IMG/VR virus record: IMGVR_UViG_3300037264_006630
Location: 64,001 to 128,000 of that record
Source of the DNA: a virus
Length of the DNA: 64,000 bases
Strand: one strand, 5' to 3'
A model generated the notes under the pieces. It had not been told where the DNA came from. It was given only the letters and a program-made list of their open reading frames with translations, and searched no databases. A program made the position numbers and the translations under genes. This document shows, piece by piece, positions 1 to 64,000 of this stretch (the first letter of the stretch is position 1; each line of letters starts with the position of its first letter).

Positions 1-355
1 TGATGAGGTGGGTGTTGCAGGAGTCGACGTGGACGGAGAGGACTTCGGTGGTGACCGAGCCGAAGACGGCGCCCCCGATCCCGATGGCCTCGCCGATGCG
101 TCGCTGGACCTCGGGGTCGAGCTGCTCGAGCCGGGCTCGCTCCGCCTTGGCCGCCTCCCAGGCGACCCGCGCGGTCTCCCACTTGAGCACCTCGGCCGCA
201 CGCTCGGCGGCGACGCGGTGCCGCGGCTGGCACTTCGCGACGCAGAGGTAGCGACCGGCCTCCGGCATCCAGGGGGAGTCGGGGACGTGGCACTCTTGGC
301 AGGTGTCAGTGGAGTCGGCGAGGGCAGGATCGAAGGTGGCGGCGGACATGGTCAC
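1..355 (-). CDS. Hypothetical protein, runs off window edge (Cys-rich N-terminus)
   Basis: GTG at 355 overlaps the stop of 352..861; open frame MTMSAATFDP...CQECHVP...CVAKC to the edge. Confidence 0.6.
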   Translation of the reverse strand, partial: MTMSAATFDPALADSTDTCQECHVPDSPWMPEAGRYLCVAKCQPRHRVAAERAAEVLKWETARVAWEAAKAERARLEQLDPEVQRRIGEAIGIGGAVFGSVTTEVLSVHVDSCNTHLI

Positions 356-861
356 TCCGAGTCGGGGATGGCGGGGACGAGCAGCACGAGCTTGTGCAGG
401 TCGGGGAAGTTGAGACGCGAGCCGTACCAGTCCGGCTTCTTGGACTCGTTGTCGTGACGCAGCCACTGCTCCATGTAGGGGGCGCCGCGACCGTCGGTGC
501 GAATGCGGTAGGTGGTGGTCCAAGCGCCCTTCCGGTTCACCGCCCACATCGAGCCGTTGGCGAACTCGTGGCGGTCGATCACGTCGAGCAGCCGGAGCGG
601 CGCGGGCTGCTCGGTGGTGGCACTCGCGACCGGCGCCGGGGTGGGTTGAAGGCTCCGCTGGTGAACCTCCAGCGCGGTGGCGATCGCATCGAGGCAGGCC
701 CGGTCGTCGTTGTCGCGGCGCGTGGCCTGGTCGCTGCGCAGCCACGCCAACGCGATGCCGATGGCCTCGGCGCCGAAGACCTCGGCCAGCGCGATCACCT
801 CCAGCACGAGCTCGTAGAACCGGAGCGCGTTGCGTGTGGTGAGGTTGGGGATGGGCGTCAC
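352..861 (-). CDS. Hypothetical protein
   Basis: 169-aa ORF, start and stop overlap both neighbours. Confidence 0.7.
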   Translation of the reverse strand: MTPIPNLTTRNALRFYELVLEVIALAEVFGAEAIGIALAWLRSDQATRRDNDDRACLDAIATALEVHQRSLQPTPAPVASATTEQPAPLRLLDVIDRHEFANGSMWAVNRKGAWTTTYRIRTDGRGAPYMEQWLRHDNESKKPDWYGSRLNFPDLHKLVLLVPAIPDSE

Positions 862-1088
862 GGCCGGACCTCGACAGTGCCGACGATGGGGCCGTTGATG
901 GTGTGGCAGGGGATGAGCCCACGGACACCGGCCGCTTGCGCGGCGGCACGGCAGACCTCGCGGAGCTCGTCGTCGAAGGCGAACATGTCGGCCTCCTCCC
1001 GCGATAGGAGCACTCCGGGCATGCCGTTGGTGAGGACCCAGCGCCCATCGACGCGGGTCCAGTTGACGTTGACGACTTCGATCTTCAC
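858..1088 (-). CDS. Hypothetical protein
   Basis: GTG at 1088 overlaps upstream TGA; MKIEVVNVNW... Confidence 0.6.
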   Translation of the reverse strand: MKIEVVNVNWTRVDGRWVLTNGMPGVLLSREEADMFAFDDELREVCRAAAQAAGVRGLIPCHTINGPIVGTVEVRP

Positions 1089-1396
1089 GACGCCAGCACT
1101 TTCTCGATCGCCTCGGCCAGCGCGACGACGCGCGCGAGGATGGTGACCCGCTTGTGGGCGTACCCGATCGGCTCGTGGCCGTGCGAGAAGATCAGGGAGA
1201 CCTCCATCGGGCGCCCATCGCGGTCGTCGCCGATGCGCATCTCGATGAGCGTCACCCGCTCCAGCACCCACTTCACGAAGGTGGTGTGGCCGTTGGTCAG
1301 ACTGAGCCGGAGGTTGTCGCCCGGGTTCTGCGAGGCGCCACCATCGACGTCGATGAGCGCCAAGATCTGTTCGACTTGGGCGGGCGTCGGGTTCAC
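1085..1396 (-). CDS. Hypothetical protein
   Basis: GTG at 1396 overlaps upstream TGA; C-terminal helix resembles that of 1393..1770. Confidence 0.65.
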   Translation of the reverse strand: MNPTPAQVEQILALIDVDGGASQNPGDNLRLSLTNGHTTFVKWVLERVTLIEMRIGDDRDGRPMEVSLIFSHGHEPIGYAHKRVTILARVVALAEAIEKVLAS

Positions 1397-1770
1397 GCCA
1401 GCACCGCCTCGAGCGCGGCGGCGAGCGCGAGAACGATCTGGTGGAGCGCGGCGACCTTGACCAGCTCGGCGCGCGAGCCGGAGGCGTACATGAGGGTGAC
1501 CCCCACGCGGGGATTGTCGCGGGTGACCTCGGCCGGAGTGCGGAGGGTGATGGCGGCGTGGTCGGCCGTCTCGCACCAGACCGAGGCGTCGGACCGGTAG
1601 CGAACCTCGACACGCTCACCGCGCGCGAAGGCGTCACGCATCATCGCGGCGTCGATCAGTGCCCCGTTGTGGTCGTACAGCCAGGGCTCTTTGGCGAGGA
1701 GCAGCATCACGAGGTTGACCTGGTTGTCGGTCGGGACGGCGGACGCGATCGTGGGCTGCGGTGCGTTCAT
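1393..1770 (-). CDS. Hypothetical protein, probably leaderless
   Basis: ATG at 1770 lies inside the operator of a sigma70-type cassette; MNAPQP... Confidence 0.75.
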   Translation of the reverse strand: MNAPQPTIASAVPTDNQVNLVMLLLAKEPWLYDHNGALIDAAMMRDAFARGERVEVRYRSDASVWCETADHAAITLRTPAEVTRDNPRVGVTLMYASGSRAELVKVAALHQIVLALAAALEAVLA

Positions 1771-1806
1771 ACACACGTTGATACGCACGAAACGCGCGCT
1801 CGTCAA
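1766..1806 (-). promoter_or_regulatory. Sigma70-type promoter with 26-bp operator (1766-1791)
   Basis: TTGACG-N17-TATCAA; operator TTCGTGCGT-ATCAACGT-GTGTATGAA contains the start codon. Confidence 0.8.
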
Positions 1807-1824
1807 GCACCATGATCGACCGAG

Positions 1825-2103
1825 TTGCAGGGCCTCCGATCTGGTAGCGTCGTGCGCGTGAAGCCTGCCGGCTCGGTGTGCCGCCTGACCTACCAGACGC
1901 CCGAGGTGGTTGAGGTTGGCGACGCCATCGTGACCGCTACGACCGGCCGGGCCTACCTCGTGATCGCCGCCAGGCGGATGCGGTCGAAGAAGCCCGGGAT
2001 GTGGATGCTCGACTGCATCGTGGCCGACGAGCTGCCGCCGGATGGCGTTCGGGTTCACCCGCTGGTCTGGTGGAGCCGAGAGCGTAAGACGCCTCGCCGG
2101 TGA
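1825..2103 (+). CDS. Hypothetical protein (start uncertain)
   Basis: Isolated plus-strand ORF with GC3-rich core EVGDAIVTATTGRAYLVIAARR. Confidence 0.45.
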   Translation: MQGLRSGSVVRVKPAGSVCRLTYQTPEVVEVGDAIVTATTGRAYLVIAARRMRSKKPGMWMLDCIVADELPPDGVRVHPLVWWSRERKTPRR

Positions 2104-2373
2104 CCACCCGATGCGCGCCTGCGCCCCGCGCATTCCCGCCACGCCGTGACTTCCGGGCACGGCCCGAATGTGCTATCTGGGCGACCCTCCGTTCACCCTG
2201 CTGGCATGAGTGGAGCAGGGAGCAGCGCCATGGACCACCGCACCGAGGACGAGAACACCCTGCCGCGCTCGGCGGCGCCGCGATCAGATGGCCAGCGGCT
2301 GGAGGCCAAGAGCGGCTTGCGGCGGCGCCTGCGGCGGACGACCCTCGGCGTCCTGCTCCGCAGCGACGAGGCG

Positions 2374-3441
2374 CTACGCGCGCTTCTCGAGGCTCTGCGC
2401 TGATGCCCCGTGGCCTTCGCCGCACTTGTTGACATCGACGCCCGCTGGCCAGCCGCTCCGCCAGAAGACCGGTGGCCGGGCGCCGGGGGCCTCGCAGCGG
2501 TCGCTCAGGAGCATCAGGTTGTGGCACAGGCACATGAGGACGAGCTCGTTCATCTGGCTCGTGAGCATCCGCGACATGAAGGCGTGGCCGAGGTGCCGCT
2601 TGATCTTGCTGACCGTTGGCCCGTCTCCGCACGCCGTCGACTGCGTGGTTGCGGCCAAGGCGACGATGACCCCGGTCCGGTCGCAGATCTCCAGGGTCAC
2701 CTCCACCCAGGTCTTCTTGTGGTAGTCCCGCTGGAAGGCGCCGCGTTCGATCCGCGTGTAGTCCCGCTCGTCTCGTTGCACCGCGGCCGATTCGGCGAGG
2801 AGTGCGGTGAAGACCGGAGTCATGTCCTCGCCAGCCAAGTAGCGCTCGTAGGCCGTGTGGCCCAGCGGGCGCCAGCCGCGCGGACGGAGGTTGATCGCTT
2901 CGATCGCCATCTCCCGGCCGCTCAGGCGCATGTACACTCGCGCTCCAACCAAGTAGACGATCTCGGCCGGGGGCACGCGAGGGCGTCCGCGCTTGGCGGG
3001 TGCCTTGGGGATGCCAGCGCAGAGATGCTCCATCAGGCCGAGAACCGTAGCGTCGTCGGCGGTGAGGGGGCCGTAGACGGTGTCCCGGGCCGGGGCGCTG
3101 GGGAGCGTTGGTGCCGCATCGGCCGAGGGTGGGGCATGGAACAGATGCGCGTGCTCGGGACGGATCGGCTCGTCACCCTCGCTCTCGGCCGACGCGGCGA
3201 TGAAGTCGAGGATCGCATCGAAGCGGGCCAGCGCCAGCCGGCCTCGCTCACTCTCGTCGTTCAGTACGCCATCGCGCATGTGGACCAGCGAGATGATCGT
3301 GTCGCGCGTGATCCCCTGCTCGGGCTCCGGGTCGCGAGCGACGTAGCCGCGCCGCTGGAGCTCGGCAAGGATCTCCTCCTCGGTCATGGGACCGGAGTCC
3401 TGCACGACGCGGAGGATGTGTTCCTGGAGTGACGCTGCCAT
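2374..3441 (-). CDS. Transposase-derived protein (IS4/IS5-like ends, catalytic core apparently deleted) with N-terminal winged-HTH-like segment
   Basis: HLCAGIP..KRGRPRVP..IVY, YHKK, and SKIKRHLGHAFMSR..SQMNELVLMCLCHNL match DDE transposase termini; no DSSGF or ADKAY-type Asp motifs; ATG overlaps upstream stop. Confidence 0.65.
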   Translation of the reverse strand: MAASLQEHILRVVQDSGPMTEEEILAELQRRGYVARDPEPEQGITRDTIISLVHMRDGVLNDESERGRLALARFDAILDFIAASAESEGDEPIRPEHAHLFHAPPSADAAPTLPSAPARDTVYGPLTADDATVLGLMEHLCAGIPKAPAKRGRPRVPPAEIVYLVGARVYMRLSGREMAIEAINLRPRGWRPLGHTAYERYLAGEDMTPVFTALLAESAAVQRDERDYTRIERGAFQRDYHKKTWVEVTLEICDRTGVIVALAATTQSTACGDGPTVSKIKRHLGHAFMSRMLTSQMNELVLMCLCHNLMLLSDRCEAPGARPPVFWRSGWPAGVDVNKCGEGHGASAQSLEKRA

Positions 3442-3623
3442 CAGGCCCTCATGCCGGTGATGAAGTCGACCCGCAGGGAGCCGCGGCTGGCAACCACCCA
3501 GGGCTTCGCGCCCGGCCGGAGCCAGAGGAACCAGTGCGAGGTGGTGAGGCCGGCGAGCTCGGCGCGCGCGACGACCTCGAGCGCCTTGCGGTAGATGAAC
3601 GGCCGGTGCCAGCGCGGGCTCAC
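3441..3623 (-). CDS. Hypothetical protein
   Basis: GTG overlaps upstream TGA; its TGA overlaps the next ATG. Confidence 0.55.
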   Translation of the reverse strand: MSPRWHRPFIYRKALEVVARAELAGLTTSHWFLWLRPGAKPWVVASRGSLRVDFITGMRA

Positions 3624-3892
3624 ACCACGCAGTCCCGGTGCCGGCGCACGAACGCCGCGAGGATGTAGCGCCGGAGGAGTCGCCCGGGGTCGTTGTCGGG
3701 AGCGGCCAGCGTGCTGGCGACCCCGCAGGTGCAGAGCCACCCGCGCTCCGTCACCCGGACGTGGCCGAGCTTGGTCTCCTCGCGCATGCGCGCGAGGATG
3801 AGGGCGGGCTGGGTGTTGGCGAAGATGCCAGCGTTCCCGATCTTGGCGTCGTCGCGTTCGCGCCGCGTGGGACCGCGACGATGGTCGGTCAC
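3620..3892 (-). CDS. Hypothetical protein (CxC...HxxC possible metal site)
   Basis: GTG at 3892 overlaps the LuxR stop. Confidence 0.6.
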   Translation of the reverse strand: MTDHRRGPTRRERDDAKIGNAGIFANTQPALILARMREETKLGHVRVTERGWLCTCGVASTLAAPDNDPGRLLRRYILAAFVRRHRDCVV

Positions 3893-4179
3893 GTCCCGCG
3901 CACGACGCCGCCATCCGGCGTCCAGCGGTCGGCCTGCGCGATCTCGCCGGAGCGCAGCGCCAGACGCGCGAGGTCGGCGTTGTTGCGGATGCCGAACGAC
4001 TTCGTCTTCTGCAAGACGTGGCCGCGGTGGGTGTCGACCGTCTTGACGGAGGTGCCGAGCCACTGGCCGATCTCCCGGTTGGTGGCGCCCAGCGCCAGGG
4101 CCAGGAAGACCTCGTGCTCGCGCTGGGACAGGGTGCCGATGGCTTCGAGCTCGGTGGTGGGCGGGGTGCGCTTCTTCAT
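3889..4179 (-). CDS. Stand-alone LuxR/GerE-type HTH protein
   Basis: LSQREHEVFLALALGATNREIGQWLGTSVKTVDTHRGHVLQK...RNNADLARLAL is a textbook LuxR C-terminal HTH; no receiver domain. Confidence 0.88.
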   Translation of the reverse strand: MKKRTPPTTELEAIGTLSQREHEVFLALALGATNREIGQWLGTSVKTVDTHRGHVLQKTKSFGIRNNADLARLALRSGEIAQADRWTPDGGVVRGT

Positions 4180-4233
4180 CTTCGGTTCCTCGGTCTTGGT
4201 GATGTCGGTGGTTATTAGGTCGGAGACGATCGG

Positions 4234-5685
4234 TCAGGCCCGCGACTGGAAGAACGCGGGGTCGCGTCGGGCGAGGTCCATGCCGAGCGCGCCGAGCTTG
4301 GTGGCCATGTCGTGGTAGCCGCTCTCGAGGTGGTGCCCTCCCTCGTGCGCCATCTCGTGGATGAGCAGGTCGTCGACCTCGACGCAGGGGCCGTGCTGGA
4401 ACCATGTCGACCCGAGCTTGCTGCGGTTGAGGGTGAGCACCGGCACCTTGCCGCGCAGCCATGTCGCGGCGGACGAGAGGTTGGGGCCGTCGATGACACG
4501 GACCCGGATGTGGAGGTCGAGCAGGCGCGAGGCCAGCGCGGAGGCGTAGCCGACCGCGCGCTGGTAGTGCTCGGGCAGGTCGTCGAACGGGATGGTGGTG
4601 TAGTCGTCGCTGGGCTTGGGGCTGGGGAAGACCTGGCCGGCGGGCTTGGCGAGCTCGTGCGCCTTGATCTTCGCCCACGTCGCGCCGGCCTCGGCGCCGC
4701 CGCGGATGGTCGCGTAGCCGGCCGCCACCGCCTTGTGGTTGGCTTCGGGGTCGGAGGCGTCGAAGATGACGCGCTTGTCGCCGTACTTCGCGTCGAGGTA
4801 CTTGTCCACGGCCTCCGCGGTCACGGCATCGTGCTGCACCGCCTCCGCCACCCATGGCGCGGTGAAGTCCTTGGGCGACATCTCCTTGGCGACCTGGTTG
4901 AGGACCAGGGTCTGCACCTTGACCACGTAGGCCGGCGCCACCGCGTCGCGGTCGAGCCCCTGGGGCAGCTTCTGGCACACGTCGATCGTCCAGCCGCCGT
5001 CGATCTCCGTGACCGGGATGCCCAGCTCGCAGAGCCACGCTTGGCCCTCGGCCGTGTGGACGTTGACCGCGGTCGAGCGGTCGCGGCGCGTGAGCCGCCC
5101 GGCACCGTCGGTCACCTCGGTCTGGAGCCGGGCCTCGAAGAGATGACGCGGCTCGCGGTAGGGGACGACCAGGGCCGGTTCGTCGTCGATGCGGATCGTG
5201 AGGGTCACGTCCATGGGCACGAGCAGGATGGCGAGCCGGGCCTGGACGTCGCGCAGCTCGGCGCGGGTCATGGGCATGCGGCCCGTGAAGGCCGACCCGA
5301 CCTCGGTCTTCCGGGTGAGGCGCCTGCGGCCGTCCTTGTTGAAGCCGAATCCGCCCTTGGTGCTGATCACCGTGGCCTCTTCGCAGAGCGCCAGGACCAT
5401 CTTGCAGCCGGCGTTGAACCGGCCGCGCTTCTCGGGGTCGTCGCCGCGCAAGCTGGTGGCGAACAGGGTGTGGATGTCCGACAGCCGCTGGAAGCCCTGC
5501 GGGTCGTCGTCCGTGACAGTGAGCCAGACCTGGGGCACGCCGGTGATCGCGGTGATCTCCACCGAGACGTTCTGGGCCTTGGTGTCGAGCGCGTTCTGGA
5601 TGAGCTCGTAGAGCGCCCACGCGCGCCCGCGGCGCTCGAGCAGGCGGGCCAGTCCTTCGCGGTCGGTGTCGAACCAGTCGTTCAT
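4234..5685 (-). CDS. GHKL (Hsp90/MORC-like) ATPase with C-terminal HExxH motif
   Basis: ELIQNALD (N-box), VTDDDPQGF (G1), KRGRFNAGCK (G2); LLIHEMAH near the C-terminus. Confidence 0.8.
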   Translation of the reverse strand: MNDWFDTDREGLARLLERRGRAWALYELIQNALDTKAQNVSVEITAITGVPQVWLTVTDDDPQGFQRLSDIHTLFATSLRGDDPEKRGRFNAGCKMVLALCEEATVISTKGGFGFNKDGRRRLTRKTEVGSAFTGRMPMTRAELRDVQARLAILLVPMDVTLTIRIDDEPALVVPYREPRHLFEARLQTEVTDGAGRLTRRDRSTAVNVHTAEGQAWLCELGIPVTEIDGGWTIDVCQKLPQGLDRDAVAPAYVVKVQTLVLNQVAKEMSPKDFTAPWVAEAVQHDAVTAEAVDKYLDAKYGDKRVIFDASDPEANHKAVAAGYATIRGGAEAGATWAKIKAHELAKPAGQVFPSPKPSDDYTTIPFDDLPEHYQRAVGYASALASRLLDLHIRVRVIDGPNLSSAATWLRGKVPVLTLNRSKLGSTWFQHGPCVEVDDLLIHEMAHEGGHHLESGYHDMATKLGALGMDLARRDPAFFQSRA

Positions 5686-5711
5686 TGGCGTCTCGTTTCG
5701 TGGGGGTGGGG

Positions 5712-6011
5712 TCAGTGGTACATGCCGAGGACGGCGATGACCGCGAGGAGTTGATGTTGCAGGCACGCGTCATCGCGGTCGAAGTCGGCTCGCAACTGCA
5801 CGGCGATGGCTTCGGTGGCGCAGGGGACGAGCACCTCGTACTCATTGACGATGATCTCGCTGGTGTCGTAGCGGCGGGAGTAGGGATGGACGCAGGCTGC
5901 CAGCGCGTGCGCCGCCTGCATGTTGCCGATGCGCTTGCTGCCCGTGATGCGGACCGCGACACGATGGCCGGCCCCCTCGCGACGATCGATCGTGGTCTGG
6001 ATGAAGATCAT
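5712..6011 (-). CDS. Hypothetical protein
   Basis: 99-aa ORF, weakly similar to 6008..6313. Confidence 0.65.
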   Translation of the reverse strand: MIFIQTTIDRREGAGHRVAVRITGSKRIGNMQAAHALAACVHPYSRRYDTSEIIVNEYEVLVPCATEAIAVQLRADFDRDDACLQHQLLAVIAVLGMYH

Positions 6012-6313
6012 GGCGGGTACGCTCCGAGGACGGTGAGGAGCGCGCCGAGGGTGGCGACGTGCTTGGTGGTGTCGGCGTTGAAGCGGTCGACGAACTCGTG
6101 GGCGCCGCCCATCGTCGTCTGCATCGAGTAGAGCAGGACCGCGACTCGACCGATCTCCACGATGACGTTCGACGAGAACCGGCGCAGGTCGTCGAAGACG
6201 ATCGTCGCGACCAGATGCGCAGCGATCCCCGGGACTCCGGTGCCGGCGATGTCGAGACAGATGGCCGAGTGCCCGTAGTCCCCGTGGTTGATGGAGGCGC
6301 GGATGGTGATCAC
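6008..6313 (-). CDS. Hypothetical protein
   Basis: GTG at 6313 overlaps upstream TGA. Confidence 0.65.
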   Translation of the reverse strand: MITIRASINHGDYGHSAICLDIAGTGVPGIAAHLVATIVFDDLRRFSSNVIVEIGRVAVLLYSMQTTMGGAHEFVDRFNADTTKHVATLGALLTVLGAYPP

Positions 6314-6474
6314 CGCGGCCCCCGCAGCCTCTCGCGCACGAGCAGCACCAGCGCGGGCGTGCAGGCGGCGAGCGCGAAGACCAGCGGCCAGCCGTCGATC
6401 TCGCGGGACAGTCCGACCGGCAACAGGGCCAGCGGCACGACCGCGAGCACGAGCCAGCGCCGACGCGGCATCAC
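6310..6474 (-). CDS. Small membrane protein
   Basis: 54 aa, two hydrophobic stretches (WLVLAVVPLALLPVGL; WPLVFALAACTPALVLLV); overlaps both neighbours. Confidence 0.6.
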   Translation of the reverse strand: MMPRRRWLVLAVVPLALLPVGLSREIDGWPLVFALAACTPALVLLVRERLRGPR

Positions 6475-7067
6475 GAGCTACCTCCGCTGGTGACACGCTG
6501 CCAGTCCTCGATGGGCACCAGGATCCCCTGGAAATGGGGCGTGTGGTTCCAGGGGGAGTCGCGAAGTTGCTCCCAGGCGGTGGCCGTCTTCGTCCACAGC
6601 AGGGGGTGGCTCTTCGGGTCGATGAGCGCCGTCCGGTAGGTGCGGCCTCGATCGCCCGTGTACTCGACCCCCATGGAGCCGCTCCCGAAGAGCGGGTGGT
6701 TGAGGAGCTGATGGAGTGCGCCGGAGATCCGGGCGACTGCCCCATGGGGCTGCGTCTGGTTGCACGCGTAGGCGGCGATGACCAGGGCTTGAACCAGGAG
6801 CGCCGGCTGGAGCCCGTCGATGGCGTCCTGGAGATCGCGCGCGGCGCGGTGCGAATCGCACTCGATGAGCAGGTCGCCGCCGCCGTTGACCCGACGCGGG
6901 AAGCGCTTCGGGAAGCCGTTGCCGTCCTGGGCGTCCATGGCCGGCGCGATCGCGGCGACGATGAAGGCGGCGAGTTGCGTGGAGGCGACGTGATCGAAGC
7001 CCTCGCTGATGACCACTACCTGCGGCACGTCCTGGTGCGTGCAGGCGTAGACCCGCTGCGGCTTCAC
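6471..7067 (-). CDS. Hypothetical protein
   Basis: GTG at 7067 overlaps upstream TGA; 198 aa. Confidence 0.7.
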   Translation of the reverse strand: MKPQRVYACTHQDVPQVVVISEGFDHVASTQLAAFIVAAIAPAMDAQDGNGFPKRFPRRVNGGGDLLIECDSHRAARDLQDAIDGLQPALLVQALVIAAYACNQTQPHGAVARISGALHQLLNHPLFGSGSMGVEYTGDRGRTYRTALIDPKSHPLLWTKTATAWEQLRDSPWNHTPHFQGILVPIEDWQRVTSGGSS

Positions 7068-7369
7068 GACGCGCACCCGAGGACTGCGAGGGCGGCGCGC
7101 ACGTAGTCGGCGAACGACGGGATGGCGTTGATGACGGCGGCGATCTCCTTGGCGTGCTCGTGGCTCTTGCACTTGATGAGCACGTTCTTGGTGTCGGCCG
7201 GAATGACTGGCTCCTCCACGCCGCTGAGGTGATGTACGGTGCGCCAGACGCCGGCGGCGACGGCGTGGGCGGCGACGGCGCGCGGAACGCCGATCCCGAC
7301 CAGGTTGTCGTGGGTGATGAACACGCCGCTGCCGAGCGCGATGGCTTCGATGCGGGGGCGCGTCGTCAC
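7064..7369 (-). CDS. Hypothetical protein
   Basis: 101-aa ORF; GTG overlaps the stop of a leader micro-ORF. Confidence 0.7.
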   Translation of the reverse strand: MTTRPRIEAIALGSGVFITHDNLVGIGVPRAVAAHAVAAGVWRTVHHLSGVEEPVIPADTKNVLIKCKSHEHAKEIAAVINAIPSFADYVRAALAVLGCAS

Positions 7370-7398
7370 GGGGACGCCTCGGGCTGCGTTGGTTTCAT
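7366..7398 (-). CDS. Leader micro-ORF MKPTQPEASP
   Basis: Starts at the operator-embedded ATG; its TGA overlaps the GTG of 7064..7369. Confidence 0.5.
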   Translation of the reverse strand: MKPTQPEASP

Positions 7399-7434
7399 GC
7401 GCTTCATCGTACGCACGAAGCCGTGCGAGGTCAA
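7394..7434 (-). promoter_or_regulatory. Sigma70-type promoter with 26-bp operator (7394-7419)
   Basis: TTGACC-N17-TACGAT; TTCGTGCGT-ACGATGAA-GCGCATGAA. Confidence 0.8.
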
Positions 7435-7459
7435 GAGGTTTACTCAGGCTTCCCGGCGA

Positions 7460-7636
7460 TCAGGTGAGGTAGCCGCCGCGGAAGTCGACGGGGGCGCCCT
7501 CGGGGTCGATGCGCTCGGCGCGCCGGCGCAGGCGGGTGACAGCGTGCTTGGCGGTGCGGCGGCGACGCGCGGCCTTCTTCGAGGTGCGGGCGATGAGACG
7601 GGTGGCAGCGGCGATGGACTCGGGCTTGAGGGCCAT
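7460..7636 (-). CDS. Small basic hypothetical protein
   Basis: 58 aa, Arg/Lys-rich, GAGGA upstream of the ATG. Confidence 0.6.
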   Translation of the reverse strand: MALKPESIAAATRLIARTSKKAARRRRTAKHAVTRLRRRAERIDPEGAPVDFRGGYLT

Positions 7637-7662
7637 GGCGTTTCCTCGGGTGCGACGGGTGG

Positions 7663-7956
7663 TCAGCGGGGGACGGTGTGGCTGGCGATGAAGTCGCTGG
7701 CGATGATGCGGAGGGCCTCGTCCACCAGTGCGGCGATGTTGGTGCAGATCCACCGCTGGCCGAAGTCGATGTAGATGCCGTTCTTGAGGTCGGCCTCCAT
7801 CAAGGTCTTGAGGCACCACGACCCTGCGGTATCGTCGATCTTGAGCCCCGGGCCGCCGCCGAATCGGTCAGCGGTGATCTGGGCGGTGTGCTCGTACTTG
7901 CCGCGGGTGTCCGCGCAGTGGGCGACGGTGGTGAGCTTGAAGGGGAGGGTCAGCAT
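7663..7956 (-). CDS. Hypothetical protein (may extend in frame to ATG 8133)
   Basis: AGGA-preceded ATG at 7956; the promoter-proximal ATG at 8133 is in frame. Confidence 0.65.
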   Translation of the reverse strand: MLTLPFKLTTVAHCADTRGKYEHTAQITADRFGGGPGLKIDDTAGSWCLKTLMEADLKNGIYIDFGQRWICTNIAALVDEALRIIASDFIASHTVPR

Positions 7957-8130
7957 GGTCGTCGTCCTGGGTGCGGGGTCGTGGCCGGGTCGCGGGGCGG
8001 TATCTTTCCTCGGTCCGTCGGGGGCGACCCTGTGCAGAGCACCTGGGCGGTGATGCGGGATCCTCGTTCCCCCGACGGCCGCTCGACAGAGCCTCTGGGC
8101 GAGGATGCCGAGTACCGCCCGCCGCCCGTC

Positions 8131-8233
8131 CATGTCCGAGTGATAGAGCACGTCGCGTGCCGATTCGTGCGCTCGTCGAAGTGTGCGAACCGGCTAGGAC
8201 GGCCACGGTCCGGAGTGTCGCTGGCGACGACAA
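8131..8233 (-). promoter_or_regulatory. Sigma54-type cassette A
   Basis: CGGCACG-CGAC-GTGCT (8162-8147), operator 8164-8189, palindrome 8215-8233, ATG 8133. Confidence 0.75.
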
Positions 8234-8294
8234 AATCGGTGGCCCCGAGACGGTGGCGGCTCGATTGTCGTTCGATGCCGGATGGTTAGCCTCG

Positions 8295-8313
8295 GTGTCG
8301 CCGCCGACGACAG
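8295..8313. repeat. Distal 19-bp palindrome of cassette A
   Basis: GTGTCGCCG-C-CGACGACAG, centre 80 bp from the proximal copy. Confidence 0.7.
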
Positions 8314-8331
8314 TGCGACGGGTTGGCGCGG

Positions 8332-11300
8332 TCAGGCCGCCAGGACTTCGTGCGCCAACTCCAAGAGGAAGTTGCCCCCGCCCGCATCGAACTGCGCCAA
8401 GCCGCCAGCCTCGTCGCCGTCGACCAGCTCGGCCGCTCGCATCTTCCGGGCGATCAGGTCGGTCGCTGTCGCCTGCATCGTGCCGGCGTAGGCCAGGAAC
8501 ACGACCCGCACGGGCTTGATCTGCCCGAGCCGCCAACTCCGGCGGATCGACTGGCGCAGCGTGTTGATGCTGTACTCGATCCCGTACTGGACGATCGTGT
8601 TGGCGAACATCAGGTCCAGTCCCGTCTCGACCAACCTCCCGTTGGTGAACATCACATCGAAGCCGTCCTCGCAGCGATCGCGCATCCACTGCTCCCGCTT
8701 CTCGGGATCGACGCTCGAGTCGAGTTGGACGACACGCAGGCCAGAGGCTTCGAGCGCGGCACGGACGCGGGGACGGGCATCGCGGCGCTGGGTCTGGGTG
8801 AAGAACACCAGCACCTTGCGACCCTTGGCGTGCTCCTCGCGCACCAGCGCGATCAGCTCATCGTCCTTGGGGTAGGAGTCCGGCTCGATTGCCGGGGCCG
8901 ACGCCAGGAGGTCGCCGCGCTCACCGTCGTCGTCGGTGTCGTAGATCTCCTCGCTCTGGTCCGGGCGATCGGGGTAGCCGAGGCACGCCTGGAGGTAGGC
9001 GCCGAGCGCCTTGGGGTGCTTGCGGATCAGCTTCTTCAACTTGCCCTGGAGGTCGGCAACCGCCGCGAGGACGGCCGGGTCCGGCTGCACCAAGCGCACT
9101 TCCTCGGTGTAGTCGGGCAGCTCGAGCCGCAGGTCCCGGAGCTTGACGAACACCGTGAAGGGCAAGAGCAGCGGGATCATGGCCGGCGACATGCCTGGGA
9201 TCTCGCGGATGCGCCCGCCGGTGGTGCCCTTCCGGTAGCCGTACGTGCTGGTGCGCTCCTCCTCCTTGTAGACCGTCTCGAAGAGGCCGTGATGCTCGAC
9301 GAAGGTCGCGCAGTCGGTGTGCTTGTACGTGCGGCGGAACGTCGGGGAGAGGCGGAAGAGCAGGTGGAAGATTGAGGACGCCCGGCCGCCGTAGAGCGTG
9401 CCGGTCATGACCAGCACCTTCCGCGCGCTCGAGATCAGTTGGTGGACGGCGCGCGCCTGGTCGGTCTCCCCCTTCGCGTGCTGGTGCGCTTCGTCGACCA
9501 CCAGCACGTAGCGGCGCGCGTAGTGGTCGTGGATGTAGGCCGCCAGCGGCCAGCGCTTGGTGCCCTTGTTCGTGATCGGCACGACCTGCCAGAGCGGGCT
9601 GCGGCACTCGCTGCACTTCGCCTGGACCTTCCGGTCGATGACCTTCACCTCGGCGCCGCATGCCGGGCAGGCGGCGAAGCTTCGGCGCTCCGTGACCATC
9701 TCCGTGCTGGTCTTGTACGGCCACTCGGTCGATCGGGTGGACACCTCGCGCTCGACGATCTCGCTACCCCGGGTCCAGGCCGACTCCCAGCGGCACCCGA
9801 GCTTGGCGACCTCCTTGCTCAAGACCAAGTAGGTGGCCGTCGGGGAGGCAAAGAACGCATCCACGTCCGCCAACTTCCGGGCGATCATCGCGACGCCGCG
9901 CCGGCCAGTGATGGCCGTGATCTCGCGGACCCACTTGCGGGTGAGATGGGTCGGGCAGACGACCACGACCTTCCGCGCGTGCGCCAACTCGGTGGCGACG
10001 GTGGCCACGCTCGTCTTGCCGCACCCCATTTCGCCGCACAGGATCACCTCCTTGTGCCTGCGCCAGCGGTGAACCACGGCCGCCGCCGCCTCGCGCTGGA
10101 TCGGGAGGATCTCTGGCTCGTCCCGGCCGGGCAGGATTCCAGGCGCGGACAGGCCAGTGAAGTCGTAGGCGTCGAGGTCGCTCGGCTTGAACTGCGGGAC
10201 GTGCGCAGCGAGGATGCCGGCCGCCAACTCGTCGCCGTGCTGCGCGAACCAAGCGCTGGTCTTGGGCTGGTCGTCCTCGACTTGCCACGAATCGAGCACG
10301 CCGGTCTTGAGGTCGAGCACCGAGAGGTACGAGGCGATGCGCTCGCGCACGGTCCGCTCGCCCTCGCCCTGGATCTCGACGGTGGTCTTCACGCTCCCGC
10401 CCTTCACGAGCAACCCCCGAGGGATCGGAGCCACCGGATCGCCGCCGCAGGTGGCGGCGCAACCGCCGGACATGTCGGTGAGCTCGAGCCCGTTCAGGGC
10501 GCCGGCCGCCAGGAGCATCGCTTGGTGACCAGGCCGCGGCGCGAGTAGCGGCGCCAGCTCGTGCGCGGCACCCTCGCCGGTGTGGGCGATCCACTGCTGC
10601 GACAGCCACGCGCCTTCATCGTCGGCGGGCGCGTAGCTCTCAGGCGCGCGGCCGATCAGATCGACCTTCGCGGCGATGACCGGGACGCGGATCGGATAGG
10701 GCTCGGCGTCGACCAGCGAGGGCAGACCGTCGGGGTCGTCGAAGCACTCCACGTTGCCGTAGCCGTAGGTCGAGTTGGTGCGCTGCGCGAAGACCACGAC
10801 TTGATCGAAGGCGGTGACCTCGGGGGCCGGGAAGGCGTAGGCACGGATCGACGAGTAGTGGTTCCGCATGAAGGTGCGGAAGGACTCGATGCGCAGGAGC
10901 TTCCGCGGCACGATGTAGATCAGCAAACCGTAGGGGGCGAGGAAGCGAGTCGTCGCGCGCAGGAATTCGATCTCCTGGCGCATGTTGGCGCCCGTCTCGT
11001 CGGTGCCCTCGTCGTACGGTGGGTTGAGGAACAGGATCCCGAACGGCCGCGCCGCCCGGTCCGGCTCGTGCGTGTCGGGGTTGAGCGCTTTGCCCTTGCC
11101 GTCGAGCACGGCGAGCTGGTGGTAGGAGCCGTGCCGCACCCAGATCATCACGCGAGCAGCCATCGCCGCCCGCTCCTGGTGCAGCTCGATGCCGTACGTG
11201 ACAGCGCCCCACAACTTGCCCAGCGCCGCGGCGGCGTACCCCTCGCCAGCGCAGGGATCGAGGAGCGCAGTGCCGGCCGATTCCGGGTCGAGCCGAACGA

Positions 11301-11376
11301 TGCGCCCGATCATCTGGGTCGGGCGGTCCGGGGTCGGGTAGTAGAGCGCCTTGGCGACGGCTTCGAGGCGCGCCAT
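8332..11376 (-). CDS. DNA N6-adenine/N4-cytosine methyltransferase fused to SF2 (SNF2-like) helicase
   Basis: LLDPCAGEG (motif I), YGIEL, FLNPPY (motif IV); CGEMGCGKT (Walker A), VVDEAHQ, MTGTLYGG, TNGRLVETGLDL, QSIRRSWRLGQ. Confidence 0.9.
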   Translation of the reverse strand: MARLEAVAKALYYPTPDRPTQMIGRIVRLDPESAGTALLDPCAGEGYAAAALGKLWGAVTYGIELHQERAAMAARVMIWVRHGSYHQLAVLDGKGKALNPDTHEPDRAARPFGILFLNPPYDEGTDETGANMRQEIEFLRATTRFLAPYGLLIYIVPRKLLRIESFRTFMRNHYSSIRAYAFPAPEVTAFDQVVVFAQRTNSTYGYGNVECFDDPDGLPSLVDAEPYPIRVPVIAAKVDLIGRAPESYAPADDEGAWLSQQWIAHTGEGAAHELAPLLAPRPGHQAMLLAAGALNGLELTDMSGGCAATCGGDPVAPIPRGLLVKGGSVKTTVEIQGEGERTVRERIASYLSVLDLKTGVLDSWQVEDDQPKTSAWFAQHGDELAAGILAAHVPQFKPSDLDAYDFTGLSAPGILPGRDEPEILPIQREAAAAVVHRWRRHKEVILCGEMGCGKTSVATVATELAHARKVVVVCPTHLTRKWVREITAITGRRGVAMIARKLADVDAFFASPTATYLVLSKEVAKLGCRWESAWTRGSEIVEREVSTRSTEWPYKTSTEMVTERRSFAACPACGAEVKVIDRKVQAKCSECRSPLWQVVPITNKGTKRWPLAAYIHDHYARRYVLVVDEAHQHAKGETDQARAVHQLISSARKVLVMTGTLYGGRASSIFHLLFRLSPTFRRTYKHTDCATFVEHHGLFETVYKEEERTSTYGYRKGTTGGRIREIPGMSPAMIPLLLPFTVFVKLRDLRLELPDYTEEVRLVQPDPAVLAAVADLQGKLKKLIRKHPKALGAYLQACLGYPDRPDQSEEIYDTDDDGERGDLLASAPAIEPDSYPKDDELIALVREEHAKGRKVLVFFTQTQRRDARPRVRAALEASGLRVVQLDSSVDPEKREQWMRDRCEDGFDVMFTNGRLVETGLDLMFANTIVQYGIEYSINTLRQSIRRSWRLGQIKPVRVVFLAYAGTMQATATDLIARKMRAAELVDGDEAGGLAQFDAGGGNFLLELAHEVLAA

Positions 11377-11919
11377 CTAGCGAAGCTCCCCGGCGACCAG
11401 GGCATCGCGGACGATCGGCTCCCAGACCTCGCGCTTGGTCGCCACATGCCAGACCTCGCGCCCGTGGCCGGTGACCTCGGTGATGGCGCCGCGCGCGCGG
11501 CCGATGTCCCAGAGCGGCTCACGCCACGCCGCGCGCAGCGGAACCGGGCACCAGCGCGCCAGCCGGTCGAAGTAGCGGCGCTCGGCGTCCGGCCCGGTCT
11601 GGTAGACGTACCCCAGGTCCGGCGCGTTGTGGCCGAGCTGCTGGTGGAAGATCACGCAGTGCAGAAGCCCGCGCTCGAGGGGGGGGTTCACGGTGGTGTA
11701 GGACGCCCGCTCGGACTTCGCGATGTAGGTGTCGCCGACCTGGATCGACTCCCGGCGCCCGCGCCGGCCGACCACCGACAGGGTGGCCCATGCTGCACGC
11801 ACCGCGTTGCGGGGGCCGAACATGGAGATCAGCACCAACTCGGACCGGTAGCCGTTGCCGGTCACGCGCAGCGCGTCGGCATGGCAGGTGAGCGCGCCTT
11901 TGATTGCGAGGAGGATCAT
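11377..11919 (-). CDS. Hypothetical partner of the methylase-helicase
   Basis: 180 aa; stop abuts the methylase ATG; ISMFGPRNAVRAAWA resembles proteins I recall upstream of such fusions in mobile elements. Confidence 0.7.
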   Translation of the reverse strand: MILLAIKGALTCHADALRVTGNGYRSELVLISMFGPRNAVRAAWATLSVVGRRGRRESIQVGDTYIAKSERASYTTVNPPLERGLLHCVIFHQQLGHNAPDLGYVYQTGPDAERRYFDRLARWCPVPLRAAWREPLWDIGRARGAITEVTGHGREVWHVATKREVWEPIVRDALVAGELR

Positions 11920-11957
11920 GGGTAGTCCAGGTATCACGTTGTCGGTGGAGCCCCGCC

Positions 11958-12203
11958 TCAGATGGCGCGGCGAACGAAGCGGATGTCCCGGGCGATCACG
12001 TCGCCGATGCGGTAGACGCCGTGCTGCACCGCAGCCAGGCCAGCGACGCTCATCACCACGGTCCCGTCCGCGATCGACTTCACCCGAGCGGTCACGTCCC
12101 GGCCCGCGTAGTCCTCGAAGACGCACAGACAGCCGGGCTCGAGGTCGGGCGCGATGGTCAGGTGGGCAGCGAGCTCGGGGGCCAGGATCGTCGCGTCGGG
12201 CAT
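11958..12203 (-). CDS. Hypothetical protein, first gene of cassette B
   Basis: ATG 14 nt after the -12 C. Confidence 0.7.
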   Translation of the reverse strand: MPDATILAPELAAHLTIAPDLEPGCLCVFEDYAGRDVTARVKSIADGTVVMSVAGLAAVQHGVYRIGDVIARDIRFVRRAI

Positions 12204-12303
12204 GTCAGGGTGTACTGCACGCGCGGTGCCACTTCGTGCGCGCGTGCAAGTGTACGAAAGCCCCACGCACGGGCCCCCGTGGGGGTGTCATCACGGACGA
12301 CAC
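12201..12303 (-). promoter_or_regulatory. Sigma54-type cassette B (left arm of divergent hub 1)
   Basis: TGGCACC-GCGC-GTGCA (12231-12216), operator 12233-12258, palindrome 12285-12303. Confidence 0.78.
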
Positions 12304-12376
12304 TCGCGCGATCCGGCTGGAAATCAGCCGCGAGAATACGCAACAAGTGAAGCATCCACGCGATGTTGCCACCAGG

Positions 12377-12395
12377 GCGTCGTCGCCACCGACAC
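12377..12395. repeat. Distal/shared 19-bp palindrome of hub 1
   Basis: GCGTCGTCG-C-CACCGACAC, centre 92 bp from 12285-12303. Confidence 0.6.
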
Positions 12396-12490
12396 CGCGT
12401 GACAGGCGGTCACGGCGTCTCCTAACCACGCGGATTGTGGCGGCGGTCGGGCGCTGGTTTCGAGGCCGATCGGCGGCGGCGCGACGAGGT

Positions 12491-12557
12491 TACGCGCGCT
12501 TATACGGGAGCGCAAACGCCGTGACTTGGCCCGCCGACTGCAATACAACTCGGCATG
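12491..12557 (+). promoter_or_regulatory. Sigma54-type cassette C (right arm of hub 1; weak operator)
   Basis: TGGCCCG-CCGA-CTGCA (12527-12542), ATG 12555; degenerate operator 12491-12516. Confidence 0.7.
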
Positions 12558-12824
12558 ACCACGACGCCGAACGAGGCCGCGCCGCCCACCTTCTTCATCG
12601 TCACCGAGGACGGCAACGTCGATGCGCCGGACGTCGACTCCTTCCTCATGGCGGCGAAGATCCTCGGCCACGAGCCCACCGGCGCCCTGCGCCAGCGCGG
12701 CTCGATCCCGCTCCGGCCGGTGCTGCTCGGCCAGCCAACGTTCAAGACCCTCGCCGGCCCCATGTTCGACGGTGGCCGCATCCGCTACGAGACGATCAAG
12801 ATGAACGAGCGCCTCGCGACCTGA
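12555..12824 (+). CDS. Hypothetical protein
   Basis: 89 aa, ATG 14 nt after the -12 C. Confidence 0.75.
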   Translation: MTTTPNEAAPPTFFIVTEDGNVDAPDVDSFLMAAKILGHEPTGALRQRGSIPLRPVLLGQPTFKTLAGPMFDGGRIRYETIKMNERLAT

Positions 12825-12834
12825 GCCCCACCCC

Positions 12835-13203
12835 ATGAGCAACCCCGACCCCGACCGCCTCGCGCTCACCTTCATGCTGGGCGCGGCGACGCGCGCAGGC
12901 GACTACCAGTTGGTGTCCGACGTGGCCCGTGCGCTCCTCGGCAACCCCGAGCTACGCGCCGCTTGCCTCGCCAGGAACGCCGCCAACGTGGTCAGGGTGC
13001 GTGCCCTGATGGCTCTCCGCTTCGAGCCCTGCGACGCCGCCTGCCCCGGCTGGGCCCTCATGAACGAGACCACGCACCCCGAGATCCAGCGCTGTGCCGC
13101 CTGCTTCTATGGCGTCAAGGGACCAACCGACGATGACGTGGGCGCGCTGCCCGAGGCGCAAGCGGCGCTGGCGCAGTACCAGCACAACGACAGCGAGGAC
13201 TGA
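12835..13203 (+). CDS. Hypothetical protein (CxxxC...CxxC)
   Basis: 122-aa ORF. Confidence 0.7.
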   Translation: MSNPDPDRLALTFMLGAATRAGDYQLVSDVARALLGNPELRAACLARNAANVVRVRALMALRFEPCDAACPGWALMNETTHPEIQRCAACFYGVKGPTDDDVGALPEAQAALAQYQHNDSED

Positions 13204-13205
13204 CC

Positions 13206-13454
13206 ATGAACGCCAAGCTCCTGACCGTCGCAGACGTAGCCGCCTACGTGGTCGAACGGCCCTTCATCCCCAACCAGATCGCCGTCCTGATCCAAGACGG
13301 CAAGGCGCCGATCGACATCATCACCTGGCTGCGCGCCGGCATCCGGGCGGCCGGCGACACGGTCAACCCGATCGCCCTGCTCCACTGGCTGGAGCGCACC
13401 TTCCCGCAGGCGTGGCCGCCGTGCCTGCCGGCCACCGAGTTCACCGAGATCTGA
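13206..13454 (+). CDS. Hypothetical protein
   Basis: 82-aa ORF 2 nt after upstream stop. Confidence 0.7.
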   Translation: MNAKLLTVADVAAYVVERPFIPNQIAVLIQDGKAPIDIITWLRAGIRAAGDTVNPIALLHWLERTFPQAWPPCLPATEFTEI

Positions 13455-13465
13455 GCCGCCACCGT

Positions 13466-13523
13466 CTCGCGCGCTCCATCGAGTGTGTGAACTGGCACCC
13501 GAAGTGCAATGCATCCGACCATG
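13466..13523 (+). promoter_or_regulatory. Sigma54-type cassette D
   Basis: Operator 13466-13491, TGGCACC-CGAA-GTGCA (13493-13508), ATG 13521; no palindrome seen. Confidence 0.72.
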
Positions 13524-14426
13524 ACCAACACGACGATCCCGGCCGCGACCGCCGATCACCCCATCGCGAAGTGGTACACGGGCAAGGCCCGCCAGATCAT
13601 CCTGACCTTCGTCCTCCCCACGCTGGCGGAGGCCGAGGCTCTCGGCTACTGGCCGCCCAACACCAGCCGGAAGGTCGCCGCCGCCCTCAACAAGCAGACG
13701 GTGGCGGCGAGGTTCGGCAAGTCGCAGGAGCGCTACACCGGCGGCGGCCACAGCGACAGGTCGCCCGACCTGCTCTCCAACATCGGCGCCCCGGACGCGC
13801 ACCACGCCGAGACCGGATGGCAGCTCGTCCACGCGATGCAGTTCGGGCAAGTCGGCTACGCGCCCAAGGCGCTCGCCCTGGTCGAGAAACTGCGGCCCTA
13901 CGCCACGACGCCGGCGGCTGTGGCTGCGCTCGAGACGGCCGCGCAGTGGGCCCGGGACTTCGCCCCGATCGGAGAGCTGCTCGCCATCCTGGACGCCACC
14001 CGCCCGCGCCCCACGATCGTCCTCGGCTCGCTCTCCCCGACCGTCGCTGGCAACGTGGGAAAGCTGATGGGGATCGACTTCGCAACGATCGTCTACCCGA
14101 AGATCGAGTGGTCTTACAAGTGGATGGAGGTGATGGTGAAGGGGAAGCCGGTGCGGGCTCGCGTGAGCGTCGCGACGATCATCTGGCCGGACGGCACGCG
14201 TCACGACGTGTCGCGCTACGCCCACGGGTCCAAGTCGGGCAACGACCAGTGCCACGCCTGCGGCCACGCCATCTTCGACGGCTTCAACTGGTGCCCCCTC
14301 GTCGCCACCACCGCGGACGGTCCCGTGTCCCTGTGGGTCGGCCGGGACTGCGCCCGCAAGCTCTTTGCGGTCGACGTGAAGGGCGACGCGCTCTACGACC
14401 GCACCGCCGTCTCCGCCCCGGTGTGA
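13521..14426 (+). CDS. Hypothetical protein with C-terminal Zn-finger-like motif
   Basis: CHACGHAI...WVGRDCARKL. Confidence 0.75.
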   Translation: MTNTTIPAATADHPIAKWYTGKARQIILTFVLPTLAEAEALGYWPPNTSRKVAAALNKQTVAARFGKSQERYTGGGHSDRSPDLLSNIGAPDAHHAETGWQLVHAMQFGQVGYAPKALALVEKLRPYATTPAAVAALETAAQWARDFAPIGELLAILDATRPRPTIVLGSLSPTVAGNVGKLMGIDFATIVYPKIEWSYKWMEVMVKGKPVRARVSVATIIWPDGTRHDVSRYAHGSKSGNDQCHACGHAIFDGFNWCPLVATTADGPVSLWVGRDCARKLFAVDVKGDALYDRTAVSAPV

Positions 14427-14440
14427 ATCTGGGACACGGG

Positions 14441-14459
14441 GTGTCGGTGGTGACGACAG
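14441..14459. repeat. Distal 19-bp palindrome of cassette E
   Basis: GTGTCGGTG-G-TGACGACAG, 83 bp from the proximal copy. Confidence 0.7.
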
Positions 14460-14523
14460 GTAGCCGGCAACGCCGCGCGTTCACTGGAGAAAACACCCGG
14501 TATCCATAGGATTCCGGGTGTGG

Positions 14524-14632
14524 GTGTCGGTGGCGACGACACTCCGGACGCCGCGTCCTCCCCGGGCGCCACGTTTCGTGCGCTTCCACGCGTGTGCAAA
14601 CTGGCCCGCACCCTGCAATACACCCAGACATG
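14524..14632 (+). promoter_or_regulatory. Sigma54-type cassette E
   Basis: Palindrome 14524-14542 then TCCGGA, operator 14575-14600, TGGCCCG-CACC-CTGCA (14602-14617), ATG 14630. Confidence 0.8.
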
Positions 14633-15049
14633 ACCACCTCGACGATCTGCGGTACCTGCGGCTGCGACACCACGGCCACCGATGGTCGGGTTGCCTGCTC
14701 CGCCTGCAAGCCGTCGTTCGCCCGGGTCACCCTGACGCTCCCGACCGGCACGGTCGAGCATGCCGAGTTGGCGATGTACGCCTGGTGCGGCGGCGGCACC
14801 CTCACCACCGCGCGCTTCACCGTCTGCGGTCTCGAGTTCGTGGCTCGTCGCTTCTGGCGTCGGGACATGGGCTGCGCTGGCATCGAGCTCTACACCGTCT
14901 GCCGCGGCGGCCTCGGGTCGGAGGATCCGATCGAGGGCTACTACTGCGACGCCAAGACCGACCCGGCGTCGCGCCGCGCCAAGTACCTCATCGCGGCGGG
15001 TCTGGCCGGGACCTCCGATCGCCCCCTGGATCTCGACCTCGCGGCCTGA
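14630..15049 (+). CDS. Hypothetical protein with N-terminal CxxC..CxxC
   Basis: CGTCGC...CSACKP. Confidence 0.72.
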   Translation: MTTSTICGTCGCDTTATDGRVACSACKPSFARVTLTLPTGTVEHAELAMYAWCGGGTLTTARFTVCGLEFVARRFWRRDMGCAGIELYTVCRGGLGSEDPIEGYYCDAKTDPASRRAKYLIAAGLAGTSDRPLDLDLAA

Positions 15050-15083
15050 CCCGCTGGCACGCAGCATGCTCAAGAGGAAAACC

Positions 15084-15398
15084 ATGGCCCGCATCGCTTT
15101 CGACCCCGCCGCCTACGCCCGCCTCTGCCGCCTCGCCACCGCTCTCCAGCGGCTCGTGCAGCGCTGGGAAGGCTACGCGGCCGACGCCCGGGACGATGCT
15201 ACCGAGGCCCGCTGGGTGCTCAACCTGGCGACCGCCCGCGCCTTCCAGCGCGACGTGCGCGCCGACCTCCTGACGGAGACCATCCGGAGCGAGATGGAGC
15301 CCCGACTCCTGACGCGCGCCGTCTACTCCGGCCCGGCTCCGGACCGCTGCAACAGCCGCGAGATCGACGCCGCGCCCTACGTCGCCGACGTTCGCTAA
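15084..15398 (+). CDS. Hypothetical protein
   Basis: GAGGA SD before ATG 15084. Confidence 0.7.
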   Translation: MARIAFDPAAYARLCRLATALQRLVQRWEGYAADARDDATEARWVLNLATARAFQRDVRADLLTETIRSEMEPRLLTRAVYSGPAPDRCNSREIDAAPYVADVR

Positions 15399-15407
15399 CC
15401 AACCCCC

Positions 15408-15447
15408 TTGACCGCGCACGGTTCGTGCGTATGATGGTGTGTATGAA
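15408..15447 (+). promoter_or_regulatory. Sigma70-type promoter with 26-bp operator (15422-15447)
   Basis: TTGACC-N16-TATGAT; TTCGTGCGT-ATGATGGT-GTGTATGAA. Confidence 0.82.
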
Positions 15448-15793
15448 CGCAGCGCAGTTGCAGCCCGTCACGTTCGCGACCGTCATCACCGCGATGACCG
15501 TCGACATCCTCCTGGGCATGACCGACGCCGAGCTCATCGCGGCCTGCACGGACCCGACGAGCCCGGCCTACAAGTTCGTCACCGACACCGACCGGTCCCA
15601 CGCCGAGGAGCAGCTCCGGCTTCGCGCGCCGCAGACGATCGACGAGTTCCGCAACCGCCGCACCCGCAACGCGGCCGTGGACGCCGCGACCCGCGCCGCC
15701 GAGTACCTCCGGTCCCGCCTGGCGGCCCGATGCCGTTCGTGCTGGCGCGTGATCGTCGCTCGCGGACTCTCCACCGAGGAGCGATCGTCGTGA
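15443..15793 (+). CDS. Hypothetical protein, probably leaderless
   Basis: Operator-embedded ATG; MNAAQ... Confidence 0.7.
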   Translation: MNAAQLQPVTFATVITAMTVDILLGMTDAELIAACTDPTSPAYKFVTDTDRSHAEEQLRLRAPQTIDEFRNRRTRNAAVDAATRAAEYLRSRLAARCRSCWRVIVARGLSTEERSS

Positions 15794-16407
15794 CCCTCTC
15801 TCTCGACGCGCCCGGCATGGCGCACACCTCTGACGGACCCGCCAGCCATCCGGGTGCGGCGCCCCTGTCCGCCGCTTCCGCGGAGGTGTGCGCCCCCTCG
15901 GGCTCGTCGATCGTCGGGTCCGTCGCGCTGTTCACTTACAACTGCGACCGCTCCGACGGTTCCAATCACGTCGAATGGCGGAGGCGCACCGGCCAGCGCG
16001 TCACGGTCGTGGCGCTCGACGCCCCCGCCGACGGATGGGCGCGCTCCACCCGCGAGGAGCGGATCGCGGCGGCGATGCCGTTCACCTACACGGTGCGGTG
16101 GGCGGATGGCTTCGAGGGCTCCGTGTTCGAGGACGAGATCTTGCCGGCCGCGGCCAGCGCTCCGGGCGTGATCGTCGGTCGCATCGGCCCCGCCCCCCGC
16201 CCGCCCGTCACCATTGACGCCTCCGTGCTCGCCCTGGTCCGCGCGCCGGTCCACCTGCGCGAGCGCCAGGCCCTCGGCACCTCCTACGCATCCGTGCGCC
16301 AGCTCGCCAGGCTGTCCCGCGCCGACGTCGCCGACGCGCTGGGCTGCGACGAGCAGCGCCTGGCCGACTTCGAGGCCGGGTCGATCCCGATCGACCGGAG
16401 GGGCTGA
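15790..16407 (+). CDS. Hypothetical protein with C-terminal XRE-like HTH
   Basis: VRQLARLSRADVADALGCDEQRLADFEAG. Confidence 0.6.
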   Translation: MTLSLDAPGMAHTSDGPASHPGAAPLSAASAEVCAPSGSSIVGSVALFTYNCDRSDGSNHVEWRRRTGQRVTVVALDAPADGWARSTREERIAAAMPFTYTVRWADGFEGSVFEDEILPAAASAPGVIVGRIGPAPRPPVTIDASVLALVRAPVHLRERQALGTSYASVRQLARLSRADVADALGCDEQRLADFEAGSIPIDRRG

Positions 16408-16409
16408 CC

Positions 16410-16601
16410 ATGTGCACGCCCGACCCCGACGACCTCACCACCGACCCGACGCCGGCGCTGCTCGCGGCCGAGCTCGACTGCTCGCTCAACGACCAGGCCG
16501 ACGAACTGGCCGCGCGCGCCACGTCGCGGCGCGACTTCCTCTACCGCGTCGCCGCGGTGGCCGTGCTGATCGCGGCGGCCGTCGCGTACCGACTCACCTG
16601 A
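16410..16601 (+). CDS. Small protein with C-terminal hydrophobic helix
   Basis: VAAVAVLIAAAVAY. Confidence 0.6.
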   Translation: MCTPDPDDLTTDPTPALLAAELDCSLNDQADELAARATSRRDFLYRVAAVAVLIAAAVAYRLT

Positions 16602-16615
16602 CCCCGAGGATTTCC

Positions 16616-16924
16616 ATGCCCACCGAGATCACCACCCACGGCGCGAACCCGATCGAGTTCTCCGGCGACATGGAAGGCTACATCGTCGTCGACGAGGCGA
16701 AGGCCGCGATCGCTCGCTGCCCGAAGTGCTCGGAGTGCCCCGACCGCGGCCACCACTGGCTGATCGGGTGCATGGATCCAGACGACGACGAAGCCGTCGC
16801 GGAATTCAAGGCGTCGCATCCGCAGGTCAAGCCAACGCGCGGGCTGCTCGAGGCGCACGTCGCCTGCAAGCACTGCCCCGCGGTCCGCCGCTACGACGAC
16901 CGCCGCGATTCGGAGCGCCCGTGA
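16616..16924 (+). CDS. Hypothetical Cys/His-rich protein
   Basis: CPKCSECP..GHHW..CKHC; GAGGA SD. Confidence 0.65.
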   Translation: MPTEITTHGANPIEFSGDMEGYIVVDEAKAAIARCPKCSECPDRGHHWLIGCMDPDDDEAVAEFKASHPQVKPTRGLLEAHVACKHCPAVRRYDDRRDSERP

Positions 16925-17427
16925 CCGCCCCCGACCTCACCGCCGCGCTTGCCCTCGCCGAGGAGGTGGAGCGGCTCGACGATCCGCGCAAGGTTCCCGC
17001 CTCGCCGTGGATCGTCAACAGGTTCGACAACGACGAGGGCGGCGTCGACTACCAGATCCAGTCCGAGGGCACGGCGCCCGACGGCGGCACCGACGGCTCC
17101 ATCGTCGGCTGGTGCGATGAAGTCGAACTGAAGGGCCGTGCCCGTCACACCGCCACGCTCATCGCTGCCTACCGCACCGCCGCCCCCGCACTGGCCGCCA
17201 CCCTCCGCACGCACGCCCCGGTGCTGCGCGCGGTCGCGGAATGGGTCGCGGCGCACCGTGCCTGCGATGCGGCGGGTGAGGAGTGCAGAGCCACGGAGCG
17301 CGGTGGCGTCGCTGCCGGGTTCGATTCGTTGGCCGCCACGCGCGAGCGGTGGAGCGCCGCCAAGCGCCGCCTGACGATCGCCGATGCCGCGCTGTTCGCC
17401 GCCGCGGCCGGGATGGTGTCGCCGTGA
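16921..17427 (+). CDS. Hypothetical protein
   Basis: GTGA overlap; MTAPDLTAALALAEEVERL. Confidence 0.65.
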   Translation: MTAPDLTAALALAEEVERLDDPRKVPASPWIVNRFDNDEGGVDYQIQSEGTAPDGGTDGSIVGWCDEVELKGRARHTATLIAAYRTAAPALAATLRTHAPVLRAVAEWVAAHRACDAAGEECRATERGGVAAGFDSLAATRERWSAAKRRLTIADAALFAAAAGMVSP

Positions 17428-17804
17428 CGCCGGCAGAGCGGGATGCGGTGCGCTACCTAGCGCGGTGCATCGTCGACTGCGAGACGCCGATCCGTGGCCG
17501 CCGCGAACTGGCCCGCGCCGTCCTCGCGTTCGTGCCTCCTGACGGCGCCGGACCGCCGCCCGGGATGCGCGTCTTCTACGACGGCCAGATCAAGATCTAC
17601 GACCACCGCGAGCGCAAGGGTCCGACGCTCATCCTCGACGACACCGACTCCGAGCGCCTCGCATGGGCGCTGCTCGCCGCCGTCGCCAAGGCACGAGACG
17701 CATGCACGAGAGGTGACCGCGGTCCGTACCGATGCCGCGCGGTCCCGGATCGCATCGACGTGATCGCCCGCCTCCGCACCATCCGCGCCGGCGGTGGCGC
17801 GTGA
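17424..17804 (+). CDS. Hypothetical protein
   Basis: GTGA overlap with both neighbours. Confidence 0.6.
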   Translation: MTPAERDAVRYLARCIVDCETPIRGRRELARAVLAFVPPDGAGPPPGMRVFYDGQIKIYDHRERKGPTLILDDTDSERLAWALLAAVAKARDACTRGDRGPYRCRAVPDRIDVIARLRTIRAGGGA

Positions 17805-18286
17805 CCGCCATCCTCTCGCCGTGCCGCCTCTACCGCTACCGACTCGAGCGCGAGTTGACGCCGCGCCTCGACACGTTCATGAGCGCCGTCGCGATCCTCA
17901 TGCTCAACCCGTCAGTGGCCGCCGAGACCGTAGACGACCCGACGGTCCGCCGGTGCATGGGGTTCGCGACAGCGTGGGGATTCCGGCGCCTGATCGTCGG
18001 CAACGCCTACGGTCTGCGATCGACGGACCCCCGCGGGCTGTGGGCTTCTGCCGATCCGGTCGGCCCTGACAACGATGCGCACGTCGAGCAAATCGCCCGC
18101 GACGCCGATCTCGTCGTCTGCGCATGGGGCGCGCACGCCAAGCCTGGTCGCGTCGCGGCCGTGCTCGCGGCGATCGGTCGCGCCGGCAGGACGCCACACG
18201 CCCTCCGGCTCACCGCCGCTGGTGCGCCCGGCCACCCGCTCTACCTGCCGGGGTCACTCCTACCGTTCGAGTGGGCCGCGCCATGA
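17801..18286 (+). CDS. DUF1643-family protein
   Basis: YRYRLER, MLNPS.A....DDPTVRRC, NAYGLRSTDP, VCAWG, GHPLYLP. Confidence 0.85.
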   Translation: MTAILSPCRLYRYRLERELTPRLDTFMSAVAILMLNPSVAAETVDDPTVRRCMGFATAWGFRRLIVGNAYGLRSTDPRGLWASADPVGPDNDAHVEQIARDADLVVCAWGAHAKPGRVAAVLAAIGRAGRTPHALRLTAAGAPGHPLYLPGSLLPFEWAAP

Positions 18287-18343
18287 CGCCGAGCAAGCGC
18301 ATGGTGATGCGCGCGATCGCGAATGACCGAGGAGCAACCGACT

Positions 18344-20821
18344 ATGACCCACGCCGACGACATCGAGACGATCCGCAACCACAACCCGCACACGTCCGTC
18401 ACCACGGCCGTCGAGGCGCTGTGCCGCATCGTGCTCGATCACGCGGTGGCCCTGACGCGCGTGTCAGATCTGGCCCAGCCGATCGACGCTATCGCCGCGC
18501 GCGACGTCGAGATCCTCGGGCTGCGCGGGGCGCTCGCGGTCGCGCGCGCGGCGCACGCCGACGCGATCGACCGGCTCGCCGGCGAGGGAGCCCGCCTCTC
18601 CGACCTGCTCGCCACCGCCACGAGCGCCTGCCAGCAGAACGCCGGGGCGCTCGACCGGGCGCGCAATGATGCCGCCGTCCTGCGCGCCAACATGGCGGGC
18701 GTGCGTGCCGACAGGGCCCGGATCACCGCCGAGCGCGACGAGGCCCGCGCCTCGCTCGACCGGGTGCTGCGCGAGTCGGCGGAGGTGCGCGACCGCCTCG
18801 CCGCGCGCGTGGCGGAACTGGAGGCGCCCCCGCCGCTCGACGTGTACCCGCCGCGCACCTACGCCGGCCTCATCGCCGAGACCGCGCCGAGCGATGAGGA
18901 GATACTCGCTGCGTACGACACGGCGAGCAGGAGCGCGCGGGCCGATGACCCGGGCATCGCAGGCGTTCGCGCCGTCGCCGATCTCGTCCGCGCCCGCCTC
19001 GCACCCGCGCCGGTGCTGACCGCGGTGGCACTCGGCCGTGCCATCTCGGCCGCGCACGAGGACGCGGTTGCACGGTGGGCCGGCGCCGACCCGAAGGCAC
19101 GAGAGGCCGCGACGATGACGCTGATCGCGGGCAACGACGTGATGCGGCACCTCGGGGCCGTGCATGTCGCGGCGCCCGCGCCCGAGGCGGACGATCTGCG
19201 CGACCGCATCCGCACGATCGCCGACGAGGCGTTCGGCCCGTTCCCGACGGCCTCGGCGGACGAGGCGCTGACGGCGATCGAGCGCGGGATCGCCAAGATG
19301 CGGCAGACCGCCCCGGCGGCGCTCACGGCGGTGCGGCTGACGGGCGCCATGCGGTCCTGGGCCGCGAGCGGCGGGTGCTGGCGCGAACTCGAAGGCACCG
19401 GACCTGCGTCACCGTATGCAGCCACCGAGAGCGCGGCACGGGGCATCCTCGCCCGCCTCGGCCCGATGACGCTGCCGAGTCGCGTCGATCTGGGCCCGGT
19501 CTCGGTGCAGCCCGGGCATCTCGCCGAACCCGCATGCCCGCCGCAATCGGTCTTGCTCATCCGCGGCGGCGTCGAGTATGTGATGGACGCGCACGACGCC
19601 TGCGCCCTCGGCGCGACGCTGACGGCGGTTGGCCGGCGCGTGCTCGGGCTGGATGCCCCGGTGACGCTGCCGACGGGCGCGCGGACGGAGTGGACCGCCT
19701 CCGACGAGGACGGCGAGGACGGCTGCCAGTTTCGCAGCGTCGGCCCGTTCACGCTGCGCGTGACGAACGGCGGCCACTGGCGCGAGTCGATCCGTGGCAA
19801 CATCGGGAAGCAGTCGATGGCCGACGAGAACGGCCGCAGTGCCGCGACCGCGCGTGCCAACGCCGACGCCTGGTCCGCTGCCACCCTCGCCGCGATGGCG
19901 CGGGACGAGGGGCAGGCGACGGGCGCATCGGTCACTTCGCCGACGCCCGTCGAAGGTGCCGCTGCCTGCCATGATGACGGGTGTGGCTGGTCCGGGTCCA
20001 TGGCCGACCTCGAGATCGCCGTCGGCGGCGTGACGCACTGCCCGCGCTGCTACTCGACTGCGATCGAGGAGCGCCCCAGCGCCGCCCCGCCGGTGACGCC
20101 GGTGCAGGGCGAGCCGGTGACGTGGGCCGCGCGGCTGCCTGGCGGCGAGTTGCTCTGCCACGATGACACCGTCGTGACGTACGAGAGCCGCGAGATGGTC
20201 GAGATGACCGCGAGCGCGTTCCGCACCGGCGGCGTGCCCGTCCCGCTCTACACCAGCCCGCCCGCCCCGGTCGCGCACGTCCCGGTGCAGGCGATGAGGG
20301 ACGCGCTCGCGCTGGCCGGGCGGGTGACGATCCCGCCGCCGAATCTCGAGGCTGGCATCGAAGACCGCGCCATCTACATGCGGCTGCGGGGCGTCGCTGA
20401 CGCTGCGGACCGAGCCGTCCCGGTCGCGCCGTCGGTCGTGACCGGGGATCCGTCGCCCAACGCCTGGCGGACCGAGTACCTGCACCACCCAGACCCGCGG
20501 ATCGAAGCCGCGGTGAGCGAAGGCATGGTCGACGATCTCGCCCGTGACGCCACTGCCAGGGCGTGGGCGCATCACGTCGTCGCCGAGTTCGCGCAGCTAA
20601 TCCAACCGGAGCCCCTGGACTTCATTGCGGCACGCACCATCCTCGCCTACCTCGCGGACGCGCCGACGGAGTGGGCCGTCCTGGATGCGTCGGGCAACGT
20701 GCGCGGCTACTTCGACAGCAAGGAGGTGGCTGATCGACAGTCGCCGCCGCCAGGCCAGGGGCGTGTCGAGTACACCGTGATCCCGATCTACGTCCGGCGG
20801 TTGGGCGGGGGCAGCCGGTGA
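18344..20821 (+). CDS. Large mosaic hypothetical protein (coiled coil plus repeated small modules)
   Basis: GAGGAG SD; 825-aa open frame; coiled-coil N-terminus, CxxxxC...CPRC, PVTW...PLYTSP module. Confidence 0.7.
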   Translation: MTHADDIETIRNHNPHTSVTTAVEALCRIVLDHAVALTRVSDLAQPIDAIAARDVEILGLRGALAVARAAHADAIDRLAGEGARLSDLLATATSACQQNAGALDRARNDAAVLRANMAGVRADRARITAERDEARASLDRVLRESAEVRDRLAARVAELEAPPPLDVYPPRTYAGLIAETAPSDEEILAAYDTASRSARADDPGIAGVRAVADLVRARLAPAPVLTAVALGRAISAAHEDAVARWAGADPKAREAATMTLIAGNDVMRHLGAVHVAAPAPEADDLRDRIRTIADEAFGPFPTASADEALTAIERGIAKMRQTAPAALTAVRLTGAMRSWAASGGCWRELEGTGPASPYAATESAARGILARLGPMTLPSRVDLGPVSVQPGHLAEPACPPQSVLLIRGGVEYVMDAHDACALGATLTAVGRRVLGLDAPVTLPTGARTEWTASDEDGEDGCQFRSVGPFTLRVTNGGHWRESIRGNIGKQSMADENGRSAATARANADAWSAATLAAMARDEGQATGASVTSPTPVEGAAACHDDGCGWSGSMADLEIAVGGVTHCPRCYSTAIEERPSAAPPVTPVQGEPVTWAARLPGGELLCHDDTVVTYESREMVEMTASAFRTGGVPVPLYTSPPAPVAHVPVQAMRDALALAGRVTIPPPNLEAGIEDRAIYMRLRGVADAADRAVPVAPSVVTGDPSPNAWRTEYLHHPDPRIEAAVSEGMVDDLARDATARAWAHHVVAEFAQLIQPEPLDFIAARTILAYLADAPTEWAVLDASGNVRGYFDSKEVADRQSPPPGQGRVEYTVIPIYVRRLGGGSR

Positions 20822-21033
20822 ACGCCCACGAACGGCGCGCATGGCGCTCGCTGGTCGATCTCGGCGCCAGGGAACTGGAGCTCGGCGGCCTCCAGGCGCT
20901 GGACCTCTCGACGGTGCGCGTCCGTTCCGATAGCGCGTGTTCGACCTTCATCGACGCGATCATCAACGTCGCCGGCCGCTCCGGCACCCGTGGTCACCGA
21001 CGACAAGAACCCCAAGGCCCCGGAGCCCATCCG

Positions 21034-21313
21034 ATGACCACCGGCATCTTCACCCCCCAAGGAGTGCGAGTGCCCGCTCGACCACTCCATCACCAAGCTC
21101 GGGCACTGCCGGACCTGCCCGCACTACGGCACCGAGAGCGACACGCGGATGGAGCCGCTGATCGCCTGCGCTCCCGGCTGCGGGCCCCGTCTACACGTCG
21201 ATGGGACCCCGCACGACTTCGACTACGCGACCTATGCCGACGAGCGGACGAGCTACGGCGTCTGTCGGTGCGGCTTCGACTCGATGTCCGAGTCGCTCTG
21301 GGAGGGACCATGA
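21034..21313 (+). pseudogene. Cys-rich hypothetical gene with apparent +1 frameshift in a C6 run (21053-21058)
   Basis: Removing one C gives MTTGIFTPKECECPLDHSITKLGHCRTCPHY...VCRCGFDSMSESLWEGP*, whose stop overlaps the next ATG. Confidence 0.45.
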
Positions 21314-21798
21314 GCATCGTCGATGATCCGAATTTTCAGGCATTGGTCCAGGAGTCCGTTCTCGGCGAGATCGTGGGAAGCACTGCCGCGGTCATCGCCA
21401 TCTTCGGACAGACTCCCGTGACCGACCGCCGATCCGAAGTCCTGAACGCCGCCGCCGAGGTCGTGGAAGCCTCGGTCGCCGCCGACCTGCTCGGCAAGGA
21501 CCATCCGAGCATCGTGGCCGAAGCGGCGTGGATCCGCGCTGGCATGCCGCCGCGTGAACCCGTCGCACCTTCGCGTCTTCGCCTGGAGGACGTGATGCGC
21601 GAGGTCGCGGTCATCGAAGGCGACATCGCCAACGGGACCACGGTCTACACCTCGACTCGCCGCATGGCCGAGTTCCTCCGGGCCATCGAACCGCACCTGG
21701 CCGCGATCGAGCGCGCGGCGCTCTCCGAGTCCGACGTGGAGATCCTCGATGCGGTCGAAGGACTGCGGGACGAGATCGATCTGGAGACCAACCCGTGA
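21310..21798 (+). CDS. Hypothetical protein
   Basis: GGAGG SD, MSIVDDPNFQ... Confidence 0.7.
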   Translation: MSIVDDPNFQALVQESVLGEIVGSTAAVIAIFGQTPVTDRRSEVLNAAAEVVEASVAADLLGKDHPSIVAEAAWIRAGMPPREPVAPSRLRLEDVMREVAVIEGDIANGTTVYTSTRRMAEFLRAIEPHLAAIERAALSESDVEILDAVEGLRDEIDLETNP

Positions 21799-22034
21799 CC
21801 GGCCTCTTCGGCCTCGGCGAGCGCGTGGTATGGACGCTCATCGCCCGCGGCGTCCCCCGCCAGCAACAGGGCATCATCACCCAGGTGGTGCCGGCCGGTG
21901 AGCGGCCGGTCGGGATGAAGCGCGGCCTGCCGCGCGACCACGAGTCATACGCCGTCACCGCCAGCGGGGTGCTCTACTGGCCGACGATCGACGCCCTCGC
22001 GCCGGCCCCGGCGCTGACCTCCGGCCGGGTGTGA
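21795..22034 (+). CDS. Hypothetical protein
   Basis: GTGA overlaps. Confidence 0.6.
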   Translation: MTGLFGLGERVVWTLIARGVPRQQQGIITQVVPAGERPVGMKRGLPRDHESYAVTASGVLYWPTIDALAPAPALTSGRV

Positions 22035-22522
22035 TGCTGGCGATCGACGACGTGAAGGATCTGGCGGTCCGGTTCTGCACCTACCCGGCGGCCGACCGGC
22101 AGATCATGCGCGTCTGGTCGCCGCCGCTGGGCTACGCCCACGAGATCGGCCACCTGCTCATCTCGACATCGGAAGATCGAGCGCAACTCTGGTACGGGCT
22201 CGGTGAGCCGGGAGGAGTGCCCGACCACGAGTTGGACGCGGAAGCTCCGGCCGTCGAGCTCGCGGCCTCCATCGTCCACGCCTGGATCGTCGTGGCCACC
22301 GACTGGTTCCGCCGGCGCCGGAGCAACCGCGCCGACCTGCGGCTCTCGATCAGCCCGCGCGATCCGCTGTCCGATTCGGCGTTCGCGCCCGAGTTCTTCT
22401 ACGAACCCGACGAGTGGCGTCGCGCCCGCGACCTGCTCACCGCCCGCGGGCTCCGAGCTCGCGACGTGCAGACCAAGACGGCCCTCAGGCGGACCATCAT
22501 CCGCACCCTGGAGACGACATGA
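22031..22522 (+). CDS. Putative ImmA/IrrE-like zinc metallopeptidase
   Basis: YAHEIGHLL followed by ELDAEAPAVELA (HExxH...E). Confidence 0.5.
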   Translation: MMLAIDDVKDLAVRFCTYPAADRQIMRVWSPPLGYAHEIGHLLISTSEDRAQLWYGLGEPGGVPDHELDAEAPAVELAASIVHAWIVVATDWFRRRRSNRADLRLSISPRDPLSDSAFAPEFFYEPDEWRRARDLLTARGLRARDVQTKTALRRTIIRTLETT

Positions 22523-23013
22523 ACCACCAGCGCAAGCGCGACCCCAACCACTGGCTCTCGAGGATCGAAGACCTCAAGCCCGGCGACCCGTGCGACGTGC
22601 GCGGCGGCCTCGATGGTCGCTGGTACCCGGGCGTCGTCGAGGTCAACGGCGGCGCCCACTACTGGCGCGTGCGGGTCGCCGGCTACGCCGCCAAGCAGCG
22701 GCTCTACAAGTCGTTCCTCGCGGCCTCCCAGCGAACCGGCCGCTTCGACCCGCCTGACCGACTGATGGAGGCGGTCCGCGCGCTGCCCGACACCACGCTC
22801 CTGCCGCGCCTGGCGATGGAGATGCGGACGCCGCTCCTGGACGCGCTCGCGATGGGGCGCCGCGAGGACGACGTGTTCTCGCCGTACATCGAGAACGTCC
22901 GGTGCCGCGGCCAGCTCGATGCGTGGCCACCGGGCGGGGGAGAGCAAGCTCCGCCGCCGCACCGCAAGCCGTTCGAGGACGAGGTGTGGGCGGTGGTCTG
23001 GGGGCCGACGTGA
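22519..23013 (+). CDS. Hypothetical protein with SH3/Tudor-like N-terminus
   Basis: LKPGDPCDVRGGLDGRWYPGVVEV. Confidence 0.6.
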   Translation: MNHQRKRDPNHWLSRIEDLKPGDPCDVRGGLDGRWYPGVVEVNGGAHYWRVRVAGYAAKQRLYKSFLAASQRTGRFDPPDRLMEAVRALPDTTLLPRLAMEMRTPLLDALAMGRREDDVFSPYIENVRCRGQLDAWPPGGGEQAPPPHRKPFEDEVWAVVWGPT

Positions 23014-23450
23014 GCGACGATCCCAAGCCGTTCACGGTCATCGACCTGAACACCACCGCAGGCGTCTACGACCGAGAGGCGCGCGCGTACCTCATGCGCC
23101 ACCCGGCGCCGACCATCCCGGACGTGGTGGTGCGGCGCATCCTCGAGCGGAACCCCGGAAGCCGGCGCGAGCCGCCGACGGAGCGGCAGGTCTGGGAGTA
23201 CGATGTCGCCTGCCCGCATGGGTGCCACGGACTGATCCACTTCCGCTGGATGGAGGTCGTCCCGATGGATCTGATCGGCTACGAGCGGGACCGGGCCTCG
23301 CGCGAGCGCTACGAGCAGCAACGCCGGCACGAGGCCGAGGTGGCGCGCCTGACCGCAGCGCTCGAGCTGGCCAACCGCGAGCGCGCCGCGCTCCGGTCCA
23401 AGGTCGTGAAGCAGGCACATCGCCGCAGCAAGCGCGACCGCGGGTACTGA
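23010..23450 (+). CDS. Hypothetical protein
   Basis: CPHGCHG then coiled coil. Confidence 0.65.
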   Translation: MSDDPKPFTVIDLNTTAGVYDREARAYLMRHPAPTIPDVVVRRILERNPGSRREPPTERQVWEYDVACPHGCHGLIHFRWMEVVPMDLIGYERDRASRERYEQQRRHEAEVARLTAALELANRERAALRSKVVKQAHRRSKRDRGY

Positions 23451-23468
23451 CGCTGCGGCGATCGGAGG

Positions 23469-23509
23469 TTGACGGCGGCGGCGTTCGTGCGTATGTTCAG
23501 GCGCATGAA
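23469..23509 (+). promoter_or_regulatory. Sigma70-type promoter with 26-bp operator (23484-23509)
   Basis: TTGACG-N17-TATGTT; TTCGTGCGT-ATGTTCAG-GCGCATGAA. Confidence 0.8.
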
Positions 23510-23684
23510 ACCCGCGAAGCCGACCACGATCGTGGTGACCGAGCGTCACAACGTCTTCCAAGCCTGCATCAAGGACAGTCCCGAGATCTGGGAGGCTGGA
23601 GCGACTCGTGCCGATGCGATCGGCAAGTTGATCATCGCGCGAGCCGAGCGCTTCTTCGGCATCACCATCCAGATCGAGGCGTGA
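23505..23684 (+). CDS. Small protein, possibly HicB-like N-terminal fold
   Basis: FQACIKDSPEIWEAGATRADAIGKL; operator-embedded ATG. Confidence 0.55.
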   Translation: MKPAKPTTIVVTERHNVFQACIKDSPEIWEAGATRADAIGKLIIARAERFFGITIQIEA

Positions 23685-23688
23685 CCCG

Positions 23689-23982
23689 GTGAGCATCCTG
23701 GACGCGGACGTTCAACTGAACGCGGTGGCGCTGGCAGACGGATGGCAGTCGACGCCGCGTCAGCGCACCGAGGCCGCTCGCATCTGCGCGATGGTGGCGT
23801 CGTCCGGTCACCGTCACAGAAAGCTGGGCGAGCACGCGCGGGCGGCGATCGGTGCCAGCCACGCCGCTCTCAAGCTGGCGAGGGACGTGGTGTTCTGGTC
23901 GGTCTGCCTCGGGAAGGCCAGCGACAGCAAGCGCGAGACGTTCGCGCGCGCCGAAGCTATGCTGCGCACGGTGCAGCCGTGA
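23689..23982 (+). CDS. Hypothetical protein
   Basis: 97-aa ORF. Confidence 0.6.
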   Translation: MSILDADVQLNAVALADGWQSTPRQRTEAARICAMVASSGHRHRKLGEHARAAIGASHAALKLARDVVFWSVCLGKASDSKRETFARAEAMLRTVQP

Positions 23983-24794
23983 CCGTCAGCCAGCGCTGGC
24001 AGGGCGGCCGGACGAGCTACAAGCCGCCGGGCCCGCCGTTCGTCCCCGCGATCCACGAGGTCGCGTTCATCGATCGCACGGCTGCGCGGCGGTTCACCCT
24101 CGAGCATCACTACGCGGACACGGTGCCGGCTTGGGTCTACAGCGTCGGCCTGTGGCGCCGCGGGGCGCTGGTCGGCGTCGCGATGTTCAGTCAGCCGGCG
24201 GCGCAAGCCGTCCTCGACATCCTGCCCGACGGCCGCGAGAGCGGGACCGAGCTCGGGCGGCTGGTGCTCACGCCCGAGGTGGAGACCAACGGCGAGACGT
24301 GGTTCATCAAGCGCGCTTTCGCGCTCGCTCACCGGCACGGCTACGAGCACGTCATGTCGTACGCCGACCCGCTCGAGCGGACTACCAGCGACGGGACGTT
24401 GGTGAAGCCCGGCCACGTTGGGCTGATCTATCAGGCGCACAACGGCATCTACACCGGCCGAGGTCGCGGCCGTCCGTTGTGGCTCCTGCCGTCGGGGCAG
24501 GTCTTGAACGAGCGCTCGATCTCCAAGTCAAAGGCCGGTCACCGAGGGGCGAGCACGGCGATCGGGAAGCTCGTCCAGTTCGGCGCGCCGCGGCCCGGGG
24601 ACGGAGACGATGTCGCCGCCTGGGTCGCCGAGTGGGTGCCGCGGCTGTGCCGTCGCGTCTCGCATCCAGGGAATTACCGGTACGTGTGGCCGCTCGGCGG
24701 CGACTCGCGCGCCCGCCGCGCGCTGGTCCGGCACCTCGCCGAGCGCGGCATCCCCGACAACCTCGAGCGCCCTCGCGCCGTGGAGGCAGCATGA
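23979..24794 (+). CDS. Mom-like DNA-modification protein (GNAT fold)
   Basis: FTLEHHY, LVGVAMFSQP, ELGRLVL, ETWFIKRAF, VMSYADP, GHVGLIYQAHNGIYTG, K/NYRYVWPL pattern typical of Mom homologues. Confidence 0.82.
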   Translation: MTVSQRWQGGRTSYKPPGPPFVPAIHEVAFIDRTAARRFTLEHHYADTVPAWVYSVGLWRRGALVGVAMFSQPAAQAVLDILPDGRESGTELGRLVLTPEVETNGETWFIKRAFALAHRHGYEHVMSYADPLERTTSDGTLVKPGHVGLIYQAHNGIYTGRGRGRPLWLLPSGQVLNERSISKSKAGHRGASTAIGKLVQFGAPRPGDGDDVAAWVAEWVPRLCRRVSHPGNYRYVWPLGGDSRARRALVRHLAERGIPDNLERPRAVEAA

Positions 24795-25264
24795 ACCGCG
24801 TCATCGACTTCATCGGCACCGCCCTTCACCCGCAGATCGCGGCGCGCACCCACTGCCTCCGGTTCGTCGACATGGTCCACGGTGCCGAGGCGTTCATCTT
24901 CCTCGACGAGCAAGACCGGCTGATGCTCCGGCGGCTGGGCAACCTCTACTCCTGGCCGCCCCTGAACGACTGGCACGCCGGCGCGATGATGTACGCGCTC
25001 GGCGAGTTGGTCGAGCACGACGGCAAGGGCAACCCGACGGCGCGCCCGCGCGGCCGGTTCGAGAGCGCCTTCCAGATCCTCCACTGCGGCGTGGAGCCCG
25101 TGTACCTCGGCAACATGTCCTTGCGGGAGGCTGGCGCCCGCTTCACCCAGGTCGCCTACCGCTGCCCGGCGTGCCTCCAGGAGTTCCTGCTCGTGGACCA
25201 GATCAACCTCAACACGCCCGAGGGCCAGGCCGCGATCAACGTGCTGCACGACGCGGTGGAGTAG
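24791..25264 (+). CDS. Hypothetical protein (HCG...RCPAC)
   Basis: GGAGG SD, ATGA overlap. Confidence 0.7.
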   Translation: MNRVIDFIGTALHPQIAARTHCLRFVDMVHGAEAFIFLDEQDRLMLRRLGNLYSWPPLNDWHAGAMMYALGELVEHDGKGNPTARPRGRFESAFQILHCGVEPVYLGNMSLREAGARFTQVAYRCPACLQEFLLVDQINLNTPEGQAAINVLHDAVE

Positions 25265-25273
25265 ACTCCGCCG

Positions 25274-26014
25274 GTGGGCGACGCGACGGACATCGGCATC
25301 GCCCGGAAGGCGCGCGACGCTGCGGCCGAGGTGGAGCAGCTCCGCGAGAGCAACGCGGCCCTCGCCGCGCAGCTCGATGCATACCGGGCGAACATGCCGG
25401 GGACAGCGCTGCCCGACGCCAAGGACACGCCGCACGGCTGGCGTTGCGGCAACGGGCATCCGTCCATCCTCGTCGACTCGAACAAGCGGAAGGTGACCTG
25501 CCGATACTGCGGCGCAGTGCTCGATGCGTTCACCGTGCTCTTGGAGTTCGCGACCGAGGAGCGCCGCTTCTGGAACGAGAACGAGCACGCGAAGCGCGAG
25601 CACGACCGCGTCAAGGCGCAGACAGAGTCGATGAAGGAGGCCATCGCCGCGGTGCATCGCGAGCGTCAGCGCGTCGAGTGCCCTCGCGGGTGCGGCGCGA
25701 AGATCGTCGCTGACTCGTGCGTGACCGGCGGCATCACGGCCCACGACTGCTACAAGCGGCGGGCGAAGGACGGCAAGGTGCCGCGTTTCACGGAGGAGCG
25801 CTGGCGCGCCGTCGTCGTCGACAAAGCGACGCGCTGGTGCGACCGCGTGACGGCAACGCGCTCGGCGACTGAACATGGTGGGAACGTCGAGGAGTTCAAG
25901 GGGCCGATCGGCGACAAGGCCGAGCGCGCGGCCGAGCGAGTCGCCGCGTTCACGAAGCAAGAGGCCGAGCGCGCCGCCGCGAGGCCACGCCGGACTCGGT
26001 CGCCCCGCACCTGA
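25274..26014 (+). CDS. Hypothetical Zn-finger/coiled-coil protein
   Basis: RCGNGH...TCRYCGAVLDAF; CPRGC...HDC. Confidence 0.7.
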   Translation: MGDATDIGIARKARDAAAEVEQLRESNAALAAQLDAYRANMPGTALPDAKDTPHGWRCGNGHPSILVDSNKRKVTCRYCGAVLDAFTVLLEFATEERRFWNENEHAKREHDRVKAQTESMKEAIAAVHRERQRVECPRGCGAKIVADSCVTGGITAHDCYKRRAKDGKVPRFTEERWRAVVVDKATRWCDRVTATRSATEHGGNVEEFKGPIGDKAERAAERVAAFTKQEAERAAARPRRTRSPRT

Positions 26015-26035
26015 CCTTGCGGGTGTTGCCCGGAA
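26013..26035 (+). promoter_or_regulatory. Possible late/middle promoter motif
   Basis: GACCTTGCG; TTGCGGGTGTTGCCCGGAA is 17/19 identical to 56789-56807. Confidence 0.4.
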
Positions 26036-26053
26036 ATCGGACCGTGGCCGCCG

Positions 26054-26443
26054 ATGTCCTCGGCGCTCAACCCGGCGATCCGCCGCCGCCTCCATGCCAT
26101 CGGCCTGGTGAACGAGCGCGACCGGCTGATCCTCTTCCTGCGGGCGATCGTGAACCGGGCGATCCGCTGCTACGAGAACGAGTTCCTGGAGGACGGCTAC
26201 GCCTTGGTGCAGCGCTGCGCTGAGATCTTCGTCGGTGACACCGCCGATCTCGGCGCCTTCTCCTGGTTCGGCATCCGCGACGGCGGTGACCTGATCGCGG
26301 TGCCCTGGCTCATCGCGCCTGGCCCCGACCGCGGCCTGATCGTGCCGGACGTGGGCGAGCTGGCGCGCTTGATCTTGAGCGGTGGCACACGTCGGGAGTG
26401 GCTAAGGCCGCGGGACCTGGAATTTACGGGTGATGCCCGGTAG
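26054..26443 (+). CDS. Hypothetical protein
   Basis: 129-aa ORF. Confidence 0.6.
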   Translation: MSSALNPAIRRRLHAIGLVNERDRLILFLRAIVNRAIRCYENEFLEDGYALVQRCAEIFVGDTADLGAFSWFGIRDGGDLIAVPWLIAPGPDRGLIVPDVGELARLILSGGTRREWLRPRDLEFTGDAR

Positions 26444-26517
26444 CCTGGATCGTGGAATGCGGTTTCCGGGCCAACACGATGTGATGCAGGAGGGGGCGCG
26501 CAAGCGCTCGCCTTGAC

Positions 26518-27240
26518 GTGCCGCGCGCCAAGGCCACGGCCGAGTCGAAGACCAAGGACCCGGGCGCGATCGTCACGGCGAAGCGGCAGAAGCTCGCCGC
26601 CAAGATCGCCGAGAAGGGGCCACCGTCGGTCTTCCAGCGGGGCGGCCGGCTGGTGCAGGTGCAGTTGCTGCTCGCCGAGTCGGTGAGCGAGCCGGAAATC
26701 GTCCGCTGGCTCACCACCGAGATCACCCCAGCGATGGTGACCGCCGCCGCCGCCGAGGGGCGCGCGCTCACCGTGAAGCCGTGGAAGGTGACCCCGGCGA
26801 CGGCGCGCGACTACATCAAGTCGGCCTGGCGCGAGTGGCAGGAAGACGAGCGCGCACCGCTGGGCAAGGTCCGCACCCTCGATCGCCAGCGCATCCTTCA
26901 CGTCTACCGGACCGCCCTCAAGGACGGCAACCTGATCGTGGCCCTGCGCGCGGCCGAGTCCGTGGCCCGGATGAACGGCTCGTTCGTGCCGCAGCTCGAG
27001 GCCCCGGTTGGGGTGGACATGGAAGCCGACGAGGCGGCGGAGGCGATCGAGCACGGCTACGCGACGCTCCTGCTCGCGCGGCGCCGCGGCGCGCTCTCGT
27101 TCAAGCAGACCGCCAACGCCATCGACGTGCCAGCCGGCGGCGATGCCGGTGATGATGCGCTCGAGGTGGAGGTCAAGGACGCGCTGTCGGCTGCGCCGCC
27201 GGTGCCTGTGGTCGAGCCCCCGCTGGGGAGCGCGAACTGA
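26518..27240 (+). CDS. Candidate terminase small subunit
   Basis: Helical HTH-like protein whose stop overlaps the large-terminase ATG; position-based call. Confidence 0.55.
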   Translation: MPRAKATAESKTKDPGAIVTAKRQKLAAKIAEKGPPSVFQRGGRLVQVQLLLAESVSEPEIVRWLTTEITPAMVTAAAAEGRALTVKPWKVTPATARDYIKSAWREWQEDERAPLGKVRTLDRQRILHVYRTALKDGNLIVALRAAESVARMNGSFVPQLEAPVGVDMEADEAAEAIEHGYATLLLARRRGALSFKQTANAIDVPAGGDAGDDALEVEVKDALSAAPPVPVVEPPLGSAN

Positions 27241-28820
27241 TGGGCGCCGCCGCGAAGAAGAAGCCGGCGGCGAGGCCGGAGCGGAAGTCGCACGCCGCCG
27301 CCAAGCACGAGCGCGGCTCGCGCGCCGACGTGATCGCCGCTGGCGCCAAGACCAAGCAGGCGACCGACGCGGTGCTGGTCCGCGCAGCTCGCCGCGACCC
27401 GGCGGTCTTCAACCAGTACGTCCTCCGGGACGAGTCGACCAACCGACCGATCCTGCTCTGCGACATGCACGCGGAGTGGCAAGACCTGCTCACCGCGCAT
27501 CCCCGCGTCGTGATCTGGTCGGGCACAGAGCAAGGAAAATCGGTTCAGTTGTCGGTGGGCCGGGTGCTGTGGGAGATCGGCAAGAACCCTTCGCTGCGCG
27601 TACTCATCGTCTGCGCCGCGCAGAGCGTCGCCAAGAACATCGTCGAGTCGATCCGCCGCTACATCGAGCAGTCGATCGAACTCGCCGCGGTCTTCCCGCA
27701 CTTGAAGAAGGGCAAGATCTGGAAGCAGTCCGAGATCACCGTGGCGCGGCCTGGCCAGTCGCGCGACCCGACGGTCAAGGCCGTGGGCTACGGGAGCAGG
27801 TCGGTGCTCGGCTCGCGCGTCGATCTGGTGGTCTGCGACGACTACCTGAACGATCAGAACACCGCGACCGAGAAGCAGCGCAAGCAGGCTTACTCCTGGC
27901 TCAAGTCGATCGTCGAGGGCCGCAAGACCCCCAACGCTCGGTGGTGGTTCATCGGCAACACCTGGCATGTGCGCGACGCGATGCACATGTACGCCAAGGA
28001 GCCGGGCACGGTCTCAAGGAAGTACCCGATCCTAGACGAGCACGGCAAGCCGCGCTGGGCCGAGCGCTGGCCGATCGAACGCTACTTGCAGGAGCGTGCG
28101 AACCGCGGTCCGGTCGCCGCCGCGCAGTCGCTCGACTGCATCGCTGCCAACGACAACTCGGTCTACTTCCCGATCAAGAGCATCTGGCCGGCGCTCGTCA
28201 AGGGTGACGGGTTCACCCTGCACCCGACCTTCCCGCCGCACCTCTCCCACGAGGGCTGGGCGACGTACACCGGCGTCGACCTCGCGTTCTCCGAGGAGAG
28301 CGACTCCGACGACACTGCGATCGTGACCATCTCCGTCGACCCCAAGGGGGAGTGCCGCATCCTCTGGATCGACGCGGGGAAGTGGACCGGGCCGGAGATC
28401 ATCGACCGCGTCATCGACCACCACAACCGCTACGGGTCGATCGTCTGGGTCGAGGACAACGCCGGTCAGATCTACATCAAGCAGGGGGTCAGCGAGCGGA
28501 AGATCTCGGTGCCGGTTCGCGGCCACACCACCACCGCGACCAACCGCCTCCACCGCCGGACCGGCATCGCCTCTCTCGCGGTCACCATGCAGAACGGACG
28601 CTACCTGATCCCGAACCGCAACGCCGGGAAGGTTGATCCCGTCGCCGCTGGCCTGGGGGCGCTGATCCTGGCTCCCGAGATCAAGAAGCTGATCGCCGAG
28701 ATGATGGAGTGGTCACCGGAGTCGCACACCGGCGACCGCTTGCAGGCGCTCTGGATCGCCACGCTGGCCGCCAACAAGCACGGCTCGACCGCCGTGGTGA
28801 AGAAGCCGAGGGGGACCTGA
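27240..28820 (+). CDS. terL: Terminase large subunit
   Basis: SGTEQGKS (Walker A), LVVCDD (Walker B), IGNTWH..D coupling motif, TGVDLA...SDDTAIV and GDRLQALW nuclease motifs. Confidence 0.92.
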   Translation: MGAAAKKKPAARPERKSHAAAKHERGSRADVIAAGAKTKQATDAVLVRAARRDPAVFNQYVLRDESTNRPILLCDMHAEWQDLLTAHPRVVIWSGTEQGKSVQLSVGRVLWEIGKNPSLRVLIVCAAQSVAKNIVESIRRYIEQSIELAAVFPHLKKGKIWKQSEITVARPGQSRDPTVKAVGYGSRSVLGSRVDLVVCDDYLNDQNTATEKQRKQAYSWLKSIVEGRKTPNARWWFIGNTWHVRDAMHMYAKEPGTVSRKYPILDEHGKPRWAERWPIERYLQERANRGPVAAAQSLDCIAANDNSVYFPIKSIWPALVKGDGFTLHPTFPPHLSHEGWATYTGVDLAFSEESDSDDTAIVTISVDPKGECRILWIDAGKWTGPEIIDRVIDHHNRYGSIVWVEDNAGQIYIKQGVSERKISVPVRGHTTTATNRLHRRTGIASLAVTMQNGRYLIPNRNAGKVDPVAAGLGALILAPEIKKLIAEMMEWSPESHTGDRLQALWIATLAANKHGSTAVVKKPRGT

Positions 28821-29124
28821 TGAACGACATCGAACGAGCTCGTGATCGCCGGGACGACAAGGCGGGCCCCTGGGAGGTCTGCCGGATCATGTGCCTGGTG
28901 TGCCAGTTCCGGTACGTGAGCGTCCACCCGCTGTACAAGAACGACGAGGGCGATCTGGTCGACCTCACGACACTCCAGTGCGCGCGCTGCAAGGAGCGCA
29001 TGAGCGCGGTCCTGCCGATGCCCGACGAGCCACCGCCCGGCGACTCCGACGCCCCGCCCGACGAGCCAGCGACAGACGTTGCCGCTGGCGCCAGCGTCGG
29101 CGACTCTCCCACCCGGAGCACGCC

Positions 29125-29143
<19 letters not shown>
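28820..29143 (+). CDS. Small Zn-ribbon protein
   Basis: CLVC...CARC; ATG overlaps the terL stop. Confidence 0.6.
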
Positions 29144-31178
<2,035 letters not shown>

Positions 31179-31182
<4 letters not shown>

Positions 31183-31346
31183 GCCACATCGAGCGGGTTA
31201 TCCGCATGCCGGCGCCGTCGCCCAAGGCGGCGGTGATCGAGGTGGTGATGATCGAGAGGCGGCCCGGTCGCTTCAGGGCCTGGGTCGCGAAGCTGCTCGT
31301 GCGGCTGGCCGGGCGCATCGCGGGGATGCGCGTCCGGATCATCTGA
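31179..31346 (+). CDS. Small hypothetical protein
   Basis: GTGA overlap with the portal stop; 55 aa. Confidence 0.5.
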
Positions 31347-31352
31347 GCGCGG

Positions 31353-31595
31353 CTACTTCGGGACGAGCATCGACAGGCGCTTGGCCAGGCTAAACCCGCC
31401 GTCGCGCTGGTCGAGGAGCGAGCGGGCCGCGCGGCAGGCGTCCTGGTACTGACCGGGGTAACGCTCCGGATCGCGGCCCGCCGCACGCATGAGCCGCTGG
31501 ATCTCGGCCGCGAGCTCGTCGTCACTGGCGCCGTGTGGGAAGTCGCCGTCGTCGAGGTCGACGAGGATGCACCACATCTTCAAGTCGAGGCGCAT
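31353..31595 (-). CDS. Hypothetical protein
   Basis: 80-aa ORF. Confidence 0.6.
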   Translation of the reverse strand: MRLDLKMWCILVDLDDGDFPHGASDDELAAEIQRLMRAAGRDPERYPGQYQDACRAARSLLDQRDGGFSLAKRLSMLVPK

Positions 31596-31596
31596 T

Positions 31597-32127
31597 CTAC
31601 TTGCCGTCTGCCGCCGCGAAGTCGATGCCGATCACGGTCCAGCGCTCGCCGTCGATCTCGACGGTGTGCAGGCGGTCATCGATGAACCGGGACGCCCCGC
31701 GCAGGATGCGGATCACGGTGGCCAAGCGCTTGCGCGCGAGGAGGGCGAACACCTTGGCGATCGCGGTGTCCGCGTCCCGCCATCGCGCTCGCCGCACCTC
31801 GATGTCGGCCGTGGCGCCGGCGTCGATGGCCTGCCGGTAGGCGGTGATGTGGGCCAGGTAGCAGGAGCGGATGAGGTCGATCGCCTGGGCGGCTGGCACC
31901 ATCTCGTAGTAGGCGTCACCGCCGATCCAGACGTGACCCTCGGGGATGGGACCGCCGGGTGCGTCGTCGGCGGGCCCGCGGATGATGACCAAGTCCCGTC
32001 CGGGCGGACAGACGTTCATGTCGAAGAGGATGCGCGAGAGCCAGGTGGAGAGGGAGCGCAGGTCGTCCACCGACGGGGAGGTGAAGGGCGGCCCCGGGAA
32101 CGCGATCACGCCGTCGTCAGGTTTCAT
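31597..32127 (-). CDS. Hypothetical protein, probably leaderless
   Basis: Operator-embedded ATG; MKPDDG... Confidence 0.7.
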   Translation of the reverse strand: MKPDDGVIAFPGPPFTSPSVDDLRSLSTWLSRILFDMNVCPPGRDLVIIRGPADDAPGGPIPEGHVWIGGDAYYEMVPAAQAIDLIRSCYLAHITAYRQAIDAGATADIEVRRARWRDADTAIAKVFALLARKRLATVIRILRGASRFIDDRLHTVEIDGERWTVIGIDFAAADGK

Positions 32128-32163
32128 ACACACCATGATGCGCACGAAGTTGGGCGTGGTCAA
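32123..32163 (-). promoter_or_regulatory. Sigma70-type promoter with 26-bp operator (32123-32148)
   Basis: TTGACC-N17-CATCAT; TTCGTGCGC-ATCATGGT-GTGTATGAA; the -35 overlaps the upstream TGA. Confidence 0.78.
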
Positions 32164-32848
32164 GCGGGTTGGGCGAGCGAGCGCAGGGCTTCGAGGAAGG
32201 GGACGAGGTGCTCGTTGTGCATGAGGGGGAGGGAACTGTCTATCGAATCGGCGCCGACGGCGCCGGCCCAGCGAACCCGATCGGGCGGACCGACGCGGCC
32301 GATGTGGCACGGCAGCCCGCGTGCGTGCGCGAACCGGACCCAGGCGGCGCCGGTCTCGAGCTTCCACGCGGTGTCGCCCCGACGAAGACCCCGCCGTAGC
32401 ACTGCTCGTCGATCGCCGCACCCACCTCGTCCTCGGTCATGCCGTTCTGGACGGCGACGTAGGCCGGGACGCGCGGATCGATGTCATCGCGCCAGTAGGC
32501 CGAGAAGGCGAGCGATGCGGCTCCGGCGGCGACCATGTCCGGGACCACGATGAAGGCTGGCGGCGGCACCGGCGCGGTCTCGGGGTAGTCGAGGTGGATG
32601 GCGATCCGGCGCATGTCGAACCGCGAGGGCATGATCGCCGCGGACGCCTCGCCGAGCGGCTGGCCGGCGGCACACCAGTCGGCGTAGGTCCGGCAGTCGT
32701 GGAACCAGCCGTGCTCGGTGCGGCGCGGGTTCATCTCGCCGCGCTGGGTGCATTCCCCGATGCTGGCGTCGGCGAGCTGGCGGACCATCTCGGGCACGCG
32801 GCGCCGAGGGTTCCAGCGGGTCTGGCCGACGTAGGCTTGGAGGGTCAC
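32160..32848 (-). pseudogene. TGT/DpdA-like TIM-barrel protein, frameshifted at a G4 run (32377-32380)
   Basis: WFHD..Y..W, FIVVPDMVA, YVAVQNGM, GGVFVG in frame 1; GDTAWKL, CHIGRVG, GADSIDSS in frame 2; one extra G restores VGGDTAWKL. Confidence 0.55.
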
Positions 32849-33030
32849 GAAACGTGCTCGTCCGCGGTCGCGAGGATGAGGTTCGGGACTCCATCGGCGA
32901 ACACGTACTCGCGGATCTCGCGGGTCTTGGTGCGACGGATGAGCCGGCCCTTGATGCCGTGCTCTCGGGCGAAGGCCAGCGCCTGGGCAGCGGTGCCATG
33001 GGTGAAGTCGGGCAGGTTCGCGGTGGTCAT
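32845..33030 (-). CDS. Hypothetical protein
   Basis: 61-aa ORF, stop overlaps the next GTG. Confidence 0.6.
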   Translation of the reverse strand: MTTANLPDFTHGTAAQALAFAREHGIKGRLIRRTKTREIREYVFADGVPNLILATADEHVS

Positions 33031-33061
33031 GCTCTGGAAGAGATGCACGTCGAGGGCCACT

Positions 33062-33991
33062 TCACGCGCTCGGTGAGGTGTGCGAAGCAGCGGCGGGGCC
33101 GGGCTCGAGGTAGCCGCAGCCGGCCGCCTTGGTCGCGCGTACCGCCCGGCCGCAGACCTTGCAGGGCTTGCGGTCGCGCTGCGGGGTGTAGGGCGTGGCG
33201 ACCCAGCGATCGAGCGGCGTGCCGGTCTGGGTCTTCGAGTTGTAGGCCATGATCGAGAGCTTGCGGCCGTTCTTCGCGGTGGGCGGCTTGTCGGCCTCGA
33301 GCTTGACGACCCGGGCAAACTGCTCGGGCAGGTCGACGGCGAAGCGCTGCCAGTCGCCCTTGGTGCCGTAGGGGCAGAACACGCAGGCGGACTTGCGCGG
33401 AACCGGGAAGCCGGCGCGCCGCACGAGATCCTCGCACGCGCAACGGCAGAGGCCGCGCTCGATCAGCGGGAAGCGGTTGCGGCGGATCGCGCCGCCCGGC
33501 CGGCGGCGGCGACGGCCGCCCGCGTTCGGATCCTTGTCTGCGCGGGATTCCTCGCCGCGCTCGAACCCGATCCAGACCTCGACCTCTTGGCCGGGGTACC
33601 GATCGTCGAGCCAGCTCTCGAAGCGCTCGACCTTGGCGACGGTGGTGCAGATCCGGTTCGGCCCGGCCATCGGGATCTGCTTCCGCGCGCGCAGCCACGC
33701 GAACAGGCTGCGCGCGTCGCGGACCGGGTAGTTGCTGTGGTCGATGCACACGAACTCGATCCCGTGGCGCGCGCACAGCGGCCGCACCACCTCGTCGATG
33801 TGGCGGTAGGTGCCGGGCCACTCGCCTGGATCGTCGGGGTGGCCGACGTCGATGAACACCACGACGTCGATCCGCTCGCCGCGCGCGATGCCCTCGACGA
33901 GCATGGCGAAGCTGTCGAGGCCACCGCCGAGCGAGAGCACGACGGGGCGGCGCCGGAGCCCCAGGTCGACGGTGAAGTCGAGCTGGTTCAC
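33062..33991 (-). CDS. PP-loop (PAPS-reductase-like) adenine nucleotide alpha hydrolase
   Basis: VVLSLGGGLDS, FIDVG..GEWPGTY, RICT..AK, WIGFERGE..R, FPLIE, KSACVFCPY. Confidence 0.8.
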   Translation of the reverse strand: MNQLDFTVDLGLRRRPVVLSLGGGLDSFAMLVEGIARGERIDVVVFIDVGHPDDPGEWPGTYRHIDEVVRPLCARHGIEFVCIDHSNYPVRDARSLFAWLRARKQIPMAGPNRICTTVAKVERFESWLDDRYPGQEVEVWIGFERGEESRADKDPNAGGRRRRRPGGAIRRNRFPLIERGLCRCACEDLVRRAGFPVPRKSACVFCPYGTKGDWQRFAVDLPEQFARVVKLEADKPPTAKNGRKLSIMAYNSKTQTGTPLDRWVATPYTPQRDRKPCKVCGRAVRATKAAGCGYLEPGPAAASHTSPSA

Positions 33992-34218
33992 GATGTCTCG
34001 TACAACTTGAGCGCGAGCTCGAGCGCTACGCCGCCGCGGGTGCGGTAGGCCGCGAGCACCGCGGACTTGACGGTCGGCCCGGTGCAGTCCTCGCCCCCGC
34101 CGGGGAGCGGGACTACCGGCGCGAGGTCGTGGATCGGACATGGCCCGTGCGGCGGGTGCGAGTGGCACGGGGTCTTGCCGGACCGCGCCATCGAGCAACA
34201 CATGCAGGTGACGATCAC
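33988..34218 (-). CDS. Small Cys/His-rich protein
   Basis: CMCC...CHSH...CPIH; overlaps both neighbours. Confidence 0.55.
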   Translation of the reverse strand: MIVTCMCCSMARSGKTPCHSHPPHGPCPIHDLAPVVPLPGGGEDCTGPTVKSAVLAAYRTRGGVALELALKLYETS

Positions 34219-34634
34219 GACACCGCTCCGAGCTCGCCGCTGGTGTCGTCGACCGCGCCGCGCTTGACCAGCGCGCGGGCGATCTCGATCGGGCCGACCC
34301 AGCGCAGGCAGTAGCGCATCCGCTCGGAGGCGCTCTCGAACCGCACGTCCGTGGTGTTGCCCGGAGCCCACCGGACGATGCCCCAATCGAGATCATCGGT
34401 GCCGTCGTCGATCGCGTTGGGGTTCATGTGGCCGATGGTGACCGGGACTCCGTCATCCGGGTCGATGGCGTGGAGGATGCCGAAGTCCTGAATCTCGGCG
34501 ATCGCCAGACCGGCGATCTTGTGGCGGTCGAGCAGGCGACCCAGGGCGGGGACGCCCGTGTAGAGCTCGCGCTTCATGGCGTCGAGAGTGGGGATCACGG
34601 GGAGGCCAGCGGTGGTGAGGGTGGCGGTGTTCAT
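34215..34634 (-). CDS. Hypothetical protein
   Basis: 139-aa ORF, ATGA overlap. Confidence 0.7.
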   Translation of the reverse strand: MNTATLTTAGLPVIPTLDAMKRELYTGVPALGRLLDRHKIAGLAIAEIQDFGILHAIDPDDGVPVTIGHMNPNAIDDGTDDLDWGIVRWAPGNTTDVRFESASERMRYCLRWVGPIEIARALVKRGAVDDTSGELGAVS

Positions 34635-34900
34635 GAGCGGCGGCCCTTCCCGGTCTTCCGGGTCTTGGCGGTGAGGATGGTGTACGCCTCGAGCGGCGTC
34701 AGGCGCGTCCCGTCGGCGGCGATGCAGCGCTCGGCGAGCCAGCGCACGGCGCCGCGCTTGGACTTGAGGGTCTTGCTCTCGACGCCGGTGAGGGCGAGCC
34801 AGCCGGCGTTGGTCTGGGTCATGCCGGTCGACCGGCTCTCGTTGTTGCCGAGGTCTTCGGTGGTGAGGCCGGGCCTGGTCGTGGTCGCCGTCGTGTCCAT
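34631..34900 (-). CDS. Hypothetical protein, first gene of cassette F
   Basis: ATG 14 nt after the -12 C. Confidence 0.72.
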   Translation of the reverse strand: MDTTATTTRPGLTTEDLGNNESRSTGMTQTNAGWLALTGVESKTLKSKRGAVRWLAERCIAADGTRLTPLEAYTILTAKTRKTGKGRRS

Positions 34901-34996
34901 GCCGAGGAGTATTGCACGGCCGGTGCCACTTCACGCGCATCAGCAGACGCACGAACGACGGCCGGCTTCCGTCCGGAGTGTCGTCGGCGACGACAC
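34898..34996 (-). promoter_or_regulatory. Sigma54-type cassette F
   Basis: TGGCACC-GGCC-GTGCA (34928-34913), operator 34930-34955, perfect palindrome 34978-34996 with TCCGGA. Confidence 0.8.
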
Positions 34997-35070
34997 TCGC
35001 TCCGGATTCGGTCGCGGAACCGACGATCCGGAGGCGGATCCACCTGCGACCACGCTGCGTTGGCCGCCGC

Positions 35071-35089
35071 CTGTCGCCGTGGCCGACAC
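35071..35089. repeat. Distal 19-bp palindrome of cassette F
   Basis: CTGTCGCCG-T-GGCCGACAC, 93 bp from the proximal copy. Confidence 0.65.
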
Positions 35090-35121
35090 CCCTGTGTCCG
35101 CAACGCCACACTCCCGGCGGG

Positions 35122-35403
35122 TCAGCCGACGATGACCGGATAGGTGGCGTTGTGCGCGAGACCGTTGTGCCAGGCGGCCTTGGCCCTGGCTGCTTCGAGG
35201 TCCCAGGCCCACGTCTCGACGTTGAACGCGAGCAGGATCGCGGGCGTGTCGGTCGAGACGAAGTAGACCAGGGTGTCCCGGTTGGTGAAGTTGAGGACGT
35301 AGCCGCGCGCGAGCGCCGCGTCCTGGACGGCGGCGCGGCGGGCCTTCTTCGAGCCACGCCGCGGCACGGTGGCGACGGCGGCTCTGATCTCGTCGGCGGT
35401 CAC
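35122..35403 (-). CDS. Hypothetical protein
   Basis: 93-aa ORF. Confidence 0.7.
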   Translation of the reverse strand: MTADEIRAAVATVPRRGSKKARRAAVQDAALARGYVLNFTNRDTLVYFVSTDTPAILLAFNVETWAWDLEAARAKAAWHNGLAHNATYPVIVG

Positions 35404-35723
35404 TTGTCACCCAGGGCGTCGAGCCGGGCAGCCTCGGCCTCGTGGAGTGCGGTGGTGGCGGCGCGGTACGCTGCCAGGGCACGGTCCAGGCGGACGCGCT
35501 CGGGCGGGTGGAAGGCGGAGCGGTCGAAGGTCAGCCGGCTCCGCTGGACCATGGCGATGTCGCCGCCGCGCGACACGCACAGGTAGTGATTGCGCACGTA
35601 TACGCGCGCGCCGATCGACGGCTTGGACCAGCGCCTCGCCGGGAAGCCCTCGGCTGCGAGGGCGGCGACGAGGCGGTCGGCGTGCCCCTCGGCTTCGGCG
35701 AGGTCGGTCTGGACGGGGCTCAC
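35400..35723 (-). CDS. Hypothetical protein
   Basis: GTGA overlaps. Confidence 0.65.
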   Translation of the reverse strand: MSPVQTDLAEAEGHADRLVAALAAEGFPARRWSKPSIGARVYVRNHYLCVSRGGDIAMVQRSRLTFDRSAFHPPERVRLDRALAAYRAATTALHEAEAARLDALGDK

Positions 35724-36001
35724 GACATCCCCATCAGGTTCGCGGCCTCGGCGTCGGTGAGGATGATGTCGGTGCCGCAGTCCAGGTAGGCGTGCTTGCC
35801 GGTGCTCGGTTGCCAGCAATAGAGCAGGCGGGCCCCGGTGCGCGTGGTGAACGGGACCTCGGTGCCGCCGCACGCCGGAATCCAGGGGCCCTGCGCCTTG
35901 CGCGCATCGGCCGCGTCGAGCAACTCGACGAGCGTACGCTGGCGCGGTCCGAAAAAGGGGTACGGCTCAATCGGGCGGTCGGGGGTGGCGTCGGTCATCA
36001 T
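35720..36001 (-). CDS. Conserved phage hypothetical protein
   Basis: PACGGTEVPF.TRTG.RLLYCWQPSTGKHAYLDCGTDIIL is a motif I recognise from other phages. Confidence 0.75.
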   Translation of the reverse strand: MMTDATPDRPIEPYPFFGPRQRTLVELLDAADARKAQGPWIPACGGTEVPFTTRTGARLLYCWQPSTGKHAYLDCGTDIILTDAEAANLMGMS

Positions 36002-36056
36002 GGTCGAGATGCTTTGCACGCGGTGTGCCGTTCGTGCGCCTAATGATGTGTACGAT
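35999..36056 (-). promoter_or_regulatory. Sigma54-type cassette G
   Basis: CGGCACA-CCGC-GTGCA (36030-36015), operator 36031-36056, ATG 36001; no palindrome seen. Confidence 0.72.
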
Positions 36057-36484
36057 CAGGCGGCCAGAAGCTCCGCGCTCTCATCGTCCCAGGTGCGCTC
36101 GAGGTCCCACGCCGCCGAGCCGCGGACCCAGGTGTTGCCGCGGTGGTCGGCGCGCGCGGCCAGCGCGGTCACCAGCAGCTCGTGTCGGTCGGCATCCCGC
36201 AGCCGCGCCCGCTCGACCCGACGGCGGATCGTGCGGCGGTTGTCGGCCCGGAAGACCTCGACGGAGCGGATGTACTCCGACATGAAGTCACTCTCGCCGC
36301 GGAGCAGCCGCTCCATCTCGCGCACTGCGGCGCCCGCGGTCGGGAAGCGGCCGGTGGTGATGATCCGGAAGCCGGCGGGAACGACCGCGTAGGAGGTGTC
36401 CCGTAGCCAGGGCCGATCGACCACCGTCACCGCGACGCAGTGGTAGTTGCCGGTCCCGAACCCGGTGGTGATCGAGCCGCTCAC
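36056..36484 (-). CDS. Hypothetical protein
   Basis: GTGA overlap; 142 aa. Confidence 0.65.
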   Translation of the reverse strand: MSGSITTGFGTGNYHCVAVTVVDRPWLRDTSYAVVPAGFRIITTGRFPTAGAAVREMERLLRGESDFMSEYIRSVEVFRADNRRTIRRRVERARLRDADRHELLVTALAARADHRGNTWVRGSAAWDLERTWDDESAELLAA

Positions 36485-36858
36485 TTGGCCCGTTCCGCGC
36501 GGAAGCGGCAGTCCCGGGCCCGGTCCGCCCACGAGGTGAGACCGGTCTCCGTCGCCGCCCGATCGAGCCGCGCGGCCAGCGCCACCAGCTCGTCGCGGCT
36601 GGCGCTGTAGTCGCGCCGCGACGCCTGCTCGTACCACTCGTTGACGCCGAGCTCACCCAGGGTCGCCGCGTAGGCCAAGCCCTCGCTGCGGGTGATGACC
36701 TCGCCCCGCTCGTCCCGCAGGAGGTCGCCGAACTCGTCGGTCGTCTCGCTTGGCGCCAGCGCCGCCTCCATCATCGCGGCCCCGTGCCAGTCGGCCGAGG
36801 TGCGGCGCTCGATGTGGAGGGAGCGGAGCTGGGCCAGCGTCAGGAGCGTCGTGGTCAT
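36481..36858 (-). CDS. Hypothetical protein, first gene of cassette H
   Basis: ATG 14 nt after the -12 C. Confidence 0.72.
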   Translation of the reverse strand: MTTTLLTLAQLRSLHIERRTSADWHGAAMMEAALAPSETTDEFGDLLRDERGEVITRSEGLAYAATLGELGVNEWYEQASRRDYSASRDELVALAARLDRAATETGLTSWADRARDCRFRAERAK

Positions 36859-36912
36859 GCCTCGATCATAAGCACGCGGCGTGCCGTTCGTGCGCTTGTT
36901 CATGTGCGCGAA
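36856..36912 (-). promoter_or_regulatory. Sigma54-type cassette H (left arm of divergent hub 2)
   Basis: CGGCACG-CCGC-GTGCT (36886-36871), operator 36887-36912. Confidence 0.78.
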
Positions 36913-37027
36913 ATCTGGTCGCAGGTCCGCTGTTCGGGCTCGATCTCCCCTTGATTCATGCCGCCCCACCCCATCTCGAGGCGTGTAGATCCGAGCGGTT
37001 GCATCCCAGGTGTGACGGCGTGGCGCG

Positions 37028-37046
37028 CTGACTGCGGCGGCGACAG
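37028..37046. repeat. Distal/shared 19-bp palindrome of hub 2
   Basis: CTGACTGCG-G-CGGCGACAG, 92 bp from 37120-37138. Confidence 0.55.
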
Positions 37047-37119
37047 GCGCGCGCCAACCCGGCGTGACTGCCAGTCTTTACGCCGCCGGACGCGGCCCCT
37101 ACGGTCGAAATCGTGGCGA

Positions 37120-37222
37120 GTGTCGTCGGTGGTGACAGGGGCAGCGCCGGCGTGGGTGTGGTGTTTCGTGCGCTTGGACGTGCGCACGAAGTGGCACGTA
37201 GCATGCTCTACATCCAGACATG
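37120..37222 (+). promoter_or_regulatory. Sigma54-type cassette I (right arm of hub 2)
   Basis: Palindrome 37120-37138, operator TTCGTGCGC-TTGGACGT-GCGCACGAA 37165-37190, TGGCACG-TAGC-ATGCT (37192-37207), ATG 37220. Confidence 0.82.
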
Positions 37223-37762
37223 ACCCCGACGACGAGCCCCGACGGCCAGTACCTCTCCACCGCGGACCGTTGCCGCCTTGCCCTCAAGACCGCTGGCTTC
37301 AAGTCCAAGCAGGTCACGGTCCGGTCGGACGGCGGCTCCATCTACGTCACCATCCGGACCGCGGACGTGTCGATCACCGCAGTCACCGCGATCGTCAACG
37401 AGTTCGTGGTGGTCTACCGCGACCACGGCCCCTCGCAGGAGATCCTCACCGGCGGCACCAGCGTCTACACCAAGTACGCCCCGGAGGCGCTGGCCCCGCT
37501 CAAGGCCGAGATCACCGCCATCCTCATGGCGACCCCGGCCCGCATCGCCGTCGCCATCGGCCCGCACCATGCGTACTGGTCGCCGGACTACGGCACGACC
37601 GCAACCCCCGATCGCAACTCGACCATCCACACCACGACCGCGATGGTCGTCGGCTCGCAGATGACGCTGCGCGCCAGCGGCCTGGACTTCGGCGCCGAGC
37701 AGCTCGCCACCGACCTGCTCGCCCGCGGGATCAAGACCCTGGCGCCGGAGGTGACGGCGTGA
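37220..37762 (+). CDS. Hypothetical protein
   Basis: 180 aa, ATG 14 nt after the -12 C. Confidence 0.75.
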   Translation: MTPTTSPDGQYLSTADRCRLALKTAGFKSKQVTVRSDGGSIYVTIRTADVSITAVTAIVNEFVVVYRDHGPSQEILTGGTSVYTKYAPEALAPLKAEITAILMATPARIAVAIGPHHAYWSPDYGTTATPDRNSTIHTTTAMVVGSQMTLRASGLDFGAEQLATDLLARGIKTLAPEVTA

Positions 37763-37986
37763 TCGCCCAACTCGGCCTCTGCCCCGCGTCCACCGCTCGC
37801 CTCGAGCCGATCGAGGAAGCCTTCCCGCTCTGGTCCACCACCTGGCACAAGGGCGACCTCTGCACCGTCGTCGGTCACGACTCCGAGTCGTACCCGGAGC
37901 CGATGGTCAGGGTCGTCTTCGACGACGGCCGACCGGGGCCCGGCATCTTCAAGCGCACCGAGCTCGGCTACCGGGCGGGGTCGTGA
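37759..37986 (+). CDS. Small SH3-like hypothetical protein
   Basis: KGDLCTVVG...MVRVVFDDG. Confidence 0.6.
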   Translation: MIAQLGLCPASTARLEPIEEAFPLWSTTWHKGDLCTVVGHDSESYPEPMVRVVFDDGRPGPGIFKRTELGYRAGS

Positions 37987-38330
37987 AGATCACCCTGACC
38001 CTGTGGTCGTGCTGGTGCGGCGACGGCAACCACGACCGCAACGGGTCGACCTGCTCTCGCACCCCTGACGGCTCCACCGTCGCCGTGACGGTGCCCTACG
38101 ATGACGCCCCGCACGCCGAGGCCGATACCGCCTGCCCCGTCTGCAAGGCCCCGGCGCCCATCCTGGTGGCCGGTACGGGCAAGCGGATCGTCAACGATCG
38201 AGAGGTCCACGCCGACGGGTACCACCTCGCCTGCAAGGCTCATCTGGGGCTGCTCGTCGCCAAGCCTGACACCCTGTTCGGACTCGAGGAGGATCGCCGC
38301 GTCCTCCACGGTCGCCCCCGCGTCTACTGA
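37983..38330 (+). CDS. Hypothetical Cys-rich protein
   Basis: CPVC...HLAC; GTGA overlap. Confidence 0.7.
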   Translation: MKITLTLWSCWCGDGNHDRNGSTCSRTPDGSTVAVTVPYDDAPHAEADTACPVCKAPAPILVAGTGKRIVNDREVHADGYHLACKAHLGLLVAKPDTLFGLEEDRRVLHGRPRVY

Positions 38331-38360
38331 CCTGGCTCGTTCCTCGCAACAAGATCCCGC

Positions 38361-38921
38361 ATGACCACCGACCCAGCCTCTCTCGTGATCGGCATCCGCT
38401 CCCTCAAGGTCCAGCGCCGGCTCTCCGAGGAGACCCTGTGCTTCTCGGCCACCATCGTGGTCAACGGCAAGGCCGCCGGCGAGGCGACCAACCGGGGCTC
38501 CGGCGGGGCGACCGACATCCACATCAAGTCGCCCGAGCTACGCGAGGCAGCGGGCGCGTGGGCTCAAGCCTACTACGCCAACCCCGCGGCCGACGCCGAC
38601 CCCGAGCGGCGCGAACTGGCCGAGGGCAAGGGCGCCGCGTGGTGTCTCGAGCTCTACATCGACTACCTCGTCTACGCTGAGGACGGGCGCCGCGAGGCCG
38701 AGAAGGAAGCCAAGAAGCTCAAGCAGATCGACGCGAAGAACGGCGCCTTGTTCGCGGCCAAAGGCTTCGGCTGGATGGTGCGGCTCACCGGCGACGGCGT
38801 CATCCGCTGGATTCCCATGCGAGAGGCTGCCGAGCAAGCCAGCGTCGTGGCGCAGACCGTCGCCAAGCACCAGATCGCGACCGTCAAGGAGGTCGTCCTC
38901 CTGTCCACCGCGCCGGTCTGA
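38361..38921 (+). CDS. Conserved phage hypothetical protein
   Basis: SEETLCFSATIVVNGK..GEATNRGSGG motif recognised from other phages. Confidence 0.75.
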   Translation: MTTDPASLVIGIRSLKVQRRLSEETLCFSATIVVNGKAAGEATNRGSGGATDIHIKSPELREAAGAWAQAYYANPAADADPERRELAEGKGAAWCLELYIDYLVYAEDGRREAEKEAKKLKQIDAKNGALFAAKGFGWMVRLTGDGVIRWIPMREAAEQASVVAQTVAKHQIATVKEVVLLSTAPV

Positions 38922-38951
38922 CCCGCGGGAGTGTGGCGCTGGGGATACGGG

Positions 38952-38970
38952 GTGTCAGCCACGACGACAG
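38952..38970. repeat. Distal 19-bp palindrome of cassette J
   Basis: GTGTCAGCC-A-CGACGACAG, 93 bp from the proximal copy. Confidence 0.7.
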
Positions 38971-39044
38971 ATGATGGCCAAGTCAACGCAACCGCTGGCT
39001 GGAATGCTCGTCGAGCGCACGGAATCGCCGCGGATCTAGGCCGA

Positions 39045-39143
39045 GTGTCGTCGCCGACGACACTCCGGACTCGGGTCCCCCGCGTTTCGTGCGCCTGAAC
39101 GTACGCGCGAACCGGCACGCCGACTGCAATACACCTCGACATG
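39045..39143 (+). promoter_or_regulatory. Sigma54-type cassette J
   Basis: Perfect palindrome 39045-39063 then TCCGGA, operator 39086-39111, CGGCACG-CCGA-CTGCA (39113-39128), ATG 39141. Confidence 0.82.
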
Positions 39144-39530
39144 CCCACGACGACCAACGAGTTCGAGACGATCACCACGGTCACCAGCGCGGACGGCCTG
39201 ACCACCATCGTCTACCGGCCCCCGAACACCGACAGCGAGCGGGCTCGCCGCGCGATGGCATGCACCCGTCTCAACTGGAACGTCACCCGCAACGCCCCGG
39301 GCGGCTGGGTCACCGCCAACGTCACCGTCTCCACCGCGGGCGCCAAGGGCTTCCGGGTCGGCTGGTGCGGCAACCGCGGCAACGGCTGGGGCAAGAACTA
39401 CGGCCGGTGCTTCAAGCTCGAGGCCGACGCGCTCACCTTCGCCGGCATCAAGGCCAGCCAGATGTTCTCGTGGGCCGAGCGCCAGGAGGGCAAGCCCTCG
39501 CGCCCCATCGTCCTCGCCACCATGCACTGA
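39141..39530 (+). CDS. Hypothetical protein
   Basis: 129 aa. Confidence 0.72.
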   Translation: MPTTTNEFETITTVTSADGLTTIVYRPPNTDSERARRAMACTRLNWNVTRNAPGGWVTANVTVSTAGAKGFRVGWCGNRGNGWGKNYGRCFKLEADALTFAGIKASQMFSWAERQEGKPSRPIVLATMH

Positions 39531-39543
39531 CCGCCGCTTCCCG

Positions 39544-39583
39544 TTGACCTCGCCAGTTTCGTGCATATCATGGAGTGTATGAA
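39544..39583 (+). promoter_or_regulatory. Sigma70-type promoter with 26-bp operator (39558-39583)
   Basis: TTGACC-N16-TATCAT; TTCGTGCAT-ATCATGGA-GTGTATGAA. Confidence 0.8.
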
Positions 39584-40949
39584 CATGACGCCCGACGCCG
39601 TTTACGTCCCCGCGCACGCGCTCGCGTCGATCCGCGCCGCGCTCGACAAGGCCACCAACGCCGACCGCCGCCACGCCACGCGCCTCAACCTCGCGGTTCC
39701 GGCCGCGCCGGTTCTCACCGTCGGTGAGGAGCGCCAGGTCCGCGAGTGCTGCGCCTGCCGCCACCAGGCCACCGACATCACGCAGTGGATGTCGGCCTGC
39801 TGCACCGCGCCGGCCCGCCTGCTCACCCTGGTCCCCGTGACGATCAGCGCGCCGCGCCCGACCTGCGGCGCCTGGGAGTTGCTCGCGGTGGTCGAGCGCC
39901 AGCCGGCCGACTTCGAGGGCAAGCCATCGCCGAACCTCCTGCGCCGCGTCCCCGGCTCGACCGAAGATCTAGATCTCGGGCGCTGGCGCACCGGCGACGC
40001 CACCCACTGCGACCACTGCGACGTGGATCGCCGCCGGAACGAGACCTTCCTGGTGCTCTCGCTCGAGAACGGCGAGATCAAGCAGGTCGGCCGCCAGTGC
40101 CTCGCCGCCTTCCTCGGCGACCAGTCCTACGAGTCGATCATCCGTCGCCTCGCCTGGCGCGAGTTGCTCACCGACGGTGGTGACGACGGCGAGGGCGGGT
40201 ACGGTGGTGGTGGTCGCTGGGGCGAGCCGGCGCCTGACATCGAGACGGTGCTGGCGCTCACCGCGACGGTCATCCGCAACGACGGCTGGCTGTCGAAGAC
40301 CGCCGCGCGCGAGCGCTTCGACGGGATCCGGGCGACCGCGGACCAGGTCTACTCGCTGCTCAACCCGCCGCGCGAGGGTGAGCAGCTCCGCGAGTGGCGC
40401 AAGGAGATCGTCCGCCTGGCCCCGCAGCCGACCGACATGGAGCACGCGACGGCGGCGCTCACCTGGGTTCGCGACATGGCCCCGACCTCGGACTACGACT
40501 GGTCGATCCACACCGCCGGCCGGCTCACCCACGTCGAGCACTTCGGGATCGTCTGTTCGATCGTTCCGGCCTACGACCGCGTGATCGGTCGCGAGATCGA
40601 GAAGCGCACCCGGCGCGCCGCAGTACCGGCCTCGGTCCACGTCGGTGCCGTCGGCGAGAAGCTCTCCGCCACCGGCATCTGCGAGAGCGCCCGCGCCGTT
40701 CCCGGCGACCAGTGGGGCACCCGGACTGTGATCACGATCGTGGCCGCCGATGGCGCGGTGGTGCAGTGGTGGAAGTCCGGGATCGTCGATGAGGTCATCG
40801 CGGGCCGCACCGTCACCATCACCGGCAAGGTGAAGAGCCACGGCCAGTACGACGGCCGCGCGATCACCACTCTCACCCGCTGCAAGCTGGTGGTGCTGCC
40901 CGAGGCAGCGCCCGACTGCGGCGGCGAGCAGACGGCGGTGGCGTCGTGA
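39579..40949 (+). CDS. Phage protein with Zn-binding motif and C-terminal OB-fold-like domain
   Basis: CDHC...RRNETF...KQVGRQCLAAFLG; HVGAVGEKL...VTITGKVKSHGQYDG...TTLTRCK. Confidence 0.75.
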   Translation: MNMTPDAVYVPAHALASIRAALDKATNADRRHATRLNLAVPAAPVLTVGEERQVRECCACRHQATDITQWMSACCTAPARLLTLVPVTISAPRPTCGAWELLAVVERQPADFEGKPSPNLLRRVPGSTEDLDLGRWRTGDATHCDHCDVDRRRNETFLVLSLENGEIKQVGRQCLAAFLGDQSYESIIRRLAWRELLTDGGDDGEGGYGGGGRWGEPAPDIETVLALTATVIRNDGWLSKTAARERFDGIRATADQVYSLLNPPREGEQLREWRKEIVRLAPQPTDMEHATAALTWVRDMAPTSDYDWSIHTAGRLTHVEHFGIVCSIVPAYDRVIGREIEKRTRRAAVPASVHVGAVGEKLSATGICESARAVPGDQWGTRTVITIVAADGAVVQWWKSGIVDEVIAGRTVTITGKVKSHGQYDGRAITTLTRCKLVVLPEAAPDCGGEQTAVAS

Positions 40950-41188
40950 GCTCGGCCCTGTTGCAGCCGCGAGCCGGCATCATCGTCGTGCGGGTCGGGC
41001 AGCTCGTCGTGGCCGGCAACGACTCCTACCAACTCGTCGCCCTGGGCGGCGTCTACGGCGAGGAGGTGCGGCTCTTGGGCAACAAGCCCTACCGGAAGTC
41101 CCGCGCCAAGCCGCTCGGCTGGCGTCGGACCGCGCCACGTCGGCGCACCTGTCGTCCGTGCCGACAGCCGGATGCCAAGGCCGCGTAG
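40946..41188 (+). CDS. Hypothetical protein
   Basis: GTGA overlap; 80 aa. Confidence 0.5.
   Translation: MSSALLQPRAGIIVVRVGQLVVAGNDSYQLVALGGVYGEEVRLLGNKPYRKSRAKPLGWRRTAPRRRTCRPCRQPDAKAA
41149..41167. repeat. Distal 19-bp palindrome of cassette K (inside the upstream ORF)
   Basis: CTGTCGTCC-G-TGCCGACAG, 93 bp from the proximal copy. Confidence 0.65.
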
Positions 41189-41241
41189 CGGCAAGAGATA
41201 CCGTCGTGAATCCACAGAGAACACAGGTTGATCACAGGGCA

Positions 41242-41327
41242 CTGTCGTCGCGGACGACACTCCGGACCGCCGCGCGGGACGAGATCGTGCGCACTTGGAG
41301 GCGCGTGAACTTGGCACCGCTCATGCT
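41242..41327 (+). promoter_or_regulatory. Sigma54-type cassette K (no proximal ATG)
   Basis: Palindrome 41242-41260 then TCCGGA, operator 41284-41309, TGGCACC-GCTC-ATGCT (41312-41327). Confidence 0.75.
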
Positions 41328-41382
41328 CTACACCGGGCTGTTCGGTCGTCGAGCCGCCAACGTCTACAGGAGGACACGAGCC

Positions 41383-41883
41383 ATGATCTGGGTACACCGC
41401 GACCTACTGCCACCCGCCGTACATGTCATCGTCTCGGGCTGCACTGCGCGTCACGGCGCTGCGGCCGGTATCGCCACCACGTGGGCATCCCAGATCGTGC
41501 AGCGGCGAGGCGCCGACCCGCAGGCGCACATTTTCGCGGGCATGGCGCCCGACGAGCCCATCACCACGATCGGCGTGGCGCGCGGCGTCTCCGCGACGGC
41601 GGCGGCAGGCCGGGTCGTCACGGTGCTGCCGGGCGAGCGCGACCCCGCCGACCGCTCGTGGCTCCGCGAGCTGGCCGCGATGGCGCCGGCGTCCCCCGTC
41701 GGACTCGCGATCGTCGCGATCGTCGACGCCTGGGATTGGGCGGATCGCACGCCCCACGACACCTGCACCGAGTCCGAGGCGCGGGCGCTGGGCCTGCACA
41801 TCGGCTACCCAGGCGAGCGGCACGTCGCCTACCCGGAGGCGATGGGCGTCCGCCTGATCCCGGACCATCCGCCGCAGTGCTGA
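41383..41883 (+). CDS. Hypothetical protein
   Basis: AGGAGG SD before ATG 41383. Confidence 0.65.
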   Translation: MIWVHRDLLPPAVHVIVSGCTARHGAAAGIATTWASQIVQRRGADPQAHIFAGMAPDEPITTIGVARGVSATAAAGRVVTVLPGERDPADRSWLRELAAMAPASPVGLAIVAIVDAWDWADRTPHDTCTESEARALGLHIGYPGERHVAYPEAMGVRLIPDHPPQC

Positions 41884-41911
41884 CCGACCCCGACCCCGAG
41901 GAGATCCTGAC

Positions 41912-42376
41912 ATGAGCTACACCTACACCGTCGCGTCCTACCAGGCCGCTGTCGCGCTGTCGCGGCAGATCGTCGATACCGAGCGTGAGGCAGCCGACGC
42001 CGTCAGCGCCGAGCTCGTGGATGCGACGTACGCGACTCGCTACGCTGACAGCCACGCGCTCTATGCCCGCGTCTCGACGTGGCTCGGCCGGTCGCTCGGC
42101 GCCCGCCCCATGCGCGACACCGTCGACGCGATGGTGCGCGAGGATCCGCGATGCGCCCGCTACGCCGTCGCGCTCGCCGACGCGCGCGAGTTCGCGCGAC
42201 ACAGCGACGCCGACATCGGCAGGGGCGCGCACCTGGCGTACCTGGTCGTGCTCCGACTCGCGCGCCGCAACGCCGCGTGGCAGCCGGTCGCGGATGCGTG
42301 GCCGGATCACCTGCGAGAGCGTGGCCCGGTCGGCGAGCGCGACCCGGGCGCAGGCACCGGACACCGCGAGCGCTGA
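41912..42376 (+). CDS. Hypothetical protein
   Basis: GAGGAG SD; 154 aa. Confidence 0.7.
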   Translation: MSYTYTVASYQAAVALSRQIVDTEREAADAVSAELVDATYATRYADSHALYARVSTWLGRSLGARPMRDTVDAMVREDPRCARYAVALADAREFARHSDADIGRGAHLAYLVVLRLARRNAAWQPVADAWPDHLRERGPVGERDPGAGTGHRER

Positions 42377-42510
42377 CCGGCTATCGACGCCGGCGCGAGG
42401 CTGACGGCCTCGCAGCGCACCACACAGCGGCACCCGCCATCTGGCGCAGGCGCTGAGATCGACATGAGCACACCAGCGCCGGCATGACCGGCGCACGAAA
42501 GGCTACGACC

Positions 42511-42984
42511 ATGAGCACCCTGACCCCGCACCTCGACGCCCTCGCTCGCCTCCCCCGCTCCATCACCGACGGCCTCGCCGCGTGGATGTCCTCCGCGATC
42601 CGCGAGGCCGCGCAGGACGCCGACTACGACGAGGCGCCCGCCGACGTCGGCACCGCCTGCCGCGAGATCGCCGCGAGCATCACGACCCCCGACTGCCCCG
42701 TCACGCCGGGCGCCGTCCTCGCCGACCCGTGGCACGCCGCGCGGCTCGTCGTCTGTCGCCGCCTCGCCGCCGAGGGCTACGGGCTGCGCGGCGACGGGTC
42801 CGGCCGTGGCGTCGCCCACGAGTCGGTCATCGCGCAGCACCGGGCCGACGTGCTCGCAGGCTGGCCGGGCGCTCTCGTCGATCTGGCGTGGACCGGGCCG
42901 ACCTGCGCCGAGCGCGGGCCGCAGCAGTGGGAGACGGCGTACCGGATCGTCGAGCGCCCCGACGGCACGGCCGAGATCTCGTGA
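42511..42984 (+). CDS. Hypothetical protein
   Basis: 157 aa; alternative start 42484. Confidence 0.65.
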   Translation: MSTLTPHLDALARLPRSITDGLAAWMSSAIREAAQDADYDEAPADVGTACREIAASITTPDCPVTPGAVLADPWHAARLVVCRRLAAEGYGLRGDGSGRGVAHESVIAQHRADVLAGWPGALVDLAWTGPTCAERGPQQWETAYRIVERPDGTAEIS

Positions 42985-43169
42985 CCTCCGACGTCGACGC
43001 CCTCGCCATCGCCCGCACCCACCGCATCGACGCCGGCACCCCGGCCGACGAGGGCGAGGCGGCGGACCTGCGGGTCATCGAGCGGATCGCCGCGCTCGAT
43101 CTCGTCGAGCCCGCGCCTGGCTGGATCGATCGCGCCGTCGCGCGGTGGCGCAACACCACCCGCAAGTAG
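42981..43169 (+). CDS. Hypothetical protein
   Basis: GTGA overlap. Confidence 0.55.
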   Translation: MTSDVDALAIARTHRIDAGTPADEGEAADLRVIERIAALDLVEPAPGWIDRAVARWRNTTRK

Positions 43170-43206
43170 CCATCAACCGTCACCGACAACGACAGGAAAC
43201 CAAACG

Positions 43207-43620
43207 ATGACCACTCAGACCATCGCTCCCGCCCGCCTCTGGCCGTCCTCCGATCACCGCTGGGAGATCCCCGCGCGCCCGTCGTCCAACCCCGACGCGG
43301 CAGTGTACGACATGCTCGTCGACGTCCTCCACGACATCGACCTCATCGCCGCGCAGTGCCCCGACGGCGCCGCGACCGGGTGGCTCGCGCTGCGCACGAC
43401 GGTCCGCGATCGGATCGACGTCGTGGCGCACGCGCCGACCGCGCCGGTGCAGCGCTCGCTCACCAGCGGCGACCGCGTCCGGCGAACCGACGTCGCCGAC
43501 GTGCGCGGCAGGATCACCAGCACCCGCACCAGCGGTGGCGTGTCGTACGCGGTCGTCCGGTACGACGGCGGCATGAACACGGCCGAGTTGCCGACGGCCC
43601 TGTTGGAGCGCGCGTCGTGA
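43207..43620 (+). CDS. Hypothetical protein with SH3-like C-terminus
   Basis: AGGA SD; GDRVRR...GRITS...AVVRYDGG. Confidence 0.68.
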   Translation: MTTQTIAPARLWPSSDHRWEIPARPSSNPDAAVYDMLVDVLHDIDLIAAQCPDGAATGWLALRTTVRDRIDVVAHAPTAPVQRSLTSGDRVRRTDVADVRGRITSTRTSGGVSYAVVRYDGGMNTAELPTALLERAS

Positions 43621-43991
43621 CGCTGGTGGCACGGACGGAATGGGAGGCGCTCATCCGAGCCGAGGGGATCGATCCGCCGCCGATGGGAGACGGGTTCACG
43701 CGCTGGGCGCCGACGGGCGACCCGGCGCCGGGTGCGCTGTCGCGCCTCGTGTCGACCGGCCTCATCGTGCGCTCGGATGGCACCGCCGTCATGGTCACGG
43801 CGCTGCCGACCATGGAGGACCACGGCATGCTCAAGGCTCACACGGGCGCCGGGGCATTCGCTCGCATGTACCCCGGTCGCGCGACGCCGCTGGACGCGAT
43901 CGGCGCGCTGGGATGGGACGCCTACTGCGAGCTGCTCATCACCGGACCGCCCTCGCGGACGCCGCCGGGTGGCGAACCACGCAAAAAGTAG
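43617..43991 (+). CDS. Hypothetical protein
   Basis: GTGA overlap. Confidence 0.6.
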   Translation: MTLVARTEWEALIRAEGIDPPPMGDGFTRWAPTGDPAPGALSRLVSTGLIVRSDGTAVMVTALPTMEDHGMLKAHTGAGAFARMYPGRATPLDAIGALGWDAYCELLITGPPSRTPPGGEPRKK

Positions 43992-43994
43992 CGG

Positions 43995-44096
43995 GTGTCG
44001 TCGGCGACTACAGGCCGGCGACCACTCCGGAACCAGACTTCGCACACCTGCACGAGCGCACGAACCGGCACACCCCGTGCAGTACCAGGCACCATG
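43995..44096 (+). promoter_or_regulatory. Sigma54-type cassette L
   Basis: Palindrome 43995-44013, operator 44039-44064, CGGCACA-CCCC-GTGCA (44066-44081), ATG 44094. Confidence 0.8.
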
Positions 44097-45029
44097 ATCA
44101 TCACCGTCCAGTTCGCGTTCACCTGCCGTATCTGTGGTCGTCGCGGTGCAGCGGGGTCGCAGGCCGAGTGGAGCAAGGCCGGGGGCACGGCGCACACGAG
44201 CTGCGCCGCCAAGTCGGCCCCGGCGCCCAAGGCGAAGTCCGCACGCAAGCCGGCTGCCCCGCGCCCGGCACCGCGGGTTCCGCAGGCCGGTGAGATCGAG
44301 ATCTCGCGCAAGGGCGACCGCCACGGCCGCTACACCGTTGGCGAGACGATCTACGCGGCCAAGGTCAACGGCGGTGGTGGCGATGGCCACTACTGGACGG
44401 TGGTCGCCGAGGGCTTCTCGCGCGCGAACGAGGACATGGGTCACTACGACGACTTCTGTTGGGCGACCGTGCGCCCGGCGACCGATGCCGAGGTCGCGCC
44501 GGTGGCGGCGCGCCGCGCGGCGGCGGATGCCGCGAAGTCCGCTGCGGCGGTGGCCGCGGGTGGGATGGTCGCGCTGGCGCGCGTCGGCCAGGCGGTCACC
44601 GAAGGCACCTGCCTGTCGCTGGTGGCCGTCGAGGCGCACCGCGTCGTGATGGCGGGCGCCTCCAAGATCTCGACGGTCAAGGACCGCTCGACCACGACCA
44701 CCTGGTTCCGCACTGTCGACGGTACGCTGGTGCGCGAGTCGCACGGCTACGACGACCATCGCCAGTGCGCGTACATCACGGCCGAGGCGCTGCTCGCGTC
44801 GGTGGCCGCCCAGGTCGACGCGGACGCCGATGACCTGCCGCTGGCCGACTCGCTGCGCAACGTCGCCAGCCGCTACAGCTACCCGGTCCACCGCGCCCGC
44901 GTCTGGCTCGCCGCCTCGCGCGGCGAGACGGTCCCGGTGGAGGTCGTGCCGCCGACCCTCGAGCCGCGCGAGTTGGAGACGGACGCCGATGTCCTGGCGA
45001 TGTCGGCCCAGATGGGAGCCTCCCTGTGA
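44094..45029 (+). CDS. Hypothetical protein with N-terminal CxxC...HxxC
   Basis: TCRICG...AHTSC; 311 aa. Confidence 0.72.
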   Translation: MIITVQFAFTCRICGRRGAAGSQAEWSKAGGTAHTSCAAKSAPAPKAKSARKPAAPRPAPRVPQAGEIEISRKGDRHGRYTVGETIYAAKVNGGGGDGHYWTVVAEGFSRANEDMGHYDDFCWATVRPATDAEVAPVAARRAAADAAKSAAAVAAGGMVALARVGQAVTEGTCLSLVAVEAHRVVMAGASKISTVKDRSTTTTWFRTVDGTLVRESHGYDDHRQCAYITAEALLASVAAQVDADADDLPLADSLRNVASRYSYPVHRARVWLAASRGETVPVEVVPPTLEPRELETDADVLAMSAQMGASL

Positions 45030-45445
45030 CGATCACGGTCGACGACTCCACCGTCCACTGCGGCGCCATCCGGCACCTCTGCGCGACCAAGCGTACCGCA
45101 CAGATCACGGCGGCCACGCTCGCGCTCCGTGACGCTGGGTGGACCGTCGTTGGTCCCGCGTCTGGCCTCGGCTACCGCCGCCCCCTCGCGCTGCCTGGCG
45201 AGCGCATGTGCCAGCCGCTCGACGGGTCGCTCGCTGACCAGCGCGCACAGGGCTTCACCGTGTGGCGCCACGACGGCTCCATCAACCCTGACACCGGTGT
45301 TGGCCCGCGCACCGCCGCGCGAGCGATCACGATCGACGCCTGCGCCGGTCTGCCTCTGCTCGTGACCGAGGAGCGCGGCGATGTCGCCGAGGCGCGCGAG
45401 ATCATCGAGTGGTACATCGGGTCGATCGTGCAGGCCAACCCGTGA
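45026..45445 (+). CDS. Hypothetical protein
   Basis: GTGA overlaps. Confidence 0.65.
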   Translation: MTITVDDSTVHCGAIRHLCATKRTAQITAATLALRDAGWTVVGPASGLGYRRPLALPGERMCQPLDGSLADQRAQGFTVWRHDGSINPDTGVGPRTAARAITIDACAGLPLLVTEERGDVAEAREIIEWYIGSIVQANP

Positions 45446-46032
45446 CCGTCGGCCGCCTCAAGATCCTCCGCATCGAGGTGGATGGGCACTTCCGCGGCTC
45501 GTCGGATGTGCCCCGCCCCTGGGTGGCGCAGATCGACGGGCCGGACGCTCGCTGGGGCCTGGCTCGCACGTTCATTCAGTGCCTGCGCGACTGGCGTGGC
45601 GCTCACCGCGCGAACAGCGGCAACCTCTACGGCGTGGTCGCGGCGTTCCCGCTCCACGACGGCAAGCTCTACGAGGTGTGCCGCCTGCGCGGCAAGTCGA
45701 GCAAGCGCCACGTCGCGCGCGAGTTCTGGCGCGTGGTCGACGGCAAGATGGTCGAGCTCGAGCCGAGCGAGGCGCTCGCTCTTGCCGATGGCTACGATGG
45801 CCCCGCGGTCGAGCACACGGTCGCCGACGGGACCAAGGTGGCGCTCGTCACCGGGCTCGGGACCCCGACGCCGCTCGGGTTCGTGATGGCGGACGGCCGG
45901 CGCCTGTTCCGGCTGCGCGACGGCCACATCCACGAGGTCATGACCGACACCGGCCGCGAGCTCCTCGCGGTGCGAGACGGCGATGTCGCGTCCATCTCGG
46001 ACATGGAGGCGTTGGCGTGGCTGATGCGATGA
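45442..46032 (+). CDS. Hypothetical protein with internal domain duplication, upstream of the IbrA-like gene
   Basis: WVAQIDG...FPLHDGKLYEV...REFWRVVDG...EALALA repeated as KVALVTG...FRLRDGHIHEV...RELLAVRDG...EALAWL. Confidence 0.7.
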   Translation: MTVGRLKILRIEVDGHFRGSSDVPRPWVAQIDGPDARWGLARTFIQCLRDWRGAHRANSGNLYGVVAAFPLHDGKLYEVCRLRGKSSKRHVAREFWRVVDGKMVELEPSEALALADGYDGPAVEHTVADGTKVALVTGLGTPTPLGFVMADGRRLFRLRDGHIHEVMTDTGRELLAVRDGDVASISDMEALAWLMR

Positions 46033-47243
46033 AGCGACCGATCGGGATCGACGTCCTCGCCGCCGCTCGCCAGCGGATCGCGTGGGTGTTCGACGCCTTC
46101 CCGCGGATCTACCTGTCCGGCCCCAGCGGCAAGGACTCGTCGGTGATGATGCACCTGGTCTGCCAGGAGGCGCGTCGCCGCGGTCGGCGGGTGGGCGTGC
46201 TGTTCCTCGATCTCGAGGCGCAGTACCGCCTCACCATCGACCACGTCCGCGACATGTTCGCGCTCTACGCCGACGTGATCGATCCGTTCTGGGTCGCCCT
46301 GCCGCTCAACCTGCGCAACGCGGTGAGCCAGATCGCCCCGTTCTGGACGTGCTGGGATCCTGCGGCCGAGCCGCTCTGGGTGCGGCCCCGGGAGCCGGGC
46401 AGCATCGCCGACCCCGAGCGCTTCCCGTTCTACCGCCACGCGATGGAGTTCGAGGAGTTCGTCGAGGGGTTCGGCAACTGGTACGCGGGCGACGAGGCGT
46501 GCGCGTGCTTCGTCGGCATCCGCGCCAACGAGTCGCTCAACCGCTGGCGGGCGATCGTCCGGCGCCGGAAGTCGCGGCTCGAGGGCCGCGCCTACACCAC
46601 CTGGCGCGGTGACCAGCTCGTGAACGTCTACCCGATCTACGACTGGCGCACCGAGGATATCTGGACCTACGTCGGCCGCGAGCGCGCGGCCTACAACCGC
46701 ATCTACGACGGCATGCACCAGGCCGGGATGTCGATCCACCAGATGCGGATCTGCCAGCCCTACGGGGATGACCAGCGCCGGAGTTTGAACCTTTACCACG
46801 TCCTCGAGCCCCTCACCTGGACCCGCGTCGTCGCGCGCGTGGCCGGCGCCAACCAGGGCGCGCTCTACGCCGGCAAGCGCGGCAACATCCTCGGCAACGG
46901 CAACATCGTGCTGCCCGCCGGCCACACCTGGCAGAGCTTCGTGGAGTTCCTGCTCGCCTCGATGCCGCAGGCCGAGGCAGACAACTACCGCGACAAGATC
47001 GCGGTGTTCATCCAGTGGTGGCGCAACCGGTACGGCCTCGAGATGACCGAGGACGACGACCCCGATCTGGTCGGCACGTACAAGCGCCAGCCGACGTGGA
47101 AGCGGGTGGCCAAGGTCATCCTCAAGAACGACTTTCTCTGCAAGGGTCTGAGCTTCTCGCAGCAACGCAGCGAGCCGAGCTCGTACGACCGGTACAAGAA
47201 GCTGATGCGCGACCGCCGCGCGAGATGGGGCATCTACGCATGA
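46029..47243 (+). CDS. IbrA/YbdN-like PAPS-reductase-family (PP-loop) protein with DUF3440-like tail
   Basis: YLSGPSGKDSSV, FLDLEAQY, WVALPLNLRNAVS, FVGIRANESLNRW, VYPIYDWRTEDIW, MRICQPYGDDQR, ILKNDFLCKGLSF. Confidence 0.88.
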   Translation: MKRPIGIDVLAAARQRIAWVFDAFPRIYLSGPSGKDSSVMMHLVCQEARRRGRRVGVLFLDLEAQYRLTIDHVRDMFALYADVIDPFWVALPLNLRNAVSQIAPFWTCWDPAAEPLWVRPREPGSIADPERFPFYRHAMEFEEFVEGFGNWYAGDEACACFVGIRANESLNRWRAIVRRRKSRLEGRAYTTWRGDQLVNVYPIYDWRTEDIWTYVGRERAAYNRIYDGMHQAGMSIHQMRICQPYGDDQRRSLNLYHVLEPLTWTRVVARVAGANQGALYAGKRGNILGNGNIVLPAGHTWQSFVEFLLASMPQAEADNYRDKIAVFIQWWRNRYGLEMTEDDDPDLVGTYKRQPTWKRVAKVILKNDFLCKGLSFSQQRSEPSSYDRYKKLMRDRRARWGIYA

Positions 47244-47614
47244 CCGACGACAAGGACAAGAACGGCATCCCGCTGGACCTCGTGCGCGCTGCGCGCCGCG
47301 AGGAGTCGCTCCGCGGACGGGTCCACCTGTGCAGCACCCGCCGCGAGCCGCTCCTGGTCGATGGGCAGGTGGTCGGCTTCGTCACTCCGCGCCAGGTCGG
47401 CGACGCCTGGCGGCACGGCCCGATCTACGTGGCCCCGGGCTTCCGCAGTCGGGGACTCGTGGCCGCCTACTACGCCTCCCACCCGGAGCGGATCTGCGTG
47501 GCGTTCGTCGCCGACAGTAACCGCTCGTCGCGGTCTGCGCACGTCGCGGCTGGGTTCGCCAACTGGCGCCGCGGCAAGGACGGCTGGTTCATGCGGCGGG
47601 AGGCGCAGCCGTGA
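47240..47614 (+). CDS. Small GNAT-fold acetyltransferase-like protein
   Basis: VVGF...GPIYVAPGFRSRGL (motif A), NRSS..AHVAAGF (motif B). Confidence 0.65.
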   Translation: MTDDKDKNGIPLDLVRAARREESLRGRVHLCSTRREPLLVDGQVVGFVTPRQVGDAWRHGPIYVAPGFRSRGLVAAYYASHPERICVAFVADSNRSSRSAHVAAGFANWRRGKDGWFMRREAQP

Positions 47615-48240
47615 TCGAGGCCCTGACCGAGCAGCTCTGCGCCGAGCTCGCGCAGCTCGACGAGGACGCGCGGATCGACGCACTCAACGCCGTGCGCACC
47701 GCCCTGCACGCGGTGTCGCCGCTGCGCGCCGAGCCGGTCGACCTGGTGCTGTGGGTCCGGGCCGAGCAGGTCCGCGGCAACGACTACAACCCCAACAGCG
47801 TAGCGCCGCCCGAGATGCGGCTCCTCCAGCACAGCGTCCTGGCCAACGGCTTCACCATGCCGATCGTCACCCATGAGATCGACGACGGCGTGACCGAGGT
47901 GGTCGATGGGTTCCACCGCCACCGCATCGGCAAGGACACCCCGGAGATCCGCACGCGCTGTCACGCCCGCCTGCCGGTCACCCGGATCCGCGCCGACCGC
48001 GCCGACACCGGCGCCCGCATCGCCGCCACCATCGAGCACAACCGCGCCCGCGGTGAGCATCAGGTCGGCCGCATGAGCGAGATCGTCCGCATGCTGTACC
48101 AGCAGGGCTGGAGCGAGACGCGGATCATGAAGGAGTTGGGGATGGAGGCCGACGAAGTGTTGCGCCTCAAGCAGATGACCGGGCTCGCTGACCTGTTCGC
48201 GGGCCGTGAATTCTCCGAGGCATGGGAGCCGAACGAATGA
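47611..48240 (+). CDS. IbrB/YbdM-like ParB/Srx-domain protein
   Basis: NDYNPNSVAPPEMRLL..SVLANGFTMPIV, VVDGFHRH, ATIEHNRARGEH, ELGMEADEVLRLKQMTG. Confidence 0.9.
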   Translation: MIEALTEQLCAELAQLDEDARIDALNAVRTALHAVSPLRAEPVDLVLWVRAEQVRGNDYNPNSVAPPEMRLLQHSVLANGFTMPIVTHEIDDGVTEVVDGFHRHRIGKDTPEIRTRCHARLPVTRIRADRADTGARIAATIEHNRARGEHQVGRMSEIVRMLYQQGWSETRIMKELGMEADEVLRLKQMTGLADLFAGREFSEAWEPNE

Positions 48241-48461
48241 CCGACCGCATCCGCCACCTCACCGTCCTGCTCGAGCAGGACACCCGCACCGACGATCTCG
48301 AACCGATCATCGCCGCCATCTCCCACATCCGCGGCGTCGCCAAGGTGACGCCCGGCCAGCCGGTGAACATGAGTGACTACATCGCCCGCGAGACCGCCAA
48401 GCGCGAACTCGGCGTGCAGCTCTTGGCGATCGTCTTCCCGAAGCAGGAGCCGCGGTCGTGA
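48237..48461 (+). CDS. Hypothetical protein
   Basis: ATGA overlap; 74 aa. Confidence 0.65.
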   Translation: MTDRIRHLTVLLEQDTRTDDLEPIIAAISHIRGVAKVTPGQPVNMSDYIARETAKRELGVQLLAIVFPKQEPRS

Positions 48462-48652
48462 GCGGCAAGATCGGAGTCGGTTCAGTGGTCCTCTTGAATG
48501 GCGCCCATTGGACCGTGGAGGAGGTGTTCAACGCGCACGGACACGATGCGGCGCACTTGGTCCGGGACGCGGGCGGCCAGCCGCAGCGTGCGCTGGCCGT
48601 GCCGCTGGATGGGTTGGCCGCCGTCGATGTCGCCGTCCCGGTCAAGGAGTGA
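48458..48652 (+). CDS. Hypothetical protein
   Basis: GTGA overlap. Confidence 0.6.
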   Translation: MSGKIGVGSVVLLNGAHWTVEEVFNAHGHDAAHLVRDAGGQPQRALAVPLDGLAAVDVAVPVKE

Positions 48653-48654
48653 CC

Positions 48655-48993
48655 ATGCCCGAGCCGATCAGCCTAACCCCGCCGGCCGCCGCCTGCGCCA
48701 TCCTCACCATCACCACCGACCGCGGCACCATCGAGGCGTGGGTCGTCTTCGACGATCTCCACACCGCGCAGGCACGCTTCGTCGAAGCGCCGACCTGGCC
48801 CGAGGCCACGAAGTACATCATGCAGGCGGACGGCAACACCTCCGCGGTCGCGGGTCGCGGGCGCCGCTGGTACGTCGTCCGCGACAGCGGCGAGGTCACG
48901 CCCTGGCACCTGGCCCCGGCCGAGCTCACCTACGCCGCCGACCTGCGCCGCGCCTGCGAGGCCGCGCTGGTCATGAACGGCTCGCACTCGTGA
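48655..48993 (+). CDS. Hypothetical protein
   Basis: AAGGAG SD; 112 aa. Confidence 0.65.
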   Translation: MPEPISLTPPAAACAILTITTDRGTIEAWVVFDDLHTAQARFVEAPTWPEATKYIMQADGNTSAVAGRGRRWYVVRDSGEVTPWHLAPAELTYAADLRRACEAALVMNGSHS

Positions 48994-49011
48994 TGCGCCA
49001 CCTCGTCACGC

Positions 49012-49030
49012 CTGTCGTCGGCGCCGACAC
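49012..49030. repeat. Distal 19-bp palindrome of cassette M
   Basis: CTGTCGTCG-G-CGCCGACAC, 95 bp from the proximal copy. Confidence 0.7.
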
Positions 49031-49106
49031 CTGCACCGCAAGCCCGCAGGCCGGCACGTCGTTCGAGGGACTGGCGAGATCGCGCACGGTCACCATCCGT
49101 TCCGCG

Positions 49107-49208
49107 CTGTCGCCGCCAGCGACACCCGGCCCCGATCGCCCCCAGCATCCGCGCCACCTTCCGTCCACCGCCAACCTGGCACCCCTCGTGCTCTACACCT
49201 CCACCATG
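49107..49208 (+). promoter_or_regulatory. Sigma54-type cassette M (operator absent)
   Basis: Palindrome 49107-49125, TGGCACC-CCTC-GTGCT (49177-49192), ATG 49206. Confidence 0.72.
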
Positions 49209-49364
49209 ACCAACGCCTCGACCGACACCAGCACGCCGCCCGCGGAGCCCACGCCCGCTGCCACCGAGCGGCGGCCGAGCCCGCCCTTCCCGTTCATCGA
49301 CATCAGCGGGGCCGCCGAAGCCAGGGCCGCCGTGGGTCAGCCCGTCCCGCCCGGAGTCAACTGA
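49206..49364 (+). CDS. Small Pro-rich hypothetical protein
   Basis: 52 aa from the promoter-proximal ATG; stop 1 nt before the next ATG. Confidence 0.55.
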   Translation: MTNASTDTSTPPAEPTPAATERRPSPPFPFIDISGAAEARAAVGQPVPPGVN

Positions 49365-49365
49365 G

Positions 49366-49635
49366 ATGCCCGAGTCCAAGCCCAAGAAGCTCCGCGCCGA
49401 GGTCGCCGCTCGCGCAGCCCACGGCACCCGCCAGGCCATCCCCGTCATCACCGATGTGGCGCCGGTGCCGAAGCGCCACCTGACCCTGCCGGACGTCGTT
49501 CGCGAGGTCACCCACCGCGGTCGGTTCACGGTGACCCAGATCGCCGGCGCCATCGGCGTCTCGGCCGGGTCAGTCCGGTTCTCTGAGATCGCCACCGAGG
49601 TCGGCAAGGTCCCCGGCTACCGGCCGCTCCGGTAA
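49366..49635 (+). CDS. Small protein, possible HTH
   Basis: LPDVVREV...FTVTQIAGAIGVSAGSV. Confidence 0.55.
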   Translation: MPESKPKKLRAEVAARAAHGTRQAIPVITDVAPVPKRHLTLPDVVREVTHRGRFTVTQIAGAIGVSAGSVRFSEIATEVGKVPGYRPLR

Positions 49636-49788
49636 CCGCTCCCCGTTCACGCGCTCCAGCCTGGCCTTCCCCAGCGGGCGCCCGGGGCTGTCGATGGGAC
49701 CTCACCTGTCGATAGCACCCCTCACCCGGGTTTGGTAGCTGACCTCGGAGGTCAGACTGGAACGCGCGAGCAGCCAAGGATTACGATC

Positions 49789-50070
49789 ATGCCCACCACC
49801 AAGACCCTCACTCACCCGACGATCCACCTGAACGGCTCCGGCCGCCAGCACCTCCTGGACGGCTACAGCAACGCGCGCGACAAGGTCCGCGAGCTCGAGT
49901 CCGCGCTCATGGCGGCGGCGCCCAACGGCCGCGACTACTACCCGCAGGGCGAGTCCGCGATCGGCCGTGCCATCGCCGAGCACTGCTCGCGCCTGGACCG
50001 CCTCCGGGCGCTCGATGCCGAGTTGGCCGAGCTCCAGCAGGCCGTGGCCGACGCGTCGGGTCGCCGGTGA
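49789..50070 (+). CDS. Conserved phage hypothetical protein
   Basis: PTIHLNGS...APNGRDYYPQG motif recognised from other phages. Confidence 0.75.
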   Translation: MPTTKTLTHPTIHLNGSGRQHLLDGYSNARDKVRELESALMAAAPNGRDYYPQGESAIGRAIAEHCSRLDRLRALDAELAELQQAVADASGRR

Positions 50071-50273
50071 TGTCGGCCCTGTTCTACCGGCTGCACCAGA
50101 CCGGACGCGGCGCGCGCGACTTCACCGAGCGGTACGAGGCGATCGCGCAGTGGCGGCACGCAACCACCCAGGTGGAGGACGGCGAGAGCACCAGCCTCTA
50201 CGCGGTCCGGGAGAGCAAGAACGAGGAGGAGCTCCTGGCTCACTACCAGCCGGTCCCGCACCGGATGGTGTAG
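50067..50273 (+). CDS. Hypothetical protein
   Basis: GTGA overlap. Confidence 0.55.
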   Translation: MMSALFYRLHQTGRGARDFTERYEAIAQWRHATTQVEDGESTSLYAVRESKNEEELLAHYQPVPHRMV

Positions 50274-50291
50274 CTATGCAACTTCTGCGGA

Positions 50292-50392
50292 CTGGAGTCG
50301 GCGACGACAGTTGAGCCGCTACTCCGGACCAGCCTTCGCGCACATGAACGTGCGCACGAACGGCACGCCGCGTGCTGTAGTATCCGGGCATG
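50292..50392 (+). promoter_or_regulatory. Sigma54-type cassette N
   Basis: Palindrome 50292-50310, operator TTCGCGCAC-ATGAACGT-GCGCACGAA 50335-50360, CGGCACG-CCGC-GTGCT (50361-50376), ATG 50390. Confidence 0.8.
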
Positions 50393-51544
50393 CAAGCGCT
50401 CCTGAACATCACGACGACGAGGCCCGGCCGCACTGACCGTGGCGTCATCGACGATGACGCGGTTGCGGCGCTGCTCGCCGCCAACGCGCCGGTGGCGATC
50501 GGCGTGTCGGGCGGGAAGGACTCCTGCGCCTGCGCGCTGAAGACCATCGAGCACCTCGACGCGATCGGTCACACCGGCCCCCGCGTCCTGGTCCACAGCG
50601 ACTTGGGCCGGGTGGAGTGGGCGGATTCGGGCCCCACCTGCGAGCGGCTGGCCGCCCACCTCGGCCTCGAGTTGCTGACCGTCCGTCGCGAGGCTGGCGA
50701 CATGATGGACCGCTGGCTCGTCCGCTGGTCCAACAACTGCGAGCGCTACCGCACCCTCCGGTGCGTGAAGAAGATCCTGCCCTGGTCGACGCCGGCCATG
50801 CGGTTTTGCACCAGCGAGATGAAGACCGCCGTCATCTGCCGTGCCCTGGTGGCGCGCTTCCCGGGCCAGACCATCGTGTCGGCCAGCGGCATCCGCCGCG
50901 AGGAGAGCGCCCGACGGAAGAAGGCGCCGATCTCCAAGCCGCAGAAGAAGCTGACCAGCACGACCCGCTGCACCACCGGCCTGGACTGGAACCCGATCCT
51001 CGAGTGGACCAAGACCGACGTGTTCGCCTTCTGCGCTGACCGCGGCTTCGCGATGCACGAGGCGTACGCCACCTACGGGGTGACGCGGGTGAGCTGCGTG
51101 TTCTGCATCATGTCGAGCGCCGACGACCTCGTGGCCTCGGCCGCGTGCCTGGGCAACCAGGACGTCTTCCGCGAGATGGTCGACCTGGAGATTCGCAGCA
51201 CCTTTGCCTTCCAGGGCGGCAAGTGGCTGGCTGATTCTGCACCCCACCTGCTCGACGCCGACCGCCGCGCGGCCCTCGTGGTCGCCAAGGAGCGTGCAGC
51301 CCGGCGAGTGGCGGCGGAGAGCCGGATCCCCAAGCACCTCCTCTTCACCAAGGGCTGGCCCACCGTCATGCCCACCGCGGAAGAGGCGGTGATGCTGTGC
51401 GAGGTTCGCTCCGAGGTGGCCGCGCTGCTCGGCCTCACCATCGAGTACACCGAGCCCGCGGCGCTACTCGGGCGCTACCGCGAGCTGATGGCGATGAACG
51501 CGGCAAAGGTGCAGGTCGATGACGAGGACGACGACGACGCTTGA
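50390..51544 (+). CDS. PAPS-reductase-family (PP-loop) protein
   Basis: IGVSGGKDS, HSDLGRVEW, RFCTSEMK, SGIRREESARR, WNPILEWT, RVSCVFCIMSS. Confidence 0.88.
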   Translation: MQALLNITTTRPGRTDRGVIDDDAVAALLAANAPVAIGVSGGKDSCACALKTIEHLDAIGHTGPRVLVHSDLGRVEWADSGPTCERLAAHLGLELLTVRREAGDMMDRWLVRWSNNCERYRTLRCVKKILPWSTPAMRFCTSEMKTAVICRALVARFPGQTIVSASGIRREESARRKKAPISKPQKKLTSTTRCTTGLDWNPILEWTKTDVFAFCADRGFAMHEAYATYGVTRVSCVFCIMSSADDLVASAACLGNQDVFREMVDLEIRSTFAFQGGKWLADSAPHLLDADRRAALVVAKERAARRVAAESRIPKHLLFTKGWPTVMPTAEEAVMLCEVRSEVAALLGLTIEYTEPAALLGRYRELMAMNAAKVQVDDEDDDDA

Positions 51545-51581
51545 CCATCGCACGTTTCGTGCGTATGGTCGTGTGTATGAA
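51541..51581 (+). promoter_or_regulatory. Sigma70-type promoter with 26-bp operator (51556-51581)
   Basis: TTGACC-N17-TATGGT; TTCGTGCGT-ATGGTCGT-GTGTATGAA; the -35 overlaps the upstream TGA. Confidence 0.8.
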
Positions 51582-52275
51582 CGCAACGCAGTCGCGGAAC
51601 CATCGCGCCGCGGCCCGGGAGATCCGGGACCGCCGGTCCCCCATGCCCAACATTTCGACCGATGATCGCACCCTGGTCACCGCTGCTCGGCGCCCCGTGG
51701 CCACCTGCCCGCCCGGCTACAGCGTGTCGGTCGGCAAGGGCGGGACGTTCCTGCCGTACAGGGGAGACCAGTCGTGGGGCTGGTGCGGTGGCGTTCACCA
51801 GTCCAGGGAGTCCGCCGTGGGCGAAGCCTGGGACCACTACGATCGCCAGGTCACCCCCGTCGATCGGCGCACCGGCATGGTCGAGATCGACGGGGTGTGG
51901 CAGTGCCGTGCCCCCGGCGAGTTCGCGCGCCGCCTGACGCGGAAGGGCGCGGCGTCCTGGCTCGCCAAGCGCGGACTCAACCCCGACGGCACCCCGATCG
52001 CGACGCCCGCCGATACCGAGGCCGCCGCCAAGGTGATGGCCTACGCCGACCGTCACGTCGCCAACCGCGGCCTCAAGCCGACCTTCCCCGCCCTCTGGCC
52101 GTGCGATCGCACGGTGCTGGACGCCTGGCCGGTCGTGGACGTCAACCACCCCAACCCGACCATCAAGACCGAGATCGCCCACTTCACCACCCGCGCGCTC
52201 GCGATGGCCGCCGTTGCCGCGGCCGAGGCGAAGCACGCCGACGTGATCACCGCGCAGCGCGGCCGAGGCGAATGA
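51577..52275 (+). CDS. Hypothetical protein, probably leaderless
   Basis: Operator-embedded ATG; MNATQ... Confidence 0.7.
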   Translation: MNATQSRNHRAAAREIRDRRSPMPNISTDDRTLVTAARRPVATCPPGYSVSVGKGGTFLPYRGDQSWGWCGGVHQSRESAVGEAWDHYDRQVTPVDRRTGMVEIDGVWQCRAPGEFARRLTRKGAASWLAKRGLNPDGTPIATPADTEAAAKVMAYADRHVANRGLKPTFPALWPCDRTVLDAWPVVDVNHPNPTIKTEIAHFTTRALAMAAVAAAEAKHADVITAQRGRGE

Positions 52276-52487
52276 CGCCACCGGTCATAATCGCCGTCGT
52301 GTTCGGCGGGTTGCTCTACACGTTCATCGGTGCGGCCTTGGCGCTGTTCCGGTCCCGCGGCGCAGGGCGCGGCATCTGGGATGGAGCCTTCACGGCTGCC
52401 GTTTGGCCAGTGCTGATCTATCTCGTCTGGATGACCATCGTGATCCGTTGCATCGAGCGCATGTTCGCTTCGACGAAAGGCCGCTGA
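52272..52487 (+). CDS. Small membrane protein
   Basis: Two hydrophobic helices; ATGA overlap. Confidence 0.65.
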   Translation: MTPPVIIAVVFGGLLYTFIGAALALFRSRGAGRGIWDGAFTAAVWPVLIYLVWMTIVIRCIERMFASTKGR

Positions 52488-52489
52488 CC

Positions 52490-52660
52490 ATGGCACGCAG
52501 AACCAGCATCCAGCCCAAGGACACGCACTGGCCGCCGGCCGGTGTCCGCGACATCCGGCCTGACGACCCGATGAACGCGGGGCCCCTGACCATCCGTCTC
52601 GGCAACCAGTTCGCCGCTGCCTTCGCGAAGATGAAGGCCAAGCAAGGAGCCAGTCAGTGA
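52490..52660 (+). CDS. Hypothetical protein
   Basis: 56 aa. Confidence 0.5.
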   Translation: MARRTSIQPKDTHWPPAGVRDIRPDDPMNAGPLTIRLGNQFAAAFAKMKAKQGASQ

Positions 52661-53043
52661 TCACCTACGGCATCATCTACGCCATCGTCGCCGTCGTCGT
52701 GGTGTGCGGTCTCATCCTCGCCACCGACTACACCGTCGACCGGCTCAAGCTCCTGGCCCGCGGCATCCTCTGGCCGGTCACGCTCTTCCAGATCCTCTAC
52801 CTGTTCATCGCGGGCGTCGTCTGGCACCGGCGGATCAGCGGTCCGCACAAGCGTCTCCAGGTCGCCTACGCGGACTGGCAGACCGCCAACGCAAAGACGT
52901 TCGTGCGGCGGTCCTTCCACGAGTTCGTGCGCGACGTGTACTGCCAGCGGCGGATCTCGGGCGCTGTCGATCCGGTCCCGTCCGAGAGCTTGCTGGCCGA
53001 CGCCAAGCGCTGGATCGATCTCGAAGTCAGGCGCCCGAAGTGA
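52657..53043 (+). CDS. Membrane protein
   Basis: N-terminal and second hydrophobic helices. Confidence 0.65.
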   Translation: MITYGIIYAIVAVVVVCGLILATDYTVDRLKLLARGILWPVTLFQILYLFIAGVVWHRRISGPHKRLQVAYADWQTANAKTFVRRSFHEFVRDVYCQRRISGAVDPVPSESLLADAKRWIDLEVRRPK

Positions 53044-53375
53044 GCGGCATCGTCATCCAGGACCACGTTGGCAAAGACGGCACCCGCTCGGCGCTGATCG
53101 TCGACACCTCGCGCACCGAGGAGTTGGGCGGCCCGGTCATCCTCGCGGCCGTGCCCGAGGCGCAGGTGCTCGGGCTCTACGATGCGATCGGCAAGTGGCT
53201 CTACGTGGAGGTGGTGGTCCAGGAAGTTGGCAACGTGAGGTTGGTCAGGAATGCTCTCGGGCTCTGGGGAGTGCTTGTCAGCAACCCCTACGGTATCTGC
53301 GCCCCCTGTCGCTACGAGACGTCCGAGAGGGTCGCGCGTGAGGAGTTCCATCAGCGGACCAGAGGGACGCCGTGA
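53040..53375 (+). CDS. Hypothetical protein
   Basis: GTGA overlaps. Confidence 0.6.
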   Translation: MSGIVIQDHVGKDGTRSALIVDTSRTEELGGPVILAAVPEAQVLGLYDAIGKWLYVEVVVQEVGNVRLVRNALGLWGVLVSNPYGICAPCRYETSERVAREEFHQRTRGTP

Positions 53376-54379
53376 CGCCGCTGATGGAGCGTGCGCTCAT
53401 CGAGCTCGCCGGCCGCGTCGATCCGGCCGTCCGCGGCGTGGTCGCCTTCTCGCTCGGCTTGAAGTCGCGCGCACTGGTGACGCCGTTCTGCAAGCTCGAG
53501 GACGAACGACTGATCGAGCGCACCGGCGACTCTGACCACTGGCGGATCACCGAGAAGGGCCTGGCCTACGCCGTCCACGGCATCGCCGACACCCCGGCGG
53601 GCATCGTCGCGCGCTACCGAGCCCTCGTCGATGCCCGGGAGGCAGTGGTTCCGCCCGTCCGTGATGCGCGCCAGGTCGCCGCCGATGCGCGCCTCGCCGA
53701 TCTCATCGCCGCCGCGGCCCGGGACGGCGACCTGACGGAGACCGACCTCGCGGGCGTCATGGTCGGCCTGCCGATGTCCAGGCTCGGCACCATGGCCGAG
53801 TACATCACCCGCATGGTGATCGAGTTGCGCCGCCGCCGCGAAGCCGTCGCCACCCAGGCGCCAGCGGCGTACCAGGTGGTCGGTGTGGCCGGGAACGAGC
53901 TGCTAACGACCTCGTCCGCGGACACGGCCGCGGCGCGGGTGCGCGATGCGGGACAGGGCGCAACGGTTCGTCCGCTCTACACCGCCGCATCGATCGGTCC
54001 CGACGACTCGCCGCTCATGGAGGAACTGCGCCAGCATCGCGAGCGCGTCGAGGATGCGAGGCTGGGCGCGATCGCGACAGGCACGCCGGAAGGTGTGGGT
54101 CCGGCGGAACCGTGGGACCAAGCCGAGCTCGAAGCGTTCGCCGAAGAGGTGACGCTGCTCGACGGCGTGCAGATGGCGATGTTCAACGGCTCCGCCGTGG
54201 CCAGCCTCGCCTGCGAGGTTCTGCGCAGCCGGCGCGCGCTCTCTGACCCGGCGCTCCAACCGCCGTGGCTACCCGACCTGCTCGCGATGTTCGGCTGGCA
54301 AGGCGGGACGTACAGTCAAGCTCTCGCCGAGGTGCGCCGACTGCGTGCCTTCGAGCTCGCCGCCCCGAAGGGATCCTGA
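53372..54379 (+). CDS. Mosaic hypothetical protein (N-terminal wHTH-like; PxxY...PLYT module)
   Basis: 335 aa; LIERTG...WRITEKG. Confidence 0.7.
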   Translation: MTPLMERALIELAGRVDPAVRGVVAFSLGLKSRALVTPFCKLEDERLIERTGDSDHWRITEKGLAYAVHGIADTPAGIVARYRALVDAREAVVPPVRDARQVAADARLADLIAAAARDGDLTETDLAGVMVGLPMSRLGTMAEYITRMVIELRRRREAVATQAPAAYQVVGVAGNELLTTSSADTAAARVRDAGQGATVRPLYTAASIGPDDSPLMEELRQHRERVEDARLGAIATGTPEGVGPAEPWDQAELEAFAEEVTLLDGVQMAMFNGSAVASLACEVLRSRRALSDPALQPPWLPDLLAMFGWQGGTYSQALAEVRRLRAFELAAPKGS

Positions 54380-54381
54380 CC

Positions 54382-55359
54382 ATGCCACCCACCCTGCTCG
54401 AGCTCTACGATCGCCTCATGACGATGGAGGGCACCGACATCCGCAACGAGGTCGCCACCCTGTGCGGGATCATGAGCGGCATCGAGGGCCGGGTGGAGAA
54501 GATGCGGCGCGGCTTCGTGCCGCTCTCCGACCTCGAAGACTGGAAGGAGCGCGCGAGGGAGGCGGGAAGCCGCCACCAGATGTTCGCGTTCGCGCTCGAC
54601 GGCATCGGCAAGATGGTCGGCGTGGCCATCGACCAGGAAGAGGGCTGGACGCACGAGGACATCGACCGGCTGGAGGCCGCGGTGTCGGCGGCGCTCCGTG
54701 ATGCCGGCATCGCCGATGCAGGCGGGATCACTGCGGGCCGACTGGCCGGGGCGTGGGCTCGGATGGAAGGCGACCCGGCGCACGCCGACAAGGACCCGAT
54801 CGATCGGGCCGGCGTGGTGCTGGGCCAGCTCAGACACAAGCCAGCGGCCACGGTCGAGACGCCGACCCAACAGCCGTACGGCTACGTCGTCACCAAGGCC
54901 CGGCCCGGCGCGTCCTTCACGACCAGCAAGGCCATCGCCGATGGGATGGTGAAAGCCCGGGACGGTGCCGAACTCGTCACGGTCTACACGGCGCCGATGC
55001 CGCCGCAGCCGTTCGCTCCGGCCAAGCGCTCCCGGCCGAGCTGCACCAACTGCCTCATCGCCAACCGCGATGACATCGACCACCGCACGGTCGACTGCCC
55101 GCATCAGACCCTCACCGTCCTCGTCGCGCTGGCTTCCCCGGACTTCATTCAGCGCCGGTTCCACGTCCGCTGTCTGATCGGCTCAAGCGACGGCCCTGCC
55201 TTCGCGCGGATCCGCTGCGGACCCAGCGGTGTACTTCAACTCGCGTGGTCCGACTCCCCCACGCGCGAGCCATGCTCCTGGGAGTTGCTCGACTGGACCG
55301 CAGACCTCATCGCCGCCGAGCAGGTCTCCTTCGTCCCGGCTCCGCCGGAGGATGCGTGA
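54382..55359 (+). CDS. Mosaic hypothetical protein (coiled coil; PYGY...VYT module; CxxC..H...CPH)
   Basis: 325 aa. Confidence 0.7.
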   Translation: MPPTLLELYDRLMTMEGTDIRNEVATLCGIMSGIEGRVEKMRRGFVPLSDLEDWKERAREAGSRHQMFAFALDGIGKMVGVAIDQEEGWTHEDIDRLEAAVSAALRDAGIADAGGITAGRLAGAWARMEGDPAHADKDPIDRAGVVLGQLRHKPAATVETPTQQPYGYVVTKARPGASFTTSKAIADGMVKARDGAELVTVYTAPMPPQPFAPAKRSRPSCTNCLIANRDDIDHRTVDCPHQTLTVLVALASPDFIQRRFHVRCLIGSSDGPAFARIRCGPSGVLQLAWSDSPTREPCSWELLDWTADLIAAEQVSFVPAPPEDA

Positions 55360-55664
55360 GCGAGGCGCCGCTGGTCGGCGGCGACCTGCACGTCTCCGCG
55401 GTCTGGTACGGCCAGAACACCGAGCGTGCGACCCGCGACGGCATGGTCTCCCTGACGCTGTCGACGCCAATCGGCGATCTGCACCAAGACCTGGGGCCGC
55501 TGTCCGCCGTCTCCTTCGGTCGCGCGCGGTCGATCGCCGACCGGCTGGGGGCGCACTTCGTGGTCCACCACGCGCTGGTCGCACTGGTCACGTCGTGGGG
55601 CTGCGATGTTTCGTGCCCCTGCGCCGACTGCTCGGCCAAGTCTCGGTCCGGCAAGCGTCCTTGA
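55356..55664 (+). CDS. Hypothetical protein
   Basis: GTGA overlap; C-terminal CxxxCxCxxC. Confidence 0.6.
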   Translation: MSEAPLVGGDLHVSAVWYGQNTERATRDGMVSLTLSTPIGDLHQDLGPLSAVSFGRARSIADRLGAHFVVHHALVALVTSWGCDVSCPCADCSAKSRSGKRP

Positions 55665-55701
55665 CGCGCCAGACGTTCGCGCGTATCGATATGTGTATGA
55701 A
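55661..55701 (+). promoter_or_regulatory. Sigma70-type promoter with 26-bp operator (55676-55701)
   Basis: TTGACG-N17-TATCGA; TTCGCGCGT-ATCGATAT-GTGTATGAA. Confidence 0.75.
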
Positions 55702-55720
55702 CGTTCGGAGCCCCGCATGA
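55697..55720 (+). CDS. Leader micro-ORF MNVRSPA
   Basis: Starts at the operator-embedded ATG; its TGA overlaps the ATG of 55717..56166. Confidence 0.5.
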   Translation: MNVRSPA

Positions 55721-56166
55721 GCAAGTCCACATCCACCAGCGCCCCCCGCCAGCGCCGCCGCCACGTCACGCCGCCGGGTGCCACCCCGCCGCCCGCCGCG
55801 CCGCGCCGCGCCGCCAAGCCCGCCATCGCGCCGCCGGTCGAGTGGGACCCGAGCCGCACGAGGATGGCCGGCAACAGCCGCATCCAGGTGCCGGCGACCG
55901 ACGAGCAGAAGACGCTGCTCAAGCGCGCCGCCGACGCGGCCGGCTTCGGCAACGTCCGCGCCACCGGCGGCATGGGCGCCTACATCGCCAACCGCGTCCT
56001 GGTGGTCGCCGCCGCCGAGCTGGCCGGCGAGGCGCCGCTGGTCCTGGGGGCCAAGGTCGCCGCCGACGCCAAGGCTCTCGCCGCCGCCGAGGGCTGCACC
56101 TCGGACGATCTCATCGCCAAGTCGCTCGATATGCTCCGCGCGGTGCGCGCCTCGGCCTCGCGGTGA
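55717..56166 (+). CDS. Ribbon-helix-helix-like DNA-binding protein
   Basis: SRIQVPATDEQKTLLKRAADAAG...MGAYIANRVL fits the RHH strand-helix-helix pattern. Confidence 0.6.
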   Translation: MSKSTSTSAPRQRRRHVTPPGATPPPAAPRRAAKPAIAPPVEWDPSRTRMAGNSRIQVPATDEQKTLLKRAADAAGFGNVRATGGMGAYIANRVLVVAAAELAGEAPLVLGAKVAADAKALAAAEGCTSDDLIAKSLDMLRAVRASASR

Positions 56167-56774
56167 ACGACGCGCCGGACGACCAGCGGGCGGACAGGGA
56201 TCGGCGCCGCGCCGAGTGCATCCGCCTCAAGGTCTACCGGCGCACCGCGAGCGAGATCGATCTGGCTTGGCTCGCCCGCTGGGAGGTCAGCGCCACGGCC
56301 CGGCGCCCTCGGCACTCGCGCCCGCCGGTGGACATCGAGCCGGTGGTGAAGACGATCTGCCGCGACCACGGCGTGACGCTGGACGAGCTCCGCGAGAAAG
56401 GGCGGGCCCGTCGCCCCGAGGTCAAGCTGGCTCGGCGGCTTTTGGTACGGGCCCTCAACCTAGCTGGCAGCACGCCATCACAGATTGGCGAGGTGCTCGG
56501 GCGACCGGGGCCGATCGCGTCCAAGATGATCGGGAGGGCCAAGCATGCCGCGGGGCTCATCGACGACCGAGCCAATGCTCTCCTCATCGATGCGCGCGGT
56601 GCGGCGGCCGGCGAGGTGGTGATGCTGCCTGTCGTGGTGGGGTCGGAGGCGTGGTGCTACCTGGACCGGCTGGCCGAGATCGAGGAGATCACCGGTGCGG
56701 CGATCGCGAAGGCTGCCCTCCGCGCCGGGCTCGGTCTGCGGACGCGCACCGACCATGCCGTGGGGGCCGAGTAA
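56163..56774 (+). CDS. Protein with DnaA C-terminal/TrpR-like HTH
   Basis: IEPVVKTICRDHGVTLDELREKGR....VKLARRLLV...TPSQIGEVLGR. Confidence 0.6.
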   Translation: MNDAPDDQRADRDRRRAECIRLKVYRRTASEIDLAWLARWEVSATARRPRHSRPPVDIEPVVKTICRDHGVTLDELREKGRARRPEVKLARRLLVRALNLAGSTPSQIGEVLGRPGPIASKMIGRAKHAAGLIDDRANALLIDARGAAAGEVVMLPVVVGSEAWCYLDRLAEIEEITGAAIAKAALRAGLGLRTRTDHAVGAE

Positions 56775-56779
56775 ACAGC

Positions 56780-56813
56780 GACCTTGCGTTGCGGGTGACG
56801 CCCGGAACATCCT
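56780..56813 (+). promoter_or_regulatory. Putative late promoter
   Basis: GACCTTGCG; TTGCGT-N18-CATCCT, ATG 56821 follows. Confidence 0.5.
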
Positions 56814-56820
56814 GCCTGGC

Positions 56821-57243
56821 ATGGGCTCTCCCGTCGTTCACCGCAAGCGGAACTTCGCCACGAAGTCGATCGAGGAAGTGGCGTTCGATGTGATGTTCCG
56901 CGGGTTCCGCTGCACGAGCTGCGGCAACCCCAGGCCCTGCATCCGCATCCAGATGTTCTGCGCGATCGACGACCTGCCGCCGGTCTGGAAGGTCGCGGTG
57001 GAGCGGATGAAAGCGGCCGGCGAGCTGCGCACCGTGAACCTCAAGACGAGCGACCCGAACAAGCCCAAGCCCGGCATCCGGGTGGGTGAGGCGTACGCCT
57101 GCCATTCCTGCAAGCGCGAGCTCGAGATCGCGGCGGCCAGGGCGCCGAGCTTCTACGTGGTGGCGATCGATCGGCAGGAGCAGACGGCGGGCGCGCAGGT
57201 CCAGGGCGGGCTGATCCTGCTCCCCTCCCACGCCGGGGGGTGA
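56821..57243 (+). CDS. Zn-ribbon hypothetical protein
   Basis: RCTSCG...ACHSC. Confidence 0.68.
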   Translation: MGSPVVHRKRNFATKSIEEVAFDVMFRGFRCTSCGNPRPCIRIQMFCAIDDLPPVWKVAVERMKAAGELRTVNLKTSDPNKPKPGIRVGEAYACHSCKRELEIAAARAPSFYVVAIDRQEQTAGAQVQGGLILLPSHAGG

Positions 57244-57246
57244 GGC

Positions 57247-58695
57247 GTGGACCTCAAGCGCTACCTCGCGATCCTCCGCGAGCAACGGCACCGGCTGGAG
57301 GTGATGGCGAGGGTCCAGGGGGTGGTGCCGCTCCGGGGGGTCTACGACGCGCTGCTCGCCACCATCGCCAAGGGGTCAGGCGGCGGGAAGATGGACCGAG
57401 GCCAGCAGATTGAGATCATGCAGCGCGCGCGGCAGGCGATGTCGCGGTTCGTCCGCTCCGGCGCCGACGTGCTCAACATCGCCGCGGCCCACGTCGTCAC
57501 CGCCACCGCCGGGCAGGCGTTCGGCGTGATGTCGGCGCTCGAGCGGGACCGGACAGGACGACCGCTGATCATGTCCGACCGTGCCCGCGACGCGATCGCG
57601 TCGGCAGGGCCCAAGCCCGGAACGCTCATCGGCGCGCACCAGCGCAGCCTCGCCAGGTACGGCGCCCACGTCGTCACCCGGATCGACGAGCAGGTGAGTG
57701 CCGGGCTGGCGCTGGGGGAGACGCACACCGAGGTCATCGACCGGGTGATGGGAGCAGCCGACCTCGAGTGGTACCAGGCCGACCGCATCGCGCGCACCGA
57801 GCTTTCCTACGCCGGCAACAGCGCGGCGCGCGCGGCGATCGGCAAGGAGCACGAGATCCTGGGCGATGTGTACTCGCAGTGGACCGAGAACGCCGACGAG
57901 GACGGGCGACCGCTGGACGACATCGTGTGCGTCGACTCGCTGGCGCTGCACGGTCAGATCGCCGGGCCCGGTCAACTCTTCGTCATGCCGCCTACCTCGG
58001 TCTACCCGGACGCTCGTGGGCGCACCGAGGTCCCCCTCAAGATGATCGGCATGACCTGGGCCCATCCGCCAAACCGTCCGAACGACCGCTCCGTGATCGG
58101 ACCCTGGCGTCCGCATTGGGCGACCCCAGGTTGGCGCTGGGAGGAAGAGGCCCGCATCGACAAGCGGAAGTCGCTCGAGGATGCCGAGCCGGGACAGGAA
58201 GAGCCGGCGAGCGAAGAAGACCTGGCCGCCGCGCGCCGGGTGCAGGTGCAGTCGGCCAAGGCGTTGGCGCAGACCCAGGGCGAGGCACCGCGTGGACTCA
58301 GTGGGCGTCCGCGCCAGCCGCCGGACGCTCCGGCTGTCCCGGGCGCCGCGCCGCGCCGCGCATCGGTCGCGGCTCCAGTCGTCGCTCCGCCCGGCGGCGG
58401 ACGATCGGCTCCTCCGGCCCGGACGATTCCCGCTGCCACGCCAGGTGCGCGGCCTACGCTGCTCCCGGCGCCGACCATCGCCGAAGGTCGCGCCCGCGCC
58501 TTGGAGTCGACGGGCACGCCGCAACAGCGCGCGCAGGAGTTCCTCCTGGATCGCGCCAAGCGGCGAGACTCCGCAGACGAGGCAATGCGGACGATCGACA
58601 AGATCGTGGCAGACGCGGCCTCTGCCGCCGCCAAGGATATGCCACCTCCGAAGCCATCACGGCCGCATCCCAAGCCGCCCAAGAAGGGCAAGTAG
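57247..58695 (+). CDS. Head morphogenesis / minor capsid protein (Mu gpF/SPP1 gp7-like)
   Basis: ADRIARTELSYAGN, SQW......D..VCVDSLALHGQ, HPPNRPNDRSVIGPW; low-complexity C-terminus. Confidence 0.8.
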   Translation: MDLKRYLAILREQRHRLEVMARVQGVVPLRGVYDALLATIAKGSGGGKMDRGQQIEIMQRARQAMSRFVRSGADVLNIAAAHVVTATAGQAFGVMSALERDRTGRPLIMSDRARDAIASAGPKPGTLIGAHQRSLARYGAHVVTRIDEQVSAGLALGETHTEVIDRVMGAADLEWYQADRIARTELSYAGNSAARAAIGKEHEILGDVYSQWTENADEDGRPLDDIVCVDSLALHGQIAGPGQLFVMPPTSVYPDARGRTEVPLKMIGMTWAHPPNRPNDRSVIGPWRPHWATPGWRWEEEARIDKRKSLEDAEPGQEEPASEEDLAAARRVQVQSAKALAQTQGEAPRGLSGRPRQPPDAPAVPGAAPRRASVAAPVVAPPGGGRSAPPARTIPAATPGARPTLLPAPTIAEGRARALESTGTPQQRAQEFLLDRAKRRDSADEAMRTIDKIVADAASAAAKDMPPPKPSRPHPKPPKKGK

Positions 58696-58713
58696 ACCAC
58701 GCTCCGCACACTT

Positions 58714-58747
58714 GACCTTGCGCGCGCTTCTGCGCGCTCGGCATCCT
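58714..58747 (+). promoter_or_regulatory. Putative late promoter
   Basis: GACCTTGCG; TTGCGC-N18-CATCCT. Confidence 0.5.
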
Positions 58748-58774
58748 CCGGCGCAAGTAGGAGGATTGCCACCC

Positions 58775-59122
58775 ATGTTCCCCGCCGCATCGCCCATCGC
58801 GAGCCCCCTGATCGGGGGTGACCCCGCCGTCACTCCGGTCGCAGCCCCCCTGCCCGAGCCCGCCGCCGCCTGGTCGGAGGCCGCCGCGCAGGCGGTGAAG
58901 GACCACGCCGCCCTCATCGCGTCGGTCACCTCCGCGCTCGAGAACGCCGAGGAGAGCGACTTCTGCGAGAAGCCCGACGAGGATCTCATGAAGGCCGCGC
59001 TCGTCACCCTCACCGGCATGACCGCCGATCTGGCCAAGGTCGTCGAGGCAGCGAAGGTCGCCGTCGAGGACGAAGCCGAGGCCGCCGAGCAGGCTGCCGC
59101 GGAAGCCGCTCCCCCGGGCTGA
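58775..59122 (+). CDS. Acidic hypothetical protein in the head module
   Basis: AGGAGG SD; 115 aa. Confidence 0.68.
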   Translation: MFPAASPIASPLIGGDPAVTPVAAPLPEPAAAWSEAAAQAVKDHAALIASVTSALENAEESDFCEKPDEDLMKAALVTLTGMTADLAKVVEAAKVAVEDEAEAAEQAAAEAAPPG

Positions 59123-59124
59123 CC

Positions 59125-59508
59125 ATGGCCGACCTCGCCGACATCGCGCTTTGCGTCACCGCCGCTCGAGCCGTCACCTCGACGAGCCTGAGCGGTAGTC
59201 ATGCGAAGTACGAGGCCACCGAGGCGTTCGACCGCATCGAGACGCGCACCATCGACCTCGAAACCGACAGCCCCGAGAGCGTGGCCTTCGGTGATCTTCC
59301 GTCGGCGGCGCTCGTCATGCTCCAGTCTCCCGGGGGCAAGGTTCGCGCCCGCCTGACCTCGGCCGATGGGACCTTGCAGTCGGTCCCCGTCGACCCGGTG
59401 GCGTTCATCCTCTCCCTCACCGTCCCCATCACCGCCATCGACCTGACCCGGGTTGCCGGGTCTCCCACCGTCCGTGTCAGCGCCACCCTCGGCGCGCCAA
59501 CTGTCTGA
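59125..59508 (+). CDS. Probable virion structural protein
   Basis: Beta-rich 127 aa within the head module; position-based. Confidence 0.6.
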   Translation: MADLADIALCVTAARAVTSTSLSGSHAKYEATEAFDRIETRTIDLETDSPESVAFGDLPSAALVMLQSPGGKVRARLTSADGTLQSVPVDPVAFILSLTVPITAIDLTRVAGSPTVRVSATLGAPTV

Positions 59509-59526
59509 CCTCACAGGAGCCCCGCC

Positions 59527-59970
59527 ATGCCGACCGAGTTCACCGTCACGTCCGCCCTCGAGCAGCTCAACCCCAACTACCTCGCGGACGCGCTCCGCAG
59601 GCTCCACATCGGGCTCCGCGAGGCCGGCGTCAAGGTGGCGGTCGCCGCCAGCGTGCAGACCCCGGCGGTCGGCCGCGGCACGATCGAGAGCCCCAAGGTC
59701 ACCGTGGCCACCGTCGTGGCGACCTTCGACCCGCCGATCGCGGCGGTGAAGGCGCTGCGCGTCACCTCGGGCGCGGCGACCGGCGGTCGCATCCTGCTCG
59801 ATGCCGCCGGCACCGCCGCGCAGATCGGCACCTCCGGCGTGTACGCGGCCGTCATCTCCGACGACGGCTCGACGATCACGTTCGAGGCCACCATCACCGG
59901 CTTCGTGATCTCGTACATCCCGCGCCTGTCGGCGGCCGACCTCGCCGCCAAGTTCTACCCCCTGACCTGA
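59527..59970 (+). CDS. Probable virion structural (decoration-type) protein
   Basis: AGGAG SD; Ala/Thr/Val-rich 147 aa; position-based. Confidence 0.6.
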   Translation: MPTEFTVTSALEQLNPNYLADALRRLHIGLREAGVKVAVAASVQTPAVGRGTIESPKVTVATVVATFDPPIAAVKALRVTSGAATGGRILLDAAGTAAQIGTSGVYAAVISDDGSTITFEATITGFVISYIPRLSAADLAAKFYPLT

Positions 59971-60004
59971 TCGCTTCGGCGACTGGTCAGCGGTTCGACG
60001 CCGC
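59962..60004 (+). terminator. Structured 3-prime end (UUCG hairpin plus second hairpin)
   Basis: CTGACC...TCGC-TTCG-GCGA...GGTCAG followed by GCGG-TTCGACG-CCGC; no U-tract. Confidence 0.35.
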
Positions 60005-60133
60005 ACTCACCCCGAACACGTCAACCCTTCACCCCTGAACCGTCCGCTTCACCCACAGTCGTCTCGCTGTCTACGCTCACGCGAACAACGGCGGAACAAT
60101 CAGTTGGAAGAAACGGGACCCTGAAAGGCAAGC

Positions 60134-61270
60134 ATGACGGTCGCAGCCAACGCCACGGACCCTCCAGCCCAGCCTGCCCCGCCGCCACCGGCGAGTGCGG
60201 CCACGGCCGATCCCCCATCGCCAGTGGCCGCGCCCATCCCGCCCGAGAGCCAGCCCCAGGTCGTCTTCGAGGTCCCGCCCGTCTCGCCGGTTGTCCCGGC
60301 AGTCGTGGTGGCGCCCGCGCCGACCGAGGTGACGCCACCGCCCCAAGTCGTCCCGCCTCCCACGCCATCGCCCGAGTCGCCCCCGGTCACTGCGGTTCCC
60401 GCCGCTCCCGATCCGGATCTCGACGAAGACGACGTGAAGGAGGGCGCGGTCGCCAAGGGCGATGTCCTGACCGTCCCCCGCAAGTCGTTCAACGGACGCA
60501 TGTCGCGCGAGCGCCGCAAGGGACGCGAGGCCGCCGAAGAGAAGCTCCTCCAGCCAGTGCTGGCCGCGGGGTTCACCTCCTTCGCCGACGTTCTCGAGCA
60601 CGCCACGAAGTACAAGCAGCAACAGGCCAAGGCCAAGGAGATCCCCGTGACCGTTCCCGCAGTCGTTCCCATCCCCGATCCCGCGGCCATCGCCGCGACC
60701 ACCCAGCCGCCGGGCACGCCGCCGCCCCTGATCGCGCCCCCCCCGAGCGGTCAGCCGCCGGGCGACGGTCGCACCCTGTCGGCCGAGGAGCGCAAGAGCC
60801 AGCGGATGGCGCGCCAGCAGGCGGCGCAGGCCGAGGCCGATCGCAAGGCCGCGGTCGAGCGGTCCAACGCCGAAGTCGCCGCGGCCAAGGCCGAGACGGA
60901 CCGCATCAAGGCGCGGACCACGATCGGCTACAAGCTGGCCGCCGAGCGCCCGGTCGACATCGAGTTCGCGCTCGCGCGCTACGACACCCACGTCGCCACC
61001 CTGGACGACGCCGGCAAGGCGGCGCTCGCCACCACCGACGGCTGGAACAAGTGGATGGCCGACTTCAAGAAGGCCAACCCGTTCCTCTTCGCCTCGCCAG
61101 CGCCGACGCAGGTCCCGGCCACCACCGGCCCCGTCGTCATCCCGCCCCCGGCCCCCGGCCCCGCCGCGGTCGGCGCGGTCGCGGGCGACGGTGCCAAGAT
61201 CGACGCGCGCACCATGACCCCGGCGGCGTACGCGCAGCTCAAGCAGCAACGCGGCCTGGCCGCACGCTGA
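60134..61270 (+). CDS. Capsid scaffolding protein
   Basis: Pro-rich N-terminus, coiled coil, KKANPFLF near the C-terminus, directly upstream of the major capsid gene. Confidence 0.72.
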   Translation: MTVAANATDPPAQPAPPPPASAATADPPSPVAAPIPPESQPQVVFEVPPVSPVVPAVVVAPAPTEVTPPPQVVPPPTPSPESPPVTAVPAAPDPDLDEDDVKEGAVAKGDVLTVPRKSFNGRMSRERRKGREAAEEKLLQPVLAAGFTSFADVLEHATKYKQQQAKAKEIPVTVPAVVPIPDPAAIAATTQPPGTPPPLIAPPPSGQPPGDGRTLSAEERKSQRMARQQAAQAEADRKAAVERSNAEVAAAKAETDRIKARTTIGYKLAAERPVDIEFALARYDTHVATLDDAGKAALATTDGWNKWMADFKKANPFLFASPAPTQVPATTGPVVIPPPAPGPAAVGAVAGDGAKIDARTMTPAAYAQLKQQRGLAAR

Positions 61271-61273
61271 CCC

Positions 61274-61307
61274 GACCTTGCGCGCGGTGATTTCGCGCTC
61301 GTAGCCT
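61274..61307 (+). promoter_or_regulatory. Putative late promoter upstream of the major capsid gene
   Basis: GACCTTGCG; TTGCGC-N18-TAGCCT. Confidence 0.5.
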
Positions 61308-61344
61308 TTCTCGCACCACCTCTCTTCACCTCCCGGAGAACCCC

Positions 61345-62772
61345 ATGAGCATCCTCGACACGCCGTACTACCGCTCGCTGGTGCAGGACAACCTGATCAT
61401 CGCCGAGTTCCAGTTGGCCCTCTTCCCCCTCCTCCAGTTCCGGGACGAGGCGCTGCCCGAGGCGTGGGGCGAGAACACCGGCGACACCAAGATCTTCACC
61501 GCCAACGGCCTGCTCCCGACGCGGACCGCGCCGATCCGGCAGGGTGACGAGCCGCCCGTGGCCAACTACGGCCGCGAGCAGTGGGCGGTGACCCAGCAGG
61601 CGTACGGCACGTCGATCGACACCAACGTGCCGACCGCGACCCAGGCGGCGGTGAACCTGCTCCTCCAGGACATCAAGGAGCTCGGCCGGGCGGCGGGCCG
61701 TTCGATCAACCAGATCGCGCGCAACGTGATGTACAACGCGGCGCTCTCCGGCCACACCGTCTGCTACGGCGGCTCGGGCGGTTCGACGGTCACCATCCCG
61801 GTGCTCCGCCTGAACGGCCTCACCCGCGCCCGGCGCCCCGACCTCGCGGCCGGCTCGCCCGTCCGCTACGACACGGTGTCGGTGAGCAACCCGCTCCCGA
61901 TCAGGTGGGGCGCGACCCTGTCCACCACCGCGCTCGTGGTCGGCTACACCCCGACCTTCACGGGCGACGAGATCGGGCCCGGCACCATCACGCTGGCCGT
62001 GGCGGCGTCCATCGCCGACCGCGACCCGATCGTGGCGGACACCGCGACCTGGATCCGGCGCTCCGGCGGCGGCAACTCGGTCGACTCGCTGTCGACCTCG
62101 GACCTGCTCACGTTCGCCGACCTGCGCGAGGCCCTGGCCCGCCTCGGCAACATGAACATCCCGCGCCACGCGGACGGCTACTACCACGGCCACTTCGACT
62201 CGATCTCGAGCAACCAGATCTTCTCGGACACCGAGTGGCGGCAGCTCACGGAGACCCGGGTCGACGGCATCCAGTACCAGGAGCACGCCATCGGGCAGAA
62301 GCTCAACACGGTCTGGTACAAGAACGAGGAGTCGCCGACCCCGTACACCGTCAACCTGCCCAACGGCCAGACCGACGGCACGGCCGGCGACCAGTTCCGC
62401 CCGACCGTGGACAACTTCGCGGGCGAGCTCTACTCGAACGGCGACCCGGCCTCCGGTGTGGCGGTCCACCGCACCCTCATCACCGGCGGCGAGGGCCTCC
62501 GGGAGTACTACGTCGACCAGGACGCGTACATCACCGAGGCCGGCACCACCGGCAAGATCTCGGACTGCCCGCTGGTCACCGCGGGCGCGGTGCAGATGGC
62601 GACTACCAACGCGCACATCAAGCTCATCCAGCGCGCGCCGCTCGATCGCCGCCAGCAGACGGTGTCGAACACCTGGAGCTACGACGGCGCGTTCGTCGAG
62701 CGCACGGACGGCGCGTCGGGCGATGGTCGCTACTTCAAGCGCGTCGCCGTGGTCGAGCACGGTCGCCCCTGA
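61345..62772 (+). CDS. Major capsid protein
   Basis: After the scaffold; GDTKIFT, EQWAVTQQAYG.SIDT, ELGRAAGRSINQIARN, YYHGHFD, LIQRAPLDRRQQTVSNTWSYDG resemble HK97-fold capsid proteins. Confidence 0.82.
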   Translation: MSILDTPYYRSLVQDNLIIAEFQLALFPLLQFRDEALPEAWGENTGDTKIFTANGLLPTRTAPIRQGDEPPVANYGREQWAVTQQAYGTSIDTNVPTATQAAVNLLLQDIKELGRAAGRSINQIARNVMYNAALSGHTVCYGGSGGSTVTIPVLRLNGLTRARRPDLAAGSPVRYDTVSVSNPLPIRWGATLSTTALVVGYTPTFTGDEIGPGTITLAVAASIADRDPIVADTATWIRRSGGGNSVDSLSTSDLLTFADLREALARLGNMNIPRHADGYYHGHFDSISSNQIFSDTEWRQLTETRVDGIQYQEHAIGQKLNTVWYKNEESPTPYTVNLPNGQTDGTAGDQFRPTVDNFAGELYSNGDPASGVAVHRTLITGGEGLREYYVDQDAYITEAGTTGKISDCPLVTAGAVQMATTNAHIKLIQRAPLDRRQQTVSNTWSYDGAFVERTDGASGDGRYFKRVAVVEHGRP

Positions 62773-62803
62773 TCGCTGACCGCTGAGTCCGGTCGACCTG
62801 GAG

Positions 62804-62854
62804 AACATCCCGGGGAGTGGGTCGCACCGAGTCCCATCCACCCCGGGATGTTTT
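62804..62854 (+). terminator. Long hairpin with U-tract after the major capsid gene
   Basis: AACATCCCGGGG (62804-62815) pairs with CCCCGGGATGTT (62841-62852); TTTT 62851-62854. Confidence 0.6.
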
Positions 62855-62870
62855 GCGTCCAGAGGTCCCC

Positions 62871-63773
62871 ATGGTCCACGATCCGATCTTCTCCCCCGGC
62901 GCTCTCCCCGTCTCGACGGCGCTCACCGGCGACCCCAGCGTGGACGCCATCCACACCGCGACCGAGAACGCGCGTCTCGCCGAGATGATGGCAGCGGCCC
63001 GCATCTTCGCGACGTCCGACATGGTGATCGCGTCGCCGTACGGCATGATGTCGCCGGGCGCGCTGCGCACGCTGGTCGAGAGCGTCGGGTTCCGGCACCA
63101 ATCCTACGACGACCTCGAGCTCCGGCGGCTCATGGTGTACGTCGATGCTCGCCAGGTCCAGGCGGGCAAGCGGCCGTACGCGATCAAGGAGACCCAGCGC
63201 CAGTCCCACGCCGCGCCGGCGGCGCCGGTGAGGATCCCGCAGCTCCCGCGGTCGGCCTCGAACGAGTGGGAGGTGACCGAGCTCCACAACCGGGTGTGCA
63301 TCCCGGGCGGGGTCTACACCTGGCGCAAGGGTCTCATCGTCAAGCTCGCCGAGCTCGGCGAGGTCACCCTGCGCTCGGTCGTCGAGCAGGGCGTGAAGCT
63401 CAAGGCGTACCCCGAGGAGATGCCGCGGCGCACCTGTTCGACCTGCGACACGAGCTGGCCGGCGGACCTGCCGAACGGCGCCTCCTGCCCGATGTGCTTC
63501 CTCAACGAGCGCGGCGAGGACACGCGGCTCCGCGCTGTGGCCGAGCGCCTGGAAGCGATGGTCGGCTGGGCGCTCGCCGTGGGCGCGCCGCCGCTGGACG
63601 GCGACGGGACGTGGAGCGGTCAGCCGACCCCGGACCCCGGCAAGCTCGAGGTTCCCAAGACGATCGCGGCCCCGGTCGTGGAGTCGGTGGCCGACCCGCT
63701 GGCGGCCACGACCGAAGGTGCCGCCGAGTCGGAGCCGGTCGGCGGCAAGAAGCGCGCGAAGAAGGACGGCTGA
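62871..63773 (+). CDS. Hypothetical protein in the head module (CxxC...CxxC)
   Basis: 300 aa. Confidence 0.7.
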   Translation: MVHDPIFSPGALPVSTALTGDPSVDAIHTATENARLAEMMAAARIFATSDMVIASPYGMMSPGALRTLVESVGFRHQSYDDLELRRLMVYVDARQVQAGKRPYAIKETQRQSHAAPAAPVRIPQLPRSASNEWEVTELHNRVCIPGGVYTWRKGLIVKLAELGEVTLRSVVEQGVKLKAYPEEMPRRTCSTCDTSWPADLPNGASCPMCFLNERGEDTRLRAVAERLEAMVGWALAVGAPPLDGDGTWSGQPTPDPGKLEVPKTIAAPVVESVADPLAATTEGAAESEPVGGKKRAKKDG

Positions 63774-63776
63774 TCC

Positions 63777-64000
63777 GTGGCGGCGCTCTCGGCTGCGGAC
63801 AAGGCCCGGGTGCGCTATCACCTGGGATACCAGGCCGCCATGCCGGGCATGGGGTTCACGTTCGGCGTGCCGATCCTGTCGGCGCCGCACTACATCTTCG
63901 AGAGCGCGGTCCAGCACCTCATCGCCGAGAACGTGCCACAGGTCATCCGGCTGCTCGACACTCTCGACTGCATCGAACAGAAGATGATGGCGAGCGCGAC
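63777..64000 (+). CDS. Probable head completion/adaptor protein, partial
   Basis: GTG 63777; MAALSAADKARVRYHLGY... open to the window end; position-based. Confidence 0.55.
   Translation, partial: MAALSAADKARVRYHLGYQAAMPGMGFTFGVPILSAPHYIFESAVQHLIAENVPQVIRLLDTLDCIEQKMMASA

Follow-up and report, generated by a model that had tools for sequence, protein, structure and literature searches.

Phage-encoded pairs of a PP-loop enzyme of the IbrA/YbdN type and a ParB-like protein of the IbrB/YbdM type are already known, and what is added here is a form of the pair that carries a GNAT. Escherichia coli K-12 carries YbdN and YbdM, and the IbrA and IbrB proteins of E. coli ECOR-9 activate eib gene expression, a regulatory effect and the only phenotype known to have been published for them. 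The pairs of the ECOR-9 prophage island and of K-12 have a common build, with PAPS_reduct and DUF3440 domains in IbrA, a ParB-like IbrB, and the two genes adjacent on one strand. Phage genes annotated as IbrA/IbrB in Escherichia phage PhiR5_2 and in Streptococcus phages CHPC1230 and CHPC1148 are alike in build, and the PhiR5_2 pair (46-50% identical to the proteins described here) is annotated 'co-activator of prophage gene expression'. Compared with these pairs, the module described here adds a mini-GNAT between the two genes, a repeat protein upstream and an SGPSGKDS variant of the PP-loop. The E. coli ybdNM operon is controlled by a dedicated LysR-type repressor (PMC9068703). Literature searches on IbrA/IbrB, YbdN/YbdM, DUF3440 and PAPS-reductase with ParB recovered no functional or biochemical study, and no paper describing an IbrA-GNAT-IbrB three-gene set was found.

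Several better characterised systems share parts of this architecture. Mom of phage Mu is a GNAT-fold enzyme that modifies adenine N6 in DNA and evades restriction; likened here by description, it acts alone, is about twice as long as the mini-GNAT and lacks IbrA/IbrB partners. DndB and DndC combine a ParB-superfamily protein with a PP-loop ATP pyrophosphatase in DNA modification (PMC10853773), a pairing that recalls the module, but IbrA falls far short of the DndC cut-off and is without the DndC cysteines, DndA, DndD and DndE had no match in the neighbouring ORFs scanned, and Dnd systems come without a GNAT. A phage ParB-like protein is strictly required for the DNA thymine dioxygenase encoded next to it to act on double-stranded DNA (5mYOX176 with ParB176, PMC13229309), and IbrB would likewise be encoded beside a putative DNA-modifying enzyme. 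The enzymes differ, 5mYOX176 being an Fe(II)/2-oxoglutarate dioxygenase and the module having a PP-loop enzyme and a GNAT; moreover, an HTH-like tail is present in IbrB, while the ParBs of thymine dioxygenases show no obvious domain for binding DNA. The gp48 GNAT of phage PaMx11 acetylates 5-aminomethyl-dU within DNA in a thymidine hypermodification pathway (PMC8989533) and, as far as its description allows the comparison, offers a phage GNAT performing the final acetylation of a base amine installed by earlier enzymes. Three further enzymes take part there, a 5-hmdU DNA kinase, an amino-acid:DNA transferase and a flavin lyase, and none of the three was detected at the module. Lastly, a bacterial, GTP-binding ParB-CTPase-fold protein fused to an acetyltransferase domain has been described (PMC12704722), which resembles the predicted fusions reported below in holding both domains in one polypeptide; the passages on it mention no PP-loop partner.

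The window analysed here is a 64,000-nucleotide stretch of the complete, 185-kb genome of an uncultured phage, with 70% GC. Four overlapping ORFs with a strong coding signal occupy positions 45442-48240 (Table 1), each with a third-position GC of 0.92-0.95, and they are joined by 4-nt ATGA/GTGA overlaps at 46029, 47240 and 47611. The first is itself coupled to the preceding gene by a GTGA overlap, and the chain extends upstream through 45026-45445 and 43995-45029 and downstream through 48237-48461. The four coupled genes described in an earlier note on this DNA are therefore all present where that note placed them.

Table 1. Features of the module and its candidate upstream element (window positions).
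Feature	Position	Strand	Basis
Candidate sigma54-type -24/-12 element, GGCAC-N6-TGC	44067..44080	+	Pattern match
P0001, 196 aa, function unassigned, internal repeat	45442..46032	+	GC3 0.92, repeat score, phrog_26647 match
IbrA/YbdN-type PP-loop ATP pyrophosphatase, PAPS_reduct and helical DUF3440	46029..47243	+	Pfam, identity, model
Basic mini-GNAT acyltransferase-fold protein, 124 aa, pI 10.5	47240..47614	+	Model, structural matches
IbrB/YbdM-type ParB/Srx-fold protein, acidic, C-terminal HTH-like segment	47611..48240	+	phrog_2159, profile alignment

The identity of IbrA (pI 9.4) is supported by matches to PF01507 (PAPS_reduct, N-terminal; E 1.3e-13, 51.8 bits against a cut-off of 22.5) and PF11922 (DUF3440; E 1.3e-36, 126.5 bits against 25), and by 46% identity to the protein annotated as IbrA in Escherichia phage PhiR5_2. 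The N-terminal domain of its structural model (pLDDT 82) resembles CysH, CysD and FMN adenylyltransferase, with TtuA and NcsA among the weaker matches. As had been noticed earlier, the PP-loop departs from SFSGGKDS; it reads SGPSGKDS, in which the first Ser and the Gly of SGG in canonical SxSGGKDS are replaced. This form is rare, occurring in 4 of 110 aligned IbrA sequences (three lineages), against SFSGGKDS or SFSAGKDS in 92; G34-K35-D36-S37 are invariant in the alignment. No cysteine is invariant there, C242 and C371 being kept in long-type IbrAs only and missing from the short type, which also partners the present GNAT family, and the conserved C-terminal cysteine motif of PAPS/APS reductases was not found in the alignment. 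Identity with CysH was rejected on this cysteine content and on a TIGR02057 score of 38 bits against a cut-off of 254, so that the likeness is at the level of fold only. DndC was likewise rejected, on 16.3 bits against 290.4 for TIGR03183 and on the lack of an invariant cysteine for the Fe-S cluster and persulfide. The analogy to DndC and SspD drawn in the earlier note is weak on these grounds.

IbrB matches phrog_2159 (E 1.4e-64) and shares 50% identity with the protein annotated as IbrB in phage PhiR5_2. Its profile aligns to the N-terminal domains of ParB (4umk) and Noc (7ol9) across box I (NDYNPN) and box II (DGFHR), and the single sequence scores 15.4 bits with Pfam ParB_N, below the cut-off of 26.3. 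Its pI of 5.4 is unusual for a DNA binder. IbrA/IbrB-type relatives are widespread: IMG/VR has at least 347, and records of cultured phages contain about 220, the pair occurring there in many phages of unrelated hosts with differing flanking genes. Among IbrA-bearing loci the two genes are adjacent and co-oriented in all but two, and those two contigs end right past IbrA. The adjacency claimed previously is thereby borne out, while its restriction to prophages was too narrow, given the present copy in a complete 185-kb phage genome and the relatives in many cultured phages.

Within the module, the gene that alone separates ibrA from ibrB encodes a protein whose AlphaFold model (pLDDT 91) finds GNATs as every top match in the PDB and BFVD with Foldseek (TM up to 0.75), which agrees with the small GNAT proposed from the sequence; the top matches are protein, polyamine and sugar acetyltransferases. 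Pfam falls below its cut-off (PF00583, 15.7 bits against 20.7), and several relatives carry a precomputed PF00583 match. Motif A (V64-x4-R69-x2-G72-x-V74) reads R69-S-R-G72-L-V74 against the usual Q/R-x-x-G-x-G/A, the last position being Val rather than Gly or Ala; all of 26 relatives keep R69 and G72, and motif B (N94...H101...G105-F106) is retained. Judged on these features, the mini-GNAT family is a diverged and shortened GNAT. Its median pI is 10.4, and it comprises 41 clusters at 90% identity and 288 representatives at 50%. No relatives appeared in a scan of one genome per prokaryote species, nor did tblastn with the GNAT against cultured phages and plasmids return anything; megablast of the region against cultured phages also gave zero matches. 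The best BFVD match of the model is a 135-aa GNAT of Ralstonia phage RSL2 (TM 0.75).

The internal duplication previously reported for the upstream protein, P0001, is real, though modest: residues 69-113 align with 155-192 (z = 5.8), and none of 500 shuffles scores as high. Residues 18-108 match phrog_26647 (E 3.6e-5), and homologues lie immediately 5' of IbrA in six further loci (L005, L013, L020, L023, L024 and L032), so this domain of about 100 residues is a frequent upstream partner of IbrA. Searching the ESM Atlas with P0001 gave only low-scoring and mutually inconsistent matches.

Linkage of the GNAT to the pair was assessed in loci retrieved by the GNAT sequence alone, which comprised 12 non-redundant informative lineages. 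Of these, 11 have a PAPS_reduct-family gene at most one gene away on the same strand, and in the twelfth (L004) the distance is 3.3 kb. The order IbrA-GNAT-IbrB, which the earlier note had singled out for a wider search, is found in the window and in L005, L011 and L013, so the GNAT is conserved at this position. Two other arrangements occur, MTase-GNAT-unknown-IbrA-IbrB in L006, L007, L012, L015 and L016, and IbrB-x-IbrA-GNAT in L008; DNA methyltransferase genes thus adjoin the GNAT in one of three layouts. A profile search of the PDB with the protein of about 300 aa in the GNAT-x-IbrA-IbrB layout found nothing. Three proteins (P0045, P0046 and P0047; 67-77% mutually identical, with a variable linker) are predicted GNAT::IbrB fusions, one of which is seen on 8 contigs. 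A sister mini-GNAT family, related to the first at a probability of 94% and E 1.6e-7 in profile comparison, occupies the slot between IbrA and IbrB in 8 further viral contigs. Since the linkage is kept in three orders, fusions to IbrB exist and a sister family sits in the same slot, the GNAT is functionally tied to the pair and very probably a genuine partner of it. More distant relatives of the GNAT domain (E 1e-14 to 1e-16) are fused to SNF2 DNA translocases (P0081, P0088) or lie beside a LigD-type phosphoesterase domain (P0092), and these may not share the substrate of the mini-GNAT.

That the PP-loop and GNAT motifs have stayed unchanged even in highly diverged relatives indicates genuine catalysis by both IbrA and the GNAT. 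What the module does with this activity is less certain. Chemical modification of nucleic acid, most likely of phage DNA after replication, seems to us a good possibility, if somewhat short of probable. The module would then be a mobile phage cassette in which the repeat protein, IbrA, a dedicated mini-GNAT and IbrB are co-translated and cooperate. IbrB, with its HTH-like tail and a ParB fold that would bind NTP, could bring the enzymes to DNA or activate them there, and IbrA, as a member of the PAPS-reductase, CysD and FMN-adenylyltransferase group, could adenylylate a substrate group at the expense of ATP. The adenylylated group would be displaced by a nitrogen or oxygen nucleophile, sulfur transfer being unlikely, and the basic mini-GNAT would move an acyl group from acyl-CoA to an amine made or exposed in the first step. 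The adenylation and subsequent acylation suggested in the earlier note stand as an inference, as does their target. Because most IbrA/IbrB pairs have no GNAT, this subunit is optional and would therefore decorate or cap the core product of IbrA and IbrB. The full version of this scheme, in which IbrA activates a base or the backbone and the GNAT caps it, so that both, with IbrB and the upstream partner, install a novel acyl-type mark on phage DNA, is put forward tentatively and is rather unlikely to hold in every part. Against a DNA substrate stand the regulatory nature of the published eib phenotype, the acidity of IbrB and the general habit of GNATs, for which nucleic acids are a much less common acetylation target than proteins and small molecules.

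The target could instead be a protein or small molecule, for example a protein of the host or the phage, or else a signalling molecule or nucleotide adenylylated by IbrA, with a role in anti-defence or host takeover. We regard this as doubtful but worth serious consideration, as most characterised GNATs act on such targets, the closest structural matches of the mini-GNAT are protein, polyamine and sugar acetyltransferases, and CysD and FMN adenylyltransferase, the structural neighbours of IbrA, use small molecules. The module also sits among accessory genes in a unit with its own candidate sigma54-like promoter. However, the predicted fusion to IbrB, with its ParB fold and HTH-like tail, suggests a DNA setting, as do the SNF2 DNA motors and the DNA-end phosphoesterase to which relatives are fused, and the methyltransferase genes adjoining the GNAT in one layout.

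It is improbable that IbrA, IbrB and the GNAT serve chiefly to regulate the transcription of phage genes, with enzyme folds used for sensing or, for example, for acetylating a DNA-bound regulator. The co-activator annotation of the PhiR5_2 pair, the HTH-like segment of IbrB and the LysR-type repressor dedicated to ybdNM (PMC9068703) fit such a role, but catalytic motifs that stay invariant in very diverged relatives do not, nor does the wide occurrence of the pair in many cultured phages whose hosts are unrelated and in which the flanking genes differ. An RNA target (tRNA or rRNA), reached by TilS-type activation or ac4C-type acetylation, has an equally low probability. The PP-loop enzymes TilS, TtuA and ThiI and the GNATs TmcA and NAT10 modify RNA, and these precedents, together with TtuA and NcsA among the weaker matches of IbrA, favour it. 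NAT10 is also cited as an RNA-modifying GNAT in work on phage DNA hypermodification (PMC8989533). The partners and fusions are nevertheless of DNA type (ParB, SNF2, DNA methylase and LigD-type phosphoesterase), and no RNA-binding domain was detected.

Sulfur transfer, whether phosphorothioation like that of DndC/SspD or base thiolation, is suggested by the PAPS-reductase Pfam family of IbrA and by a pairing with a ParB-type protein reminiscent of DndB/DndC. It is very improbable because IbrA has no invariant cysteine, even C242 and C371 being missing from the short type, and falls far below the TIGR02057 (CysH) and TIGR03183 (DndC) cut-offs; desulfurase and DndD/E matches were also absent from the neighbouring ORFs tested with Pfam, PHROG and NCBIfam. 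That the GNAT is an unrelated passenger placed by chance between ibrA and ibrB is strongly disfavoured, for although about nine-tenths of some 95 IMG/VR loci retrieved through IbrA lack it, its linkage across three gene orders in 11 of 12 lineages, three diverged predicted fusions to IbrB and a second GNAT family in the same slot all argue otherwise.

If the acyl-type marking of phage DNA proves correct, the module would provide the first biochemical function for IbrAB/YbdNM and a new family of DNA-modifying enzymes. The dedicated acyltransferase subunit narrows the possible chemistry to ATP activation and acyl transfer, and the compact four-gene cassette allows a direct test of IbrA/IbrB function. 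Should the product be a new DNA modification, there would be consequences for how phages escape restriction, for the reading of modified DNA in metagenomes and for the enzymes available as DNA tools.

Accessory genes surround the module, and Pfam, NCBIfam and PHROGs assign no function to most of the neighbours. Type IV-B CRISPR-Cas with a cysH-like accessory gene was considered and rejected, as csf1, cas11, csf2 and csf3 are lacking among the 17 ORFs scanned between 39.5 and 58.7 kb, in which Pfam and NCBIfam detect no Cas families. The window holds 15 copies of the GGCAC-N6-TGC pattern where 5.1 would be expected, and none of 100 shuffles yields as many as 15. After the copy at 44067 the next on the same strand is at 49178, and these two candidate sigma54-type elements may therefore delimit the transcription unit of the module.

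Four translationally coupled genes had been described in the earlier note, and all of them are confirmed as open reading frames with high third-position GC joined by ATGA/GTGA overlaps (see table). The window spans positions 64001-128000 of its parent virus record (184,943 bp, GC ~70%), a record rated as complete, with direct repeats at its termini, and a nucleotide search found no cultured phage close to this region at the DNA level. Further 4-nt start/stop overlaps continue the series into two genes upstream and one downstream, but these three flanking genes have no family match and none travels with the module in other loci, where just the four named genes recur together.

Features of the IbrA/IbrB module and its surroundings (window coordinates)
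Feature	Position	Strand	Remarks
Overlap-chain gene	43995-45029	+	upstream
Overlap-chain gene	45026-45445	+	upstream
P0001, repeat protein	45442-46032	+	GC3 in 0.92-0.95 range; coupled by overlap
P0002, IbrA	46029-47243	+	GC3 in 0.92-0.95 range; coupled by overlap
P0003, mini-GNAT	47240-47614	+	GC3 in 0.92-0.95 range; coupled by overlap
P0004, IbrB	47611-48240	+	GC3 in 0.92-0.95 range; coupled by overlap
Overlap-chain gene	48237-48461	+	downstream
sigma54-like elements, example sites	37193, 39114, 41313, 44067, 49178, 50362	+	GGCAC-N6-TGC pattern
sigma54-like elements, example sites	34914, 36016, 36872	-	GGCAC-N6-TGC pattern
Second PAPS_reduct-family gene	50390-51544	+	phrog_424, E 4e-26; PF01507, E 2.3e-9
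462-aa protein	39561-40949	+	phrog_2319 (unknown function), E 2.5e-49

The first gene encodes a genuine internal duplication (z = 5.8), whose ~100-aa unit corresponds to phrog_26647 and also precedes IbrA in a number of further loci. The second is of the IbrA/YbdN type, with PAPS_reduct and DUF3440 domains each over cut-off and 46% identity to the protein annotated as IbrA in Escherichia phage PhiR5_2; its PP-loop, noted earlier as SGPSGKDSS rather than SFSGGKDS, is a real and rare variant (SGPSGKDS in 4 of 110 sequences, from 3 lineages). The fourth matches phrog_2159 (E 1.4e-64) and is 50% identical to IbrB of the same phage, and the IbrB profile, which carries an HTH-like tail, aligns to boxes I and II of ParB/Noc. 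Between them, the small protein proposed to be a GNAT falls below Pfam GNAT cut-offs, and its assignment comes from a predicted model, folded together with 26 relatives (pLDDT 91), for which all leading PDB and BFVD matches are GNATs. Across the family, R69 and G72 of motif A do not vary, nor do N94, H101, G105 and F106 of motif B.

An IbrA profile scan of IMG/VR returned at least 347 relatives. As the earlier note had held, IbrB is normally the neighbour of IbrA, being adjacent and co-oriented in all examined loci but two, both on contigs that stop just past IbrA. Three layouts were found: direct IbrA-IbrB; IbrB-X-IbrA (45 loci: L026, L033-L036, L045-L114), in which X is always a conserved ~140-aa protein distinct from the GNAT, with no Pfam match and a consensus including ...W..SCEHYLTN..MNRIAWLGQAA...; and IbrA-insert-IbrB, where the insert belongs to the window's GNAT family or to a second family (8 loci). 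Pfam GNAT models match 5 of 7 distinct members of this second family, which hhalign relates to the first (probability 94%, E 1.6e-7). About one in ten of the sampled IbrA/IbrB pairs has a GNAT, which is therefore an optional yet recurrent subunit.

Relatives gathered through the GNAT sequence alone formed 41 clusters at 90% identity, with 7 viral and 8 metagenome loci, and collapsing identical copies left 12 informative lineages. In 11 of these, the GNAT has a co-oriented PAPS_reduct-family gene no more than one gene away; in the twelfth (L004), such a gene is 3.3 kb distant. The window's order, IbrA-GNAT-IbrB, occurs in L005, L011 and L013, while L006, L007, L012, L015 and L016 have a second module type (for example, L007:5369-8945) in which an N6/N4 DNA methylase and the GNAT are followed, in order, by a conserved protein of ~300 aa, IbrA and IbrB. 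The ~300-aa protein matched nothing in Pfam or the PDB, and this IbrA is short (about 365-380 aa) and shares only 31-37% identity with that of the window. In L008 (2626-7126) the order is IbrB-x-IbrA-GNAT-second PAPS_reduct, with the IbrB-like domain at the C-terminal end of an ORF of 473 aa. In L009 (5302-8062) an ORF of ~345 aa ends in the GNAT domain, and genes for a PAPS_reduct protein lacking DUF3440 and a DUF488-N3a protein come next; ParB is absent from that record. The GNATs of the window and L012 share 62% identity, compared to 32% for their IbrAs; the GNAT would seem either to be far more conserved than its partner or to have moved between module types. Furthermore, a search for longer proteins recovered three GNAT::IbrB fusions (374-387 aa, mutual identity 67-77%, with a variable, hydrophilic linker), one of them on 8 contigs. 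From this linkage and these fusions, membership of the GNAT in the IbrA/IbrB machine is well supported.

The IbrA family has no solved structure; in the predicted model of IbrA, the N-terminal domain is similar to PAPS/APS reductases, CysD and FMN adenylyltransferase. The protein scores far under the CysH and DndC equivalog cut-offs and lacks any invariant cysteine, C242 and C371 being retained in long-type IbrAs only. These features favour ATP-dependent adenylyl transfer or activation over reduction or sulfur transfer. Sulfur chemistry is unlikely on those same scores and cysteines.

One clue to the target is the marked basicity of the mini-GNAT family (median pI 10.4, net charge +9; pI 9.4 for IbrA and 5.4 for IbrB). 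Among 288 representatives of the domain from an exhaustive profile search, it is joined to SNF2-type DNA translocase domains in P0081 and P0088 and stands beside a LigD-type phosphoesterase domain in P0092; these large proteins, combining SNF2 helicase, KTSC and LigD-type phosphoesterase domains with the mini-GNAT, could be polyvalent proteins belonging to mobile elements. No multidomain member is fused to IbrA, and the evidence from the SNF2- and phosphoesterase-fused proteins is suggestive only, as they are more remote relatives (E 1e-14 to 1e-16). Published precedents include a DNA thymine dioxygenase that requires a phage ParB-like protein to act on dsDNA (PMC13229309), the GNAT gp48 of PaMx11, which acetylates aminated thymine within DNA (PMC8989533), ParB-fold::acetyltransferase fusions, which bind GTP (PMC12704722), and the pairing of DndB with DndC (PMC10853773).

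Where the earlier note proposed adenylation followed by acylation, the best available reading, held tentatively and at somewhat less than even chances, is that the IbrA/GNAT/IbrB machine modifies DNA, which would first be activated with ATP and then receive an acyl group. Competing explanations are that the machine acts on a protein or small molecule, that it is mainly a regulator, that its target is RNA or, as an unlikely option, that it carries out sulfur chemistry. The literature searched contained no functional study of IbrA/IbrB and no paper on the three-gene set. The repressor of the E. coli ybdNM operon is YbdO/CitR (PMC9068703). The set is a variant of the known IbrA/IbrB pair.

The sigma54-type -24/-12 core GGCAC-N6-TGC occurs 15 times in the window against 5.1 expected, and many copies sit immediately upstream of gene units, which suggests that the phage accessory region may be expressed via sigma54. 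The elements at 44067 and 49178 bracket the module's unit. A Pfam/NCBIfam scan of 17 ORFs between 39.5 and 58.7 kb found no Cas genes, and the 444-aa and 202-aa ORFs tested at 32240-34396 (-) had no Pfam match at E ≤ 0.01. Of the ORFs searched close to the module, the 462-aa phrog_2319 protein gave the one other strong family match. A second, unrelated PAPS_reduct-family gene, without DUF3440, follows 2 kb after the module and is preceded by the sigma54-like element at 50362.
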